Sequence record: OL631482.1
From: Escherichia phage ECML-359
DNA: 64,000 nt
Strand: one strand, 5' to 3'
Part shown: positions 1 to 64,000 of the stretch, piece after piece
Numbering within the stretch: the first letter of the stretch is position 1
How the letters are laid out: each line of letters begins with the position of its first letter
The notes under the pieces: model-generated
Seen by the model: the letters and a program-made list of their open reading frames with translations, nothing else
Told to the model about the DNA's origin: nothing
The model's database searches: none
Translations under genes and position numbers: made by a program

Positions 1-249
1 GACACCGTTTTCAACTTCGCCGCCGTTGTTTTCAATTTCATCTTTAAACCACTGGGAGCACTCATAACCGACAGGATAATATGTACGGCCTGAACCATAA
101 TCACCGGTACCGAATTGGATACCATATTCATCTGCGATTTCTTCACAGTGTTTTTCAATTTCAGAGGTCTTATTTAGAAGAGAATAGATAGCTTTTTCTG
201 CAGATTTCTCATCATAATACTTGGGGATAGCAATTTCAATTTTATTCAT
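1..249 (-). CDS. hypothetical protein, N-terminal part only (continues past window start)
   Basis: Hand translation of minus strand from ATG at 249-247 gives MNKIEIAIPKYYDEKSAEKAIYSLLNKTSEIEKHCEEIADEYGIQFG... with no stop to position 1; ATGA overlap with stop of ORF 246..599. Confidence 0.4.
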   Translation of the reverse strand, partial: MNKIEIAIPKYYDEKSAEKAIYSLLNKTSEIEKHCEEIADEYGIQFGTGDYGSGRTYYPVGYECSQWFKDEIENNGGEVENGV

Positions 250-599
250 GATTTACATTCCTTAATAAAGGTTTCAAGGTCATTACGTTTTGTTTTGTCT
301 AGGAACTTATTATACTCAGCCATTGCTGAAGCGTATCTCTTCCGACTAGGAGCATTCAAGGCATTTGTGTGACAGATATCATACACAACAGGGATAAAAT
401 AAGCCACAACAGCCGGAGCGATTATCATAAAGAAGCCCATCTCAATAGGCATGACTCCCTCGATTGCAGCCATAACCGTGGTCATTACCAGACCAACCAA
501 ACCACCAAGCATACCGGTAGCAATCCCTAATAATAAATTGGCACCAATATCATATTCAGCCAATTGATAAACATGTGATGCAAGACTAGGCCGTTCCAT
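246..599 (-). CDS. small membrane protein, unknown function
   Basis: ORF track 246..692 trimmed to ATG (MERPSLASH...) preceded by GGAGG; two hydrophobic helices; C-terminal charged tail ...ETFIKECKS. Confidence 0.55.
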   Translation of the reverse strand: MERPSLASHVYQLAEYDIGANLLLGIATGMLGGLVGLVMTTVMAAIEGVMPIEMGFFMIIAPAVVAYFIPVVYDICHTNALNAPSRKRYASAMAEYNKFLDKTKRNDLETFIKECKS

Positions 600-945
600 T
601 ACGAACCTCCTTAATAAATTCTTCGGCACATTTAATTTTGTGCTCTTCTTGTAGGGAAACACATTTTTGTTCCCACTCTTTAACTCGTCCACGATATCCT
701 TTATTCATATGATTTTGATGCCACACATTTATCAAAATCATACTCAGGACTGTAATAAAAGGAGCTGCAATTATTAGTGCCCAGGCGACTCCAACACTAA
801 TGATACCCATATCTCCACAAACAACCATCATTATAACCCCAACGATGCACATGGACAGCGCCCCAAATGGAGGCATAAGGTCTTTATCAATCTTGTCTGC
901 ATATACAAATTTTTCTGGTTTACTTGGCAGATATAGCGTTCGCAT
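586..945 (-). CDS. small membrane protein, unknown function (paralog-like of 246..599)
   Basis: ORF track 586..981 trimmed to ATG (MRTLYLPSK...) with AAGGGG RBS; two hydrophobic helices; C-terminal ...EEFIKEVRNGTA resembles neighbour. Confidence 0.5.
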   Translation of the reverse strand: MRTLYLPSKPEKFVYADKIDKDLMPPFGALSMCIVGVIMMVVCGDMGIISVGVAWALIIAAPFITVLSMILINVWHQNHMNKGYRGRVKEWEQKCVSLQEEHKIKCAEEFIKEVRNGTA

Positions 946-1474
946 TTTGAACCCCTTTAGCATATTCACGACATTCAGCAATAAAACGATTAAGTTTACG
1001 TTTCCGTTTACGACTTTCTAATGTGTACTCAGCCGCCAAATCAAGAAGCTCATCTTTATCATAATTTTTAATATCCGTATAAGCGGGACGACGGTCAACC
1101 ATTCCAAAGTGGTCACCATTTTCTAACATCAAATAACACACCAAATGGTCATCATCGTCCGCATTAGTAAGCTGTTTATAATCACTTGGTTCGTTTAAAG
1201 CATATACTGAATAACGTAGTCCAGCGAATTCCACTCGTTGAATACCCAGATTTACATCAATAATTTCCAAGGCATCTGCGAAAGAAAGGTCTTCAGCTAA
1301 AGCAAAAATAAAAGGCAATTTGGTAGTATCGCCGCGACTTGTTGTTCTTCTTAAGAAATCATTGGAATAGCCCAAGTCGCGGCGGATTCTATAAAGAACT
1401 GTGTTAGTTTCAGTGGCAAGACCACTACCGCCAAACCATTCCACATTTGATAAAAGATTATCATATAAAGTCAT
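920..1474 (-). CDS. hypothetical protein
   Basis: ORF track 920..1492 trimmed to ATG (MTLYDNLLSN...) preceded by GGAGAGGAG; acidic patch DDDDH; basic RKRKRK segment. Confidence 0.6.
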   Translation of the reverse strand: MTLYDNLLSNVEWFGGSGLATETNTVLYRIRRDLGYSNDFLRRTTSRGDTTKLPFIFALAEDLSFADALEIIDVNLGIQRVEFAGLRYSVYALNEPSDYKQLTNADDDDHLVCYLMLENGDHFGMVDRRPAYTDIKNYDKDELLDLAAEYTLESRKRKRKLNRFIAECREYAKGVQNANAISAK

Positions 1475-1494
1475 AATTTTCTCCTCTCCCAATT

Positions 1495-1514
1495 AAGGGG
1501 GCTTTGCCCCCTTT
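1495..1514 (-). terminator. hairpin terminator
   Basis: aagggggctttgccccc followed by ttt. Confidence 0.45.
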
Positions 1515-1517
1515 ATC

Positions 1518-2111
1518 TTACTTAAGTGAATTGATGTATTCTTCAATGTCAGCGGACGTGGTATCCACACCAACCTGTGGACCTTTGAAGGTTTCAACAC
1601 GCATCAAGGTGTCTTCAATATCAATCTTAGTCAATGCAGCGATTTCAACAACATCATCTGCAGTCGCAATACCCAGGGCAGATACCTTACGGGTTTCGCG
1701 GATGTATTCCAGTTTAACAGCTAGTTCCTGACGAGAATCATCCAGCTCTTTAACTTTCAATTTAATTTCATTACGCATTTCAACATAATCGTCTGCCTTC
1801 TTACGAAGTTGTTTAGCAGTGCGACGATACAGGAGACCCAGTTTAGCATGGACCTGGACATCCGCGCCATCAGCAATCAGTTTGCGGATTTCACGCTCTT
1901 TTGAAGCGGCGAGTTGGTCTTTTTCATTCGCTAACTCGCGGATGCGTTTTTCTTCATTAACAGACTTAACGTGGGCGGTCTGGAGCTCAGTAATCTTGTC
2001 AATCAGGGTAGACGCCGCTTGAGTATATTGGTCTTCAATAGACAGGTTTTTTGCCATTGCAGTACCCAGTTTGGAGCGGATGAATTCAACAAGTTTCTTT
2101 AAAGTATTCAT
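1518..2111 (-). CDS. coiled-coil protein, unknown function (weak PspA/IM30-like heptad pattern)
   Basis: 197-aa ORF, strongly heptad-patterned charged sequence; hairpin terminator downstream at about 1495-1514. Confidence 0.6.
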
Positions 2112-2183
2112 GGTATTTCCTTCAGTTGGTTAATGTTTTATTATCCAGGGAACATACTATCATGTTCCCATTAAAGCACTAAT

Positions 2184-2489
2184 TTAGATTTTGTTTTCCT
2201 GCACACCATAGTAAAGTTCATCAGACACAATATCCAGGATGCGGCGAACATATTCATCATGGTATTGGCAGTCAAAATCAAATGCAACAGTAGTTTCCGC
2301 TTCACGAGTGAATTTAACTTGCACATTCAGGTGATTAACAACGTTAGTTAATTTATCAGTAAAGAACTCTTTTGCTACCGCCTGTTGGACTTGCACTTTA
2401 AACTTGGTGTTACGAATCATATTTTCAGCAGATGCGAAATTACCAGTTTTATCAAAGTCAACAAGCGCCAGGTTGATGATGAATTTCAT
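2184..2489 (-). CDS. hypothetical early protein
   Basis: 101-aa ORF; GGAG RBS; preceded by early-promoter stem-loop cassette 2490-2572. Confidence 0.6.
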   Translation of the reverse strand: MKFIINLALVDFDKTGNFASAENMIRNTKFKVQVQQAVAKEFFTDKLTNVVNHLNVQVKFTREAETTVAFDFDCQYHDEYVRRILDIVSDELYYGVQENKI

Positions 2490-2572
2490 TTTATTCTCCA
2501 GTGTTTTATTTGGTAACTCAGTATGGAATCATTATGCCTTAAAGCAGGGGGCTTGTATACCCCCTTTTTGAA
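2490..2572 (-). promoter_or_regulatory. early promoter with stem-loop and conserved leader
   Basis: hairpin agggggcttgtataccccct; -10 CATAAT; leader shared with copies at 3005-3086, 3513-3600, 41022-41100. Confidence 0.55.
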
Positions 2573-3004
2573 TTAAATTTCAAATTCTTTGCGGAAGTTG
2601 GAAGCATAAGACTGAACTGATGCTTTGTTGAATCCAAACTCACGCACAATCATATCAATAACAGCTCTGCGAGCAGCACCATTAGACATATTAACAGTTT
2701 TGAACATATCATAGCATAAATCTTTGTTGCTCATACCGGAGCGTTTAGGTGCCTTACGTTCAGCTTTAGGAGTAGGTTTAACTTCTGGTTTAACCTGTCC
2801 ATCATTCAGACCTTTAAAAATTTTACCTGCCAGAGTTGCCAGTTTAGCAGCTTCGCCACGAGTGATACCAAATACTGCCGGGTTAAATGAAATACCTTCA
2901 GCTGCCAGACGTTTGAAGAACATACGTGCTGCGGATTGTGCTTCAGCTTCAGAAGAGTTGTTTAATGCCAGCTTAACGTACTTAACCAGTTTTGAAGTTT
3001 TCAT
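2573..3004 (-). CDS. hypothetical early protein with shared C-terminal module
   Basis: 143-aa ORF; C-terminal NGAARRAVIDMIVREFGFNKASVQSYASNFRKEF shared with 3087..3512; own early promoter 3005-3086. Confidence 0.65.
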   Translation of the reverse strand: MKTSKLVKYVKLALNNSSEAEAQSAARMFFKRLAAEGISFNPAVFGITRGEAAKLATLAGKIFKGLNDGQVKPEVKPTPKAERKAPKRSGMSNKDLCYDMFKTVNMSNGAARRAVIDMIVREFGFNKASVQSYASNFRKEFEI

Positions 3005-3086
3005 TTTATTCTCCAGTGTTTTATTTGGTAACTCAGTATGGGATAATTATACACTATCCCACTTGGAAGTAAAACACTTTTCTCAA
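3005..3086 (-). promoter_or_regulatory. early promoter (-35 GTTTTAC, 17-nt spacer, -10 TATAAT) with -10 in the loop of a gggata/tatccc stem-loop
   Basis: minus-strand reading GTTTTACttccaagtgggatagtgTATAATtatccca...GGAG. Confidence 0.6.
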
Positions 3087-3512
3087 TTATTTTTGAGCTT
3101 TGCGGAAGTTGGAAGCATATGACTGAACAACAGTCTTTTTGATATCATGGGTGTTAACCAGAACATCAATCAGGGCGCGGCGAGCTGCACCATCTGCCAT
3201 ATCAATTTCTGCAAATGCCTGGAAGCAAATGTCACGAGCATTACCAGATTTGGACTGGATTTTTTCTTCTTTAACTTCTTCAATTGGGAATTCAATCATT
3301 TCAGCTTGGATTAATTCAATGATAGATTCTTTTGACTGTTTGGTGTTTACCTTCAGTTCAGAATTAAGGGACTTAGCGATGGCAACAATCTGGGTTGAAG
3401 TCAGATGAATAAGTGCATCTTCACGAATGCAGATTTCACATACTTCGTCGGCAACCATTTTGTTAGTGATGCGGGTAACAGAGAATGCAGAAGTCAGGGT
3501 CAGGAAGTTCAT
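3087..3512 (-). CDS. hypothetical early protein with shared C-terminal module
   Basis: ORF track 3087..3593 trimmed to ATG (MNFLTLTS...) with GGAGA RBS; C-terminal DGAARRALIDVLV...VVQSYASNFRKAQK. Confidence 0.6.
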   Translation of the reverse strand: MNFLTLTSAFSVTRITNKMVADEVCEICIREDALIHLTSTQIVAIAKSLNSELKVNTKQSKESIIELIQAEMIEFPIEEVKEEKIQSKSGNARDICFQAFAEIDMADGAARRALIDVLVNTHDIKKTVVQSYASNFRKAQK

Positions 3513-3600
3513 TTTATTTCTCCAAAGTTTTGTTTGATTCAGTGTGTAACTCAGTATGGAATCATTATGCATCCAGTCAATTCGGATGTACACTACTTTT
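3513..3600 (-). promoter_or_regulatory. early promoter (-35 GTGTAC, 17-nt spacer, -10 CATAAT) with conserved leader
   Basis: same leader ccatactgagtta... as neighbouring cassettes. Confidence 0.55.
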
Positions 3601-3617
3601 TGAAGAAATATTAAAAA

Positions 3618-3637
3618 TAAACCCGCCGAAGCGGGTT
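3618..3637 (-). terminator. hairpin terminator
   Basis: aaacccgccgaagcgggttt. Confidence 0.5.
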
Positions 3638-3640
3638 TGA

Positions 3641-4195
3641 TTAGTTCTTATAAAAGCGGAACGGATTTATATGAAAGGCGAGCATAGCCTTAGGGATTGG
3701 TCGGGACAGAAGACTCTTGAGCTTCCAGCCACAATAAACGCGCAGATAAAAGGTGATTCCACCGACCTTGAGATAAGGAACAGAAGCAAAAACACCCCAG
3801 GCATTATCCGTCCACATCCAGAGCCATCCGTGATGAGCTTTATCCGGGGAGCCGGATTCAACATCAGGATTACCTTTATAATGGAATTCTGAATTGCAAT
3901 CACGACCGAGCTTGTGGTAAGCAAAATTGTATGCTTTGTTTCGCCAGAGCCAGGCTACTCGTTGGAAGTAAACACCTAATGGCCATTTTCGGATTTTTGA
4001 CCAACGCTCGACATGACCCCGGTCACCATCAATCGGATTATCATAAGTCATCATCCAATCAAACCCGAACGGAAGTTTACCAGTCTTTTTATTATGGAAT
4101 GGAACTACAAATGGAGCCAGGATAACGGCCAGAATCATGGAGATAAAATCCAGTGGAACTAACAGAATCCAACTCAAATATTTTAACAGTTTCAT
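3641..4195 (-). CDS. membrane-anchored Trp-rich protein, unknown function
   Basis: ORF track 3641..4273 trimmed to ATG (MKLLKYLSWILL...); N-terminal TM helix; hairpin terminators on both sides. Confidence 0.6.
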   Translation of the reverse strand: MKLLKYLSWILLVPLDFISMILAVILAPFVVPFHNKKTGKLPFGFDWMMTYDNPIDGDRGHVERWSKIRKWPLGVYFQRVAWLWRNKAYNFAYHKLGRDCNSEFHYKGNPDVESGSPDKAHHGWLWMWTDNAWGVFASVPYLKVGGITFYLRVYCGWKLKSLLSRPIPKAMLAFHINPFRFYKN

Positions 4196-4223
4196 ACGTT
4201 TCTCTTTAGTTGATTTATAAAAA

Positions 4224-4246
4224 AGCCCCAACCTTTCGGAAGGGGC
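4224..4246 (-). terminator. hairpin terminator after 4285..4668
   Basis: agccccaacctttcggaaggggct. Confidence 0.45.
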
Positions 4247-4284
4247 TATACCTTGTCGGGGTTCCACCTGCAAGGCAAGTGTTC

Positions 4285-4668
4285 TTATCCGCGAGCGAAT
4301 GCCATTGCGGCGCGTTCGTTGGCACGGTCGGTGATGTTCAAGAATTTATCACGAGCGATTTCGATTGGAGCGCCAACCCAGTCAGCAGCACCATTACCTG
4401 GAGACTGTTTAGGGCGAACCATATAAGTTGAAACTTTAGAACCGGCCAGTTTGGCACCTGGTGCCGCGGCATTTTTAACGTCTTTAGCTTTGATGCCAAA
4501 CCCAGTTACGATACCCCAAGAAACACCATTAACTGGTTTCTTGAACATAACACGGTCACCAATTGAAACACCGGCTTTTTCTGGAGCCACTAAAGAAAAT
4601 TTACCAGCTTCAGTCAGTACGGATTCGGTGATGGTATTGCGATTTAAAAATTCTGCATATGTAAGCAT
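4285..4668 (-). CDS. internal-protein-like protein with capsid-targeting-like N-terminus
   Basis: N-terminus MLTYAEFLNRN resembles T4 internal-protein leader MKTYQEFIAEA; TATAAATA late promoter on minus strand just upstream (about 4702-4709). Confidence 0.55.
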   Translation of the reverse strand: MLTYAEFLNRNTITESVLTEAGKFSLVAPEKAGVSIGDRVMFKKPVNGVSWGIVTGFGIKAKDVKNAAAPGAKLAGSKVSTYMVRPKQSPGNGAADWVGAPIEIARDKFLNITDRANERAAMAFARG

Positions 4669-4701
4669 TTTGTTTTTCCATTATTAGGGTTGTTGTTAAT
4701 A

Positions 4702-4709
4702 TTTATATT
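4702..4709 (-). promoter_or_regulatory. late promoter TATAAATA
   Basis: reverse complement of tatttata about 40 nt upstream of ATG of 4285..4668. Confidence 0.5.
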
Positions 4710-4715
4710 CCATAG

Positions 4716-4900
4716 TACCGGATGCACCATCCGCTCGGATTTCTCATACTACCGGACGCACCGTCCGCTCTGGAAAAACTCCGTTAAAAGGGTGCGCCGT
4801 TTCAGCTGTGGTAGTAAAGAACCAGAACACAGTAAAACTGTGGGAGGAACTATACTTCAGGGAACGTCAGTCCGACGACTTACCGGTAGCGACCCGGTTT
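4716..4900 (-). ncRNA. candidate small structured RNA downstream of the tRNA genes (position analogous to T4 stable RNAs C/D)
   Basis: two near-identical short hairpins (ccggatgcaccatccg / ccggacgcaccgtccg) as a direct repeat; no convincing ORF; same strand and just downstream of tRNAs. Confidence 0.25.
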
Positions 4901-5156
4901 CTCATTCAATTGTAATAGCTAATTTGACTTTAACAACCTTATAATTGGAATCAAGGTCATTGAATTCCATAAAATTTGTTGCTAATCTGCGAGTCGGGAA
5001 ACTTAGATATTTATTATGCTCAGGTGGAGCAGTTAATGCAAACCATGGGACTTGTTTATCATTTTCATCAAACTCATCAAAGCTATAAACCAGCTCGTTG
5101 TTGGTTATATCCATAACTGCATATGATTCACTAATAACCATAATATCCTCGGTAAT

Positions 5157-5233
5157 TGGTCGGGGTGGTGGGATTCTAACCCACAACCTACGGTTTAGAA
5201 GACCGTTGCTCTATACAATTGAGCTACACCCCG
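5157..5233 (-). tRNA. tRNA-Arg (anticodon TCT)
   Basis: Hand-folded cloverleaf: acceptor CGGGGTG/CACCCCG, anticodon loop CTTCTAA, T-arm GTGGG-TTAGAAT-CCCAC, encoded CCA. Confidence 0.85.
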
Positions 5234-5309
5234 GGTGGCCCCATCCGGACTTGAACCGGAAACCTGCCAGTTATGAGCCGGATGCTCTAACCAATTGAGC
5301 TACAGGGCC
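5234..5309 (-). tRNA. tRNA with CAT anticodon (Met by anticodon; the T4 counterpart with CAU is tRNA-Ile)
   Basis: acceptor GGCCCTG/TGGGGCC, D-arm GCTCAATTGGTTAGAGC, anticodon loop CTCATAA, T-arm CCGG-TTCAAGT-CCGG; directly abuts tRNA-Arg. Confidence 0.8.
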
Positions 5310-5314
5310 TAAAA

Positions 5315-5584
5315 TTAAATTACAAATCCAGCGGGAGCATTATCATCTTTAACCATATGCTGAATTGTATGATAAGTCATTTCTTCTGGTGCAACCAGAT
5401 AAGCCGCCGTATTAACCAACGGGATTAATTTGACTTTATTGAATGTTGAACAACCAATTGACATAAAGGTTTCACCTGTTGGATGCTGAATTTCACCAAA
5501 TTGGCACTCATACGAAATAGAGCAACGTTTGGTAGTGGTTGTCTTTGTTTTAGGGTCGTAAAAAGCTAATTTTAATACTAACAT
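5315..5584 (-). CDS. hypothetical protein
   Basis: 89-aa ORF immediately upstream of tRNA genes on same strand. Confidence 0.5.
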   Translation of the reverse strand: MLVLKLAFYDPKTKTTTTKRCSISYECQFGEIQHPTGETFMSIGCSTFNKVKLIPLVNTAAYLVAPEEMTYHTIQHMVKDDNAPAGFVI

Positions 5585-5704
5585 AACACCTCAAGTAAAA
5601 TTAAGTAAAGTAAGTTTGATTAATAGCACATGCTATTATGAAAGGTTCTTTGAGGGAAGAACCTTTGGTAATAGAGGGTACTTATTAATAATAACGCGTT
5701 TTTG

Positions 5705-6187
5705 TTAAAGCATATCAAGCGCTTTAACAGATGGGATTTGGATTTCTTCTTCGATTATATATAGCTTAACATAAGAAATTACACGCATGAAATCGCCAGC
5801 ATATTCGCAAGCCATACCAAGGAGCTCAGTAAGGGCTTCATTCAGGTAGTATTCTTCATCATCGCCATTTAGCAATGCATCTAAATCTTCTACACCCAAA
5901 ACCTTACTTAAAAATTCATGGGTTAACTGACCAGATTTTACGCCAGATTCAATGTGGGCGATAACCAAGTGTTTAACCACATCCCATTTTGAATTACCAC
6001 ATTTGTTGTGGTTGTTGCAATGCGAACCATGGAAAAGTTCCAGGATATATTTGTACTGTTGGATTTCTTGTTCTTCTACGCCAAATACCGTTTGGGTTTT
6101 ATAATTATCACCATCATTTTCCCAGGTTTCAATTTCAATCACATAACCTTTAGGGATGGTCTGACCAAATTTGATATTCATAATCAA
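5705..6187 (-). CDS. hypothetical protein with Cys/His cluster
   Basis: 160-aa ORF; HGSHCNNHNKCGNS motif; acidic C-terminal half. Confidence 0.55.
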   Translation of the reverse strand: MIMNIKFGQTIPKGYVIEIETWENDGDNYKTQTVFGVEEQEIQQYKYILELFHGSHCNNHNKCGNSKWDVVKHLVIAHIESGVKSGQLTHEFLSKVLGVEDLDALLNGDDEEYYLNEALTELLGMACEYAGDFMRVISYVKLYIIEEEIQIPSVKALDML

Positions 6188-6564
6188 CCTTCATCAACAA
6201 TAGTATGTGTATTAGCATTAACAATCTGCCACCAGTCAAAACGGTTGGAACCATAACAAGGCTTCTTCTCGTTTTCTTTAATGATATCACGCAGTTCATC
6301 TTCAGTCGCAGCTTTTGCAATTAAGTCAGCATAACCGCCACGAGGATAATAGCTATCACCTGCAAAGAGCAAAAAGTTTGTTTTGATATTCTTGAATTCT
6401 TCAAGTGTAATAACTGTTCCATTGGGTTGAACAATATCCACATAACTATACCCTAATTCCTGGGCTTTATCTACCGCCTCAAGCAGGGTGTCGTGTGCCC
6501 ACCCAATTTGACAATCTGGTTTTTCAGATGGGTTTGCCTGATAATCCGCATACACTTTATACAT
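6184..6564 (-). CDS. hypothetical protein
   Basis: ORF track 6184..6612 trimmed to ATG (MYKVYADYQ...); ATGA overlap with 5705..6187. Confidence 0.55.
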   Translation of the reverse strand: MYKVYADYQANPSEKPDCQIGWAHDTLLEAVDKAQELGYSYVDIVQPNGTVITLEEFKNIKTNFLLFAGDSYYPRGGYADLIAKAATEDELRDIIKENEKKPCYGSNRFDWWQIVNANTHTIVDEG

Positions 6565-6565
6565 T

Positions 6566-6751
6566 TTACTCACCTTTGGAGATTTTATCCATAACGAAAG
6601 AGATTGAACCAATTAAAAATGCAACTACTAAAGAGATTATATTCTCAGAAGTTGAAAGCATATTCAACATAAAGCCAGCAAACATGCTAAAACCAAAAGC
6701 GGTAACAGCAACAAGGGCAGTAACATTTCTAATTAATTCGCAACGTTTCAT
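6566..6751 (-). CDS. small hydrophobic membrane peptide (61 aa)
   Basis: almost entirely hydrophobic; first gene after early promoter cassette 6752-6808; tightly coupled to downstream ORF. Confidence 0.45.
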   Translation of the reverse strand: MKRCELIRNVTALVAVTAFGFSMFAGFMLNMLSTSENIISLVVAFLIGSISFVMDKISKGE

Positions 6752-6808
6752 TTTATTCTCCTCAGTAGTTGATGGGATAATTATACGCTATCCCATTCAA
6801 AAGTACAC
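6752..6808 (-). promoter_or_regulatory. early promoter in stem-loop (tgggata/tatccca) upstream of 6566..6751
   Basis: -10 TATAAT in loop; -35-like GTGTAC 17 nt upstream. Confidence 0.5.
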
Positions 6809-7063
6809 TTATTTTTTAGGGATACGATAGTAACGCATCTCAACATCTTTCTGCTTGTGCCACTTTTTGATAAGGTCTTCAGAACCTTTAATGGTAACGA
6901 TGTCATAGCGACCATCATGCGATACTTCAGCACTTAACTGCATGAAGTTGTCTAGTGAACGGCGCAATTCCTCATTAGAAAAACTACCACGCGGGGAACC
7001 AACATAAGCAAACTCAACTTTTGCATCTGCGGCTTCGTTAATAAATTCTTGATAAGTTTTCAT
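6809..7063 (-). CDS. internal protein (capsid-targeting leader MKTYQEFINEA)
   Basis: N-terminus matches T4 IP capsid-targeting sequence; 84 aa; own promoter cassette. Confidence 0.75.
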   Translation of the reverse strand: MKTYQEFINEAADAKVEFAYVGSPRGSFSNEELRRSLDNFMQLSAEVSHDGRYDIVTIKGSEDLIKKWHKQKDVEMRYYRIPKK

Positions 7064-7119
7064 GTTGTCTCCAGTAGTTGATGAGATAATTATACTGCAG
7101 TTATCCCATCGCGTATACT
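7064..7119 (-). promoter_or_regulatory. early promoter in stem-loop (internal-protein cassette)
   Basis: gatgagataattatactgcagttatcccatc; -10 TATAAT. Confidence 0.5.
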
Positions 7120-7362
7120 TTATTTTAAGTCTTCCAGACGTTTTTTCATCTTGGTGCCGTTCTTAGCAATCTCGCCTGCATCAGAACAAAGAGCAAGGAG
7201 AGCTTTAACTTTACCCTGGTCGCCTTTAAAAGATGATGCATCTACTGAATCAGCAAGTTCTTTGATACGTGCAAACAGGCGCTCTGCTTCAGCAAGGGCT
7301 TGACCAAGTTTAACTTCCATACCATGGGAAGATTCTGTTATAAATGTTTGATAAGTTTTCAT
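7120..7362 (-). CDS. internal protein (leader MKTYQTFITES)
   Basis: capsid-targeting-like N-terminus; 80 aa; own promoter cassette 7363-7407. Confidence 0.7.
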   Translation of the reverse strand: MKTYQTFITESSHGMEVKLGQALAEAERLFARIKELADSVDASSFKGDQGKVKALLALCSDAGEIAKNGTKMKKRLEDLK

Positions 7363-7407
7363 GTTGTCTCCAAGCCATAAAAAGGGGATAATTATCCCCT
7401 TTTGTTA
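7363..7407 (-). promoter_or_regulatory. perfect 24-nt palindrome aaaaggggataattatcccctttt (terminator/promoter cassette)
   Basis: perfect inverted repeat between two internal-protein genes. Confidence 0.5.
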
Positions 7408-7707
7408 TTACATCTTACTACCACGAATTACGCCATAAGCAGCGAAGTCGTCAGTGATATTTTTAGGAGTGTTTTTACCCGTTTCAATGAAAGCGATGCT
7501 TGATTTCTGACTAAAAGAGGTAATTTTGTTATAGTTAGAGTCAAGGAAGGTATAACCATTTTTACGCAGCTGGTCAAAGTCTTCAGCGTCGCCTTTACCT
7601 TTGAAGTCAACCCATTTGTAGGTGTTTTTCTTCTGAAGGCCCAGAGGCCAGGTTTTTGCTTCTGCCAGGTAATTGTTTTCTACCAAAAATTCATGAAAAG
7701 TTTGCAT
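7408..7707 (-). CDS. internal protein (leader MQTFHEFLVEN)
   Basis: capsid-targeting-like N-terminus; 99 aa. Confidence 0.65.
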   Translation of the reverse strand: MQTFHEFLVENNYLAEAKTWPLGLQKKNTYKWVDFKGKGDAEDFDQLRKNGYTFLDSNYNKITSFSQKSSIAFIETGKNTPKNITDDFAAYGVIRGSKM

Positions 7708-7715
7708 TTGAAATC

Positions 7716-7988
7716 CTATTTAAGATAAATTGCGTATTTTTTATAACCAGCCGTCTCATGGCGAAGACCCTTGTCATTGGCAAAACGCTCAATGTTATTA
7801 ATTTGGTTCTGGTCAAGTTCTGAAATGCCAAACGCGAAAAAGTTGCGTTTGTTGCCAATTGTTATATGGTCAGTTAAGTCAATGCTATACAGGTGATTGA
7901 TATTGTCAATCATAGCTTTGACTGCTTTACTAATTTTTACTTCTTCATTTAGTTGTGACTCGTTGAAAAATTCATTGAAAGTTTTCAT
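7716..7988 (-). CDS. internal protein (leader MKTFNEFFNES)
   Basis: capsid-targeting-like N-terminus; 90 aa. Confidence 0.65.
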   Translation of the reverse strand: MKTFNEFFNESQLNEEVKISKAVKAMIDNINHLYSIDLTDHITIGNKRNFFAFGISELDQNQINNIERFANDKGLRHETAGYKKYAIYLK

Positions 7989-7996
7989 AAGAAACC

Positions 7997-8329
7997 TTAT
8001 TTATAAAGTTTTGCTAGTTCTTTACGTCCGCGAGCAGACATAATAAATTGTTCATCGCCAATTTTAAAATAAGCCATACCGCCGTCAACAGCGATACCAA
8101 TTTCTTTAGTACCTTCTTTGCCTTTCCACTTGCCACCAGATTTCAGGACAGCTTCAACTGCAGCTTTGGAATATTTGGACGTTTGAAAACGTTCATTACC
8201 AATCTGAAAGAAAACACCATCTGCATTTTTGGTTAAACCAAATTTCAGGGAGCCTTCACTATCATCAATTGATTTGGTCTCATTGATGGCGGATTCGGCT
8301 AAAAACTCGTTGTAAGTTTTGATGTTCAT
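7997..8329 (-). CDS. internal protein (leader MNIKTYNEFLAES)
   Basis: capsid-targeting-like N-terminus; 110 aa; early promoter stem-loop 8330-8393 upstream. Confidence 0.65.
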   Translation of the reverse strand: MNIKTYNEFLAESAINETKSIDDSEGSLKFGLTKNADGVFFQIGNERFQTSKYSKAAVEAVLKSGGKWKGKEGTKEIGIAVDGGMAYFKIGDEQFIMSARGRKELAKLYK

Positions 8330-8393
8330 ATTAACTCCGTTTGTTCATTCGTTGGTGTAGGAACATAATACTGCACCTACACTTATTTGTACA
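8330..8393 (-). promoter_or_regulatory. early promoter (-35 TGTACA, 17-nt spacer, -10 TATTAT) in stem-loop gtgtagg/cctacac
   Basis: upstream of first internal-protein gene. Confidence 0.5.
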
Positions 8394-9084
<691 letters not shown>

Positions 9085-9085
<1 letters not shown>

Positions 9086-9762
9086 TATATTACCTTATTA
9101 ATTTTATCAAAAAGTTCTTCGAGTGTGCCATCGTTTTTAATAACAATGTCACTAGCTAGTGGTGGAAGTCCAGCTTCCGTAATGTGTGTATCGGTAGAAT
9201 GATTTGCTTCATCGCGTTCTACAAAGATTATTGTAGCACCCATCGCCCGAAGCGAATCAAGTTCGTTCTTTTGACGAACATCTGGGACAACGTAATATTT
9301 ATATCCAGAATAGAGGTTGTCAAGATAATCGCACGCAAAAGTTTTAATCCAAAACATGCTGTCGAACTCTGTACAAACGATGTCAGTTCCAAGGGTCTGC
9401 ATGAAACGTCTAACTGTCCAGGGCTCAACATTATTTAGTGTGTGAAATTCAATGATTTTACGAACCATATCTGGATTCGGAAGGTCAAGATTGTATTGTT
9501 GTTTCAACCATTCAAGAGCATCAACCAGAAGAATATAAGCTTCGGTGTTGTTCATTATCAAGGTTTTTTCACGGTCATAACCTTGTCCATCAAAATTTTC
9601 CAGGGTCAAATTGTGTGGCAGGTCTTGACGAATCCACGCTTTATAAAGCGCTTCTTTAATCGGACCTGCAAGCTGCCACTTTGTTCCGTTTTGACTAATA
9701 ACATAATCAGCAGTCGTATCTTTACCACTGCGTTTTTTACCCACAATCGCAATTAATTTCAT
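9085..9762 (-). CDS. 1: deoxynucleoside monophosphate kinase
   Basis: P-loop GKKRSGKDTTAD, ...THITEAGLP...NDGTLEELF matches T4 gp1. Confidence 0.9.
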
Positions 9763-10358
9763 ACGTTTCTCATAGATGGATGCATTGACTTAGACCTGAT
9801 TTCCTGTTGCATTGCTGCATTACTATCAATCTGTGGTCTACCTTCTATTATTATACCATCAATTTCTACAGCAAAAGACTTAAAGTTAAAAGTTGCTGTT
9901 GCATTGATAGCCGGGTCAGAATCTTCTTTATATGAGTACTGAATCTCTGACAGGTCGGACGGCCATGCTCCATAGTAATGGATTGACATGACAATTTTGT
10001 CCTTGTTGTTATCTAAGATATGAAGCGTGACCGCTTCGGGGCGACCCTTCGGATGCCATGCCTTCGATTCGTGTGTGATGTAGTTGTTGAGCGAGAGCAT
10101 CCATTTATAAATGTCAAGCCATGCTCTTAGGTCTTTGTCACACAGAAAGTTAACAATCAGTGGGTCGAATTCTATTGTACTACCAGGAAGACTGGAGCGA
10201 TTTATACCTTGTGTTCCCCCAGGAACATCTGTCACAGGGATGTGAACACCAGGGAGGGTAACGTCTTGAACGTTGAGTTTAAAGGTCTGTGTGAGGTTTG
10301 AATCGCTTACCTCTAATATAAAGTTAGTCGTGTTAGTTTGATTATATAAACCTGACAT
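9759..10358 (-). CDS. 3: tail completion and sheath stabiliser protein gp3 (by synteny)
   Basis: ORF track 9759..10520 trimmed to internal ATG (MSGLYNQ...); position between genes 1 and 2. Confidence 0.65.
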   Translation of the reverse strand: MSGLYNQTNTTNFILEVSDSNLTQTFKLNVQDVTLPGVHIPVTDVPGGTQGINRSSLPGSTIEFDPLIVNFLCDKDLRAWLDIYKWMLSLNNYITHESKAWHPKGRPEAVTLHILDNNKDKIVMSIHYYGAWPSDLSEIQYSYKEDSDPAINATATFNFKSFAVEIDGIIIEGRPQIDSNAAMQQEIRSKSMHPSMRNV

Positions 10359-10370
10359 AATGCACCTTGT

Positions 10371-10412
10371 TTGCTTTAAAACAATCAGTGTTATAATGGT
10401 TCTAGACCTTTT
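10371..10412 (+). promoter_or_regulatory. MotA-box middle-promoter-like element (TTGCTTTA-N13-TATAAT-GGTTCTAGACC), antisense to flanking genes
   Basis: exact promoter architecture on plus strand in the gap between minus-strand genes 3 and 2. Confidence 0.5.
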
Positions 10413-10443
10413 GTCCTTACCAATAACACTGACCGATAATAGA

Positions 10444-11277
10444 TTATGAATTTCTCCATACTTTCTGGGAAGAGAATCTTTTGCCTTTCGACATAAATTG
10501 TTGCAACGGAAGCATAACAACGTTTGCCCAGTCGCTGGGCTTGATTTCAGTGATAGTACCTTTTATATTGCCAGGTATATATGCTTTAATCATCTGGTCA
10601 GCCCCTTTAAATCCCTTCACCTTTGACCAATCAATCTTCAGATGAGTCTTGTTCGTAATCGTAGGAGTATTAGCATATTGCTTAAGAAGTTCCTCAAGGA
10701 ACTCTTGACGTGCCTTCGGTGGAATATAGTGCAAGTTCAAACCGTACATCAAATTATGCTTACCTAGACCAAGATAAATGATTAACGGATATTTGTCCCA
10801 GTACGGAAGAGTATCCTTATGCTTTGCATCATAGATATAAGCATAAAGTTTGCCTGGTTGAGGTTTAGCCGTTACGTGACCGCGAACTGATTTCTTAATT
10901 GTCTCTGCGAACCATCTGGCGGATTTGGTGTTGCTTGCAGCGCCTTCGTTAGCAATCTTATCTCTTATGCTCTTCCTAAAGCTATTCACCATTATCAGCT
11001 GGCGTTCAGCCTTCGTAAGTTTACCAGCAGGTTTCTTTTTGAGCTTGGATACTTTATAAGCAGTCTGAATTCTTGAATGATACCTCGACATGCTTTTGGT
11101 AAAGGTCGAATAATTGATTCCTTTCTCTTCAGCAAACTTCTTCGAGGTCATTCCCTTTTCTTTTGCTGTATAAAATTCAACCCCTATCTCAACCCATTGT
11201 TGTTCGGATTTACTGGGTTTCGGACCTGGTTTATCTGCAGATTCATTGATAAATGTAAAAATACTCATCCTTTCCAT
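10444..11277 (-). CDS. 2: DNA end protector protein gp2
   Basis: 277 aa basic protein; position and size match T4 gp2. Confidence 0.8.
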
Positions 11278-11714
11278 CCTAATTTTTTCAGTGAGTTTTC
11301 AGTGATTATCCTGAACGTTATACCCATTTTATCTGCGGTAGCTTGCGCAGCTTTCCATTTGTCAGAGTTAACACTCCAGGTGTACATCTCGTTAATAAAT
11401 CTCTTTTTACTCGCGGCTGTATTATTAACCGGTTTGGTTGGAGGTCTTGTTTCTTTTAATGGCTTAACTTCAAAAAAGAACTGTTGTCCTGTATCAAACT
11501 TAACCCAGAAATCCATATAATATCTGCGCTTTTTCCCTTCAGCATTGCAGAAGTATGGAATAATCACAGTCTCAGAACCCCATTGAACAACGTTCGGATG
11601 GTTGTCGAGCCATCTCATCAACCACGCCTCCCAGCTTGACCGGTATTGTATTTTCTTCCAGTCGCCCTTATATTTTTCTATATTAGTGGGCTTAAATTTC
11701 CCGGAGTATGCCAT
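11265..11714 (-). CDS. 4: head completion protein gp4
   Basis: [19 protein letters not shown]...; 149 aa; AGGAGG RBS and TATAAATA late promoter upstream. Confidence 0.85.
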
Positions 11715-11742
11715 ATAGCCTCCTAATAAATATTGATATACT

Positions 11743-11754
11743 TATTTATAAATG
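11743..11754. promoter_or_regulatory. divergent late promoters (TATAAATA for gene 4 on minus; TATAAATG for gene 53 on plus)
   Basis: tatttataaatg between divergent genes 4 and 53. Confidence 0.55.
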
Positions 11755-11762
11755 GAGGCTTT

Positions 11763-12365
11763 ATGCTTTTTTCATTTTTTAACCCAATTGATTATGATGC
11801 TAAAACAATCAGAAAAAACTCGGCATCATTAACGAAAGAAGATGTCTTAAGCATCCCAATGACTGACATCTTCAGAAACTATCGTGCATATTTTGATAAG
11901 GTCGCGGTTAATTATACACCGAAAACATATTACATCGCCGGAGCTCCGAGACCTGAAGAACTTGCATATCAGCTCTATGGTAATACTCAACTCTATTGGG
12001 TTCTCCTTATGCTTAATAATATCTATGACCCGTATTATGGTTGGATATGTTCACAAGAATCATCATATCAGGCATCAATTCAACGCTATTCGAATATAGG
12101 TGGTAATCAGGTCCTTTATCATGTAAATGAAGACGGTGAAAAATTCTGGAATCTTGTTTCTTATCCTGATAATCCATACACATGGTATGATAAAGGTGAT
12201 AAGAACAAATTATACCCACAGTATGAAGGCCCATTAGCTGCAGTGGATATCTACGAAGATGCTATTCGCAAAAATGAATATAAACGAGAAATAAAGATAA
12301 TCGACCCTAATGATATCGAATCATTTATTTCGGCATTAATCCGCGAGATGGAGAAGGCGCTATGA
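11763..12365 (+). CDS. 53: baseplate wedge protein gp53
   Basis: ORF track 11733..12365 trimmed to ATG after GGAGG; size and position match. Confidence 0.85.
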   Translation: MLFSFFNPIDYDAKTIRKNSASLTKEDVLSIPMTDIFRNYRAYFDKVAVNYTPKTYYIAGAPRPEELAYQLYGNTQLYWVLLMLNNIYDPYYGWICSQESSYQASIQRYSNIGGNQVLYHVNEDGEKFWNLVSYPDNPYTWYDKGDKNKLYPQYEGPLAAVDIYEDAIRKNEYKREIKIIDPNDIESFISALIREMEKAL

Positions 12366-14104
12366 TTAATATGTCAGATAGTGTAAGTTGGTTCGTCGGT
12401 GTTGTCGAAGACCGAATGGACCCACTTCAACAAGGTCGTGTTCGGGTTCGGGTATGGGGTATGCATCCATATGAGAAATCACAAGGGCCTGTAAAAGGTA
12501 TCAGAACTGAAGACCTACCATGGATGTCCGTACTGATGCCAACATCATCTGCATCGGTTTCCGGTATTCAAACTGCCATGACTGGTATGGTACCAGGGAC
12601 TCAGGTATATGGTCACTTTTTGGACAAGTGGAAGCTCAATGGATTAGTCCTTGGTACATATGGCTCAGCATCAAGACAGAAGGCAAACACAACAGAAGGT
12701 TTTAGTGACCCCACAGGGCAATATCCACTTTATGTGGGCAATGATGCTGCTGCGCTTAACCGAGGCGGTGAGGTCGGTTATGATGACACTTCAAACGTAA
12801 TACAAGATGCAAACACTGATGTAGGTATTAATCCAGACGGGTTAGATTTAAGCCAAGTTAAGCCTGATGATAATCCTAATTTCACAATAGAAAACATGCT
12901 TCACCGCGATGAAGGTCTTCGTCTGAAAGTATATTGGGACACTGAAGGTTATCCTACTATAGGTATAGGACACTTAATTACACCACAACCTATTAGAGAT
13001 ATGAATCAGATAAACAAAATATTATCTAATCAAATAGGCCGTGAAGTTAAAGGTAACCCTGGTGCAATATCAATGGACGAGGCTTCTAAGTTATTCCAAG
13101 AAGACCTTAAAAAAGTCCAAAATGATATAGGTAGACATAGTGTTGTAGGTCCGGTTTACAATAAAGAAAACCGTTCAAGACAAATGGCTCTTGAAAACAT
13201 GGCTTTCCAAATGGGATTAGGTGGACTTGCTAAATTCCGTGGAATGCTTAGTGCAATGTTAATAGGCGATTATAAAAAGGCATTTGAAGAAGCTCGCAAT
13301 TCAGTATGGTTTAACCAAACTAAAGGACGTGCATCAAGGGTATCAATGATTATCCTCACCGGTAATATGGAATCATACGGTATTATGGCCCCAAAAGAAA
13401 TGGAATTTAATGGGCGTTCTTATAGGATGATTCAAACCTTTGCAGCCCCTACAAATTCCGACCCGGCCGACCCGTGGACTCCAGAAGATACGAGGATTCT
13501 GTTTAAAGAGCCAGAATCAAGTTACAAGGGCGAATATCCTTATGTGCAGACAATGCAAACTGAAGGCGGTCATATTCAGGAATTCGATAATACTCCAGGA
13601 CAAGAACGTTATCGATTGATTCATCCGACTGGTTCCTATGAGGAAGTTGCACCAGATGGTCGTAAGACTTCGAAGACGGTAGCCGATGGCTATTATATGA
13701 CCCAGGGCGATTCAAGCACTTATGTTGGCGGGAATAATAAAGTCAACGTTGGCGGTGATGAAACCTATTACAATATGGCTAACGTTCGTCGTCAGACCGA
13801 TGGAAACGAAACCATCCATATTCGTGGTAACGAAGAGAAAACTGTAGAAGGTAATGGAACACTCAGAGTTAAAGGCAACGTTACTGTTATTGTTGAAGGA
13901 AATGCTGATGTTACTGTTAAGGGTGATGCGACTACCTTAGTAGAAGGTAATGAAACTCGCACGACTAATGGTAATTTAAACTGGACTGTAAATGGTACCG
14001 TATCTTGGACTTGTGCAGGTGCTTGGTCCGAGACTATGGCTTCAATGAGTTCTATTGCATCTGGTCAATATACTATTGATGGTTCGAGGATTGACATTGG
14101 CTAA
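12362..14104 (+). CDS. 5: baseplate hub subunit and tail lysozyme gp5
   Basis: N-terminal VVEDRMDPLQQGRVRVRVWGMHPY; central lysozyme domain (YWDTEGYPTIGIGHL); C-terminal repeated V-x-G-x beta-helix. Confidence 0.95.
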   Translation: MINMSDSVSWFVGVVEDRMDPLQQGRVRVRVWGMHPYEKSQGPVKGIRTEDLPWMSVLMPTSSASVSGIQTAMTGMVPGTQVYGHFLDKWKLNGLVLGTYGSASRQKANTTEGFSDPTGQYPLYVGNDAAALNRGGEVGYDDTSNVIQDANTDVGINPDGLDLSQVKPDDNPNFTIENMLHRDEGLRLKVYWDTEGYPTIGIGHLITPQPIRDMNQINKILSNQIGREVKGNPGAISMDEASKLFQEDLKKVQNDIGRHSVVGPVYNKENRSRQMALENMAFQMGLGGLAKFRGMLSAMLIGDYKKAFEEARNSVWFNQTKGRASRVSMIILTGNMESYGIMAPKEMEFNGRSYRMIQTFAAPTNSDPADPWTPEDTRILFKEPESSYKGEYPYVQTMQTEGGHIQEFDNTPGQERYRLIHPTGSYEEVAPDGRKTSKTVADGYYMTQGDSSTYVGGNNKVNVGGDETYYNMANVRRQTDGNETIHIRGNEEKTVEGNGTLRVKGNVTVIVEGNADVTVKGDATTLVEGNETRTTNGNLNWTVNGTVSWTCAGAWSETMASMSSIASGQYTIDGSRIDIG

Positions 14105-14114
14105 TATACTTCCA

Positions 14115-14636
14115 ATGAGCACTGACCTAGGAGACTCCATGGAAGGAGCCTCAATCGATGTTACGTTTACAGCTCAATTAGAAACAAACGAAACATTAGT
14201 CGAAATAAATATAACTGAATATGAGGCCACCCCTGGCGTTAATGTTGAGGGTAATCATCTTTATGGTGTTTATGAATCCGTGTTCGGATTTGCGGATGAT
14301 GCACTTAAATATCGGCTTAATGACGAATTTAAAACTGCTGGTTCATGGGAAGACCTTCCTACCGATAAGAGTACTCAATTGTATCTCTGGAGGGCCCCAT
14401 CGAGCCTCCAGAAGGTCTTTTCATACACGGTAACCCTAACCTATGACTTTCAAGAAGAGAGCTCTGGCGGAGACACAGGGAACTCTGGTGGCAGTAATAG
14501 CCGTGCAGTTAATGAGACCGACCCACCTCCTGTGCCAGTAAGAAAGACAATGACAAAAGTTTACACAAAAACTATCGTTGGCAACTGGTCAAGATGGGCA
14601 GATAAATTGCGTTCATACGTATACGCGAGGGATTAA
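14115..14636 (+). CDS. 5.1: gp5.1-like protein
   Basis: ORF track 14055..14636 trimmed to ATG after gene 5 stop; synteny. Confidence 0.7.
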
Positions 14637-14929
14637 TGGCTGGATTAAGTTTTAATCAATGTGTTACAGCAGGCCACGAAGCATGGCCGCCGACTGTAAT
14701 TAATGCAACTCAAGGTAAAGTATTCACCGGGGGAATTCCAGTATTAGTTGCCGGAGACCCTATTACCGAGCATACCGAAATTAAAAAACCATATGAAACC
14801 CACGGCGGAGTAACACAACCGCGTACATCAAAGGTATTTGTTACTGGTAAGAAAGCTGTTCAAATGGCAGACCCGATTTCATGTGGTGATACTGTGGCTC
14901 AAGCCTCATCAAAAGTCTTTATAAAATAG
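14636..14929 (+). CDS. 5.4: PAAR-repeat spike tip protein gp5.4
   Basis: 97 aa with PAAR-like motifs; position after 5.1. Confidence 0.85.
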
Positions 14930-14937
14930 GAAATAAA

Positions 14938-16884
14938 ATGGCTACTCCTACGAATTACCAATTAACAAGAACCGTTAACGCTATCCCAAAAGTATTTGTG
15001 GGAGCTACGTTTGAAGAAATTAAAAAGAATATCATCGACTGGTTATCAAGCCAGGATGAATTTAAGGATTATGATTTCGTAGGTTCGCGAATGAATATCC
15101 TGATTGACATGCTTGCATATAATACATTGTATATGCAGCAGTTTGCTAATACAGCGGTTTATGAATCATTTATCGGAACTGCAAACTTAAGGTCTTCAGT
15201 TGTTCAGGCTGCGCAGGATAATGGATATCTTCCATCTTCTCGCTCGGCTGCAAAGACTTCGGTTATGTTGACATGTTCTCATGCTCTGCAACCATCGAAT
15301 ATTGAAATCCCACGAGGAACTAAATTCCTGGCTTATGCTCGTGATACATCAGCTGACCCTTATGTTTTTGTTACCACGGAAAACGTTATCGCGGTTAAAG
15401 ATATTAACAACCAATACCTTCCGATTGTATCTCTGGCACAGGGTCGTATTATTCGTACGGAACTTTTATATGACCCGAAACAACCTATTCTTATCCGCGA
15501 CCCGGATATTGACCGCAAAGAAGTTAAGTTATATGTGAATGGTGTTGAGTGGGATGACTGGACGAACAAATCAATGGTTCACGCTGGTTCGACTTCCACC
15601 ATATTTTATATGCGTGAAACAATCGATGGCTATACCGAATTTTTCTTCGGTGAAGGCGAATCCACCAAATCTGTGGCCGGTGGCGTTATGGAAGCCAACT
15701 ATATTGGCGGTCTTAAACCTGTGCAAGATTCAACAATTGTTATTGAGTATCTTCGTACTTCCGGGGCAGATGCAAACGGCGCTGTTGATTTCAGTTATGC
15801 TGATACGTTGTCTTATATCACAGTGGATAAGATTACTGAAAACTACAATAATGACCCCGATTATGTCGGTGCTGATGGTGGTGGTGACCCAGAAGATATC
15901 GAACGTATCCGTGAACTGGCTGTTGTTAAACGTGAAGCGCAGATGCGTGCTGTCACCGGAACAGATTATGATACCTTCGTATCCGAAAGATTTGGGTCAA
16001 TTGTACAAGCCGTGCAGACGTTTACAGACGCTAATAAACCTGGATATGCGTTTATATCAGTTAAGCCTAAATCGGGCTTGTATCTCACTGCAGTGCAGCG
16101 CGAGGACATCCAGAACTACCTTAGCGAGTTCAACGTATCAACAATTACACCATCGGTAATTTCTCCGGATTATTTGTTCCTTAAACATAATATCAAAGTG
16201 TCTTATGCGCTGAACAAATTGCAAGAATCTGAACAATGGTTGCAAGCACAAATCATTAATCAGATTGACCGTTATTATATTGATGAAGTTGAAATCTTTA
16301 ACAGAAGTTTTGCTAAGTCAAAAATGCTTACATACGTGGATAATACCGACCATAGTATTCTTGGTTCGTCTGCAACCATTTCGATGGTGCGTGAGGTCCT
16401 GAACTTCTTTAAGACTCCAGAATCCGGCATTAAATACTATAACCAGTATGGCAACCGTTCAGTCGAATCAAGCGAATTTGAATTTGTTCCGACTACAGGT
16501 GAAGCCTATAACGTTCGCATTGTTGCAACTGATAAAGATTCTCGTGGTGATGGCAAAATGGTAATTGGTCCATTCCGTCCGGGTGATGTTATCGAAAACG
16601 TAAACATCCAGCCTTACCTACAAGATGACTTTAATAAAATGGAAGCTCCGACTGACCAAACAGTTTATTACGCAATTGGCGAAATTGACTATTACTCTGA
16701 CTATATTTTTTGGGATATCGCCGCGATTGGATTGACATCCGAGCGCTTTGAAGTTCAATCAATCGAACTTTATGCAAGTCCCAACCAAGATAATATATAC
16801 ACGCAAGATGGTTCACTGATTGTATTTGAGAATGACCTTCGTCCGCAATATACAAAGATTGACCTTGAACCGATTACACTATAA
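14938..16884 (+). CDS. 6: baseplate wedge protein gp6
   Basis: 648 aa; synteny and size. Confidence 0.9.
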   Translation: MATPTNYQLTRTVNAIPKVFVGATFEEIKKNIIDWLSSQDEFKDYDFVGSRMNILIDMLAYNTLYMQQFANTAVYESFIGTANLRSSVVQAAQDNGYLPSSRSAAKTSVMLTCSHALQPSNIEIPRGTKFLAYARDTSADPYVFVTTENVIAVKDINNQYLPIVSLAQGRIIRTELLYDPKQPILIRDPDIDRKEVKLYVNGVEWDDWTNKSMVHAGSTSTIFYMRETIDGYTEFFFGEGESTKSVAGGVMEANYIGGLKPVQDSTIVIEYLRTSGADANGAVDFSYADTLSYITVDKITENYNNDPDYVGADGGGDPEDIERIRELAVVKREAQMRAVTGTDYDTFVSERFGSIVQAVQTFTDANKPGYAFISVKPKSGLYLTAVQREDIQNYLSEFNVSTITPSVISPDYLFLKHNIKVSYALNKLQESEQWLQAQIINQIDRYYIDEVEIFNRSFAKSKMLTYVDNTDHSILGSSATISMVREVLNFFKTPESGIKYYNQYGNRSVESSEFEFVPTTGEAYNVRIVATDKDSRGDGKMVIGPFRPGDVIENVNIQPYLQDDFNKMEAPTDQTVYYAIGEIDYYSDYIFWDIAAIGLTSERFEVQSIELYASPNQDNIYTQDGSLIVFENDLRPQYTKIDLEPITL

Positions 16885-16904
16885 GCCTCTTCGGAGGCTT
16901 TTTA
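16885..16904 (+). terminator. hairpin plus T-run after gene 6
   Basis: gcctcttcggaggc followed by ttttt. Confidence 0.5.
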
Positions 16905-16912
16905 AGGAAACC

Positions 16913-19900
16913 ATGATGAGTGTTAAAGCCCCTTATGTAACCAGCTTACGGATTGATAAACTATCTGCTAACCAGGTTAGCATAAAATGGGATAATGTTG
17001 GCGCCAACTTTTATTATTTTGTTGAGATTGCTACGACAAAAGAAAATGGTGTTGCTATTCCAGAAGAAAATCTGTTATGGAGGAATTTAGGTTATACTCC
17101 AGACAATGAATGGTTCGAACAAGATTTTATTCGTCCAGTATCATTTTACAAAATGCGTGTTGCTGTTGCAGCAATGGGTTTTGAACAATCTGATTGGGTT
17201 TATACCGAAGAATTTGAAACCTTTGCAACTAACGCATACACATTTGAGCACATGCGTGAATTTACATTAACAAATAAATTCATCGAAGAAAAATTTACAA
17301 ACAATAACCAAGCTTATATCAACTTTAATAATGATGCAATTATGGCATCGCTGATGTCTGAAGATTTTAGCTTTACTCCTGCGTATTCTCATTTGTCTTC
17401 AATTTCAAACTATGTATTAAAAGAAGACCAATACCACGAAATCCAGGGTAGCATTCAGCCGGTATGTAACGATGTTAATCGTACGATGATTGCTGAACTC
17501 GGTGGCGTACTGTATTTGTTTGAACGATTCCAGACAACTGTCAAAGTCTCCAATGATAAAGGGCAGAACTGGTATTATGTAAAATTGTTTAATGACCGTA
17601 TCGGTAACCCAGTATCGCGCACAATTTATTATCAATCAGATACAACAACTTATGTACTCGGGTATGACCGAATTTTTTACGGTCGCAAATCAAGTGACAT
17701 AAGATGGTCTGCTGATGATGTTCGATTCAGTTCTCAGGACATAACATTTGCAAAAATTGGTTCGGATATCAATCTTGGATTTGATATTGAAATATTTGGC
17801 ACATACGCAAGACTTCCTGCTTATATCTCGACAATTGCCGAAGCAATCACTACGACCGATTCCATGATTTACGTTGCTGGGCGCGACCGCGTGTACAAAG
17901 CTAAATCTTCTGATGCTCCAATTGATAACGACCCCAACTCCCCAACATTCGGTGAAAAATTATTTGAAGCTGGATATAGCACAATAAGTGGTAACCCAAA
18001 AGCTGTTTGTTATAAGATGGATGCAATTGATGGTGAAGTATTTGCATTAATCACGGGGGAAGTAAAAGAAGAGCGACAAGACCCGACTAAACCTGAAAAC
18101 GTTGTCGATTCGTTATCTAAGGGCGTTTATAAATTAAATGCTGACACCGATACATGGACACGAGTTTTTGGTAACACAGAGGATGAACGTCGACGTATTG
18201 AACATGGTTACACAAGCATGTCAACCGACGGAATTGAACTTTTTATCAGTTCAAGTAATTTCCGTTATTCCGTTGAACCAGATACCGAACTCCCTGCTAA
18301 GTATCCTGAAGAAGTTAACGAAGCAGTCAAATATGTGTATGATGAACAATGGATACACGACAAGCATTATTTGATGATGAGTTTTAGGTCGAATAAAGAT
18401 TCAGGTTGGGAAGAGTTTAAACCTGGTCGTATGTCATATTACGCTGAACCGTTCTTTAACTGGTCTCGTCGTGATGATACTCGTTGTTGGATTACCACAT
18501 CAGACAGAGCTCTGGTTGTATATAATGACATGCTATATCAAAAGATTATCGATACCTTTGGTGGTTCATCGCCTGAACGTATTGTACACGAATACTGGAA
18601 TAAAGGCCAAGTAAAAGTTACTTCTCCTAACATCGAATTCAATGGCTTTAAAAAATACGCCTCGGGTATTATGTTACACAAAAATACTGGAGAGCTTATT
18701 GGCTATTTTGAATTTGACTATCGTAGACGTGATGAAGTTAGATTAATCTGGAAACCGAAAGAAGTTATGTTCACTGCAGAATTACAGAACCAGGAACATG
18801 ATATTCCATGGACACCAGATAATGACGAACAAGAGAAAGACCCAGACTTGCGTCCTCTTTTAACAAAGATGGTTCCAGATAGTTATTTGCTCCAGGATAG
18901 CAACTTTGAAAAATTCTGTGAATATTATTTGCAGTTTATCAGTGATGGCTCTGGTACATATTATAACAACCTTTTGAACTTAATTCGCAACCAGTACCCG
19001 CGCGAGGAAGATGCATGGGAATACCTTTGGAGCGAAATGTACAAAAGAAATATATATTTGTCAAAGACCAAGCGTGACGAAGTAGTTCGTTTCTTTGAAG
19101 CAAGACAGTCTGATTTTTGGGCAACTAAGGGGACTGAAGCATCCTATAAATTTTTGTTCAAATTGTTATATAATGAAGACGTTGAAATTGATATTGAATC
19201 CAAGAACGGAACCGAGTATGACATAATCATCGAATCTGATAACATCAGCGAAGATATTGTTGGACAAACAATTTACACACCAACTGGTCGCAGTAACGTT
19301 ACTTATATGGAACGTGACTACAAACAGGGTAAATTGAGATGGCGTATCACGATTCATAACTTACTTGGTCGCTTTATTGTTGGGCAAGAAATTAAATCCG
19401 AAAGGACTTCCTTTGAAGGTATGATTGTTCAGGGTGTTCGTGGGAAAGAATTACTTAGCAACAACATCGATTATATCAACCGAAATCGTTCTTACTATGT
19501 AATGACCATTAAATCAAGTCTCCCAACATCTCGTTATCGTAATGACGTATTGCGATTTGTTCATCCGGTTGGATTTGGATTCGTTGGAATTACATTATTG
19601 ACAATGTTTGTTAATGCTGGTCTGTCATTAAAACATACAGAAACTATTATCAATAAACTGAACAACTATCGTTGGTCGTCTGGTATTCCGTCAGAATGGT
19701 GCGACCGTATCGCAGTTATTGGGGCCGATGGAAACATTGAGCATAGTCCTGTTACAGGTGAAGCAGTATATAATATTGCTCCTAATGCAGGTTTACCATT
19801 CCCATTACCAGCAGATTATGATGCCGAAAACGATTTTTCGGATTTTCATGGAACTCTCCCGTCTGAACGTCGTAAAAAATACAGTCCATTGTTTGACCAG

Positions 19901-20011
19901 TCTGCCGTGACTTTTGCTAACTGGCGCAATTTGGTTAATCAACGTCTTAAGGATGATATTGGTAATCCACGCGACCCGAAAGAACCCACACAGGTAAAGG
20001 TAAATGAATAA
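16913..20011 (+). CDS. 7: baseplate wedge protein gp7
   Basis: ORF track 16820..20011 trimmed to ATG (MMSVKAPY...) giving about 1032 aa. Confidence 0.9.
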   Translation: MMSVKAPYVTSLRIDKLSANQVSIKWDNVGANFYYFVEIATTKENGVAIPEENLLWRNLGYTPDNEWFEQDFIRPVSFYKMRVAVAAMGFEQSDWVYTEEFETFATNAYTFEHMREFTLTNKFIEEKFTNNNQAYINFNNDAIMASLMSEDFSFTPAYSHLSSISNYVLKEDQYHEIQGSIQPVCNDVNRTMIAELGGVLYLFERFQTTVKVSNDKGQNWYYVKLFNDRIGNPVSRTIYYQSDTTTYVLGYDRIFYGRKSSDIRWSADDVRFSSQDITFAKIGSDINLGFDIEIFGTYARLPAYISTIAEAITTTDSMIYVAGRDRVYKAKSSDAPIDNDPNSPTFGEKLFEAGYSTISGNPKAVCYKMDAIDGEVFALITGEVKEERQDPTKPENVVDSLSKGVYKLNADTDTWTRVFGNTEDERRRIEHGYTSMSTDGIELFISSSNFRYSVEPDTELPAKYPEEVNEAVKYVYDEQWIHDKHYLMMSFRSNKDSGWEEFKPGRMSYYAEPFFNWSRRDDTRCWITTSDRALVVYNDMLYQKIIDTFGGSSPERIVHEYWNKGQVKVTSPNIEFNGFKKYASGIMLHKNTGELIGYFEFDYRRRDEVRLIWKPKEVMFTAELQNQEHDIPWTPDNDEQEKDPDLRPLLTKMVPDSYLLQDSNFEKFCEYYLQFISDGSGTYYNNLLNLIRNQYPREEDAWEYLWSEMYKRNIYLSKTKRDEVVRFFEARQSDFWATKGTEASYKFLFKLLYNEDVEIDIESKNGTEYDIIIESDNISEDIVGQTIYTPTGRSNVTYMERDYKQGKLRWRITIHNLLGRFIVGQEIKSERTSFEGMIVQGVRGKELLSNNIDYINRNRSYYVMTIKSSLPTSRYRNDVLRFVHPVGFGFVGITLLTMFVNAGLSLKHTETIINKLNNYRWSSGIPSEWCDRIAVIGADGNIEHSPVTGEAVYNIAPNAGLPFPLPADYDAENDFSDFHGTLPSERRKKYSPLFDQSAVTFANWRNLVNQRLKDDIGNPRDPKEPTQVKVNE

Positions 20012-21008
20012 TTCATCTGTAGTTTATCGTTCGATAATTACCTCGAAATTTCGAACTGAAAAAATGTATAACTTTTATAAAATGATTGGTAACGAGCCCG
20101 ACCAGAATACGATGTATGTAACATTCGGTCGTGCTGAACCCTGGGCTTCGAATGAGAATGACCCGGGGTTCGCCCCTCCTTATCCGGTTGATACAGCACA
20201 AGGTGTTGAAGATACTTGGACCAATATGATGGGGGCAGTCAAAGTTTATAAATCAATGCTTGATTGTGTTGTCCCACGTAAAGACTGGGGCGATATCAGA
20301 TATCCTAATCCGCTTAACTTCCAGGTAGGGGAAATTGTTGTAGCTAACAGTGCTCCATATAACCGAACTGATGTTGGTAAAGGTTGGATGGTTTATCGTT
20401 GTGTAGATGTTCCTGATGTTGGGACTTGCTCCATTTATTCCATTATCAATAAAGAAGAGTGCTTAAAACTCGGTGGTAAATGGACGGCGGAATATAACTC
20501 GACGAGAGCTCCAGCAGGGACTGGCGACACTGAAGGACGAGTTGATATGGGCGATGGTTATCTCTGGGAATATTTGTATGAGATTCCGCCTGATGTATCC
20601 ATCAACCGTTGTACTAACGAATATATTGTTGTTCCATGGCCTGAAGAAATCGAAGAAGACCCGTCACGCTGGGGTTACAAAGACAATATCAGCTGGCAAC
20701 AAGATGATTTTGGTTTAATATATAGAATCAAAGGATATACAATAAGATTTAAAGCATTTATGGATTCCATTTACTTCCCAGAATTCAGTCTCCCGGGAAA
20801 CAAAGGCTTCCGACAGCTGTCAATTATATCCAACCCGCTTGAAGTTAAAGTACATCCTAATGACCCAAATATCAAAGCAATCAAAGAATACTATGATGCA
20901 ATTGATTTGGACCGTCATTCTGGGGAAATGATTTATATGGAAAACCGCCCGCCAATTATTCGTGCAATGGACCAGACAGAAGAAGTTAACATTATTTTTG
21001 AATTCTAA
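20004..21008 (+). CDS. 8: baseplate wedge protein gp8
   Basis: 334 aa; synteny. Confidence 0.9.
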   Translation: MNNSSVVYRSIITSKFRTEKMYNFYKMIGNEPDQNTMYVTFGRAEPWASNENDPGFAPPYPVDTAQGVEDTWTNMMGAVKVYKSMLDCVVPRKDWGDIRYPNPLNFQVGEIVVANSAPYNRTDVGKGWMVYRCVDVPDVGTCSIYSIINKEECLKLGGKWTAEYNSTRAPAGTGDTEGRVDMGDGYLWEYLYEIPPDVSINRCTNEYIVVPWPEEIEEDPSRWGYKDNISWQQDDFGLIYRIKGYTIRFKAFMDSIYFPEFSLPGNKGFRQLSIISNPLEVKVHPNDPNIKAIKEYYDAIDLDRHSGEMIYMENRPPIIRAMDQTEEVNIIFEF

Positions 21009-21010
21009 CT

Positions 21011-21036
21011 AGGGGCCTTCGGGTCCCTTTTTTATT
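21011..21036 (+). terminator. hairpin plus T-run after gene 8
   Basis: aggggccttcgggtccc followed by tttttt. Confidence 0.5.
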
Positions 21037-21037
21037 C

Positions 21038-21045
21038 TATAAATA
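21038..21045 (+). promoter_or_regulatory. late promoter TATAAATA (gene 9)
   Basis: exact TATAAATA about 30 nt upstream of ATG. Confidence 0.6.
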
Positions 21046-21072
21046 TAGCTATATCAATAACGAGGCTTACCT

Positions 21073-21942
21073 ATGATTAATCAAACCCCAAAATTATTAG
21101 TAGACATCGGCGAGATTGGTAACGCCAGCACCGGTGATATTCTATATGAAGGCGGTCGTAAACTGAACGTAGATTTAGACAGTTTGTATAATACATTTGG
21201 CGACCAGCGTCTATACTCCGTGAACAATGGAGAAAACACCCAGGTTCTTCACGCGACTGGGTACTATCAAAAAGCTACAAATATCATCGAATGGAACTCA
21301 ACTGTTGCTCTCGGTTCTATGCGTGATGTCAATACTGCCGAAGGTGTTATCACTGCAAGAATTGCAAAAGGTAAAGCAGGCGAAGGTGTTATCTTTATTA
21401 ACTCCAATGGTTCATTATCCACCTCGATGCCTCTGGAAGTTGAACTACAAGGCACGGATTCATTCCTGACCGCTGCAACGAACAAAATGAAATTTACTCA
21501 GCCTTATACAAAAATTACATTGTGGTGTATTGACGATGCTAACGGCGTAGGGACCTGGGACTACAAAATTGAAAGTATGTTTGGTAACCAATCTGTATTG
21601 CTCGACAAAACATACAATATGAGCTCGGTTGTTCGTGATATTCCAATCGCTTACCGCGCAGATTATAAAACTATCAAATTGATGCTTACGGCTATTTCAA
21701 CAGACGAAACTAAATACAAAGCATCAGAAATGTTACTTTACATCGACCTTAAGGACCGCAAGGTATATAGCACAGAATACGCTGTAATCAGACGTGGACA
21801 AGCTAACGACGATGATGAGATATATGCTATCGATTTTAGAATTGATAACCAGGACATCATACAGGCGGCTATAAGCTCACCCACTGCCATGAAGCTCGCT
21901 ATTAAAGTAATTTCCGCCCAAACAATCGGAGTACCGGTATAA
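21073..21942 (+). CDS. 9: baseplate wedge / long tail fibre socket protein gp9
   Basis: 289 aa; synteny. Confidence 0.9.
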   Translation: MINQTPKLLVDIGEIGNASTGDILYEGGRKLNVDLDSLYNTFGDQRLYSVNNGENTQVLHATGYYQKATNIIEWNSTVALGSMRDVNTAEGVITARIAKGKAGEGVIFINSNGSLSTSMPLEVELQGTDSFLTAATNKMKFTQPYTKITLWCIDDANGVGTWDYKIESMFGNQSVLLDKTYNMSSVVRDIPIAYRADYKTIKLMLTAISTDETKYKASEMLLYIDLKDRKVYSTEYAVIRRGQANDDDEIYAIDFRIDNQDIIQAAISSPTAMKLAIKVISAQTIGVPV

Positions 21943-23753
21943 TGAAACAGAATTTAAAAATTGGCAATATGGTTGATGATGGTACTGGTGATTACCTTCG
22001 TCTCGGCGGTCAAAAAATAAATAATAACTTTGATGACCTTTATTATCAGCTAGGGGACGGTGAAAATCCCCATGCAGCTGGTGCATGGAAAACTTGGACT
22101 ACGCAAGAAGGCACCGAGTTGTCCGCTGTTATGGGTCGAAGCTATACCATCGATACATCAGCCGGTGCAGTTCGAGTTATCCTTCCAAAAGGAACAACTC
22201 AAGAATACAATTATGTAATTCGCTTGCGTGATGTGTTTGCTACCTGGCAAATCAACCCGGTGACAATTGTTCCTGCAGTTGGGGATACGATTAAAGGCTC
22301 ACCGAATCCAGTAGAAATTAAACGCAACTTAGCTGACCTTGAACTTGTATATTGTTCACCAGGTCGTTGGGAATATATCGATAATAAACAAGTCGATAAA
22401 ATTTCAAATAACGACGTTGCTACAGTTGCATCCCAACAGTTTATTGCCACCGAAGGACAAACTGACTTTATCAATGTGTTTGGTGCTATTCCATATAGCA
22501 TATCGAACTTAGAAGTCAAACATCGTGGTAACGACCTGTTTTATGGTAAAGATGATATTTTCGACCCGGTGAATGCTGAATTTGGTTCCCCTGGTGCAAA
22601 CCCTGGTGAAATCGTTGCGCTTGATGGTAAAAGCATCCGTCTGAAAATGCCATGTGCTGAAGGTGATACTGTTATCATCCGAACATTTAATGATGGTATT
22701 GCTCAATGGCGTAGTTCGTATAATCGTCGTGATATACTTGTTCGTAGTCAAGACAGGACCAAAGAAACAACAATTAATGGTTCTTTGATTGTTACAGATT
22801 TGACAACCAAACACACCTTTACAATTGAAGAACTTGGTATTTCTCCGGGTAGCCCAATTAACCCAAACGCATGTCAGGTATTCATTAACAGTATTTTGCA
22901 ACATCAAGCTGGTACTGCGGGAACTCCAGTATTTTATTGTGAAGGTGCACAAGGTTCTACTGCTGCAGAATGTAGTGCAAATGGTGGTAGCTGGTCTGAA
23001 TCAAACCAGGATTATTTGCTGCAATTTGATGATGATAACCGTATCGAAGGCATTAGCATTTACCGTGAATTTGAAGACGGTGATATTCTGTCGGTCATTT
23101 GGTACAATAACGATATCGGCACAACTATGACCATGGATGAAATCCGTGATGAGACTGATACTCTTTATGTTTCTCAGGGAAATACGTTGAGCCTAACCGG
23201 TCGTGTGCGTATTACAGATTTTGATAATCCGTTTGCACCAAACGTTGAACCAGTCGGTCTTCAGGAAGTTGTTCCATCTTCTGTTGGCGCTATCTTTGAA
23301 TTATTCTATCCGGTCGGTACAATTTACGAAAATACGGTTAACCCAAATAACCCGGTTACTTATATGGGATTTGGTTCATGGAAACGTTTGAAAGAACGTG
23401 TAATTGTTGCCTGGTCAGACGACCCTGCCTCAAACTTCCATACAAACAATAATGACCTGGATTCTGGTGGTAACCCACAAGCGACAGCAGGTGGTACAGG
23501 TGGTAGCGTTGAAGTTCATATTAAAGATATAAACGTACCTAAACTTGAAACTGATGAGAAGGTTTTAGTTGTTGATGATAATGGCCCGATTGTTGTCGGT
23601 GGTTGTCAGGTAGACCCGGATGCACAAGGTCCAGCCTATACCAAATACAGAGAAGACAAAGCCACCATTAACCAGGCGCAAGACCCTCAAGCTCAACCGG
23701 TTTATACAATGCCTCCATATTTGATTGCTCATCGCTGGGTAAGGATTGCTTAA
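21942..23753 (+). CDS. 10: baseplate wedge and tail pin protein gp10
   Basis: 603 aa; ATGA overlap with gene 9. Confidence 0.9.
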   Translation: MKQNLKIGNMVDDGTGDYLRLGGQKINNNFDDLYYQLGDGENPHAAGAWKTWTTQEGTELSAVMGRSYTIDTSAGAVRVILPKGTTQEYNYVIRLRDVFATWQINPVTIVPAVGDTIKGSPNPVEIKRNLADLELVYCSPGRWEYIDNKQVDKISNNDVATVASQQFIATEGQTDFINVFGAIPYSISNLEVKHRGNDLFYGKDDIFDPVNAEFGSPGANPGEIVALDGKSIRLKMPCAEGDTVIIRTFNDGIAQWRSSYNRRDILVRSQDRTKETTINGSLIVTDLTTKHTFTIEELGISPGSPINPNACQVFINSILQHQAGTAGTPVFYCEGAQGSTAAECSANGGSWSESNQDYLLQFDDDNRIEGISIYREFEDGDILSVIWYNNDIGTTMTMDEIRDETDTLYVSQGNTLSLTGRVRITDFDNPFAPNVEPVGLQEVVPSSVGAIFELFYPVGTIYENTVNPNNPVTYMGFGSWKRLKERVIVAWSDDPASNFHTNNNDLDSGGNPQATAGGTGGSVEVHIKDINVPKLETDEKVLVVDDNGPIVVGGCQVDPDAQGPAYTKYREDKATINQAQDPQAQPVYTMPPYLIAHRWVRIA

Positions 23754-24418
23754 TGAAAACATTAACGAATAAAAAGGCTGGAGTAATTTCCCGCCTTGCT
23801 AGTTGCTTAGAATTTCAAAATACATCAAAAAATATTACGGCTGTCATGGGTCAACGAGCAATCGGCGGCCCATCTGCAACACAAACAACCGAGGGTATTT
23901 TTTATCCAACAGTTCAGAGCGCAATAGATGATATTGCGTTTCGATATGAGCTTCCGGTTGGCAGTGTAATTACTAATACGAATAACCTTTCTCCTGCGGC
24001 AATCAGTCAGTCGGATAAAATTAAATTTACCGGGTCTATTTCTGGTGCTGGAGTTGGTGATACTGTTTTATTTTTCATTTTTGGTATTCCAGTTGAGGTT
24101 ATTGTCGGGGATTCGGCTGTATTAGTTGCTTCCAAGGTTAACGATGCTTTGTTAGCGGCTGTTGCTGATAGTTTAATTGTGTCAAGCTCTGCAATTGATA
24201 GTGTAGACCAGTCTATATTAAATATTACATATAACGATTATCAAAACCATAATTTTGCACCTTTTGCTCAATATGGTTGTACGCTTAGCCAGACTATTAT
24301 ACAACAACCGCGCGGTGGTTATGGTTCCTGGGAATATCTTGGAACTTCAACCCAGACATTATCAGGTGGCACAGCAGATGGCGCAATTTCACTTTACCAT
24401 TATAAGCGAGTATCGTAA
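23753..24418 (+). CDS. 11: baseplate wedge and tail pin protein gp11
   Basis: 221 aa; synteny. Confidence 0.9.
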   Translation: MKTLTNKKAGVISRLASCLEFQNTSKNITAVMGQRAIGGPSATQTTEGIFYPTVQSAIDDIAFRYELPVGSVITNTNNLSPAAISQSDKIKFTGSISGAGVGDTVLFFIFGIPVEVIVGDSAVLVASKVNDALLAAVADSLIVSSSAIDSVDQSILNITYNDYQNHNFAPFAQYGCTLSQTIIQQPRGGYGSWEYLGTSTQTLSGGTADGAISLYHYKRVS

Positions 24419-25968
24419 TGACAACGACTAACACGCTAAAACACATTAGCGATAAATCCGAATATAAAACATTCGACCCGACGGGAACAGCTTTCCCGTC
24501 GACTGTTACCAACGTGCAAGAGGCTTTAGGGTCTCTTAATAAAATTGCGTTAGATGGATATATCCCAGCCTCATCCGAAACGACCGCAGGACTCATCAGG
24601 CTAGCCACCACACAAGAAGTTATTGATGGTATTAGTCCAGACTCTGCTGTCACCCCAGCGACCTTAAAAGCTCGTTTAGACATTCCTACGCAAGCTACAG
24701 AAACTTATGTAGGTATTACCCGTTATGCAACCAATGCCGAAGCAATTGCCGGGACAGTAACCGATGCAGCTATTGTTCCATCTTCATTAAAAGCAACAAT
24801 TGATAATGTTTTTACTGTTCGTGTTGGTACTGAAAATAACCTGGGTGTTCTTCGTATTAGTACCGAGGATGCAGCTTTAGCTGGCACAGATGACACAACC
24901 GCTATGTCTCCGTTGAAAGTTGCTCTGGCAATTGGCAAAGCAACAGCGGCGCTTCCAACTTATTCAACTGCCACACAAACTGTTTCTGGTTTAGTACGAA
25001 TTGCTACAAATGCTGAAGTGCAAGCAGGAACCCTGGGTGACGGTGTAGCAATTTCTCCAGCAGGTTTAAATGCTCGTACAGCAACACAAGACCGCGCTGG
25101 GATTATTCGTCTTGGTAATCAGTCAGAGATTAATAACAGTGCTGATGGTGTTGCGGTAACTGGCGCAACTCTTAATGGTCGTGGAGCCACAACCGATAAT
25201 CGCGGCGTCGTTAGATTAACTACTCAGGCTGGGGTTGCTCCTGGTGGTGATGGTGCCGGTGCACTGGCTTGGAATGCTGATGTAATCAACACTCGCGGTG
25301 GTCAACGAATTAATGGAAGTCTTTCTTTAGATTATATTTCCACCGGCAATTTTGATTCCAATACAGCTCATATGGGCGGTCAATTACTTTCTACACAGCG
25401 TTATGCTTCTGAACGGGTTCCAGTTGGAACGGTGATGATGTTCGCAGGTGATAGTGCTCCTCCTGGCTGGATTATGTGTCACGGCGGCACCGTTAATGGT
25501 GACCAATTCCCTGACTATCGAAATACTGTTGGAACTCGTTTCGGTGGCGATTGGACCAACGTCGGTATTCCTGATATGCGTGGTTTGTTTGTTCGTGGTG
25601 CTGGTACCGGTGGACATATTCTGAATAACCGCGGTCAAGATGGTTATGGCAAAGACCGTTTGGGTGTTGGTTGTGATGGTTCATGGGTCGGTGGTGTACA
25701 AGCTCAGCAAATGTCATATCATAAACACGCGGGTGGTTGGGGTGAATACCAACGTAACGAAGCTCCATTTGGTGCATCAGTTTATCAAGGTTATCTGGGT
25801 ACAAGAAAATATGCAGACTGGGATAACGCTTCATATTTTACTAACGATGGATTTGAACTCGGTGGCGGCAGAGATGCTTTAGGTACGTTAAACCGTGAAG
25901 GTCTTATTGGTTATGAAACTCGCCCATGGAATATGTCTTTAAACTATATTATCAAAATTCATTACTAA
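24418..25968 (+). CDS. 12: short tail fibre protein gp12
   Basis: 516 aa; repetitive A/T/G-rich shaft; C-terminal globular region. Confidence 0.9.
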   Translation: MTTTNTLKHISDKSEYKTFDPTGTAFPSTVTNVQEALGSLNKIALDGYIPASSETTAGLIRLATTQEVIDGISPDSAVTPATLKARLDIPTQATETYVGITRYATNAEAIAGTVTDAAIVPSSLKATIDNVFTVRVGTENNLGVLRISTEDAALAGTDDTTAMSPLKVALAIGKATAALPTYSTATQTVSGLVRIATNAEVQAGTLGDGVAISPAGLNARTATQDRAGIIRLGNQSEINNSADGVAVTGATLNGRGATTDNRGVVRLTTQAGVAPGGDGAGALAWNADVINTRGGQRINGSLSLDYISTGNFDSNTAHMGGQLLSTQRYASERVPVGTVMMFAGDSAPPGWIMCHGGTVNGDQFPDYRNTVGTRFGGDWTNVGIPDMRGLFVRGAGTGGHILNNRGQDGYGKDRLGVGCDGSWVGGVQAQQMSYHKHAGGWGEYQRNEAPFGASVYQGYLGTRKYADWDNASYFTNDGFELGGGRDALGTLNREGLIGYETRPWNMSLNYIIKIHY

Positions 25969-25976
25969 GGACCAAA

Positions 25977-27602
25977 ATGATTAATAAACTCAGTCTCAAA
26001 GAACTGCCGTATAGCATCGGTATTCCAGACGAAGGTCAACAGAGAATTCGTTGGATACAAAACGGCGATTGTATGACTGCGGCCAGTACCAAATATGGTC
26101 ATGATGGTAATTTGAACGCCGCTGCAGTTGGCGTTCAAACAAACGTAGATACACTCGACGACAACTCAAATGCATCTAAAGAAAAAATAAACGAAATTAT
26201 TGATAACGTCAATAATATTCAGGAAGCTTTGAATATAACAACTAACACGGAAGTTGTTAAACAAATTGAAAAAAACCGTACAGATATTCTTGACCTTGAT
26301 GAACGTCAATTTAATACCGAATTGTTATCAAGCGAAACATCTGAAGACCTTAAAAAGTTAAAAGAAGATGTTGGTGTTTATGACCCGTTAACCGATTCAT
26401 ATTATCGCACAGTTCGTAATGACCTCGTATGGATTAAAAATGAATTAGGCCAGTATGTTGACCAAGATATAAATGGTCTCCAGGTTATCGGCAATCCGTC
26501 AAAAGGCATGAAACGCCGCATCATCGATAACAGTTCGGCTATTGTTGCTCATGGAGTTCGTATTAAGACTCTTGAAGATAACTATCATGATTCTGATGTT
26601 GGTTCTCTTAACGTAAAAGTAATTAAAATTCGTGAAGAATTAGGTGAGTCTACTTTAGCAACAGGTAAACCGGCTGTATTTGTTCGACTGAATATTCTTG
26701 ACGACAAAGTAGTCGAAATTGACGAAGATATTGTCAACATTCAAGAAGCTATTGGTTTTGGTAACGGACTTGCAATTACAACTCGCGTTGAAAATCTTGG
26801 TGGACGTGTTTCGGTCAATGAAACAGATATTGCGGATATCAAACCAAGACTTGTTAAGGTTGAAGCTGATATCGGCACCGCTCTGGAACCATTAACAATT
26901 AATGGTCGAATCAGTGCTTTGCGCTCGGATGTTAATGGCTTACAGGTTGTTGTTGGCCAGGATTCAAGCTCTGGTTTACGTGGTACCACTGCATGGCTTT
27001 CTCAGAGAATCGGTACAGAGCAATCTCCGGAGCCAAACACTATCACGTATAAGTTGAATGCGACCACTACACTGGCTAACGAAACTGCATCAGGCCTTCA
27101 GGATGTACAGGCCGAAATCGGTACAAATAGCACTGGTATGAAAGGCTCTATTTTGACTTTAACTAGCCAGATGAATGGTACAAACCCTAACGGTGCTACC
27201 GTGGCTGAACGTGGTGTTCTTCCGGTTGTAATTAACTTGGATATGCTGATGGCGTCCAAGCTGAACGACGCACCATTGGACAATAAGTTATATGGTCGCA
27301 AGCAAGGAAACTGGACTGAAATTATCGATACCAGAACCGAGATTGATGCAATTAAACTCGATACTGCAAAAATTGCACCATTAACCACTCGCGTGACAAC
27401 CCTTGAAGGTACAGTAACTCCGCTCCCTGGTCGCCTGGATGCGGCCGAGGCGAAGATAACTACTTTAGAAGGTAAAGTATCAGCCTTAGAAACAGAGCTC
27501 GCCAAAAGGCCTCCTGTCGCTCCTGCAGCTGATGGTCTCCCTTATGTGCTCGTTGATAATGCATGGGTTCTTTTGTCTACATTCGTGACTGTTGGACCAT
27601 AA
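25977..27602 (+). CDS. wac: fibritin (neck whiskers)
   Basis: ORF track 25926..27602 trimmed to ATG; long coiled coil; C-terminal ...DGLPYVLVDNAWVLLSTFV foldon-like tail. Confidence 0.9.
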   Translation: MINKLSLKELPYSIGIPDEGQQRIRWIQNGDCMTAASTKYGHDGNLNAAAVGVQTNVDTLDDNSNASKEKINEIIDNVNNIQEALNITTNTEVVKQIEKNRTDILDLDERQFNTELLSSETSEDLKKLKEDVGVYDPLTDSYYRTVRNDLVWIKNELGQYVDQDINGLQVIGNPSKGMKRRIIDNSSAIVAHGVRIKTLEDNYHDSDVGSLNVKVIKIREELGESTLATGKPAVFVRLNILDDKVVEIDEDIVNIQEAIGFGNGLAITTRVENLGGRVSVNETDIADIKPRLVKVEADIGTALEPLTINGRISALRSDVNGLQVVVGQDSSSGLRGTTAWLSQRIGTEQSPEPNTITYKLNATTTLANETASGLQDVQAEIGTNSTGMKGSILTLTSQMNGTNPNGATVAERGVLPVVINLDMLMASKLNDAPLDNKLYGRKQGNWTEIIDTRTEIDAIKLDTAKIAPLTTRVTTLEGTVTPLPGRLDAAEAKITTLEGKVSALETELAKRPPVAPAADGLPYVLVDNAWVLLSTFVTVGP

Positions 27603-27603
27603 C

Positions 27604-27626
27604 AAAAGGGCTTCGGCCCTTTTTTC
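27604..27626 (+). terminator. hairpin plus T-run after wac
   Basis: aagggcttcggccc followed by tttttt. Confidence 0.55.
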
Positions 27627-27627
27627 G

Positions 27628-27635
27628 TATAAATA
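27628..27635 (+). promoter_or_regulatory. late promoter TATAAATA (gene 13)
   Basis: exact TATAAATA then AAGAGGA RBS. Confidence 0.6.
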
Positions 27636-27653
27636 CAGTAAAGAGGAAAACAT

Positions 27654-28592
27654 ATGGCAACTGAATCATACAACCCGAAACAATTAAAAGATGCAATCCT
27701 TCGACGTCTTGGTGCTCCAATTACGAATATCGAAGTTACGACCGAACAGGTCTATGATTGCATCCAGCGTGCATTAGAATTATATGGCGAATATCATTAT
27801 AATGGTTATAACAAAGGTTATCAGGCTTTTTATATCGGTCATGATGACGTTTCACAACAGAAATTTCGCGATGGTGTTTTCGATTTAAAAGGCCGTAATA
27901 TTTTTGCAGTAACGCAGATTATTCGTACTAACGTCGGTTCATTAACTTCGATGGATGGTCAAGCTACATATCCATGGTTCACAGATTTTGTTCTGGGACT
28001 GGCCGGGATTAACGGTGGAATGGGTAGCTCATGTAACAGCTTTGGTCCAAATGCTTTTGGCGCGGACCTTGGTTATTTTACACAGCTTATGCAATACCGT
28101 TCAATGATGCAAGACCTGATGGTTCCGCTGCCAGATTACTGGTATAATGACGATACCGAACAACTTAAAATTATGGGTAACTTCCGCCAGGGAGATGTGA
28201 TTGTAATTGAAGTTTATACAAAATCGTATAACGGCGTGGATTCAATGGTAGGTAATACAGCTGGATATGGTTTTGCTTCGGCCGATTGTGATAATCCGTG
28301 GAATGCTGGCGCACAGTGGGATAACCCGGCGCGCAGAATAAGCGGCATGAGAGCAGGTGAGGACCTTGGACTTCAAGATGGCGCATACAACAACCGTTGG
28401 GTGAAAGACTATGCCACGGCGCTCGTTAAGGAAGTTAACGGCAACGTATTGGCTAAACACCAGGGGATGATGATGCCAGGTGGTACCACGGTTGATGGTG
28501 TTCGTTTAATTGAAGAAGCTCGTATGGAAAAAGAACGTCTCCGCGAAGAACTTGACCTGCTGGATGCACCGACTCCTATATTGGTGGGCTAA
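27654..28592 (+). CDS. 13: neck protein gp13
   Basis: 312 aa; synteny. Confidence 0.9.
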
Positions 28593-29377
28593 TGGCTACT
28601 TATGACGCAAGATTATTCGCCCGGCTCGAAGACGGGACCGGGTATGACAATATCAATGCTACAGAGATATTGAACCCTTATGTAAACTTTATGCATCATG
28701 AAAATACCCAGACTTTAGCCGATGCTATTGTTGCTGAAAGTATTCAGATGCGCGGAATGTCTCTTTATTATATCCCAAGGCAATTCGTTAAACCGGATTT
28801 GTTATTTGGTGAAGACCTCCAGAGTAAATTTGATAAAGCATGGAAATTTGCTGGATATCTGGATACGTTCGATGCATATCAGGGTGACGGTTCTATCTTT
28901 AGTAAATTCGGTATGACTGTGAACGATGAAATTACAATATCGATTAACCCTAACCTGTTTAAACACCAATGTAACGGAACCGAACCTATTGCCGGGGATT
29001 TGATTTATTTCCCTCTCGATAACAGTCTGTTCGAAATTACGTGGGTGCAGCCTTATGACCCATTCTATCAGGTAGGTCAAAACGCCATTCGTAAAATCAC
29101 CGCGAGCAAATACATTTACTCCGGAGAAGAGCTTAAACCTGAATTGCAACGAAATGAAGGTATTAATATTCCAGAATTCAGTGAGCTCGATTTACAACCA
29201 ATCCACAATATCGATGGTCTTACAGATATCAGCGATATCCCTTATGCTGAATCCAATGAGATTAACGCAGAAGCAGCTGAATATGTTAAACCATATTTTG
29301 TGCAGAATGGTCGTGGACTTGAGGCTCCACCTAAGGCAAAACAGGATAGCTTTGACGATAGTTTCTTTGATGAATAA
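28592..29377 (+). CDS. 14: neck protein gp14
   Basis: 261 aa; ATGG overlap with gene 13. Confidence 0.9.
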
Positions 29378-29420
29378 ATACATTTATTAATGCGCCCGAA
29401 CTGGGCGCCTGGAGGTTACT

Positions 29421-30292
29421 TTGTTTGGGCATTTTTATAATTCGTCTCTGCGTCGCTATATCGTTTTAATGGGCGATTTATTTTCCCATGTACAAGTGGC
29501 CAGAACCAGAGAAGACACTGGACTTAAATATATTAAGGTCCCTATTTCTTATGCTTCAAAAGAAAAATTCATGATGCAGCTTGGAAAATGGACCGCTATT
29601 CAGAATACACCGACTCCTGACATGTCACCACAAGAACGTGCTGCTCAGAAGGCTAAAATCGAGACCGTATTGCCCCGTATGAACCTACATATGGTTGACT
29701 TGATGTATAACGGGCAATATAAAACGGCTCTCCAGAATCACACACAGGCGCGATTTGCTAATAACGACCCTCGCAAGCAGATATCTCAATATTCTCCTGT
29801 GCCGGTCAAAATGATTTTCGAGCTTGGAATATATACAAGGCATCAAGATGATATGTTCCAGATTATCGAACAAATCATGCCTTACTTCCAACCACATTTT
29901 AATACAACTATCACCGAACTTTACACGAATGAAATTACATTCGAACGTGATATAAGAATCGTATTGCAGTCCATAGCAATGGATGAGCAAATTGAAGGTG
30001 ATGCAATGACTCGTCGTAGACTCGAATGGTCCATTATGTTCGAAGTTAACGGTTGGTTATATCCACCGGTCAAGGAAGTAGCCGGGGAAATCCGTACTAT
30101 CTATCTTGACTTCTTTGCAAATTCCAGAGAGCTTGCACCGGAGGGCAATTTCGAATCTGTTGACTCGGAAGCTGTTCCACGAGACGTCGACCAAGAAGAC
30201 TGGCAAGGTGAATCTGTTCAAACATATTCGCAGGATATTCCTGTACCGGTTGACCCAGCGCCGCCAGCCCCAAGAAAAAATAGGGTACCACT

Positions 30293-30296
<4 letters not shown>
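29421..30296 (+). CDS. 15: tail sheath stabiliser/completion protein gp15
   Basis: [13 protein letters not shown]...; 291 aa. Confidence 0.9.
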
Positions 30297-32603
<2,307 letters not shown>

Positions 32604-32632
32604 AAGTAAAGCAAACTATTAGAGGACTCAAA

Positions 32633-34612
32633 ATGGCTTTATTATCCCCGGGCATTGAGCTCAAAGAAACAACGGTACAAAGCACTGTTGTTCGTAACGC
32701 GACGGGTCGTGCGGCGCTGGTTGGTAAATTCCAGTGGGGCCCAGCTTTCCAGGTAACTCAAATTACAAACGAAGTTGAACTTGTTGATTTGTTTGGTGGT
32801 CCGAATAATGAAACAGCAGATTACTTTATGAGTGGGATGAACTTCCTGCAATATGGTAACGACCTCCGTACTGTACGTGTTGTTAACCGTGACGAAGCTA
32901 AAAACGCATCCCCTATTGCTGGCAATATTGAAACTACCATCGTAACTGCTGGTACAAACTATGCTGTCGGTGATGTTATTCAGGTTAAACACAACCAGAC
33001 TGTTGTTGAACCGGCTGGCCGTGTGACCAAGGTCGACGTTGATGGTAAAATTCAGGCAATCTTTATTCCTACCGATAAGATTATTGCATTTGCCAAAACT
33101 ATTAACCAGTATCCTAATTTAGGTAGTGCATGGACTGCAGAAGTTACGACCACTTCTTCCGGTGTATCTGGTACCATTACTGTTGGGAAAATTGTTACCG
33201 ATTCTGGCATTCTGTTGACTGAAGCAGAAAACAGTGAAGAAGCAATTACTTCCCTGGAATTCCAGGCATCACTGGCAAAATATGCAATGCCGGGTGTTGT
33301 TGCTCTTTACCCAGGCGAAATCGGTTCGACTCTGGAAGTTGAAATCGTATCTAAAGCTGAATTTGAAAAAGGCGCAGCTGCAAATCTGAATATTTTCCCG
33401 GGCGGCGGAACGCGTGCTTCTGTGGCTCGTGCCGTGTTTAACTATGGCCCTCAGTCTGAAAACCAATATGCAATTATCGTTCGCCGCGATGGTGCAATCG
33501 TCGAAAACGTTGTTTTGTCTACCAAGCAGGGCGAAAAAGATGTTTACGGTAATAACATTTATCTGGATGACTACTTTGCAAAAGGTACTTCCAACTACAT
33601 CTATGCAACATCTCGCAACTGGCCTGTAGGCTTCAGTGGTATCATCAATCTGTCTGGTGGTATTTCTGCAAACGATAAGATTACCGCTGGTGATTTGATG
33701 CAAGGTTGGGACCTGTTTGCTGACCGTGAAGCACTGCATATTAACCTGCTTATCGCTGGTGCAGTAGCTGGTGAAGGTGATGCGACTGCTTCCACTGTTC
33801 AGAAACACGTGGTTTCTATTGCTGACGAACGTCAGGATTGTCTGGCATTTATTTCCCCGCCGAAAGGTCTGTTGGTTAACGTTCCTCTGACCCGTGCAGT
33901 GGATAACCTGATTGACTGGCGTACAGGTGCTGGCGCATTTGATACTGATAACATGAATATCAGCACGACTTATGCAGCGATTGATGGCAACTATAAATAT
34001 CAGTATGATAAATATAATGACGTTAACCGTTGGGTTCCTCTGGCAGCTGATATGGCTGGTCTGTGTGCTCGTACTGATGACGTTTCTCAGCCTTGGATGT
34101 CTCCGGCCGGTTATAACCGCGGTCAGATTCTGAACGTTCTGAAATTGGCTGTTGAACCACGTCAGACCCAACGTGACCGCATGTATCAAGAAGCTATCAA
34201 CCCGGTTGTTGGTTTCGCAGGTGGTGATGGTTTTGTTCTGTATGGTGATAAGACTGCAACTAAAGTTCCATCTCCGATGGACCATATTAACGTTCGTCGT
34301 CTTACGAATATGCTGAAGAAAAATATCGGTGATGCATCTAAATATAAACTGTTTGAGCTTAACGATAACTTCACTCGTGCATCATTCCGTATGGAAACTT
34401 CTCAATACTTGGATGGTATTCGTGCACTTGGTGGCATTTATGAAGGTCGTGTAGTTTGTGATACTACTAACAACACCCCGTCGGTCATAGACCGAAATGA
34501 GTTTGTTGCTAGCATTTATTTTAAACCTGCACGCAGCATCAACTACATCACTCTTAACTTCGTAGCCACTAGCACTGGTGCTGATTTTGATGAGCTGATT
34601 GGGCCACAATAA
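32633..34612 (+). CDS. 18: tail sheath protein gp18
   Basis: MALLSPGIELKET...; 659 aa. Confidence 0.95.
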   Translation: MALLSPGIELKETTVQSTVVRNATGRAALVGKFQWGPAFQVTQITNEVELVDLFGGPNNETADYFMSGMNFLQYGNDLRTVRVVNRDEAKNASPIAGNIETTIVTAGTNYAVGDVIQVKHNQTVVEPAGRVTKVDVDGKIQAIFIPTDKIIAFAKTINQYPNLGSAWTAEVTTTSSGVSGTITVGKIVTDSGILLTEAENSEEAITSLEFQASLAKYAMPGVVALYPGEIGSTLEVEIVSKAEFEKGAAANLNIFPGGGTRASVARAVFNYGPQSENQYAIIVRRDGAIVENVVLSTKQGEKDVYGNNIYLDDYFAKGTSNYIYATSRNWPVGFSGIINLSGGISANDKITAGDLMQGWDLFADREALHINLLIAGAVAGEGDATASTVQKHVVSIADERQDCLAFISPPKGLLVNVPLTRAVDNLIDWRTGAGAFDTDNMNISTTYAAIDGNYKYQYDKYNDVNRWVPLAADMAGLCARTDDVSQPWMSPAGYNRGQILNVLKLAVEPRQTQRDRMYQEAINPVVGFAGGDGFVLYGDKTATKVPSPMDHINVRRLTNMLKKNIGDASKYKLFELNDNFTRASFRMETSQYLDGIRALGGIYEGRVVCDTTNNTPSVIDRNEFVASIYFKPARSINYITLNFVATSTGADFDELIGPQ

Positions 34613-34636
34613 TTATCATCGCTTAGAATGAATTAA

Positions 34637-34688
34637 TCAGTTAGAAACCGTAGAACCATTATACAGTGGTATAAATAAAAGCATAATC
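34637..34688 (-). promoter_or_regulatory. middle-promoter-like element inside a stem-loop, antisense to gene 18
   Basis: minus-strand reading: TGCTTTTA-N12-TATAAT-GGTTCTACGG; inverted repeat accgtagaacc / ggttctacgg. Confidence 0.45.
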
Positions 34689-34756
34689 GGTTCTACGGGC
34701 TCCTGTGGTTGATTCTGGGAAGCCATTATCTTGAGATGATGAATCATATTACCTAG

Positions 34757-34764
34757 TATAAATA
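34757..34764 (+). promoter_or_regulatory. late promoter TATAAATA (gene 19)
   Basis: exact TATAAATA; AAAGAGGA RBS before ATG at 34817. Confidence 0.6.
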
Positions 34765-34816
34765 CATGCATCAGGGACGCGTTCGCGCGACCTGTGTCTA
34801 TAAAGAGGATTCCTTA

Positions 34817-35308
34817 ATGGAGTTGACCGATATCACACGCGCTTTCGAATCCGGCGACTTTGCTCGCCCTAACCTGTTCGAAGTCGAAATCCCATTCCTG
34901 GGTAAAAACTTTGCTTTCCATTGTAAAGCAGCCCCGATGCCTGCTGGCATTGTAGAAAAAGTTCCTGTCGGTTACATGAACCGTAAAATCAACGTTGCGG
35001 GCGACCGTACATTTGATGACTGGACTATTACGATTTATAACGACGATGCTCATAAAGTTCGTCAAGCAATTGTTGATTGGCAAAACCTGTGTCACGGTAT
35101 GACTAACGAAATCACCGGTGCAGCTCCTGCTGATTATAAGAAAACTGCTACTGTCCGCCAGTTCCATCGTGATGGCAAGACCGTTACGAAAGAAGTTGTT
35201 ATTACCGGCATGTGGCCAACCAACGTTGGGGAAGTCCAGATGGATTGGGACAGTAACAACGAAATTGAAACGTTCGAAGCAACGTTTGCAATTGACTGGT
35301 GGGAATAA
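34817..35308 (+). CDS. 19: tail tube protein gp19
   Basis: ORF track 34766..35308 trimmed to MELTDITRAFESGDFARPNLFEVEI...; 163 aa. Confidence 0.95.
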   Translation: MELTDITRAFESGDFARPNLFEVEIPFLGKNFAFHCKAAPMPAGIVEKVPVGYMNRKINVAGDRTFDDWTITIYNDDAHKVRQAIVDWQNLCHGMTNEITGAAPADYKKTATVRQFHRDGKTVTKEVVITGMWPTNVGEVQMDWDSNNEIETFEATFAIDWWE

Positions 35309-35309
35309 G

Positions 35310-35317
35310 TATAAATA
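35310..35317 (+). promoter_or_regulatory. late promoter TATAAATA (gene 20)
   Basis: exact TATAAATA just after gene 19 stop; hairpin gaggcttcggcctc follows. Confidence 0.55.
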
Positions 35318-35365
35318 AAGTTATTATGAGGCTTCGGCCTCATTTCCCAAACTTCGGAGACTCTA

Positions 35366-36940
35366 ATGGCAGGTTTTAACACAATACTAAATTTTCTTAA
35401 GCCTTGGGCTAAAGAAGATGAACAAGAATATAAGCAACAAGAAAAAAATAATTTAGAGTCAATGACCGGGCCGAAGTTTGACGATGGGGCTCGCGAAATT
35501 GAGTCACAAGAACAAAACGTCCCGTATAATGCATTGATGCAACAGATGTTCGGGAGTAATGAACCTGAAGTAAAAAATACCAGGGAATTAATTGACACAT
35601 ACCGCAACTTACTAAATAATTATGAAGTTGATAACGCGGTGCAAGAAATTGTGTCTGATGCTATCGTTTTTGAAGACGGTAAAGATGTTGTAGCTCTTAA
35701 CCTTGATGCTACCGAATTTAGTCAGAAAATTAAAGACCGAATCCTCGAAGAATTCACGGAAGTTAATAACCTCCTCAATTTCGAGCGTAAAGGTTCTGAC
35801 CACTTTAAACGTTGGTATGTGGATTCTCGAATTTTCTTCCACAAAATTATCAACCCAGCAAAACTTAAAGATGGAGTTCAAGAACTTCGTCGCCTTGACC
35901 CAAGACAAATCCAGTTCATCCGTGAAATCGTTACACGCATGGAAAATGGCACAAAAATTGTCGACGGTTACAGAGAATATTTTGTATACGATACTGGCCA
36001 TGAAAGTTATTGTGCCGATGGTCGTATATATGAAGCAGGTACTAAAATAAAAATTCCTCGTGCGGCGATTGTATATGCGCATTCTGGATTACTCGATTGC
36101 TGTGGCAAGAATATCATCGGATACTTACAACGAGCAATTAAACCTGCAAACCAATTAAAACTATTAGAAGATGCTTTAGTCATTTATCGTATAACTCGTG
36201 CCCCAGACCGCCGAGTCTTTTATATCGATACTGGGAATATGCCGTCTCGTAAAGCAGCAGCACACATGCAACATATTATGAATACGATGAAAAACCGTGT
36301 CGTATATGATGCAACCACGGGTAAAATCAAAAACCAACAGCACAACATGTCTATGACCGAAGACTATTGGTTGCAACGTCGTGATGGTAAAGCAGTCACC
36401 GAAGTTGATACTCTCCCAGGCGCGCAAGGCATGTCGGATATGGACGATGTTCGCTGGTTTAAGAACAACCTATATCAGGCTCTCCGAATTCCATTATCTC
36501 GTATCCCTAATGACCAAAACAGCGGCGTTATGTTTGATGCGGGCGCGACAATTACTCGCGATGAATTGAATTTCTCTAAATGGATTAGGCAGCTACAGAA
36601 TAAATTTGAAGAAGTTTTCCTCGACCCGCTTAAAACCAACCTTATCCTGAAAAAAATTATTTCAGAAGAGGAATGGGAAAAGGAACTAAATAATATTAAA
36701 GTTACGTTCAACCGTGATAGCTATTTCACCGAAATGAAAGACGCAGAAATCATGGAACGCAGAATCAATATGCTAACGATGGCTGAACCGTTTATCGGTA
36801 AATATATTTCGCATCAAACGGCTATGAAGGACTTCCTCCAGATGTCTGATGAAGAAATTAATCAAGAAGCTAAGCAAATTGAATTGGAGTCCAAAGAGGC
36901 TCGTTTCCAAAACCCTGAAGAAGAAGAAGAGGATTTCTAA
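35366..36940 (+). CDS. 20: portal vertex protein gp20
   Basis: 524 aa; synteny; acidic C-terminus. Confidence 0.95.
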
Positions 36941-37191
36941 TGGATGATTTATTTGAAGCCATTAAATCAAACGACCTCGTAGCCGTTCGCAAATATTTTG
37001 CTGAAAACATTGGCCCAGTATGCGGTAGTTTGATTGAAGAACGTAAGATTGAAATTGCACGTTCCATCATGATTGAAGGCGAAGAGCCTAAAGAAGATGA
37101 TGAAGACGGTAAAGCAGAAAAGAAAGACAAAAAAGAATCTGATGACGCTGACGAAGGCGACGATGATGAAGATGATGAGGACGATGAATAA
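36940..37191 (+). CDS. 67: prohead core protein gp67
   Basis: 83 aa, acidic C-terminal tail; ATGG overlap. Confidence 0.85.
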
Positions 37192-37619
37192 TGTTTATTA
37201 TCCCTGATGATTACGAATTAACTCTTGAAAACATTGAAAGTGTTTCCGAAGAAGCTCAGGGACAATTTGATTCATTATCTGAAGCTTTAGAAAAAGACGA
37301 TATAAATATTATTGTAGAAAACATGTTTGCAGCTGGTGAATATGAAAAAGCAACGGTTATCGGCGCGCTGAATGAAGGTGTTCAGCTTAACGAATTTATC
37401 GTTAAACATGTATCGTCTCGCGGTGAGTTAACCCGCACAAAAGACCTAGCTACTCGTAAGCGTAATGCTTTCCAAACAACTGGTCTTTCTAAAGCTAAAC
37501 GTCGTCAAATTGCCCGTCTGGCTACTAAAACAAAAAGAGCAAACCCATCTACGCAAATCAGAGCAGAGCGCAAGCGCAAAAAAGCTCGAGCTAAGCGTAA
37601 AGCATTCGGACTTGATTAA
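37191..37619 (+). CDS. 68: prohead core protein gp68
   Basis: 142 aa, basic C-terminus; synteny. Confidence 0.85.
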
Positions 37620-38257
37620 TGGAACAGAAACCAGAGTTACTAATCGAACACTGGGGTCAACCGGGCGAAATTAAAGATGGTGTACCGATGTTGGAATCTC
37701 ATGATGGTTCCAGCACCGGTTTAAAGCCAGGACTTTATATTGAAGGTATTTTCCTACAAGCTGAAGTTGTTAACCGTAATAAACGACTTTATCCTAAACA
37801 TATTTTGGAAAAAGCCGTTGCTGATTATATGACAGAACAGGTTGCTACTAAACAAGCTTTAGGAGAATTAAATCATCCGCCCCGTGCTAACGTCGACCCT
37901 ATGCAAGCCGCTATTATTATTGAAGATATGTGGTGGAAAGGTAATGATGTATATGGCCGCGCGCGTATTATCGAAGGCGACCATGGCCCAGGTGATAAAC
38001 TTGCTGCAAATATAAGAGCAGGTTGGATTCCAGGTGTATCTAGTCGTGGACTTGGTTCCTTGACTAAATCAGCAAAAGGTTATAGCATCGTTAATGAAGG
38101 TTTTAAATTGACGGTTGGAGTAGATGCAGTATGGGGGCCAAGTGCTCCGGACGCTTGGGTCAAACCAAAGCAGATTACAGAATCACAAACGGCAGTTGCC
38201 GATACCAGTGCCGATGACGCCTTTATGGCTCTCGCAGAGGCTTTAAAGACGTTATAA
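37619..38257 (+). CDS. 21: prohead core scaffold protein and protease gp21
   Basis: 212 aa; synteny. Confidence 0.9.
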   Translation: MEQKPELLIEHWGQPGEIKDGVPMLESHDGSSTGLKPGLYIEGIFLQAEVVNRNKRLYPKHILEKAVADYMTEQVATKQALGELNHPPRANVDPMQAAIIIEDMWWKGNDVYGRARIIEGDHGPGDKLAANIRAGWIPGVSSRGLGSLTKSAKGYSIVNEGFKLTVGVDAVWGPSAPDAWVKPKQITESQTAVADTSADDAFMALAEALKTL

Positions 38258-38260
38258 ATA
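38253..38260 (+). promoter_or_regulatory. late promoter TATAAATA (gene 22)
   Basis: exact TATAAATA overlapping gene 21 stop. Confidence 0.55.
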
Positions 38261-38289
38261 AATGTATATCTTAACAACAGGACTACAAA

Positions 38290-39108
38290 ATGCTTAAAGA
38301 ACAACTCATTTCTGAAGCTCAGAATATCGATGCTTCCGTTGCTCTCGATAGTATTTTCGAATCAGTTAATTTGTCCCCGGAAGCGAAAGCTACCTTCGGC
38401 ACTGTATTCGAAGCTACCGTCAAGCAACACGCCATCAAACTGGCAGAATCTCACATTCACGCCATCGCTGAAAAAGCTGAAGAAGAAGTCGAAAAGAATA
38501 AAGAAGAAGCCGACGAAAAAGCAGAGAAAAAACTGAAAGAATCTGCCGCTAAATTCCTGGACCACGTTGCTAAAGAATGGCTCGCTGAAAATAAACTGGC
38601 TGTCGACCGTGGCATTAAAGCTGACCTGTTCGAATCCATGTTCACCGGCATGAAAGAACTGTTCGTTGAGCACAACGTTGTTGTTCCAGAAGAATCTGTC
38701 GATGTTGTTGCAGAAATGCAGGAAGAACTGGCTGAACAGAAAGAAGAAACCGCTAATCTGTTCGAAGAAGTTGCTAAGCGTGATGCTTATATCAATTATG
38801 TCCAACGTGAAGTTGCGTTGACTGAAGCGACTAAAGACCTGACTGAATCTCAAAAAGAAAAAGTTGGTTCTCTGGTAGAAGGCATGGAATACTCTGATGC
38901 ATTCGGTACCAAAATTGGCGCTATCGTTGAAATGGTTAAAGGTCAGGTAGAACCCACCAACAAACCAATCACCGAAGCCGCTATAAATAAAAATGTAGAC
39001 GATGCTGCGGCACTGAATTACATTTCAGAAGCAGTTGAAGAAAAAGGCGCCAAGCCTACCCTGTCCTTCGCGGACTTGTCTGCTCTCGCAGCATCACGAA
39101 TTTCTTAA
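38290..39108 (+). CDS. 22: prohead core scaffold protein gp22
   Basis: 272 aa, highly charged E/K-rich. Confidence 0.9.
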   Translation: MLKEQLISEAQNIDASVALDSIFESVNLSPEAKATFGTVFEATVKQHAIKLAESHIHAIAEKAEEEVEKNKEEADEKAEKKLKESAAKFLDHVAKEWLAENKLAVDRGIKADLFESMFTGMKELFVEHNVVVPEESVDVVAEMQEELAEQKEETANLFEEVAKRDAYINYVQREVALTEATKDLTESQKEKVGSLVEGMEYSDAFGTKIGAIVEMVKGQVEPTNKPITEAAINKNVDDAAALNYISEAVEEKGAKPTLSFADLSALAASRIS

Positions 39109-39129
39109 TTTAATAAGGTTATACAACAC

Positions 39130-40689
39130 ATGAAAAAGAATGCATTAGTTCAAAAATGGTCCGCTCTGCTGGAAAACGAAGCTCTTCCGGAAATCGTTGG
39201 TGCTTCTAAACAAGCTATCATCGCTAAAATCTTTGAAAACCAGGAACAAGATATTCTGACCGCTCCTGAATACCGTGACGAAAAAATCTCCGAAGCATTT
39301 GGTTCTTTCCTGACCGAAGCTGAAATCGGTGGTGACCATGGTTATGATGCTACCAATATCGCTGCTGGCCAGACCTCTGGTGCAGTAACTCAGATTGGGC
39401 CGGCAGTTATGGGTATGGTTCGTCGTGCTATCCCGCATCTGATTGCGTTTGATATTTGTGGCGTACAGCCTCTGAACAACCCGACTGGCCAGGTATTTGC
39501 CCTGCGTGCAGTTTACGGTAAAGACCCTGTAGCTGCTGGTGCTAAAGAAGCTTTCCACCCGATGTATGCTCCAAATGCTATGTTCTCTGGTCAGGGCGCT
39601 GCTGAAGCTTTCGAAGCTCTGGCTGCAAGCAAAGTTCTTACCGTTGGTAAAATTTATTCTCACTTCTTCGAAGCAACCGGTGCCGCGCACTTCCAGGCTG
39701 TTGAAGCTGTAACCGTTGATGCTGCTGCTACTGATGCCGCTAAACTTGACGCCGAAGTTACCAAACTGCTCGAAGCTGGTAAGCTGGCCGAAATCGCTGA
39801 AGGTATGGCTACCTCTATCGCCGAATTGCAGGAAGGCTTCAACGGTTCTACTGATAACCCGTGGAACGAAATGGGCTTCCGTATCGATAAACAAGTTATC
39901 GAAGCTAAATCTCGTCAGCTGAAAGCAAGTTACTCCATCGAACTGGCACAGGACCTGCGCGCTGTTCACGGTATGGATGCTGATGCCGAATTGAGTGGTA
40001 TTCTGGCTACCGAAATTATGTTGGAAATCAACCGCGAAGTTATCGATTGGATTAACTACTCCGCACAGGTTGGTAAATCTGGTATGACCAACACCGTTGG
40101 CGCTAAAGCTGGTGTGTTTGACTTCCAGGACCCGATTGATATCCGTGGCGCTCGTTGGGCTGGTGAAAGCTTCAAAGCTTTACTGTTCCAGATTGATAAA
40201 GAAGCCGCTGAAATCGCTCGTCAGACTGGCCGTGGTGCAGGTAACTTCATCATCGCTTCCCGTAACGTAGTTAACGTACTGGCTGCAGTTGATACCTCCG
40301 TATCTTATGCTGCTCAGGGTCTGGGTAAAGGTTTCAACGTTGACACCACTAAAGCTGTGTTCGCTGGTGTTCTGGGTGGCAAATACCGTGTATACATCGA
40401 CCAGTATGCTCGTGCAGACTATTTCACCATCGGTTACAAAGGCGCTAACGAAATGGATGCTGGTATCTACTACGCACCATATGTTGCACTGACCCCGCTG
40501 CGTGGCTCTGACCCGAAAAACTTCCAGCCGGTTATGGGCTTCAAAACCCGTTACGGTATCGGTATTAACCCGTTCGCTGACCCGGTAGCTCAGGCTCCGA
40601 CTAAGCGCATTCAGAACGGCATGCCAGACATCGTTAACAGCCTCGGCTTGAACGGTTACTTCCGCCGCGTATATGTTAAAGGAATTTAA
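39130..40689 (+). CDS. 23: major capsid protein gp23
   Basis: 519 aa; protease-site-containing N-terminal region ...LTEAEIGG; strong codon bias. Confidence 0.95.
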   Translation: MKKNALVQKWSALLENEALPEIVGASKQAIIAKIFENQEQDILTAPEYRDEKISEAFGSFLTEAEIGGDHGYDATNIAAGQTSGAVTQIGPAVMGMVRRAIPHLIAFDICGVQPLNNPTGQVFALRAVYGKDPVAAGAKEAFHPMYAPNAMFSGQGAAEAFEALAASKVLTVGKIYSHFFEATGAAHFQAVEAVTVDAAATDAAKLDAEVTKLLEAGKLAEIAEGMATSIAELQEGFNGSTDNPWNEMGFRIDKQVIEAKSRQLKASYSIELAQDLRAVHGMDADAELSGILATEIMLEINREVIDWINYSAQVGKSGMTNTVGAKAGVFDFQDPIDIRGARWAGESFKALLFQIDKEAAEIARQTGRGAGNFIIASRNVVNVLAAVDTSVSYAAQGLGKGFNVDTTKAVFAGVLGGKYRVYIDQYARADYFTIGYKGANEMDAGIYYAPYVALTPLRGSDPKNFQPVMGFKTRYGIGINPFADPVAQAPTKRIQNGMPDIVNSLGLNGYFRRVYVKGI

Positions 40690-40707
40690 TCCTAGATTAA
40701 GTTAAAT

Positions 40708-40740
40708 AAAAAGGGACCCTTGAGGTCCCTTTCTTGTTTT
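40708..40740. terminator. bidirectional hairpin terminator between gene 23 and the minus-strand 93-aa ORF
   Basis: aaaagggacccttgaggtccctttc flanked by A-run and T-run. Confidence 0.6.
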
Positions 40741-41021
40741 CATACCATACCATTTAAATGAACTTCTACCCGGCGCTTGATGAGGTCTCTGAAGTTAACA
40801 TTGTTTTCTTGAAGTTTCAACCAGTTACCATTTTTATCTTTAGTGTGAGTAGAATAATTACCATTCCACCAGAAATCAGTGTCATATGCTAAGTTTTCAT
40901 ATTTTTTAACTAGTTTGTTCAGAGCATTACCATTAACACCATTTGGGTATTTGTTGACCAATGCAATAACTTCAATTTCCAATTTTTTAAAGGTGTTCAG
41001 AAGGAAAGTTGCTTTGTTCAT
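40740..41021 (-). CDS. hypothetical early protein (93 aa) in the gene 23-24 intergenic slot
   Basis: clean ORF; GGAG RBS; strong early promoter cassette 41022-41100 upstream. Confidence 0.6.
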   Translation of the reverse strand: MNKATFLLNTFKKLEIEVIALVNKYPNGVNGNALNKLVKKYENLAYDTDFWWNGNYSTHTKDKNGNWLKLQENNVNFRDLIKRRVEVHLNGMV

Positions 41022-41100
41022 TTTTAAACTCCAGGTTTTGTTTGTTAACTCAGTATGGAATCATTATGTCTTATCTTAATCTGGTTGTAAACAACTTTTA
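41022..41100 (-). promoter_or_regulatory. early promoter cassette (-35 GTTTAC, 18-nt spacer, -10 CATAAT, conserved leader)
   Basis: leader matches copies at about 2521, 3021 and 3541. Confidence 0.6.
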
Positions 41101-41106
41101 TAAATA
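41099..41106 (+). promoter_or_regulatory. late promoter TATAAATA (gene 24)
   Basis: exact TATAAATA about 25 nt upstream of ATG at 41133. Confidence 0.6.
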
Positions 41107-41132
41107 AAGTATATCACAAAAGGAAAGCGCAA

Positions 41133-42413
41133 ATGGCAAAGATTAACAAATTACTGCGCGAGTCAACTATTACTACCAGCAACTCCTTGGGCCGCCCGAA
41201 TCTTGTTGCTTTGACCCGCGCTACGACTAAATTGATTTACCGCGATATCATCGCTGAACAACGTACTAACCAACCTGTTGCTGCACTGTATGGTGTTAAA
41301 TATCTTACTCCTGATAACGAATTCAGTTTCCAGACGGGCGCTACTTATGGAGGTGAAGTCGGTTCTAAAGACCGTACAACTATTCCAGAATTAGCTACAG
41401 CCACTCAGCCTGTTGCTAAAGGCGAATATGTAAAATACCAAAATATCGTTTACAAAGCTCTGGTTGATAATCCATTTGCATCGACCACAGAAACAGTGTT
41501 ATCTGATGTTCTGCAAGAAGGTCTTATTGCATCGACTATTCGTTTAGTTCCTGATGCTGCACACACCGAAAAATTCGAAGCTGGTGATGTTGAAATTAGC
41601 AATGCTGTATTCCAGGTTAATAAATGGAATGCTCCGGTTAAAACACGTAAATTGAAAACTGCATTAACTGTTGAACTTGCTCAGGATATGGAAGCAAATG
41701 GTTTTAACGCTCCTGCATTCTTGGAAGACCTGCTTGCCACTATTATGGCAGATGAAATTAACAAAGATGTTCTTCAGTCTCTTATTACCGTTTCCAAGCG
41801 TTATAAAGTAACTGGTGTTTCTGACAATGGCACCATCGATTTAACATACGATGCAGCCCCAGAAGGTGCACGTAAACTGTACGAACTGGTTTGCGAAATG
41901 AACTCCGAAATTCAGAAAACTACATCTTATTCCGGTACCTTTGTTGTTGCCTCTAGCCGTGTTGCTGCTATGTTGGCCGGTTCTGGTTGGTTGAAACACA
42001 GGCCAGAAGACGAACAGTGGCTCCCCGAAACAGCGTACGGTTATTTGATTAATGGCCTCCCTGTATTCTGTGATGTTAACAGTCCATTGGATTATGTAAC
42101 TGTTGGTGTTAAAGAAAATTACGGCGGAAACGAAGTCGTAGGCTCAATTTTCTATGCTCCTTATACCGAAGGCCTGGACTTGGATGATGAAGAGCACGTT
42201 GGTGCGTTTAAGGTCATTGTGGACCCAGACAGCTTGCAGCCATCTATCTCTCTGATGGTTCGTTACGCACTTTCAGCTAACCCGTACACCGTTGCTAAAG
42301 ACGATAAAGAAGCTCGTATTATCGATGCAACCAATATGGATTTAATGGCCGGTCAGAGCAATATGTCTTATCTGCTCGGTGTTAAACTTCCGCCAATCAT
42401 TTATGAGGCGTAA
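41133..42413 (+). CDS. 24: capsid vertex protein gp24
   Basis: MAKINKLLRESTITTSNSLGRPNLVALTRATTKLIY...; 426 aa; gp23-fold vertex protein. Confidence 0.9.
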   Translation: MAKINKLLRESTITTSNSLGRPNLVALTRATTKLIYRDIIAEQRTNQPVAALYGVKYLTPDNEFSFQTGATYGGEVGSKDRTTIPELATATQPVAKGEYVKYQNIVYKALVDNPFASTTETVLSDVLQEGLIASTIRLVPDAAHTEKFEAGDVEISNAVFQVNKWNAPVKTRKLKTALTVELAQDMEANGFNAPAFLEDLLATIMADEINKDVLQSLITVSKRYKVTGVSDNGTIDLTYDAAPEGARKLYELVCEMNSEIQKTTSYSGTFVVASSRVAAMLAGSGWLKHRPEDEQWLPETAYGYLINGLPVFCDVNSPLDYVTVGVKENYGGNEVVGSIFYAPYTEGLDLDDEEHVGAFKVIVDPDSLQPSISLMVRYALSANPYTVAKDDKEARIIDATNMDLMAGQSNMSYLLGVKLPPIIYEA

Positions 42414-43697
42414 ATGCAAAAGATTAATGCACTAATTCACGAATCAACATTAACGGCGGCCAACCAGGTCGCCCGTCCTAATTTGCTTTCTTATACCCAG
42501 GCTACGAATAAACGAATTTTTAAAGCACTCGTGGCCGAACAGAAAACTACCCAGCCTGTTGCAGCCCTGTATGGTGTTCGTGTTCTGAACCCAGATGATA
42601 AAATGACTTATCTCGGTGGAGCAACATTTGCAGGTCAGATTGGTATGTTCGAGCGTAAGAATATTCCAGAATTTACAAACAAAGACGAAGCTTATGCAGT
42701 CGGCGATATGTTCCAGTTTGAAAGTGTTGTGTTCAAAGTTTTGGAAGCATCCCCATTCGCCGGTACACTCGAAACTGATTTAGGTGAAGTTATTTCTGAA
42801 GCCATTGCTGCTGGGCATATAAGAATGATGTCAGATGCTGCTTTCACTGATAAATTTGAAAAGGGGCATCCTGAAATTGCTGAAGCTGGTTTTCGTATCG
42901 ATAAATGGCAGACTGAAGTTAAATCCAGAAAGTTGAAAACTTCTTTAACTGTCGAGCTTGCCCAGGACCTGGAAGCAAACGGTTTTGATGCAACAGACTT
43001 CATCGATAATATTCTCGGCATTCAAATGGCAGAGGAAATTAATAAGGATGTACTGCAATCTCTTATTACTGTTAGTTCCCGTTTCAAGGTGCAAGGTGTT
43101 TCTGAAAAAGGTGTATTGAATCTTACTGACCCGAAATATGATAACGCACAGGACCGCGCACGAACCCTGTATTATTATATGTGTGAAATGAATTCTGCAG
43201 TTCAACGTCAGACTTCGTTTGCTGGTACATATGCAGTTGCTTCTTCCCGTTGTGCAGCTATTTTAGCCGCTTCTGGCTGGGTTGAGAAAAAGGAAGACCA
43301 GGATGAATTGGCCTATGGTGTTCTGAAGAACGGTTTGCCTCTTTACGCTGATATGAATAGTCCATGCGATTATGTTATTGTTGGTGTAAATGCAGATATG
43401 GGTGAAGGTCAGACGGTCGCATCTTTATATTATGCGCCTTATACGGAAGGACTTAGCGAAGTTGATGATGAGGGGGATACCTCGGTTGGGGAATTCAAGG
43501 TTATTGTTGACCCTGAAAGCTTACAGCCTACGGTTGCACTGTTAGCTCGTTATGCTTTGACTGCAAACCCTTACACCGTTGCTAAAGATGATAAAGAAGC
43601 TCGCCTTATTGATGGAGCTGATATGGATAAGATGGCTAACCAAAGCCAATTGAGTTCTTATCTTGGCGTTAAACTTCCACCGCTGGAAAAAGAATAA
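42414..43697 (+). CDS. capsid vertex protein gp24 paralog (diverged second copy)
   Basis: 427 aa colinear with preceding gene; roughly 55-60% identical by eye over the N-terminal 60 residues. Confidence 0.85.
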   Translation: MQKINALIHESTLTAANQVARPNLLSYTQATNKRIFKALVAEQKTTQPVAALYGVRVLNPDDKMTYLGGATFAGQIGMFERKNIPEFTNKDEAYAVGDMFQFESVVFKVLEASPFAGTLETDLGEVISEAIAAGHIRMMSDAAFTDKFEKGHPEIAEAGFRIDKWQTEVKSRKLKTSLTVELAQDLEANGFDATDFIDNILGIQMAEEINKDVLQSLITVSSRFKVQGVSEKGVLNLTDPKYDNAQDRARTLYYYMCEMNSAVQRQTSFAGTYAVASSRCAAILAASGWVEKKEDQDELAYGVLKNGLPLYADMNSPCDYVIVGVNADMGEGQTVASLYYAPYTEGLSEVDDEGDTSVGEFKVIVDPESLQPTVALLARYALTANPYTVAKDDKEARLIDGADMDKMANQSQLSSYLGVKLPPLEKE

Positions 43698-43717
43698 GGG
43701 CCTTGCGGCCCTTTTTT
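43696..43717. terminator. bidirectional hairpin terminator (second gene 24 copy / rnlB)
   Basis: aagggccttgcggccc followed by tttttt. Confidence 0.6.
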
Positions 43718-44723
43718 ATTCACTAATTAATGCAATCCATACATGTCTTAATGTTTCTTTTACATTTGCGATAAGTTGCTTTTTAACTTCAACAGGATTT
43801 TCTGTCTGGGTTAATTCAAGTCCTTCACGACCCGCTTCTTCCAGGATATCCTGAACAGTCAAACCCATTACCTTCCCAAAATCCTTCGGCGATACTTCCC
43901 CAATCTTACTGATAACATTGTTAATACGGTTGACAGTCACATAATCAGTAAACTTCCATAAAACATCCAGGTCTTCCTGGGACAACACAACAGCAGCCTT
44001 AATAGGCTTATCAGACTTTTTCTTTTCGCTGAATTTAGAGTTCTTACATTTAATCGCTACACGCTCGCCGTTAGGTAACCATGCAGGAACATCAGGTTTT
44101 AATACAAATCCTTCAGCAGTGAATACTTTACCTTCCACCTTTGCATCAAAATCAGTGGTATTTGCTGTAGTCAATCCTGCGTTATCCACTGTAAAATTGT
44201 AATCAGGGACCACAGAATCCAGGTCATTAGGGAGCTTAATCAAGTCTTCAAAGCTTCCGGTAGCCAGGCGCGGAGCAACTTTAAACTTATGAATAATACA
44301 AAAGGCTTCCATCAGTGTGTCAGTCAGGACGGATTCAGTTCCATCTTCTTTAGTAACGCGAATATCAAACACATAAAAATCTTTATCACCGTAATCCACA
44401 TTCTTCTGGATACCTGCCCCGGCAAACTCACCATAAATCTGATATGCCTGGTAATTAATATCCTGCAAAAGTTTCTGCACAGATTTAATAGAATCTGCGT
44501 AGTTCTTTAATACAATTTCATAACCATAGAAATCTTCTGCAGGTAGGATAGGTCCAGTGCGTTTCGCGCATGTCACATTGTCTTGTTCAATGATTAATGA
44601 AAAGTTGGTACCATGAATTTTCTCACGAGCTACCCATTCACCGCTGGTGAAGCCTTGCAGGCGAATCTTTTCAATGAACTTGTTATTATAGTGATTTTCA
44701 AGGCTGTTGTATTTCTTAAACAT
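43716..44723 (-). CDS. rnlB: RNA ligase 2
   Basis: [19 protein letters not shown]...[13 protein letters not shown] (nucleotidyltransferase lysine motif KxHG); 335 aa. Confidence 0.93.
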
Positions 44724-44808
44724 AATCTCTCACTTTTGATGTTATAAATATCATTATAAATTAGACCCGCTATACTTTCTTTCTTTGAAAGGAATTAATA
44801 GTCACAAA

Positions 44809-44847
44809 GGGTCTAGAACCATTATACCGCATTTTTATTTGAAGCAA
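44809..44847 (-). promoter_or_regulatory. MotA-box middle promoter (TTGCTTCA-N13-TATAAT-GGTTCTAGACCC) for rnlB
   Basis: motif upstream of rnlB in sense orientation. Confidence 0.55.
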
Positions 44848-44853
44848 AAAGGG

Positions 44854-45117
44854 TCAGAATTTTACATACAGCATTGGCTTGGATTCTTGCCAATCATAAT
44901 TCCAGGTAAAAGATGTAAATTTTTCTGCTCGCAGAAATTCAGATATCTTTGCGCGGTTTCCTTCTTCATACTCTTTTTCAGAAACTGCCATATTAACAGC
45001 ATCTTTGCCGTTCTCGGCGGCGGCAATAGCCACTTTGCGAAATATAGAAATAAAGTCATTTGCAACTTTATCTTGTGACTCTTTGGCTATTTGGCGTAGT
45101 TCTTCTGCGAATGTCAT
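44854..45117 (-). CDS. gp24.2-like hypothetical protein
   Basis: 87-aa ORF; position matches T4 24.2. Confidence 0.6.
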   Translation of the reverse strand: MTFAEELRQIAKESQDKVANDFISIFRKVAIAAAENGKDAVNMAVSEKEYEEGNRAKISEFLRAEKFTSFTWNYDWQESKPMLYVKF

Positions 45118-45317
45118 TTCTTCACCTTTTTGTTATTCAAACGTTTACGATAAACAATCTTTTCTTTCGCTTTAAATTTAGCTTTGGCTTGTTCTACATC
45201 AACCCAGGCCTTTGCCATCTCTTTAGCAGTCCCGCCTAATACCTTGGCGATTTCAATAAATGTCATACCAGATTCATGCAGAAAATGTACTTTAACCTTA
45301 TCCATAATGATTCTCAT
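45114..45317 (-). CDS. gp24.3-like small protein, possible helix-turn-helix
   Basis: 67 aa; MTFIEIAKVLGGTAKEMAKAW HTH-like segment; basic C-terminus. Confidence 0.55.
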   Translation of the reverse strand: MRIIMDKVKVHFLHESGMTFIEIAKVLGGTAKEMAKAWVDVEQAKAKFKAKEKIVYRKRLNNKKVKK

Positions 45318-45457
45318 GTTGAGTTAGTGAAGCTATCTTAACATGGAATTTTTAACTTGTAAACATGATTTTTATGCCAGATGAACAATTGCATGGTATG
45401 GTCACAAAGACTCACTAGAGAAGGGTCCAGGTAACATTTGCCCAGTACCATAAAAAT

Positions 45458-45480
45458 AAAGGGACCAAAGGTCCCTTTTT
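45458..45480. terminator. hairpin terminator downstream of hoc
   Basis: aaagggaccaaaggtccc followed by ttttt. Confidence 0.55.
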
Positions 45481-45482
45481 AA

Positions 45483-46616
45483 TTAATAAACGTAATCGTA
45501 TATAATACCAGTTTCTAAAGCGGTGCGATGAATAACTCGACCATTACGAGATTCTTGTACATCAACCTCTGGATAGTCGGTAATCATTTTTTGAAGTGTG
45601 TATCGGTGCAAATAATACGGGCTATCCGGGTCATCAGTTTTCCAGTCTTGGCCGGCAAGAGTCATTTTCTGAATTTCATCCATAACCCACCAACCACACC
45701 AGATATAAGCTGAATTACGTACTGGCAATGGGTGAATATATGGTAATTCGCCATCTGGAACTGGTGCGACTTTAGCCGTGACTGTTACATTACCAGTTTT
45801 GGTAACGGTTACAGGGTTATAATCTGTAGCAGATACAACAACAGAAACTTCAATTAACTGGGAACCTTCGGCGCTTGTATCGATTGCTAAAGTATCCGTG
45901 GTACCAGCGACTGGTGAACCATCTTTCTTCCAAGAATAGGCAAAAGTAGCACCAGCAGGCGCACCGGCTACAGTAGCTTTAAAAGAAGCCGGAGTTCCTT
46001 CAGGAACATTAATAGAGGTCGGTGCTAAAGTAACAGAAACACCCGACATAGTTTTCTTAACAAAAGTTACCGCAGCTCCTTTAGATGCGGTGCCATTATT
46101 ATAATCGGGTGCAGAAACAGTAACTTCACAGTTCAATGTATAATTTGCTTCTGCTGATTCGGTGACGGTAATAGTTTTACCAGTTTGACCTGCGATTACG
46201 CTAGTGTTACGTTTCCAAACGTAAGCGATTGTTGCACCAGAAGGAGCGCCTGTCACGTTAGCAGTAACAACTTGAGATTGCCCCACTTCTTTAGTAACAG
46301 AGGCAGGGTCTAAAGTCAATGTAATAGCAGGCATTGTTTTATTCTGGATAGTTAAAGTTGTCTCAGCCTCAGCAGTTTCCGGTTCACCGTCTGCCGGAGT
46401 GGTAGTTGCAACAACTTTAATAGTCTTACTGCCTGCTGGGCCAACAGCGACATAAGTCATTGCTGCAGTCACAGAAGATTGAGGAACGCCATCAACGGTC
46501 CATACAAATGATTCAACACCTTCAGCTGCAGCGCCAGACCCGGTTGCAGTGAAATTGGTTGTTGCTCCAATAACGGCCGTAGCCGCCAAAGGAGCAATAG
46601 CTACGGTATAAGCCAT
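45483..46616 (-). CDS. hoc: outer capsid decoration protein Hoc (Ig-like domains)
   Basis: MAYTVAIAPLAATAVIGATTNFTATGSG...; repeated Ig-like segments; 377 aa. Confidence 0.9.
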   Translation of the reverse strand: MAYTVAIAPLAATAVIGATTNFTATGSGAAAEGVESFVWTVDGVPQSSVTAAMTYVAVGPAGSKTIKVVATTTPADGEPETAEAETTLTIQNKTMPAITLTLDPASVTKEVGQSQVVTANVTGAPSGATIAYVWKRNTSVIAGQTGKTITVTESAEANYTLNCEVTVSAPDYNNGTASKGAAVTFVKKTMSGVSVTLAPTSINVPEGTPASFKATVAGAPAGATFAYSWKKDGSPVAGTTDTLAIDTSAEGSQLIEVSVVVSATDYNPVTVTKTGNVTVTAKVAPVPDGELPYIHPLPVRNSAYIWCGWWVMDEIQKMTLAGQDWKTDDPDSPYYLHRYTLQKMITDYPEVDVQESRNGRVIHRTALETGIIYDYVY

Positions 46617-46625
46617 AATAAACCC

Positions 46626-47291
46626 TTATTTTAAAGTGACAAAAGATGAGTTACGAGTTTCTCGTACTAGAACAGACCCATTACGATTGATGTAATAAAT
46701 CAAACTGAATAGGGTTTGATGCGCGGTGGGATGTGGGAAAGCAGTTGGACGTTCTTTCCAATCCGGAGTCTCAGAAATCCACTGATAAATCCACCATGGA
46801 ACAGTACAGAATCCAGGGTTCTTGCCAATAAGCATAAGATTTGGACTAAAGTTTTTTGGTAGAGCAAATACAGGTTTTTCAGATTCGATAACCTTAGCAA
46901 CAGCTGCTTCGAACTTTTCTTCGATAAAAGGAACATCTTCTTCGACCAAAACAACTGGTTCTTCGATTTCAACAACTTCAACCTTTGCTTCGGTTAGAGC
47001 ATCAAATAAGAGTTTAGCTTCTTCTTTAGCTGACTCATCGCCATCAAATTTAGCACCTGACAATTCATCGTCAGCATCAATAAGGTCGGTGATGCTCAGG
47101 CCTTCATTATCATCAGGCATAGGCATGTCAGCAAATGCTTTAAGTCCTGCTTCCAGGTCAGCCAACATATTATCAAAGGTTTTTGTTTTCTTAACATCAA
47201 CGCCAAGTGATGCTGCGTATTCGGCTAATTTTTCTTTGGCTTCTTTTTTCTCGAGGACACGAATTTCCTCAATGTAGTTCTTGTCAATCAT
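46626..47291 (-). CDS. inh: inhibitor of prohead protease
   Basis: 221 aa; position between hoc and uvsW. Confidence 0.75.
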   Translation of the reverse strand: MIDKNYIEEIRVLEKKEAKEKLAEYAASLGVDVKKTKTFDNMLADLEAGLKAFADMPMPDDNEGLSITDLIDADDELSGAKFDGDESAKEEAKLLFDALTEAKVEVVEIEEPVVLVEEDVPFIEEKFEAAVAKVIESEKPVFALPKNFSPNLMLIGKNPGFCTVPWWIYQWISETPDWKERPTAFPHPTAHQTLFSLIYYINRNGSVLVRETRNSSFVTLK

Positions 47292-47309
47292 GATGAACCT
47301 CGGTTAGTG

Positions 47310-47317
47310 TATAAATA
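47310..47317 (+). promoter_or_regulatory. late promoter TATAAATA (uvsW)
   Basis: exact TATAAATA about 30 nt upstream of ATG at 47346. Confidence 0.6.
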
Positions 47318-47345
47318 TAGATATATTTATTACCTTGGAATCATC

Positions 47346-48845
47346 ATGGATATTAAAATCAACTTTCTAAATTTTAGTCACGTGCATGTTGAATGTGAAG
47401 ATGGAATCTTCTACGAACTCCGTGATTACTTCAGCTTCGAAGCTGAAAACTATCGCTTCAATCCAAAATTCAAGCAGGGAGTTTGGGACGGACGAATCCG
47501 CCTCCTGGATTACAATCGTAAATTACCATACGGTTTGGTTAATCAAATTAAAAAGTTCGCTGACCAGTTTGGCTATTCATTCTGGATTGACCCACAAATC
47601 ACCGAGAAAGAAGAAATCTCTCGCGAAGAATTCGACAAATGGGTCGAGTCAAAAGAAATCTATTCAGGCAATACTAAGATAACGCCCCATTGGTATCAAT
47701 CTGACGCCGTATATGATGGTCTGGTCAACAGAAGAAAGATTCTGAACTTACCTACGTCTGCGGGTAAAAGCCTCATCCAGGCGCTTCTGGCGCGATATTA
47801 TCTCGAGAACTATGAAGGCAAGGTGCTTATCCTTGTTCCTACAACCGCGCTTGTTGACCAGATGATTAATGACTTTGTTGATTATCGGCTTTTCCCTCGT
47901 GAAGCTTGTCTGGGTATTCGTTCCGGGACTAAACGCGATTCTGATGCGATGATTTATGTATCGACTTATCAGACGGCTGTAAAACAACCTAAAGAATGGT
48001 TTGAACAGTTCGGCCAGTTTATGAATGACGAATGTCACATGGCTACAGGTAAATCAATTTCGACGGTTATCGAAGGCCTTACGAATTGTATGTTTAAATT
48101 TGGTCTGTCAGGCTCACTCCGTGACGGCAAAGCCAACCTTATGCAATATATGGGTCTGTTTGGTGATATCTTTAAACCAGTATCAACATCTAAATTGATG
48201 GAAGACGGTCAGGTCACCGACCTTAAAATAAATAGTATTTTCCTTCGTTATCCTGATGAATTTACCGTTAAAATGAAAGGTAAAACTTATCAGGATGAAA
48301 TTAAGGTAATTACAAAAGCTACACGCCGAAATAAATGGGTAACAAATCTTGCTCTCAAGCTTGCTAAAAAAGATGAAAACGTCTTTTTGATGTTTAAGAA
48401 TATCGAGCATGGCAAATCGATGTTTGAAATGCTTAAGGAAGCTGGTCATGAGAAAGCGTATTATGTTTCCGGGGAAGTTGATACCGAAACCCGTAATGCT
48501 CTGAAGGTCATGGCAGAGAATGGAAAAGGAATTATCGTTGTAGCTTCATATGGTGTATTCTCGACGGGGATTTCCGTTAAAAACCTCCATCACATTATTT
48601 TCGCCCACCCGGTCAAGTCAAAGGTAATTGTACTTCAGACAATTGGTCGTGTACTTCGAAAACATGAATCTAAATCGACCGCAAACGTGTGGGACATTGT
48701 GGATGATATGGGGGTCAAACCCAAATCAGCAAACGCTAAAAAGAAATATGTTCATATTAACTTTGCGCTTAAACATGCATTAGAACGTATTCAGCGGTAT
48801 GCAGACGAACAATTCAATTATGTAATTAAACAGGTGGAAATATAA
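47346..48845 (+). CDS. uvsW: UvsW DNA/RNA helicase (SF2)
   Basis: ORF track 47307..48845 trimmed to MDIKINFLNFSHVHVECEDG...; Walker A PTSAGKS; DECH box. Confidence 0.93.
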   Translation: MDIKINFLNFSHVHVECEDGIFYELRDYFSFEAENYRFNPKFKQGVWDGRIRLLDYNRKLPYGLVNQIKKFADQFGYSFWIDPQITEKEEISREEFDKWVESKEIYSGNTKITPHWYQSDAVYDGLVNRRKILNLPTSAGKSLIQALLARYYLENYEGKVLILVPTTALVDQMINDFVDYRLFPREACLGIRSGTKRDSDAMIYVSTYQTAVKQPKEWFEQFGQFMNDECHMATGKSISTVIEGLTNCMFKFGLSGSLRDGKANLMQYMGLFGDIFKPVSTSKLMEDGQVTDLKINSIFLRYPDEFTVKMKGKTYQDEIKVITKATRRNKWVTNLALKLAKKDENVFLMFKNIEHGKSMFEMLKEAGHEKAYYVSGEVDTETRNALKVMAENGKGIIVVASYGVFSTGISVKNLHHIIFAHPVKSKVIVLQTIGRVLRKHESKSTANVWDIVDDMGVKPKSANAKKKYVHINFALKHALERIQRYADEQFNYVIKQVEI

Positions 48846-49078
48846 TGAAATCCTTTGAAGAAATTATGTACGAAGCATCAATTGAAGGCTTTATGGCTAA
48901 GATTGGTTCCTGTCAGACCATGGACGGTCTGAAGGAGTTGGAAGGCTATTATAAAAAACGCAGCAAAGAAGCTGAACTAAAAGATTCCGATGATATCAGT
49001 GTTCGTGATGCTCTTGCCGGTAAACGCGCCGAGCTTGAGGATATGGACGAAGACGAAGACGAAGACGAAGATTTCTAA
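48845..49078 (+). CDS. uvsW.1: UvsW.1 small acidic protein
   Basis: 77 aa; ATGA overlap with uvsW; acidic DEDEDEDEDF tail. Confidence 0.8.
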   Translation: MKSFEEIMYEASIEGFMAKIGSCQTMDGLKELEGYYKKRSKEAELKDSDDISVRDALAGKRAELEDMDEDEDEDEDF

Positions 49079-49080
49079 AT

Positions 49081-49112
49081 AAAAAGGCCCCAACCAAAAG
49101 GAAGGGGCAAAA
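49081..49112. terminator. hairpin between uvsW.1 and minus-strand small ORFs
   Basis: aggcccc...ggggc stem with flanking A-runs. Confidence 0.4.
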
Positions 49113-49131
49113 CCAAAAAATGGTTAACAAC

Positions 49132-49305
49132 ACTAGCTAAATTAAAAGTTGGGTCTCGTTCAGTTGCTCTTCTGTATTTTCCGTAACTGGCAAACTCTGA
49201 ACATAATTATAACAGGCGCCCGGATGCACCGGACCTTGGTCTGTATCCACAACCAATGCAGAATCGATTGGAGTTTTACAGACAACACAAATCTTATCTG
49301 ACATG
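49132..49305 (-). CDS. small Cys-containing protein (57 aa)
   Basis: Hand translation MSDKICVVCKTPIDSALVVDTDQGPVHPGACYNYV...; GGAGA RBS; below ORF-track size cutoff. Confidence 0.4.
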
Positions 49306-49332
49306 ATTGTCTCCTCAGTTAAACTTACATAT

Positions 49333-49443
49333 CTATTTAGTGCTCTTCATAATAGCAGCACGAGCTTTCATCTCATTAACAATTTCAGTTATTCGGTTTG
49401 CAGAGATAACCATCTCGTCGAGAATCTTACTAATATTTTTCAT
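49333..49443 (-). CDS. small ORF (36 aa)
   Basis: Hand translation MKNISKILDEMVISANRITEIVNEMKARAAIMKSTK; tightly packed between neighbours. Confidence 0.3.
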   Translation of the reverse strand: MKNISKILDEMVISANRITEIVNEMKARAAIMKSTK

Positions 49444-49677
49444 TTAATTTTCCTTAAAGTATCTCATACCAGTATCTATCCCCATATTGTGAGAATAGAA
49501 CGCATCATCGATGTATCCTGCAAATTTACCTTTAACATAGATAACATCTTCACCGCAAGGGTGGTCAGCGCAGATACGAATATCTGCACGATTCAATTTC
49601 CATTCCTTCATCATATACTTAATTTCTTCTTCGAACTCTTCGTCTTGGTTAAACGCATCGTCGATAGAATATCGCAT
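49444..49677 (-). CDS. uvsY.-1-like small protein
   Basis: 77-aa ORF immediately downstream of uvsY; synteny. Confidence 0.65.
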   Translation of the reverse strand: MRYSIDDAFNQDEEFEEEIKYMMKEWKLNRADIRICADHPCGEDVIYVKGKFAGYIDDAFYSHNMGIDTGMRYFKEN

Positions 49678-50111
49678 TATTTGCCTGCCTCGAATTGTCT
49701 TATTTCTAACATATGTTTAAGTGCGAAACTTCGCGACTTAACACCATCTAATGCAGCGCTACAGAAGTCCTGGAGTAGTGCCCAATACTGAATTGAAGTA
49801 TCAATCTTCAGTATGTTTGAATCTGCTGCCATGACTGTTTTCAATTCCGACTTCTCGTATACATCCATGCATACTTCTTCCCCTGGGTCACCTCTTCCCG
49901 TATAATGGTCTAGTCGTTTTTTCAGTGCAGTTTTCTTCTGAATCTCAAGACGCATTATTTCTTTCTTGCAGTTGGTATACAATCTCAACCATTTGCTATG
50001 CAACAAAACGTTGTTTTGTGTTTCATATTGAAGTTGCGTACCATCAATTTTTAAATCTGCATCTAACTCATCCTGAAAGACTTCTAACTTATATTCAATC
50101 TCTGTTTTCAT
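49677..50111 (-). CDS. uvsY: recombination mediator UvsY
   Basis: ORF track 49677..50141 trimmed to MKTEIEYKLEVFQDELDADLKIDGTQLQYE...KSRSFALKHMLEIRQFEAGK; the extended N-terminus lies in the promoter element. Confidence 0.9.
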   Translation of the reverse strand: MKTEIEYKLEVFQDELDADLKIDGTQLQYETQNNVLLHSKWLRLYTNCKKEIMRLEIQKKTALKKRLDHYTGRGDPGEEVCMDVYEKSELKTVMAADSNILKIDTSIQYWALLQDFCSAALDGVKSRSFALKHMLEIRQFEAGK

Positions 50112-50127
50112 AATGTATCCAATGTAA

Positions 50128-50166
50128 GGGTCTAGAACCATTATACAGCCATAAAATTAAAGCATT
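50128..50166 (-). promoter_or_regulatory. MotA-box middle promoter upstream of uvsY (oriF-like position)
   Basis: minus-strand reading AATGCTTTTA-N12-TATAAT-GGTTCTAGACCC. Confidence 0.55.
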
Positions 50167-50554
50167 AACCGTTTTGACTTAACTGAATCCTAATTTGTTC
50201 GAGGGTATCAGGGTCATCAACAATGCTGAACTGAACCGTTACGATAATGGAGTTATCATCATACATAGGGACAACTGCAACCTGTAGATTACTTATTCTT
50301 GGTTCGAAGTTCCGCACCGCGGAGACGATGTTGCGTTTAATGGTATCTGTAATTAACGGTGTGATATTCTCAAAAAGCTGATTACTTATATCACATCCAA
50401 ATTCGGGCATAAAAGGCCGTGACCCTTTTCTTGTGGTGATTATTCCCAGAAGACTGTTCTTAACAGACCTTGCACCAGTTACTTTAGCAACGTCTTTATC
50501 CCAACTTGTAGATAAGTTGGGAGATACATCGCTATACATTTTGTTTATATTCAT
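50165..50554 (-). CDS. 25: baseplate wedge protein gp25
   Basis: MNINKMYSD...LLGIITTRKGSRPFMPEFGCD...; 129 aa. Confidence 0.93.
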   Translation of the reverse strand: MNINKMYSDVSPNLSTSWDKDVAKVTGARSVKNSLLGIITTRKGSRPFMPEFGCDISNQLFENITPLITDTIKRNIVSAVRNFEPRISNLQVAVVPMYDDNSIIVTVQFSIVDDPDTLEQIRIQLSQNG

Positions 50555-51178
50555 TTACATAAACTTAAAGAATTCTTTAAGCCCCTTAATTACATGGACA
50601 GAATGCGCTCCGCACTCGCAAGAGATAGGAATAGCCATTTGGACCTGTGGCTTGAGAAGTTCTTCGGTTAGTGCATTTATATCATCGAGGGTAATTGCGT
50701 TGTATAGGTCCTCGATTTCGGCTTCATTTAAGTCATCAACAACGATGCGCTCGCCACCTTCCGTGATAATATATTCGATACAACAAGCAATCATTTTACC
50801 TTTATCGCCGTCTTCAAACAACCCAGGATAACGGAATTTAATTTTAAATGCCCCGAAATCACGAATAACTTCAGACTCATCCACGATGCTTGCACGACTT
50901 ATAGTCACAGGAATATCTTGTTCCTTTCCACATTCGCATACCCATGTATGTTCGACATTAACAACCCCAAGACTATTTGCCCAGAGAATAATAAGAAGCA
51001 GCTCAGCTTCCTGTTTGTTTAACCCTTTAGCATCAGTGCATTTATTAAGCAGTTCAATTATTGCAGGTTCCATACGCTTTTCTAATTTTGCCTGAAGCAA
51101 ATCTTTGTATTCGCGCAATGTAAAAGCCCTACAATTTATAGTTTTATTTTTAATTTGGACAATAAATTCATAAGTCAT
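50555..51178 (-). CDS. 26: baseplate hub protein gp26
   Basis: ORF track 50555..51211 trimmed to ATG with AAGGAG RBS (MTYEFIVQ...); about 207 aa. Confidence 0.85.
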   Translation of the reverse strand: MTYEFIVQIKNKTINCRAFTLREYKDLLQAKLEKRMEPAIIELLNKCTDAKGLNKQEAELLLIILWANSLGVVNVEHTWVCECGKEQDIPVTISRASIVDESEVIRDFGAFKIKFRYPGLFEDGDKGKMIACCIEYIITEGGERIVVDDLNEAEIEDLYNAITLDDINALTEELLKPQVQMAIPISCECGAHSVHVIKGLKEFFKFM

Positions 51179-51195
51179 AATTTGCTCCTTTACTG

Positions 51196-51207
51196 TATTT
51201 ATAAATA
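51196..51207. promoter_or_regulatory. divergent overlapping late promoters (TATAAATA on both strands) for genes 26 and 51
   Basis: tatttataaata reads TATAAATA in both directions. Confidence 0.55.
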
Positions 51208-51231
51208 TCAATAAAGATAAAAGGGGATTCT

Positions 51232-51984
51232 ATGGCCAATATCGTAAGATGTGAAATGCCAGACGGAGTTCATCGTTTCAAACCGTTTACAGTCGCTGAT
51301 TACCGTGATTTACTGCTTGTGCGAAACGACATGAACAACAAACCCGTCGAAGAACAAAAACAATTATTAGACGAACTGTTGGAAGATTATTTTGGAGAGT
51401 ATCCAAAAGCATGGAGGCCTTACATATTCCTGAAGGTATTCACTTCCTCTATCGGTAAGACAAAAGTCCCGGTAGCGTTTGAATGTCAAAAATGTAAAAA
51501 GACAAAGCAGACTTTGTTTAATATGAGTCAAGGTCCATTGACAAATCCAACAATGGAAACCGCGGGGATAAAAATACAATTTAAGTTCCCTGAAGTAGAA
51601 TATAAAGATAAGTCGGAGCTTGTTCTAAACACCATCCAGACTGTCGAAGACTCAGAACAAAAATACAATTGGGAAGACCTTCCTGAAGAAACGAAGATGC
51701 AGGTTATTGATGCAATTGATATAGAGAGTCTCGAAGAGCTCCTTAAGAAAATGCATTCAGTTTATATTCCATTTACATATGGTTGCTGCGAAAAACACAA
51801 AACCGAATATACAGACTTGATTGATGTCTTTAAGCTTATCCTTAACCCGGATGAAGTCTTTGTATTTTATCAAATTAACCACTTACTGGTAAAGAATCAA
51901 TATACACTGGATAGCATCATGCACATGATTCCTATCGAACGAGGTATTGCTTTATCGTTAGTTGAGAAGGACTTGAAGAAATGA
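51232..51984 (+). CDS. 51: baseplate hub assembly catalyst gp51
   Basis: 250 aa; synteny; Cys pairs. Confidence 0.85.
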
Positions 51985-53150
51985 CAGCTAAATCTATGCA
52001 GCGTGAAGGCTTTCCTAATATCAGTATACGCCTTTACGAAGATTATGATGCCTGGCTCGAACACCGTTTTGTAGAACTGGCTGCGACATTTACAACCATG
52101 ACCATGCGTGATTCCCTTTACGGAAGAAACGAAGGTCTGTTGCAATTCTACGACACAAAGAACTTACATACAAAAATGAACGGTGAACAAATTATACAAG
52201 TCTCCGTTAAGAATGCCAACTCAGACCGAACCCAATCCAGAATATATGGAAGCAAACACTTTGCAGTTTCTGTGGATTCAAAAGGCGATAATATAATTAC
52301 AATTCAGCTGGCTCCTATTCACGAAATTGAAGACCTGAAATTTAGTCGTATGTTTTACCCGAGTGTACAGGAAACATTAGTCGAAATGACCGGGGTAATT
52401 TATCAGGATAGACCGTTGCTTTCTCCACCAATAAACGGCATAAACGTTTATGCTCCTAACGTTCCATGGTGTGATTCGATGAACCGATATATGGAATTCA
52501 TAAGGGAAGTTGGTCTGGCAGTAGAAACTGATAAATTTGTTTTTGTATGGGAAGATATTGATGGAATAAGTATCCAGGATTATGAATGGTTAACATCACA
52601 AGAGCCAATTAATTTCGTGGTGGGTGAACCTCGATTGGTTGGCCAGTTTGTACAAAACCTCGAGACTCCATTGGCCTTCGATTTTGAATGGTTAACAAAG
52701 GCGAACCAACACACAAGAAAACCATACGAAAACGCAACCGTGTATGCACATTCATTCCTTGACAAGAACGCAACCAGAATAACTTTTGGGGAAGGACAAA
52801 ACAGCATTCTGGTATCTCGTTCAGGCGGCTATTCGGATTATACATACCGAAACGGTTTCGAAGAAGCGCAACGATTAATAACCATGTCTCAATATGATGG
52901 TTACGCGCATTGCAAAACATACGGGAACTTTGAATTAACCCCGGGTGATAAGATAAATTTCTATGACCCGAAGAACCAATTCAAATATGATTTTTACGTA
53001 GACGAAGTTATTCATGAAGTGAGTAACAATACATCAATTACAAACCTCTATATGTTTACCAATGGTAAGCCTATTGAAGTTGAAGAGCCACCAAAGGTTA
53101 AAAATGAACTTAAAACTGATTCTGCCGACGAAGAAAATACAGCTGGGTGA
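51981..53150 (+). CDS. 27: baseplate hub protein gp27
   Basis: 389 aa; ATGA overlap with gene 51. Confidence 0.9.
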
Positions 53151-53622
53151 TAAAGAGATTCACATTCCTAAGCTGGGTCTTAAACATCACAATCTGATTA
53201 AAAACGAACCTAACCCATACGCTGCCTTAAAAAAGATTATGCAATCGATATTCCCTAATCTTACAGCAGCTGAATCCGACTTTGTATCTTTACATCTTCT
53301 GGAATTTAATGGTAAGCTAAAAGACAAACGCGAGATTGATGGGTTTACATATAAGCTGGATGATGTTTATATCTGTCAGCGCCTTGAATTCTCTTATCAA
53401 GGAAAAACATTTAAATTCCGCTCTAATAAACCGTATGAAGAATTCGGACCAGTAGACAATCTCCTGGAGACCCTTTATCTCGGGGAAGACGTTCCAGACT
53501 TTCTGGATATGCCTGCTTTTGTTGCTAAGTGGGCAGACGATATCACAAGCACATTAGCAATCCCGGGACCGAATGGTCCTGTTAAGGGGTTACTGAAAAT
53601 AATGGAACTCCTAAATGAATAA
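53104..53622 (+). CDS. 28: baseplate distal hub protein gp28
   Basis: ORF track 53062..53622 trimmed to ATG with AAGG RBS; overlaps gene 27 3' end. Confidence 0.75.
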
Positions 53623-55360
53623 GAACTCCGAACAAACAAGCTTCAGACGCGGTGGACCGAATAAAAAGCTTATTGAAGAATTAGCACCACAAAGGAGGGC
53701 GGAAGCCCTCTCTGCCGAACAGAATGACGAACTATCGAATCTGAATACAACTCTTACAAATACACAAGCTGCAACCGAACTTGTGTCGGAAGCTATTGAG
53801 GATAAGGGTAATCAGATTATCGAGAATATCCAAACCAATAATGGAGTCCTCCAGGATATCAGTGCTGGGGTCGAACTGACGGCCGAAGCCACCGAGAAGA
53901 CTCAACAAGGGATTAAAAACCTCACGGATATTCTCTCGGATAAACTCGACAAACTCAGTGCAATGATAAGTGGTAAACTAGGTGTCACGTCTCCTGTAGC
54001 TGGTTCTGAAAGCCTTAAACCTGTGGAGGATGCATTACCAGAGCCTGAAGAGAATAAGCCCACGGCGAGCGTTCCAGAGCTCATACCGCCAGAAGAACAA
54101 AAGCCAGACGCAGACTTCATTCCAGAACCAGAACAACCAAAAAACGATGCAGAAGGCAAAGAGACTAATACCTGGTCACTTAGCGATAAGCTTGACACCC
54201 TTTCAAAGATAACCGAAAAAGGATTTAAGGCATCGATTTCTGTTGCTGACCGAATCTCTGGGATGTTGTTCAAATACACAATTACGGCCGCTGCCGAAGC
54301 AGCCAAGCTTATTGGTGGATTATTGCTGTTGGTATTTGGTATCGATGCGATACGAGTTTATTTTCAATATTTCATGAAACAATTCGAAAAAGGATGGGCC
54401 GAATTTAATGACAAGTTCAAAGAATGGGGGCCATTACTCGAAGGACTAATGACTTGGGCTAAGAATGCTGAAGCGATGTTTAGTGAAAGGAACTGGTTGG
54501 GATTAGCTGAAGCTATTATCCGTGGGATGGTTAACTTAACGAAGAACATGGCTCAACTTCTTATGCTTGGGATTTCGAAACTGATTTCAGCTATCTTAAG
54601 CAAAATCCCTGGGATGGGTGATTTAGCAGATAATGTGGAAGCCTCGGCTTTGATGTCTTATCAGCAAAATACAGGGGCAACTCTGGATGATGAAGACCAA
54701 ACCAAGATAGCAAAATATCATGACAAACGTTCGGCTGAAGCAATGAAAGCTGCAGAGAAGATGAATAAGAAGTATAAGGATAAGCCTGAACTAATTAATC
54801 AAGCCGAAAAATATGGTAACCTTACCAAGGAACAAGCTGACCAGCTTCGCGCGGGTGGTATTGACACAAGCTTCAGAGACCTTCCAGAAGAAGAACGTCT
54901 GGACTATTTCAAGAAGCGTGACAAAGCACAGGCTGATATTATTCGTTTGACCCAAACTGCTGACAACCTAATGAAGCCAGATGCGACCGATAAAAAGAAT
55001 GCGCTGGAAATGAGAGCTAACATTGAAAAACAATTAGCTGACCCTGCTATGGCAAAAGGTGGAGCTCCGAAAGACTTGAATATGCGTGCTCTCCTGGAAA
55101 AACTTGATAAGTCTCTTGAGAAGTTCAAAGATGAACCAAAGGTTAAACCGCCAGACATTAAGACTTCTCCGGATGCGCAACAAGCCGCGAAGGTTGATGA
55201 AGGCATGAAGGCCAAAGAAAATAAATACAAGGATGTACCAGCTCAGGCCCAAATTAACACGGTCAATAATATTCAGAAGACTTCCAGGACGCACTACAAT
55301 ATGCCTCCCCAAAGTTCAACCCCTGCCCCTGGCATGAGACAGGCTACGAGAATTAACTAA
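53615..55360 (+). CDS. 29: baseplate hub / tail length determinant gp29
   Basis: 581 aa; long alpha-helical protein; synteny. Confidence 0.9.
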   Translation: MNKNSEQTSFRRGGPNKKLIEELAPQRRAEALSAEQNDELSNLNTTLTNTQAATELVSEAIEDKGNQIIENIQTNNGVLQDISAGVELTAEATEKTQQGIKNLTDILSDKLDKLSAMISGKLGVTSPVAGSESLKPVEDALPEPEENKPTASVPELIPPEEQKPDADFIPEPEQPKNDAEGKETNTWSLSDKLDTLSKITEKGFKASISVADRISGMLFKYTITAAAEAAKLIGGLLLLVFGIDAIRVYFQYFMKQFEKGWAEFNDKFKEWGPLLEGLMTWAKNAEAMFSERNWLGLAEAIIRGMVNLTKNMAQLLMLGISKLISAILSKIPGMGDLADNVEASALMSYQQNTGATLDDEDQTKIAKYHDKRSAEAMKAAEKMNKKYKDKPELINQAEKYGNLTKEQADQLRAGGIDTSFRDLPEEERLDYFKKRDKAQADIIRLTQTADNLMKPDATDKKNALEMRANIEKQLADPAMAKGGAPKDLNMRALLEKLDKSLEKFKDEPKVKPPDIKTSPDAQQAAKVDEGMKAKENKYKDVPAQAQINTVNNIQKTSRTHYNMPPQSSTPAPGMRQATRIN

Positions 55361-55368
55361 GGAATAAT

Positions 55369-56463
55369 ATGAAAGTAAAAGAACTCGATATTGATATTGC
55401 GGGTTTGTTTAACGGAGGTTCTAAGACCTCCGCGGGGCAGTCAAAAGCTGCCCCGACTCAAGCTACTATTGTGGCGCAATATCCAGCAGAACGAGCTTCC
55501 GGTAATGATTCTTCAGATGATATGCGAGTTAATGACCTTTATAAAAATGGTCTGTTATTCACGGCATACAATTTCAGTTCAAGAACATCTCCGGAATTAC
55601 GCTCAGATAGGTCAAGCCAATTGACTTCATTAAAGAACGTTTCAAATGGTGCTTCATTTAACCCGGTTAAAAGTTTAACATCTTTTGCTAAATCGAAATT
55701 AACCGGGGCTGGCTCAACAGGTAAAAGTTTTGATTCAAATGCTGTTGCAAATATCCTGTTGCCTCGTTCGAAGTCTGATGTAGAATCCGTGTCGCATCGA
55801 TTCAATGATGTTGGTGAATCTCTTATTACGAAAGGGGGTGGCTCAGCCACCGGTATTCTTAGTAACATCGCATCGACTGCAGTTTTCGGCGCACTCGAAT
55901 CAGTTACAAACGGTGTAATGGCCGACCACGGTGAACAGATTTACACAACCGCACGAAGCATGTATGCTGGCCCGGACAACAGGACAAAAGTTTATACCTG
56001 GGAAATGACTCCACGTTCGGCCCAGGACTTAATCCAGATAGTGAAGATATACGAGATTTTTAACTATTACTCCTATGGGGAAACAGGTAAAAGTTCGTTT
56101 GCTTCCGAGTTGAAAGATAAAATCGACACATGGTATAAATCCACCTTCAAAAAAGAAGCAATCGATAACTTTGATGGTAAGTTACTCGGTGAAGAGATAA
56201 CAAGCTTCCTAACGAACGTTCTGGTGGTCTCTAACCCTACTATCTGGTATATCCGCAACTTCGGTGATACAAGCTCGTATGATGGTCGTGGGGAGCTATT
56301 TGGGCCATGCCAGATTCAGAGCATAAGATTTGATAAATCTCCGGATGGTCATTTCGGTGGATTAGCTATTGCTCCTAACCTGCCATCGACTTTTGTACTT
56401 GAAATCACTTTCCGTGAAATCATTACGCTTAACCGTGGCTCGTTATATGCGGAGGGTTTCTAA
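55369..56463 (+). CDS. 48: baseplate tail tube cap gp48
   Basis: 364 aa; synteny. Confidence 0.9.
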   Translation: MKVKELDIDIAGLFNGGSKTSAGQSKAAPTQATIVAQYPAERASGNDSSDDMRVNDLYKNGLLFTAYNFSSRTSPELRSDRSSQLTSLKNVSNGASFNPVKSLTSFAKSKLTGAGSTGKSFDSNAVANILLPRSKSDVESVSHRFNDVGESLITKGGGSATGILSNIASTAVFGALESVTNGVMADHGEQIYTTARSMYAGPDNRTKVYTWEMTPRSAQDLIQIVKIYEIFNYYSYGETGKSSFASELKDKIDTWYKSTFKKEAIDNFDGKLLGEEITSFLTNVLVVSNPTIWYIRNFGDTSSYDGRGELFGPCQIQSIRFDKSPDGHFGGLAIAPNLPSTFVLEITFREIITLNRGSLYAEGF

Positions 56464-57422
56464 TGTTTACTTTACAAGAATTCCAAACGCAGGCGATTAA
56501 TATCGACTTACAAAGGAATAACCTTTTTAGTGTGGTCTTCGCGACCACACCTTCCTCCAAATCTCAGAATCTTCTGGACCAGTTTGGTGGCGCATTATTC
56601 AGCAACCTTCCTGTTAACTCAGATTGGTTTGGTTTAACGCAAGGCGACTTAACTCAAGGGATAACAACTCTTGTTACTGCTGGGACACAAAAGCTTATTC
56701 GCAAATCAGGGATAAGCAAATATCTTATCGGGGCAATGAGTAACCGTGTTGTGCAATCATTATTGGGGGAATTCGAGGTTGGTACTTACCTGCTTGATTT
56801 CTTTAATATGGCCTATCCAACGGCTGGTCTATTGGTCCACTCTGTTAAGCTTCCGGATAACACGTTGAACTACGAAATGGACCTCAACCATAACGCACCA
56901 AATATCAAGATAACAGGAAGAGAATATTCTCCATTGGTATTGAGCTTTAGAATGGATTCAGAGGCAGGGAACTACAGAGCATTTAACGATTGGGTTAACT
57001 CTGTGCAAGACCCAGTTACCCAGCTAAGGGCCTTGCCTGAAGACGTTGAAGCTGATATTCAGGTTAACCTTCACTCACGTAATGGATTGCCGCATACGGT
57101 TGTTATGCTAACTGGTTGTGTTCCTGTAAGTGTATCAGCGCCTGAATTGAGTTATGAAGGGGATAATCAGATAGCTACATTTGATGTGACTTTTGCTTAT
57201 CGCGTTATGTCAACTGGTGCGGTGGGAAGAGCTGCTGCATTGGAATGGTTAGAAGATAAGGTTATTAAGGGTGTATCTGGTATTAGTTCAGATAATAACT
57301 TGAACGCCGAAGTTGCCAAATTGAGTCGCTTGTCTGGTGCTCAATCTGGATTAACAAGTCTATACAATACGTTCACTGGTTCTGGGAGAACAATCTCCGG
57401 TGGAAGTCAACGTATATTATAA
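56463..57422 (+). CDS. 54: baseplate tail tube initiator gp54
   Basis: 319 aa; synteny. Confidence 0.9.
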   Translation: MFTLQEFQTQAINIDLQRNNLFSVVFATTPSSKSQNLLDQFGGALFSNLPVNSDWFGLTQGDLTQGITTLVTAGTQKLIRKSGISKYLIGAMSNRVVQSLLGEFEVGTYLLDFFNMAYPTAGLLVHSVKLPDNTLNYEMDLNHNAPNIKITGREYSPLVLSFRMDSEAGNYRAFNDWVNSVQDPVTQLRALPEDVEADIQVNLHSRNGLPHTVVMLTGCVPVSVSAPELSYEGDNQIATFDVTFAYRVMSTGAVGRAAALEWLEDKVIKGVSGISSDNNLNAEVAKLSRLSGAQSGLTSLYNTFTGSGRTISGGSQRIL

Positions 57423-57426
57423 AAAG

Positions 57427-57450
57427 AAAGGGACCCGAAGGTCCCTTTTT
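57427..57450. terminator. bidirectional hairpin terminator after gene 54
   Basis: aaagggacccgaaggtccc followed by tttttt. Confidence 0.6.
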
Positions 57451-57772
57451 ATTTGCGGAATGAAATGAAACCTGCTGCAGTCATTACAGCTTCTTTCTTA
57501 GCAAAGACTGTAATTGCAATTGGTGCTTCAGATTCAAGTTGTCCAGTTACTACACCATTAAAAATATTTTCTGTTTGTTCAGAATTTACAAAGTTTTCAA
57601 CAGGGCGAAGGTCAAACTTCTTATCTTCACCAAATACACGGCGCAATTCATTACCCACCGCGCTGTCAAACTCTTCTGAAGCCGGGATAACATTCTCAAC
57701 TACCAGTTCCTGACCGTTAAAGCGAAAAGATGATTTCATTTTGTTTTCCTCATGTGTAATTGATATGAACAT
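57449..57772 (-). CDS. hypothetical protein (alt.-x position)
   Basis: 107-aa ORF downstream of alt on same strand. Confidence 0.55.
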   Translation of the reverse strand: MFISITHEENKMKSSFRFNGQELVVENVIPASEEFDSAVGNELRRVFGEDKKFDLRPVENFVNSEQTENIFNGVVTGQLESEAPIAITVFAKKEAVMTAAGFISFRK

Positions 57773-57802
57773 TGTATCGCACTTCCTTGTGCTTGTAAAC
57801 CC

Positions 57803-59863
57803 CTATGAAAGGAATTTAGGAGGAATAGCTTCCAAATTAATACAACTAGCAAGAATACCAAGCCCTTGATTGACTTTCTTCGTTACCCCAGAGGATGCAA
57901 ACGATGCAAAGTCAACAGATTCTACTGGCTCTTCTGTTTCCTCGCCCTGATAAACGACAAGCTCACCAGTTTCTATCAACACATCACCATCATAGATAAC
58001 TGCATTTTCATCCAGTTGGTCCGTGGTCTGGATATCAGCTTCCAGCATTTTGACGTTCGCGTTTCCTTGATACGAAGCATCAGTAATTTTGGTAATCTTA
58101 ACTACAGTCCCACGAGGAAGAATAACTTCCTGCTCGGATGGGTTGCTTGACAATTCCCCAGGAACAATTACGTTAATTAAGTCCGCCCCAGAAATTTTCC
58201 AACCAACATGCATCATTACGTGGTCGCGGCGTGCTTCCGGCATATCTGGTAAAACAATTTCGTCATCAGCCTGGAAAGATGTCCCATCACGATAGTCCTG
58301 ATGAACTGCAGCCATAGCAACGTTCGCCACCCAGCCACCAAAGATAATCGGTTTAAACGACGTTGATACATAGTTCCTGAAATAAAATAATTTAGATTTC
58401 TTAATTTTATCAAATGTAGGAACGTTTAAATATTGACCACGCCAAAGAGTTGTATTAGGCGGCAACTTATGTCCAATTTCAAAGGCCGAATCCAATTCCT
58501 TAATTGTTTCGACAACTCTGTCTAGATTTAGGAATTCAGCTTCTTCTTCATAATATTTGCCCATCAAATAATTATTAATATCGGCATAGTTTGCTCCACA
58601 ATAATCTGCAATTGCTTCTCGCTGACCATAATGGAAACGGTTGTCAGTATACCCTGCTGTGAAATTAAGAGTATTTTCTGATGCTTCTTCAGCAAAGTCT
58701 TTAACTGCAACACGAATGGCGCTTGTGTATTCTTTTTCCCAGAGCGAGGCTGCATAAGTGGCTGCATCCACATTAGGAGGAGCATCATTCATTTTTCTTT
58801 CGATAAATGCGGCTTTGCGAAGGTTAAGAATCTCTGCGCATGATTCGGCAAAAATCTGCATCTGCTTCATACTACCAACTGGAGCACGTTTAAGTTCGCG
58901 ATGCATACGGTTAAAAATTGGGTCAGAGTCTTCAACACGAATTTCTTCTTTCCAAACACCATTTGCTCGCATAGCCGTATCTGCTGCGCGCATACGAGCC
59001 ATAGTATTCGTTTCGGAAGGTCGAACAAAAATTTCCAGTTCTTCATAATCATCGATAAGTTCTGCCGTAGCCGGTCGACTAAACTTAGCAGCTTCTGCAT
59101 CAATTTCGTCCCAACCTTCTGGCACGGAATCCATTGGGGCGTACTGGGCTTGTGCAATAGCTCGGCGACTGATTTTAGTTTTCTGGGCAACAGCAGCATC
59201 GGTCTTTTTGTTTGCTGCGTCAATCAGAATCTCGGCTGCAATTTCTTGTTTGGATACTTGTGCACCATTATCTTTATTGGTGAATACATCACCAACTTTA
59301 GTTTCGACTTTTTTATATTTCTCAGGGACTGGTGGCATACCATCGACTGAAAGCAGGTCAACACCCCTTTTGTACATAATTACATAAGCGTTCTTTTTAC
59401 CAAGGCCAGAAGCATTCGGAAGAACATGATAACGTCCGCTGGTTTTCATTTGAATCAGTCGATTCATAATACGAATAATAGCTTGGTCTTGTCCTTTCAT
59501 CTTTTTGGATGGGAAACGGAACAAGACTACATCAGGTTTGCCTAGTTTAATGCTTTCCCAGACTGTAGTAAAAATCAAGTTAATTGCATCAAGAGGTTTT
59601 TCACCTAAACCACCCTTCAGAGGAACAGCATGGCCATGTGAAGTCCCGGATAACAGAAATACCTCGGCAATTGCATCACCGCGTTTATATTGTTTAACTG
59701 TTTCTTTGCCCGTGAATTGCATCAAACGGGCCATAAGAGAATTGGTCCCAGGAACACCGAATTGCCAAACCTGTGGGACCTTGTATTTTGGATTCATATT
59801 AATGACAGGATAACCGAAGGTTTCGATATATTTGTCAAAGAGTTCATTTAATTGTTCAGACAT
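57803..59863 (-). CDS. alt: ADP-ribosyltransferase Alt (virion-packaged)
   Basis: 686 aa; MSEQLNELFDKYIETFGYPVINMNPKYKVPQVWQFG...; late promoter upstream. Confidence 0.9.
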   Translation of the reverse strand: MSEQLNELFDKYIETFGYPVINMNPKYKVPQVWQFGVPGTNSLMARLMQFTGKETVKQYKRGDAIAEVFLLSGTSHGHAVPLKGGLGEKPLDAINLIFTTVWESIKLGKPDVVLFRFPSKKMKGQDQAIIRIMNRLIQMKTSGRYHVLPNASGLGKKNAYVIMYKRGVDLLSVDGMPPVPEKYKKVETKVGDVFTNKDNGAQVSKQEIAAEILIDAANKKTDAAVAQKTKISRRAIAQAQYAPMDSVPEGWDEIDAEAAKFSRPATAELIDDYEELEIFVRPSETNTMARMRAADTAMRANGVWKEEIRVEDSDPIFNRMHRELKRAPVGSMKQMQIFAESCAEILNLRKAAFIERKMNDAPPNVDAATYAASLWEKEYTSAIRVAVKDFAEEASENTLNFTAGYTDNRFHYGQREAIADYCGANYADINNYLMGKYYEEEAEFLNLDRVVETIKELDSAFEIGHKLPPNTTLWRGQYLNVPTFDKIKKSKLFYFRNYVSTSFKPIIFGGWVANVAMAAVHQDYRDGTSFQADDEIVLPDMPEARRDHVMMHVGWKISGADLINVIVPGELSSNPSEQEVILPRGTVVKITKITDASYQGNANVKMLEADIQTTDQLDENAVIYDGDVLIETGELVVYQGEETEEPVESVDFASFASSGVTKKVNQGLGILASCINLEAIPPKFLS

Positions 59864-59888
59864 AATAGGTTCCTTATAAAATATGATG

Positions 59889-59896
59889 TATTTATA
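59889..59896 (-). promoter_or_regulatory. late promoter TATAAATA (alt)
   Basis: reverse complement of tatttata about 25 nt upstream of alt ATG. Confidence 0.55.
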
Positions 59897-59900
59897 CTAA

Positions 59901-59920
59901 AAAAGGGCCGAAGCCCTTTT
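59901..59920 (-). terminator. hairpin terminator after gene 30
   Basis: aaaagggccgaagccc followed by tttt. Confidence 0.55.
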
Positions 59921-59921
59921 G

Positions 59922-61454
59922 TTATTTTAATCCAGTCTTTGACCAGTCGCCAAATACATCTTCGAATGTGTCTGCATGGTCTTTATCAAAACGGAACCCT
60001 TTGATAATCGACAGGAACAATGCAACCGTATTATCTTTACGAGTCTCGGAAGTCAACCAACCATTGCATTCACAGTCGGCAATCATTCCAACCAATTCAC
60101 CTTTACGTGCTTTAACCATCAAGGCTTCACGGTCCATTTCATGACGCTCCTCAATCGGAATAGTAACCCATTTTTTGGTTTTCTTATCTTTGACTTGAGT
60201 TGTGTCTTTAAAACCAGAACCACAGTTATTTGTAATCTTACCACAAGAAGAACGAAGCACCACACCGCCAATCTTATTCGGGTCTTTATCGTGCTCGTAA
60301 TATCCAATGATTTCCATTGCAATGTCAATTACTTCTTTGAACTTATACAGGTTCTTTGAGCGCTTGTTTTCCCAAATCGATGCCATGTTCTTAAGGATAA
60401 TACCTTCAAGGCCTTCATCCACGTATTTCTTATAGATAACTTTCGCTTCATCAAGATTGTTAACAACATGGTTTTCAATCAGAATCATGCGGTCAAAACC
60501 ATGCAGCACCACGTTATCTGCAATCATCTTTTCCAGAACAGCAAAACGCACATCGTATTTCAACGGATTGAGAATCTTAACATCAGAATAGACTTCAATC
60601 AGCGGAACATAATCCCAAACCTGGAATTTCATACAAGAAGCTTCTGCTGCAGAAATAGTTCCTTTCAATGATTTGTTTGCCATACCATTTGAAAAGGTTC
60701 TTGATTCAGCAGTTTCTTTTGCAGGAGCAATCTCATCTGAATCGTCAAAAAGGAAGCCCAAACCGTCATTCTGGGGAGCTATTTTCTGTTCATGGTATAC
60801 TAACTCGCCATCAATTAAAACGCCCTCAGGATGTCTCTCGCGCGCTTCACGAGTAGCTTCAATCAATTCCTTTTTAAGGAGGTCAAGCTTGAGGTACTCA
60901 TTTCCGGCTCGGGATAACAATCGAACATCATCCAACTCATCGCCGCGAACTTCTGCAAAACACCGAGCGCCATCGGCTTTCAATTGTGCAAAGGCCGGGA
61001 ACTTAATGTTCTTAGCAATACCAGCTTCATCATAAGAAGAAGCGAGCATCTGCGGTTGTTCAGGAATTAAACCTTTCCAAACCTTATTCGCAATTGATAC
61101 AGATGCACCACATTCCAGGTCACGCATCATCACACGCCGCAAGACTTCAACATCGGCCTTTTTACCATCTGCAATATAACCAGATAATTCCTCGATTGCC
61201 GCATTACCTGTTAATTTGCGAGAGGCTAATGTGAATTCGATAAAGTCAAGCATATCATCGATATTCAACATACCAAAGCTTTGAGTCGTTGCCCCAGGTT
61301 TTGGCCATTTCTTTATATAGAACTGGATGCCTTTGGAATATGTCAAACGATACACGCGTTTAAGGGTTTCATTATCAGAATACGATTCTAAGATAGCTTG
61401 TTTCTCTTTAGTAGAATCGGTTGCAGCAATTTCATTTAAAATATCTAAAATCAT
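59922..61454 (-). CDS. 30: ATP-dependent DNA ligase gp30
   Basis: MILDILNEIAATDSTKEKQAILES...; adenylation motif KADGAR; 510 aa. Confidence 0.95.
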   Translation of the reverse strand: MILDILNEIAATDSTKEKQAILESYSDNETLKRVYRLTYSKGIQFYIKKWPKPGATTQSFGMLNIDDMLDFIEFTLASRKLTGNAAIEELSGYIADGKKADVEVLRRVMMRDLECGASVSIANKVWKGLIPEQPQMLASSYDEAGIAKNIKFPAFAQLKADGARCFAEVRGDELDDVRLLSRAGNEYLKLDLLKKELIEATREARERHPEGVLIDGELVYHEQKIAPQNDGLGFLFDDSDEIAPAKETAESRTFSNGMANKSLKGTISAAEASCMKFQVWDYVPLIEVYSDVKILNPLKYDVRFAVLEKMIADNVVLHGFDRMILIENHVVNNLDEAKVIYKKYVDEGLEGIILKNMASIWENKRSKNLYKFKEVIDIAMEIIGYYEHDKDPNKIGGVVLRSSCGKITNNCGSGFKDTTQVKDKKTKKWVTIPIEERHEMDREALMVKARKGELVGMIADCECNGWLTSETRKDNTVALFLSIIKGFRFDKDHADTFEDVFGDWSKTGLK

Positions 61455-61464
61455 TAATCACCTC

Positions 61465-61746
61465 TTAGTCGTTGACTCTATTATATGCCACGTCTTCCAA
61501 AAGCAAATCCAGCCGCTTATGATAAGTGAACACAAATTTAGTTGCCCCGTCTGGTTTCATTTTGGTCATGAAGTGAATATAGATAAATCCTTGCTCAACG
61601 CATTCACGCCAAACGGGGTTATCTTTAGCCGGATTAATATCAAACGAGTAATTATGATTCACATGACGAATAAACTGATTAACATGACCGTAATCCATCG
61701 TGGTAGTTGGACCATGGTCAGAAATAGTATGAACGACAAACATCAA
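61465..61746 (-). CDS. gp30.1-like hypothetical protein
   Basis: 93-aa ORF; ATGA overlap with upstream gene. Confidence 0.6.
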   Translation of the reverse strand: MMFVVHTISDHGPTTTMDYGHVNQFIRHVNHNYSFDINPAKDNPVWRECVEQGFIYIHFMTKMKPDGATKFVFTYHKRLDLLLEDVAYNRVND

Positions 61747-62567
61747 TTACCCCCTTGGCCACCGGTCGGTTGATTGTACCAGTATTCAATACCAGTACCT
61801 ACACGCTGGCCATATTGATATGGATATGCTGGATTATATCCAGGAGTCCACGGTTGACCAGGCTGCCAGCCTTGCTGCATTTGTTGTTGAAGGCGTCGAG
61901 TTTCACGAAACAGCTCTTCCAGTTTACGGAGTTCATCTGGAGTGAATTCTGGTTTGACTGGTTCATCTTTGTGTTTCAGTTTAAGCTGTCCAGCAACATC
62001 GTCCCAATTAAAAACTTTGGAAGCTGTTTTAGGAATAGCATCACGTTCGCCGCGGGCCATCCAATAAACCGGAACCTCAAGAATTTCACTCGCATGGTCG
62101 CAATGGTGTGCAAGGTCATCAATATAACAAATGACATTATATTTGTCTTTTGCCTTCTGAAACAAATCCTCTTTAGAGGCTGTATGGCCACACATCATCA
62201 CTTCTTTAAACGCTCCAGGGAACAAAGCATTCAGGTTAAATTGACGATTCAAGCGTGCGTCAATGGAATCACCCAGGGCTGTAACAGCCACAAAATCATA
62301 TTGCTCTTTGAGGTTATTGATAACCCTTAATGCATCCGCATAAGGAGACAAATAGCGAATAAAGTCTGAACAGTTATATTTTTCAATTAACTGCGCGCCT
62401 AACTCTTCATCACAATTGAAAAGTTTACCAGGGGTCACAAATTTTTCGTCCTGAATCATCTTAAGGATATGTTCCAGGGGTAAATTATATTTTTGAGCGA
62501 AATAAGGTAAGCCAGACTGCCATGACAAACATACGCCATCAATATCTGTTAAAATAACGGGTTTCAT
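61743..62567 (-). CDS. HAD-superfamily phosphatase-like protein with Q/P/Y/G-rich C-terminal tail (30.2 position)
   Basis: N-terminal MKPVILTDIDGVCLSW (HAD motif I); low-complexity C-terminal 60 residues. Confidence 0.65.
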   Translation of the reverse strand: MKPVILTDIDGVCLSWQSGLPYFAQKYNLPLEHILKMIQDEKFVTPGKLFNCDEELGAQLIEKYNCSDFIRYLSPYADALRVINNLKEQYDFVAVTALGDSIDARLNRQFNLNALFPGAFKEVMMCGHTASKEDLFQKAKDKYNVICYIDDLAHHCDHASEILEVPVYWMARGERDAIPKTASKVFNWDDVAGQLKLKHKDEPVKPEFTPDELRKLEELFRETRRLQQQMQQGWQPGQPWTPGYNPAYPYQYGQRVGTGIEYWYNQPTGGQGGN

Positions 62568-63031
62568 AATGCATCTCTCAATTGGTTAAGTATGTCAATA
62601 AATTCTTGTTCAGTCAATATTGTATCATGAACAGTAAGGTGGCTCGCCATCGAATGCTTTAAAACTTTGCCTTTTGTGGATTGTAACGCATTGCGGAATC
62701 CTTGGTTCTGGAGCGCTGCTTCAAAATATGCATTTGTATACAGCTCTTTCCATGCTGCAGAGTATCTTGAAAAGGGAATTCCAAGCCAGAAAAGCGTCCC
62801 ACGGTCCGCAGCTCTTGCATAAGCTCTTCCACTTTGCTGGGCGGCCAATCCGGACATCCCAAATATACGTTTTTGTTGTTCATGATTTCTCACCTTGCAC
62901 CCTTGTAGGAAGCCTTCAAGACCTCCAAACTGGATACCCTCCATAACAAAAGGCCATTTAGCAAAGTTACTTAATGCACATGATGGCCATGGGAAATTGC
63001 TTCTGATTTCTAACTCAGACATTTTTGACAC
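62564..63031 (-). CDS. NADAR/YbiA (DUF1768)-like protein (30.3 position)
   Basis: SNFAKWPF...EGFLQGCKV resembles the YbiA-family SNFAAWP...EHYFQAQKF core. Confidence 0.55.
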   Translation of the reverse strand: MSKMSELEIRSNFPWPSCALSNFAKWPFVMEGIQFGGLEGFLQGCKVRNHEQQKRIFGMSGLAAQQSGRAYARAADRGTLFWLGIPFSRYSAAWKELYTNAYFEAALQNQGFRNALQSTKGKVLKHSMASHLTVHDTILTEQEFIDILNQLRDAL

Positions 63032-63227
63032 TGATAATCTCTACATCAGCCCAATGACCATAACCAGGTAAACGGTCTTTAATAGATAATCCGCCGTCAG
63101 ATTTCAGCATTTTAATTGTTTTAGTATATGGTTCAATATTTCGGGCCCATGGACTTACGTCAGTCACGCGATAAGTAACTTCAACCATTTCTGTTCCCAA
63201 AATTTTCTGAATCAGTTTCTTAAACAT
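63015..63227 (-). CDS. hypothetical small protein
   Basis: 70-aa ORF overlapping neighbours by a few codons. Confidence 0.5.
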   Translation of the reverse strand: MFKKLIQKILGTEMVEVTYRVTDVSPWARNIEPYTKTIKMLKSDGGLSIKDRLPGYGHWADVEIISVKNV

Positions 63228-63228
63228 A

Positions 63229-63423
63229 TTATCCTCGCTTTAAACATTTGATTACAGACAACTCACCACCCATGCGAACGTCTTCAGTTCCATCAACCCA
63301 CAAGACTGCATATGCTTCTTTAATTTGGGTATTGCCTAATTTAAACGCAGGCAGGACCTTTGAAATCATTCCAGGAATACCCACACCTTTTAACTGAACA
63401 GTTTGTGATAAGAATAATTTCAT
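63229..63423 (-). CDS. hypothetical small protein
   Basis: 64-aa ORF. Confidence 0.5.
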   Translation of the reverse strand: MKLFLSQTVQLKGVGIPGMISKVLPAFKLGNTQIKEAYAVLWVDGTEDVRMGGELSVIKCLKRG

Positions 63424-63710
63424 TAGAACCTCATCTGGAAACCGTGTGATTTAACATTACCGCCATTAATATCAGATGAATTAATTTCACGTGCTGCAAT
63501 TGGGGCAATATCAATGTCGCGTCTAAGCTTGGTGATTGCCAGAGTATCGCGTCCATTAACAGTCCGGAATTCTAGTGGGCAAACTACATCAACATAGTTC
63601 TTAATGGAATCACGTGTTGGTTCACACCCAGCAGGAACATTAGGGCCTTTTTTAGAGAAAACAACTTCACAGAAATTTTTACGTGTATCAAAGTAAGTAG
63701 TCATAAACAT
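63423..63710 (-). CDS. hypothetical protein
   Basis: ORF track 63423..63764 trimmed to ATG with GAGGAAA RBS (MFMTTYFDTRK...). Confidence 0.5.
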   Translation of the reverse strand: MFMTTYFDTRKNFCEVVFSKKGPNVPAGCEPTRDSIKNYVDVVCPLEFRTVNGRDTLAITKLRRDIDIAPIAAREINSSDINGGNVKSHGFQMRF

Positions 63711-63747
63711 AGTATTTTCCTCAAGGGGCTTTCGCCCCCATTTAAGA

Positions 63748-63999
63748 TTAGATATCAAATTCATTAAGAACTACATCAAAGATTGCTTCCAGGTGTTCAG
63801 GTTTTGCTTTGTTGCTCAGGATGTGACGAATCCAAGTTTTAACCAGAAGCTTGCGATTAACACCATTCCAGCAAGGATGAGTCCCTAAATCACGTTCACG
63901 GAAATCATCATCTAATGCGATTTTGAATACCGAACCTTCCATCGTGATTGAAAGAGTGATACCATTTTCAAATCGCATATAAACGTAGTTAGGAGTCAT
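63748..63999 (-). CDS. hypothetical protein (start at window edge, may extend further)
   Basis: 83-aa ORF; RBS would lie outside window. Confidence 0.45.
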   Translation of the reverse strand: MTPNYVYMRFENGITLSITMEGSVFKIALDDDFRERDLGTHPCWNGVNRKLLVKTWIRHILSNKAKPEHLEAIFDVVLNEFDI

Positions 64000-64000
64000 A

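Follow-up and report, generated by a model that had tools for sequence, protein, structure and literature searches.

AdfN of phage T4, the product of gene 30.3, is the closest described counterpart of the gene considered here. Johannesman et al. (2025, Nat Commun) used chimeras of RB69 with T2 and T4 to map DarTG1 resistance to gene 30.3, which they renamed adfN (PMC11825919). Deletion of adfN makes T4 and T2 DarTG1-sensitive, and ectopic AdfN-T4 fully rescues RB69 on DarTG1 (PMC11825919). RB69 itself is sensitive because a one-base insertion cuts its allele by 15 residues, so that the last helix is lost (PMC11825919). [quoted passage not shown] Purified AdfN strips ADP-ribose from DarT1-modified DNA, whereas the E36A variant cannot, and in vivo the rescue by E36A or by K43A is only partial (PMC11825919). 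T4 gp30.3 hydrolyses guanosine-ADPr and not thymidine-ADPr in vitro (PMC11125620). The T4 enzyme also removes G-ADPr from RNA in vitro, as do all NADAR families (PMC12945103).

A T4 transposon screen (HIDEN-SEQ) points the same way. Insertions in 30.3 disappear from the T4 population on DarTG1 hosts specifically (bioRxiv 10.1101/2025.11.20.689424). On plain K-12 adfN is non-essential, and its deletion phenotype is confined to DarTG1 hosts (PMC11825919, bioRxiv 10.1101/2025.11.20.689424). In uninfected cells AdfN-T4 fails to neutralise DarT1, and the non-T-even phages T5 and Bas25 are only weakly rescued by it; a T-even-specific factor or context is therefore needed (PMC11825919). The picture of AdfN-T4 as a free-standing eraser is incomplete.

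Other phage proteins serve related ends. AdfN-Bas32 and AdfN-Bas60, from T5-like and Vequintavirinae phages, are guanine-specific phage NADARs that counter DarTG1, like AdfN. Their NADAR clades are others than that of AdfN-T4, and each was acquired independently. In contrast to AdfN-T4, they work outside a T-even context, and in uninfected cells they do neutralise DarT1. AdfM (T4 Tk.4) and AdfA (gp61.2) are fellow T-even anti-DarT factors of the same layered counter-defence, with unrelated folds. AdfM, a macrodomain, counters DarTG2 and targets thymidine-ADPr, while AdfA binds DarT1 stoichiometrically.

The window is the whole stretch of 64,000 nucleotides of Escherichia phage ECML-359 (OL631482.1) that was analysed. 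A preliminary description of this DNA had placed a 155-aa protein at 62564..63031, and the ORF listing of the window contains exactly this frame on the (-) strand, with a GTG start and the N-terminus MSKMSELEIRSNFPWPSCALSNFAKWPFVMEGIQFGGLEGFLQGCKV. The frame stands, and its 5′ limit probably needs to be moved. In a start-region alignment of five T4-like phages, the GTG at 63031 is missing from T4 and from genome L016, while the ATG at 63022, three codons further on, is invariant in all five. The annotated start of T4 30.3 is this same ATG, and database homologues start with MSELEIRS. The real gene is most likely the 152-aa frame that begins at position 63022, because the ATG is invariant and T4-annotated and the GTG is not conserved. 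Coordinates of the gene, its motifs and its neighbours are collected in the table.

Table. Features of the adfN locus in the window; residue numbers count from the conserved ATG unless stated otherwise.
Feature	Position	Strand	Remark
alt, ADP-ribosyltransferase, 686 aa	57803..59863	-	ADPrib_exo_Tox, E=2e-19
Gene 30.2 homologue, downstream neighbour, 274 aa	61743..62567	-	phrog_420; 66% identity to T4 gp30.2
adfN / gene 30.3, likely CDS	62564..63022	-	conserved ATG; 152 aa + stop
C-terminal α-helix (predicted), about residues 138-152	62567..62611	-	EQEFIDILNQLRDAL; helix 141-154 of the AF2 model (155-aa numbering)
His123 codon (H126 in 155-aa numbering)	62654..62656	-	last β-strand, LKHS; invariant in family alignments
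EGFLQGCK, with putative catalytic Glu36 and Lys43 (T4 numbering)	62894..62917	-	read from the sequence
SNFAKWPF, Ser18-Phe25	62948..62971	-	N-terminal NADAR signature; counterpart of YbiA SNFAAWPI
Gene 30.4 homologue, upstream neighbour, 70 aa	63015..63227	-	phrog_2042, E=1e-34

The locus reproduces the T4 gene order. It runs gp54, alt.-3, alt, DNA ligase (gene 30), 30.1, 30.2, 30.3, 30.4, 30.5, 30.6 and 30.7, and the 30.1 product matches DUF3045. The stop of 30.4 and the start of 30.3 overlap by 8 nt (ATGTCTGA), and the stop of 30.3 overlaps the ATG of 30.2 as ATGA; both overlaps are found in T4 likewise. Several T4-like phages of Escherichia and Yersinia share 98-99% identity with the 2.4 kb round adfN, and the closest match is Escherichia virus TH40 (98.8% identity). 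The window belongs to a Tequatrovirus. A promoter and terminator scan round adfN gave a number of sites not above that in shuffled sequence. Unlike T4, the window lacks alt.-1, alt.-2 and alt.1, and its Alt is very divergent (35% identity to T4 Alt). Homologues of tk.4/adfM and nudE were not found in the window.

The window protein and T4 gp30.3 are 84% identical over 152 aa with 0 gaps. Their 25 differing residues are mostly conservative changes, and 143 of the 152 positions score positive. The protein matches Pfam PF08010 (Phage_30_3, "Bacteriophage protein GP30.3") with E=1.1e-62 and 210.3 bits against a cutoff of 36, over profile positions 2-138 of 138, and it matches phrog_652 with E=8e-50. 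The T4 30.3 slot between 30.4 and 30.2 is kept. Protein similarity and gene order together identify the gene as the ortholog of T4 gene 30.3 (adfN, "anti-DarT factor NADAR"). The window allele resembles AdfN-T4 (PMC11825919) in genomic slot, E36, K43, phage-type His and C-terminal helix, and nothing in the differences between the two suggests another function for it. Homologues of gp30.3 occur in 1509 phage records. Nearly all GenBank records with adfN label it "hypothetical protein"; one Acinetobacter phage homologue is already annotated there as "Member of NADAR superfamily. Similar to phage T4 Gp30.3".

The NADAR fold comprises an α-helical core with small β-hairpins flanking it. The preliminary description had assigned the protein to this superfamily (YbiA/DUF1768) from its motifs, and the assignment is borne out at the level of the superfamily. 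Single-sequence searches reach only the sister family: Pfam NADAR (PF08719) gave no match to the window protein at E<=1, against the strong PF08010 match. The single window sequence found nothing among all PDB sequences with phmmer, and an NCBIfam search returned noise only. The link to YbiA is supported by profile and fold comparison. With hhalign, a profile of ten gp30.3 homologues (A1) was aligned to one built from eighteen YbiA homologues (A2), every one of them in PF08719; the probability is 93.7%, with E=1.9e-7 across 131 columns. The sole match of the A1 profile among all PDB sequences (hmmsearch) is YbiA, 2b3w, at E=0.0013. By these two results, the likeness to YbiA is far beyond chance. 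Some PF08010 members, taken from a search of 1.84 billion representatives, match PF08719 over the whole domain at E=1.6e-4 and 3.8e-4, under the gathering score, and some YbiA homologues carry precomputed matches to both families. Comparison of the modelled structure ties the window protein to YbiA and two crystallised NADARs, and its predicted fold is that of a NADAR; the structural alignment with YbiA has 18% identity. PF08010 is treated in the literature as the "phage NADAR" branch (PMC11125620, PMC11543638). Aravind's group recognised phage NADARs computationally before the experiments.

The two motifs on which the assignment had been built, SNFAKWPF and EGFLQGCK, are both present. The YbiA motif given for comparison in the preliminary description is accurate, as the translation of E. 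coli K-12 YbiA reads FSNFAAWPIKVDGKTWPTSEHYFQAQKF. The S, N, F and A of SNFAKWPF are invariant in the family alignment, and the motif pairs with YbiA SNFA in hhalign, in HMMER against the PDB and in MAFFT. The spacing between the SNFA Ser and the Glu is 18 residues in the window protein and YbiA alike. Throughout the family Glu36 does not vary and Lys43 hardly does; their numbers in the 155-aa frame are E39 and K46, and they align to YbiA E48 and K55. The Glu and Lys of E-x6-K and a third residue, His, in the last strand make up the NADAR set, and all three are found here. A His at the third position marks phage-type NADARs, with Glu in the YbiA type and Asp in the DarG1 type (PMC11125620, PMC11543638, PMC11825919). 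In the present alignments His123 pairs with YbiA H126, beside E125, a register one residue off the published description. In an alignment with the T4 and RB69 proteins, RB69 gp30.3 (137 aa) ends at ...DDTILT, and the window protein runs on through the C-terminal segment given in the table. The catalytic residues and the C-terminal helix of the window allele are intact; together with orthology, synteny and the NADAR fold, this is what the present analysis shows for it.

DarG1 (BC4488 family; G. lovleyi NADAR, PDB 8bat, and E. coli C7 NADAR) differs from the window protein in several respects. The window protein has no DarT adjoining it and lacks the DarG1 N-terminal extension, and its third catalytic position is His, whereas DarG1 has Asp. 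DarG1 cannot be replaced by the T4 protein in uninfected cells. The window protein comprises the core domain only, with 152 aa versus 189-219 aa for the crystallised NADARs. No DarT1 stands beside adfN; its flanks are 30.4 and 30.2, and the only ADP-ribosyltransferase nearby is Alt. The window protein is an orphan antitoxin-like enzyme and not a component of a toxin-antitoxin pair. E. coli YbiA (DUF1768, PF08719, PDB 2b3w) has about 18-26% identity to the window protein. YbiA, a LexA-operon protein, has a housekeeping role and a link with riboflavin intermediates, and it has a Gly-rich insert before the last helix that is absent from the phage protein.

The window gene, the adfN ortholog, very probably encodes a NADAR glycohydrolase that counters guanine ADP-ribosylation by DarTG1. 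Upon infection, host DarT1 of the DarTG1 toxin-antitoxin defence would be set free. The freed DarT1 would ADP-ribosylate guanines of the phage DNA and block replication. AdfN, a minimal single-domain NADAR-fold ADP-ribosyl glycohydrolase produced during infection, would cleave the N-glycosidic guanine-ADP-ribose bond by means of Glu36, Lys43 and the phage-specific His123. Unmodified DNA would be restored, and phage replication would resume. Reversal of DarT-type guanine ADP-ribosylation had been suggested in the preliminary description for members of the superfamily, and for the 84%-identical T4 gp30.3 it is experimentally shown (PMC11825919). By analogy with this ortholog, the AdfN activity and the anti-DarTG1 phenotype are expected with high confidence to carry over to the window allele.

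The need of AdfN-T4 for a T-even factor or context directs attention to the adjoining gene. If the product of 30.2 were this T-even factor, it would be a HAD-type 5'(3')-nucleotidase-like phosphatase that acts with the NADAR protein or localises it, and it would supply what AdfN-T4 needs for full activity. The proposal is decidedly improbable. It bears on why T4-type AdfN works only within T-even infection. The ATGA stop/start overlap in both the window and T4 speaks for it, as do the HAD-like invariant residues of gp30.2. Across 19 homologues D8, D10, K132 and D151 never change and form a HAD-like pattern, and the protein ends in a variable Q/P/G/Y-rich tail. The source names of some homologues are "HAD superfamily" and "5'(3')-deoxyribonucleotidase", and an Acinetobacter homologue matches Pfam HAD at E=1e-3 and NT5C at E=0.02. 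The window gp30.2 has no Pfam match, gp30.2 profiles gave nothing significant against the PDB, and the single-sequence model has a pLDDT of 35. From these residues and names, gp30.2 is a probable HAD-superfamily phosphatase-like protein.

Tequatrovirus, Lazarusvirus and Slopekvirus all have 30.2 directly after the NADAR gene. In a KVP40-like vibriophage, whose neighbourhood is quite different, a bona fide HAD gene of the NT5C family comes after the NADAR gene, which also favours a role for 30.2. However, hhalign of this vibriophage HAD with 30.2 covers only the 23-residue motif I region, and no relatives of the NT5C neighbour turn up among the other loci compared. In most distant lineages 30.2 is not adjacent to the NADAR gene, and in two of them the NADAR gene abuts the ligase gene. 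The DarTG1 transposon screen, in the accessible part of its preprint, names only 30.3 as conditionally essential (bioRxiv 10.1101/2025.11.20.689424). A conserved two-gene module of NADAR and HAD is kept only as a lead of low probability, since just some of the lineages have a 30.2-family gene beside the NADAR gene. Ten further genes next to distant NADAR genes were scanned with Pfam, and no ADP-ribose-related partner recurs among them. These ten are heterogeneous and include an HD domain, a glycosyltransferase, a CCA/poly-A polymerase and VWA. As it stands, 30.2 is genomic context of adfN, with no demonstrated part in the mechanism.

A different choice of substrate has also been put forward. 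The main substrates could be soluble ADP-ribose derivatives, NAD-derived immune signals or ADP-ribosylated RNA instead of DNA, which is decidedly improbable. Soluble and RNA substrates were the general proposal for phage NADARs before the experiments (Iyer et al.). The removal of G-ADPr from RNA in vitro by all NADAR families, including the T4 enzyme (PMC12945103), and the failure of AdfN-T4 as an antitoxin in uninfected cells are consistent with it. On the other side, ADPr is removed directly from DarT1-modified DNA in vitro (PMC11825919), and the genetic requirement for adfN is DarTG1-specific. For the phage family no soluble substrate is known, and a role on soluble substrates could be additional to the action on DNA and not a replacement for it.

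Alt had been proposed in the preliminary description as the writer of a pair in which the NADAR protein is the eraser. The presence of alt is confirmed by its toxin-type domain (see table) and by an end-to-end alignment with T4 Alt (E=2e-126). The pairing is not supported. In its fuller form, the NADAR protein would remove ADP-ribose put on by Alt, or by ModA/ModB, as regulation or as off-target clean-up on phage nucleic acid, and this is highly improbable. The two genes lie on the same strand, with alt 2.7 kb downstream of adfN. Alt homologues are found in 1221 phage records, compared with the number given above for gp30.3, and the counts for Escherichia, Shigella and Acinetobacter phages are nearly equal. 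Both this overlap in distribution between genomes and the closeness of the two genes speak for a pair. Both alt and 30.3 are widespread in Straboviridae.

Gene neighbourhoods argue against such a pair. The comparison covered 37 loci, of which 29 come from IMG/VR and 6 from distant phages with annotation, T4 and the window being the other two; 30.3, 30.2, ligase and alt were searched for with jackhmmer. Only where the T4-type order is kept, in Tequatrovirus and Lazarusvirus, does alt lie within 5-6 kb of the NADAR gene; the annotation of RB69 has the same T4-type order in Mosigvirus. No alt occurs within 5-6 kb in Slopekvirus, Tulanevirus, Schizotequatrovirus, Gelderlandvirus, Innesvirus and about eight metagenomic lineages, and it is absent from the neighbourhood of the Rhizobium phage NADAR locus. 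Even in the window, ligase, 30.1 and 30.2 stand between alt and adfN. The adjacency follows from the conserved T4-type gene order, and co-localisation was rejected as evidence of a functional pair. No specific functional link between alt and adfN was found.

Chemistry also separates the two enzymes. Alt modifies protein arginines. NADARs act on N-glycosidic ADPr on guanine, and in some families on cytidine, in nucleic acids (PMC11125620, PMC12945103). No report of NADAR activity on arginine-linked protein ADP-ribose was found in the literature. The restriction of the adfN deletion phenotype to DarTG1 hosts likewise disagrees with a substrate made by Alt.

The window allele could be an inactive remnant like that of RB69, for which there is very little chance. 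Natural defective alleles do exist. They include the RB69 frameshift and an in-frame deletion in IMG/VR genome L021, which takes out the region from SNFA to the Glu. In contrast, the window ORF is full length; none of its invariant residues is lost, and the C-terminal helix is present. On both sides, towards 30.4 and towards 30.2, the coupled overlap is preserved in the T4 manner, and the substitutions relative to T4 are, as noted, mostly conservative. That the protein is a housekeeping N-glycosidase like YbiA, with intermediates of the riboflavin pathway as substrates, has a practically negligible probability, given the low identity to YbiA over the structural alignment, the YbiA-defining Glu context that gives way to the phage-type His, a published phylogeny in which T4-type NADARs are nearest DarG1 and not YbiA, and a DarTG1-specific genetic phenotype.

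The family, fold, chemistry and anti-DarTG1 role of adfN are already known and are routine in T4-like genomes. The function of the gene family was predicted in 2012-2022, and the experiments on the T4 ortholog date from 2024-2025. For annotation, the window allele can be named adfN and is predicted to be functional. The phage is therefore expected to be resistant to DarTG1-carrying E. coli. This predicted DarTG1 resistance bears on the choice of T4-like phages for therapy and on host-range prediction.

The alt allele of the window, which encodes the Alt ADP-ribosyltransferase, is by sequence a very divergent one. The encoded protein is colinear with its counterparts in T4 and RB69, at 35% and 34% identity, respectively. 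Alleles at least 95% identical to it occur in about 30 of 1221 phage records, and identity is below 60% in 1177 of them. When gene order was compared with T4, none of the T4 genes alt.-1, alt.-2, and alt.1 was found in the window, where, in contrast to T4, alt.-3, alt, and the DNA ligase gene follow one another with no genes between. The ligase comprises 510 aa, whereas that of T4 has 487 aa. The 58-nt gap from the ligase stop to the alt start houses a hairpin, a perfect 8-bp GC-containing palindrome (AAAAGGGC-CGAA-GCCCTTTT).

Features of the window and of comparison loci from other phages
Feature	Location	Strand	Source or note
alt (Alt ADP-ribosyltransferase)	57803-59863	-	window
Palindromic hairpin	59901-59920		within ligase-alt gap; terminator-like form on both strands
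DNA ligase	59922-61454	-	window
gp30.2	61743-62567	-	window
Internal ORF, 74 codons	62659-62883	-	within adfN, different frame
gp30.3-type NADAR and NT5C gene	L005 6007-6961		Vibrio phage phi-pp2
adfN allele with in-frame deletion	L021 5001-5369		IMGVR_UViG_2974741249_000001
gp30.3-30.2 junction	L038 10225-10268		RB69

Gene 30.2 is the downstream neighbour of adfN (gene 30.3, the NADAR-fold anti-DarT gene). In its product, the N-terminal 195 or so residues make up a HAD-like domain, in which D8, D10, K132, and D151 are invariant, and the C-terminal tail is rich in Q, P, G, and Y. This tail differs from that of T4 by several indels, and many homologues of 200-220 aa lack it entirely. Pfam holds no model for the gp30.2 family. 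The ORF inside adfN is the counterpart of gene 30.3', annotated in T4 as 'internal translation in a different reading frame'. The 30.3' frame is open in both phages, with 59% identity between them, which would be roughly the level expected from passive conservation under the 84% identity of the main frame.

In a library of 1.84 billion proteins, gp30.3-type NADAR domains matched 1389 cluster representatives at E<=1e-3. Metagenomic representatives of 465-559 aa carry this domain as well (P0144, P0166, P0221, P0245, P0259, and P0264). Among the large metagenomic proteins, one has it fused to BspA-type leucine-rich repeats, another to a weak FtsW/RodA-like membrane region, and others have duplicated NADAR stretches, tandem or partial. 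In Vibrio phage phi-pp2, the gp30.3-type NADAR gene is directly followed by an NT5C-family 5'(3')-deoxyribonucleotidase gene (Pfam E=4e-11 for NT5C), and the locus adjoins gp47/gp46 instead of ligase/alt.

Two different kinds of defective adfN allele were found in other phages, an in-frame deletion in the IMGVR phage and a frameshift in RB69. The former removes 33 residues and leaves 122 aa; having lost both its catalytic Glu36 and its SNFA motif, this allele is presumably inactive. The RB69 frameshift, which truncates gp30.3, also destroys the stop/start overlap with 30.2 and leaves a gap of 42 nt, so the translational coupling of 30.2 may be altered in this phage.
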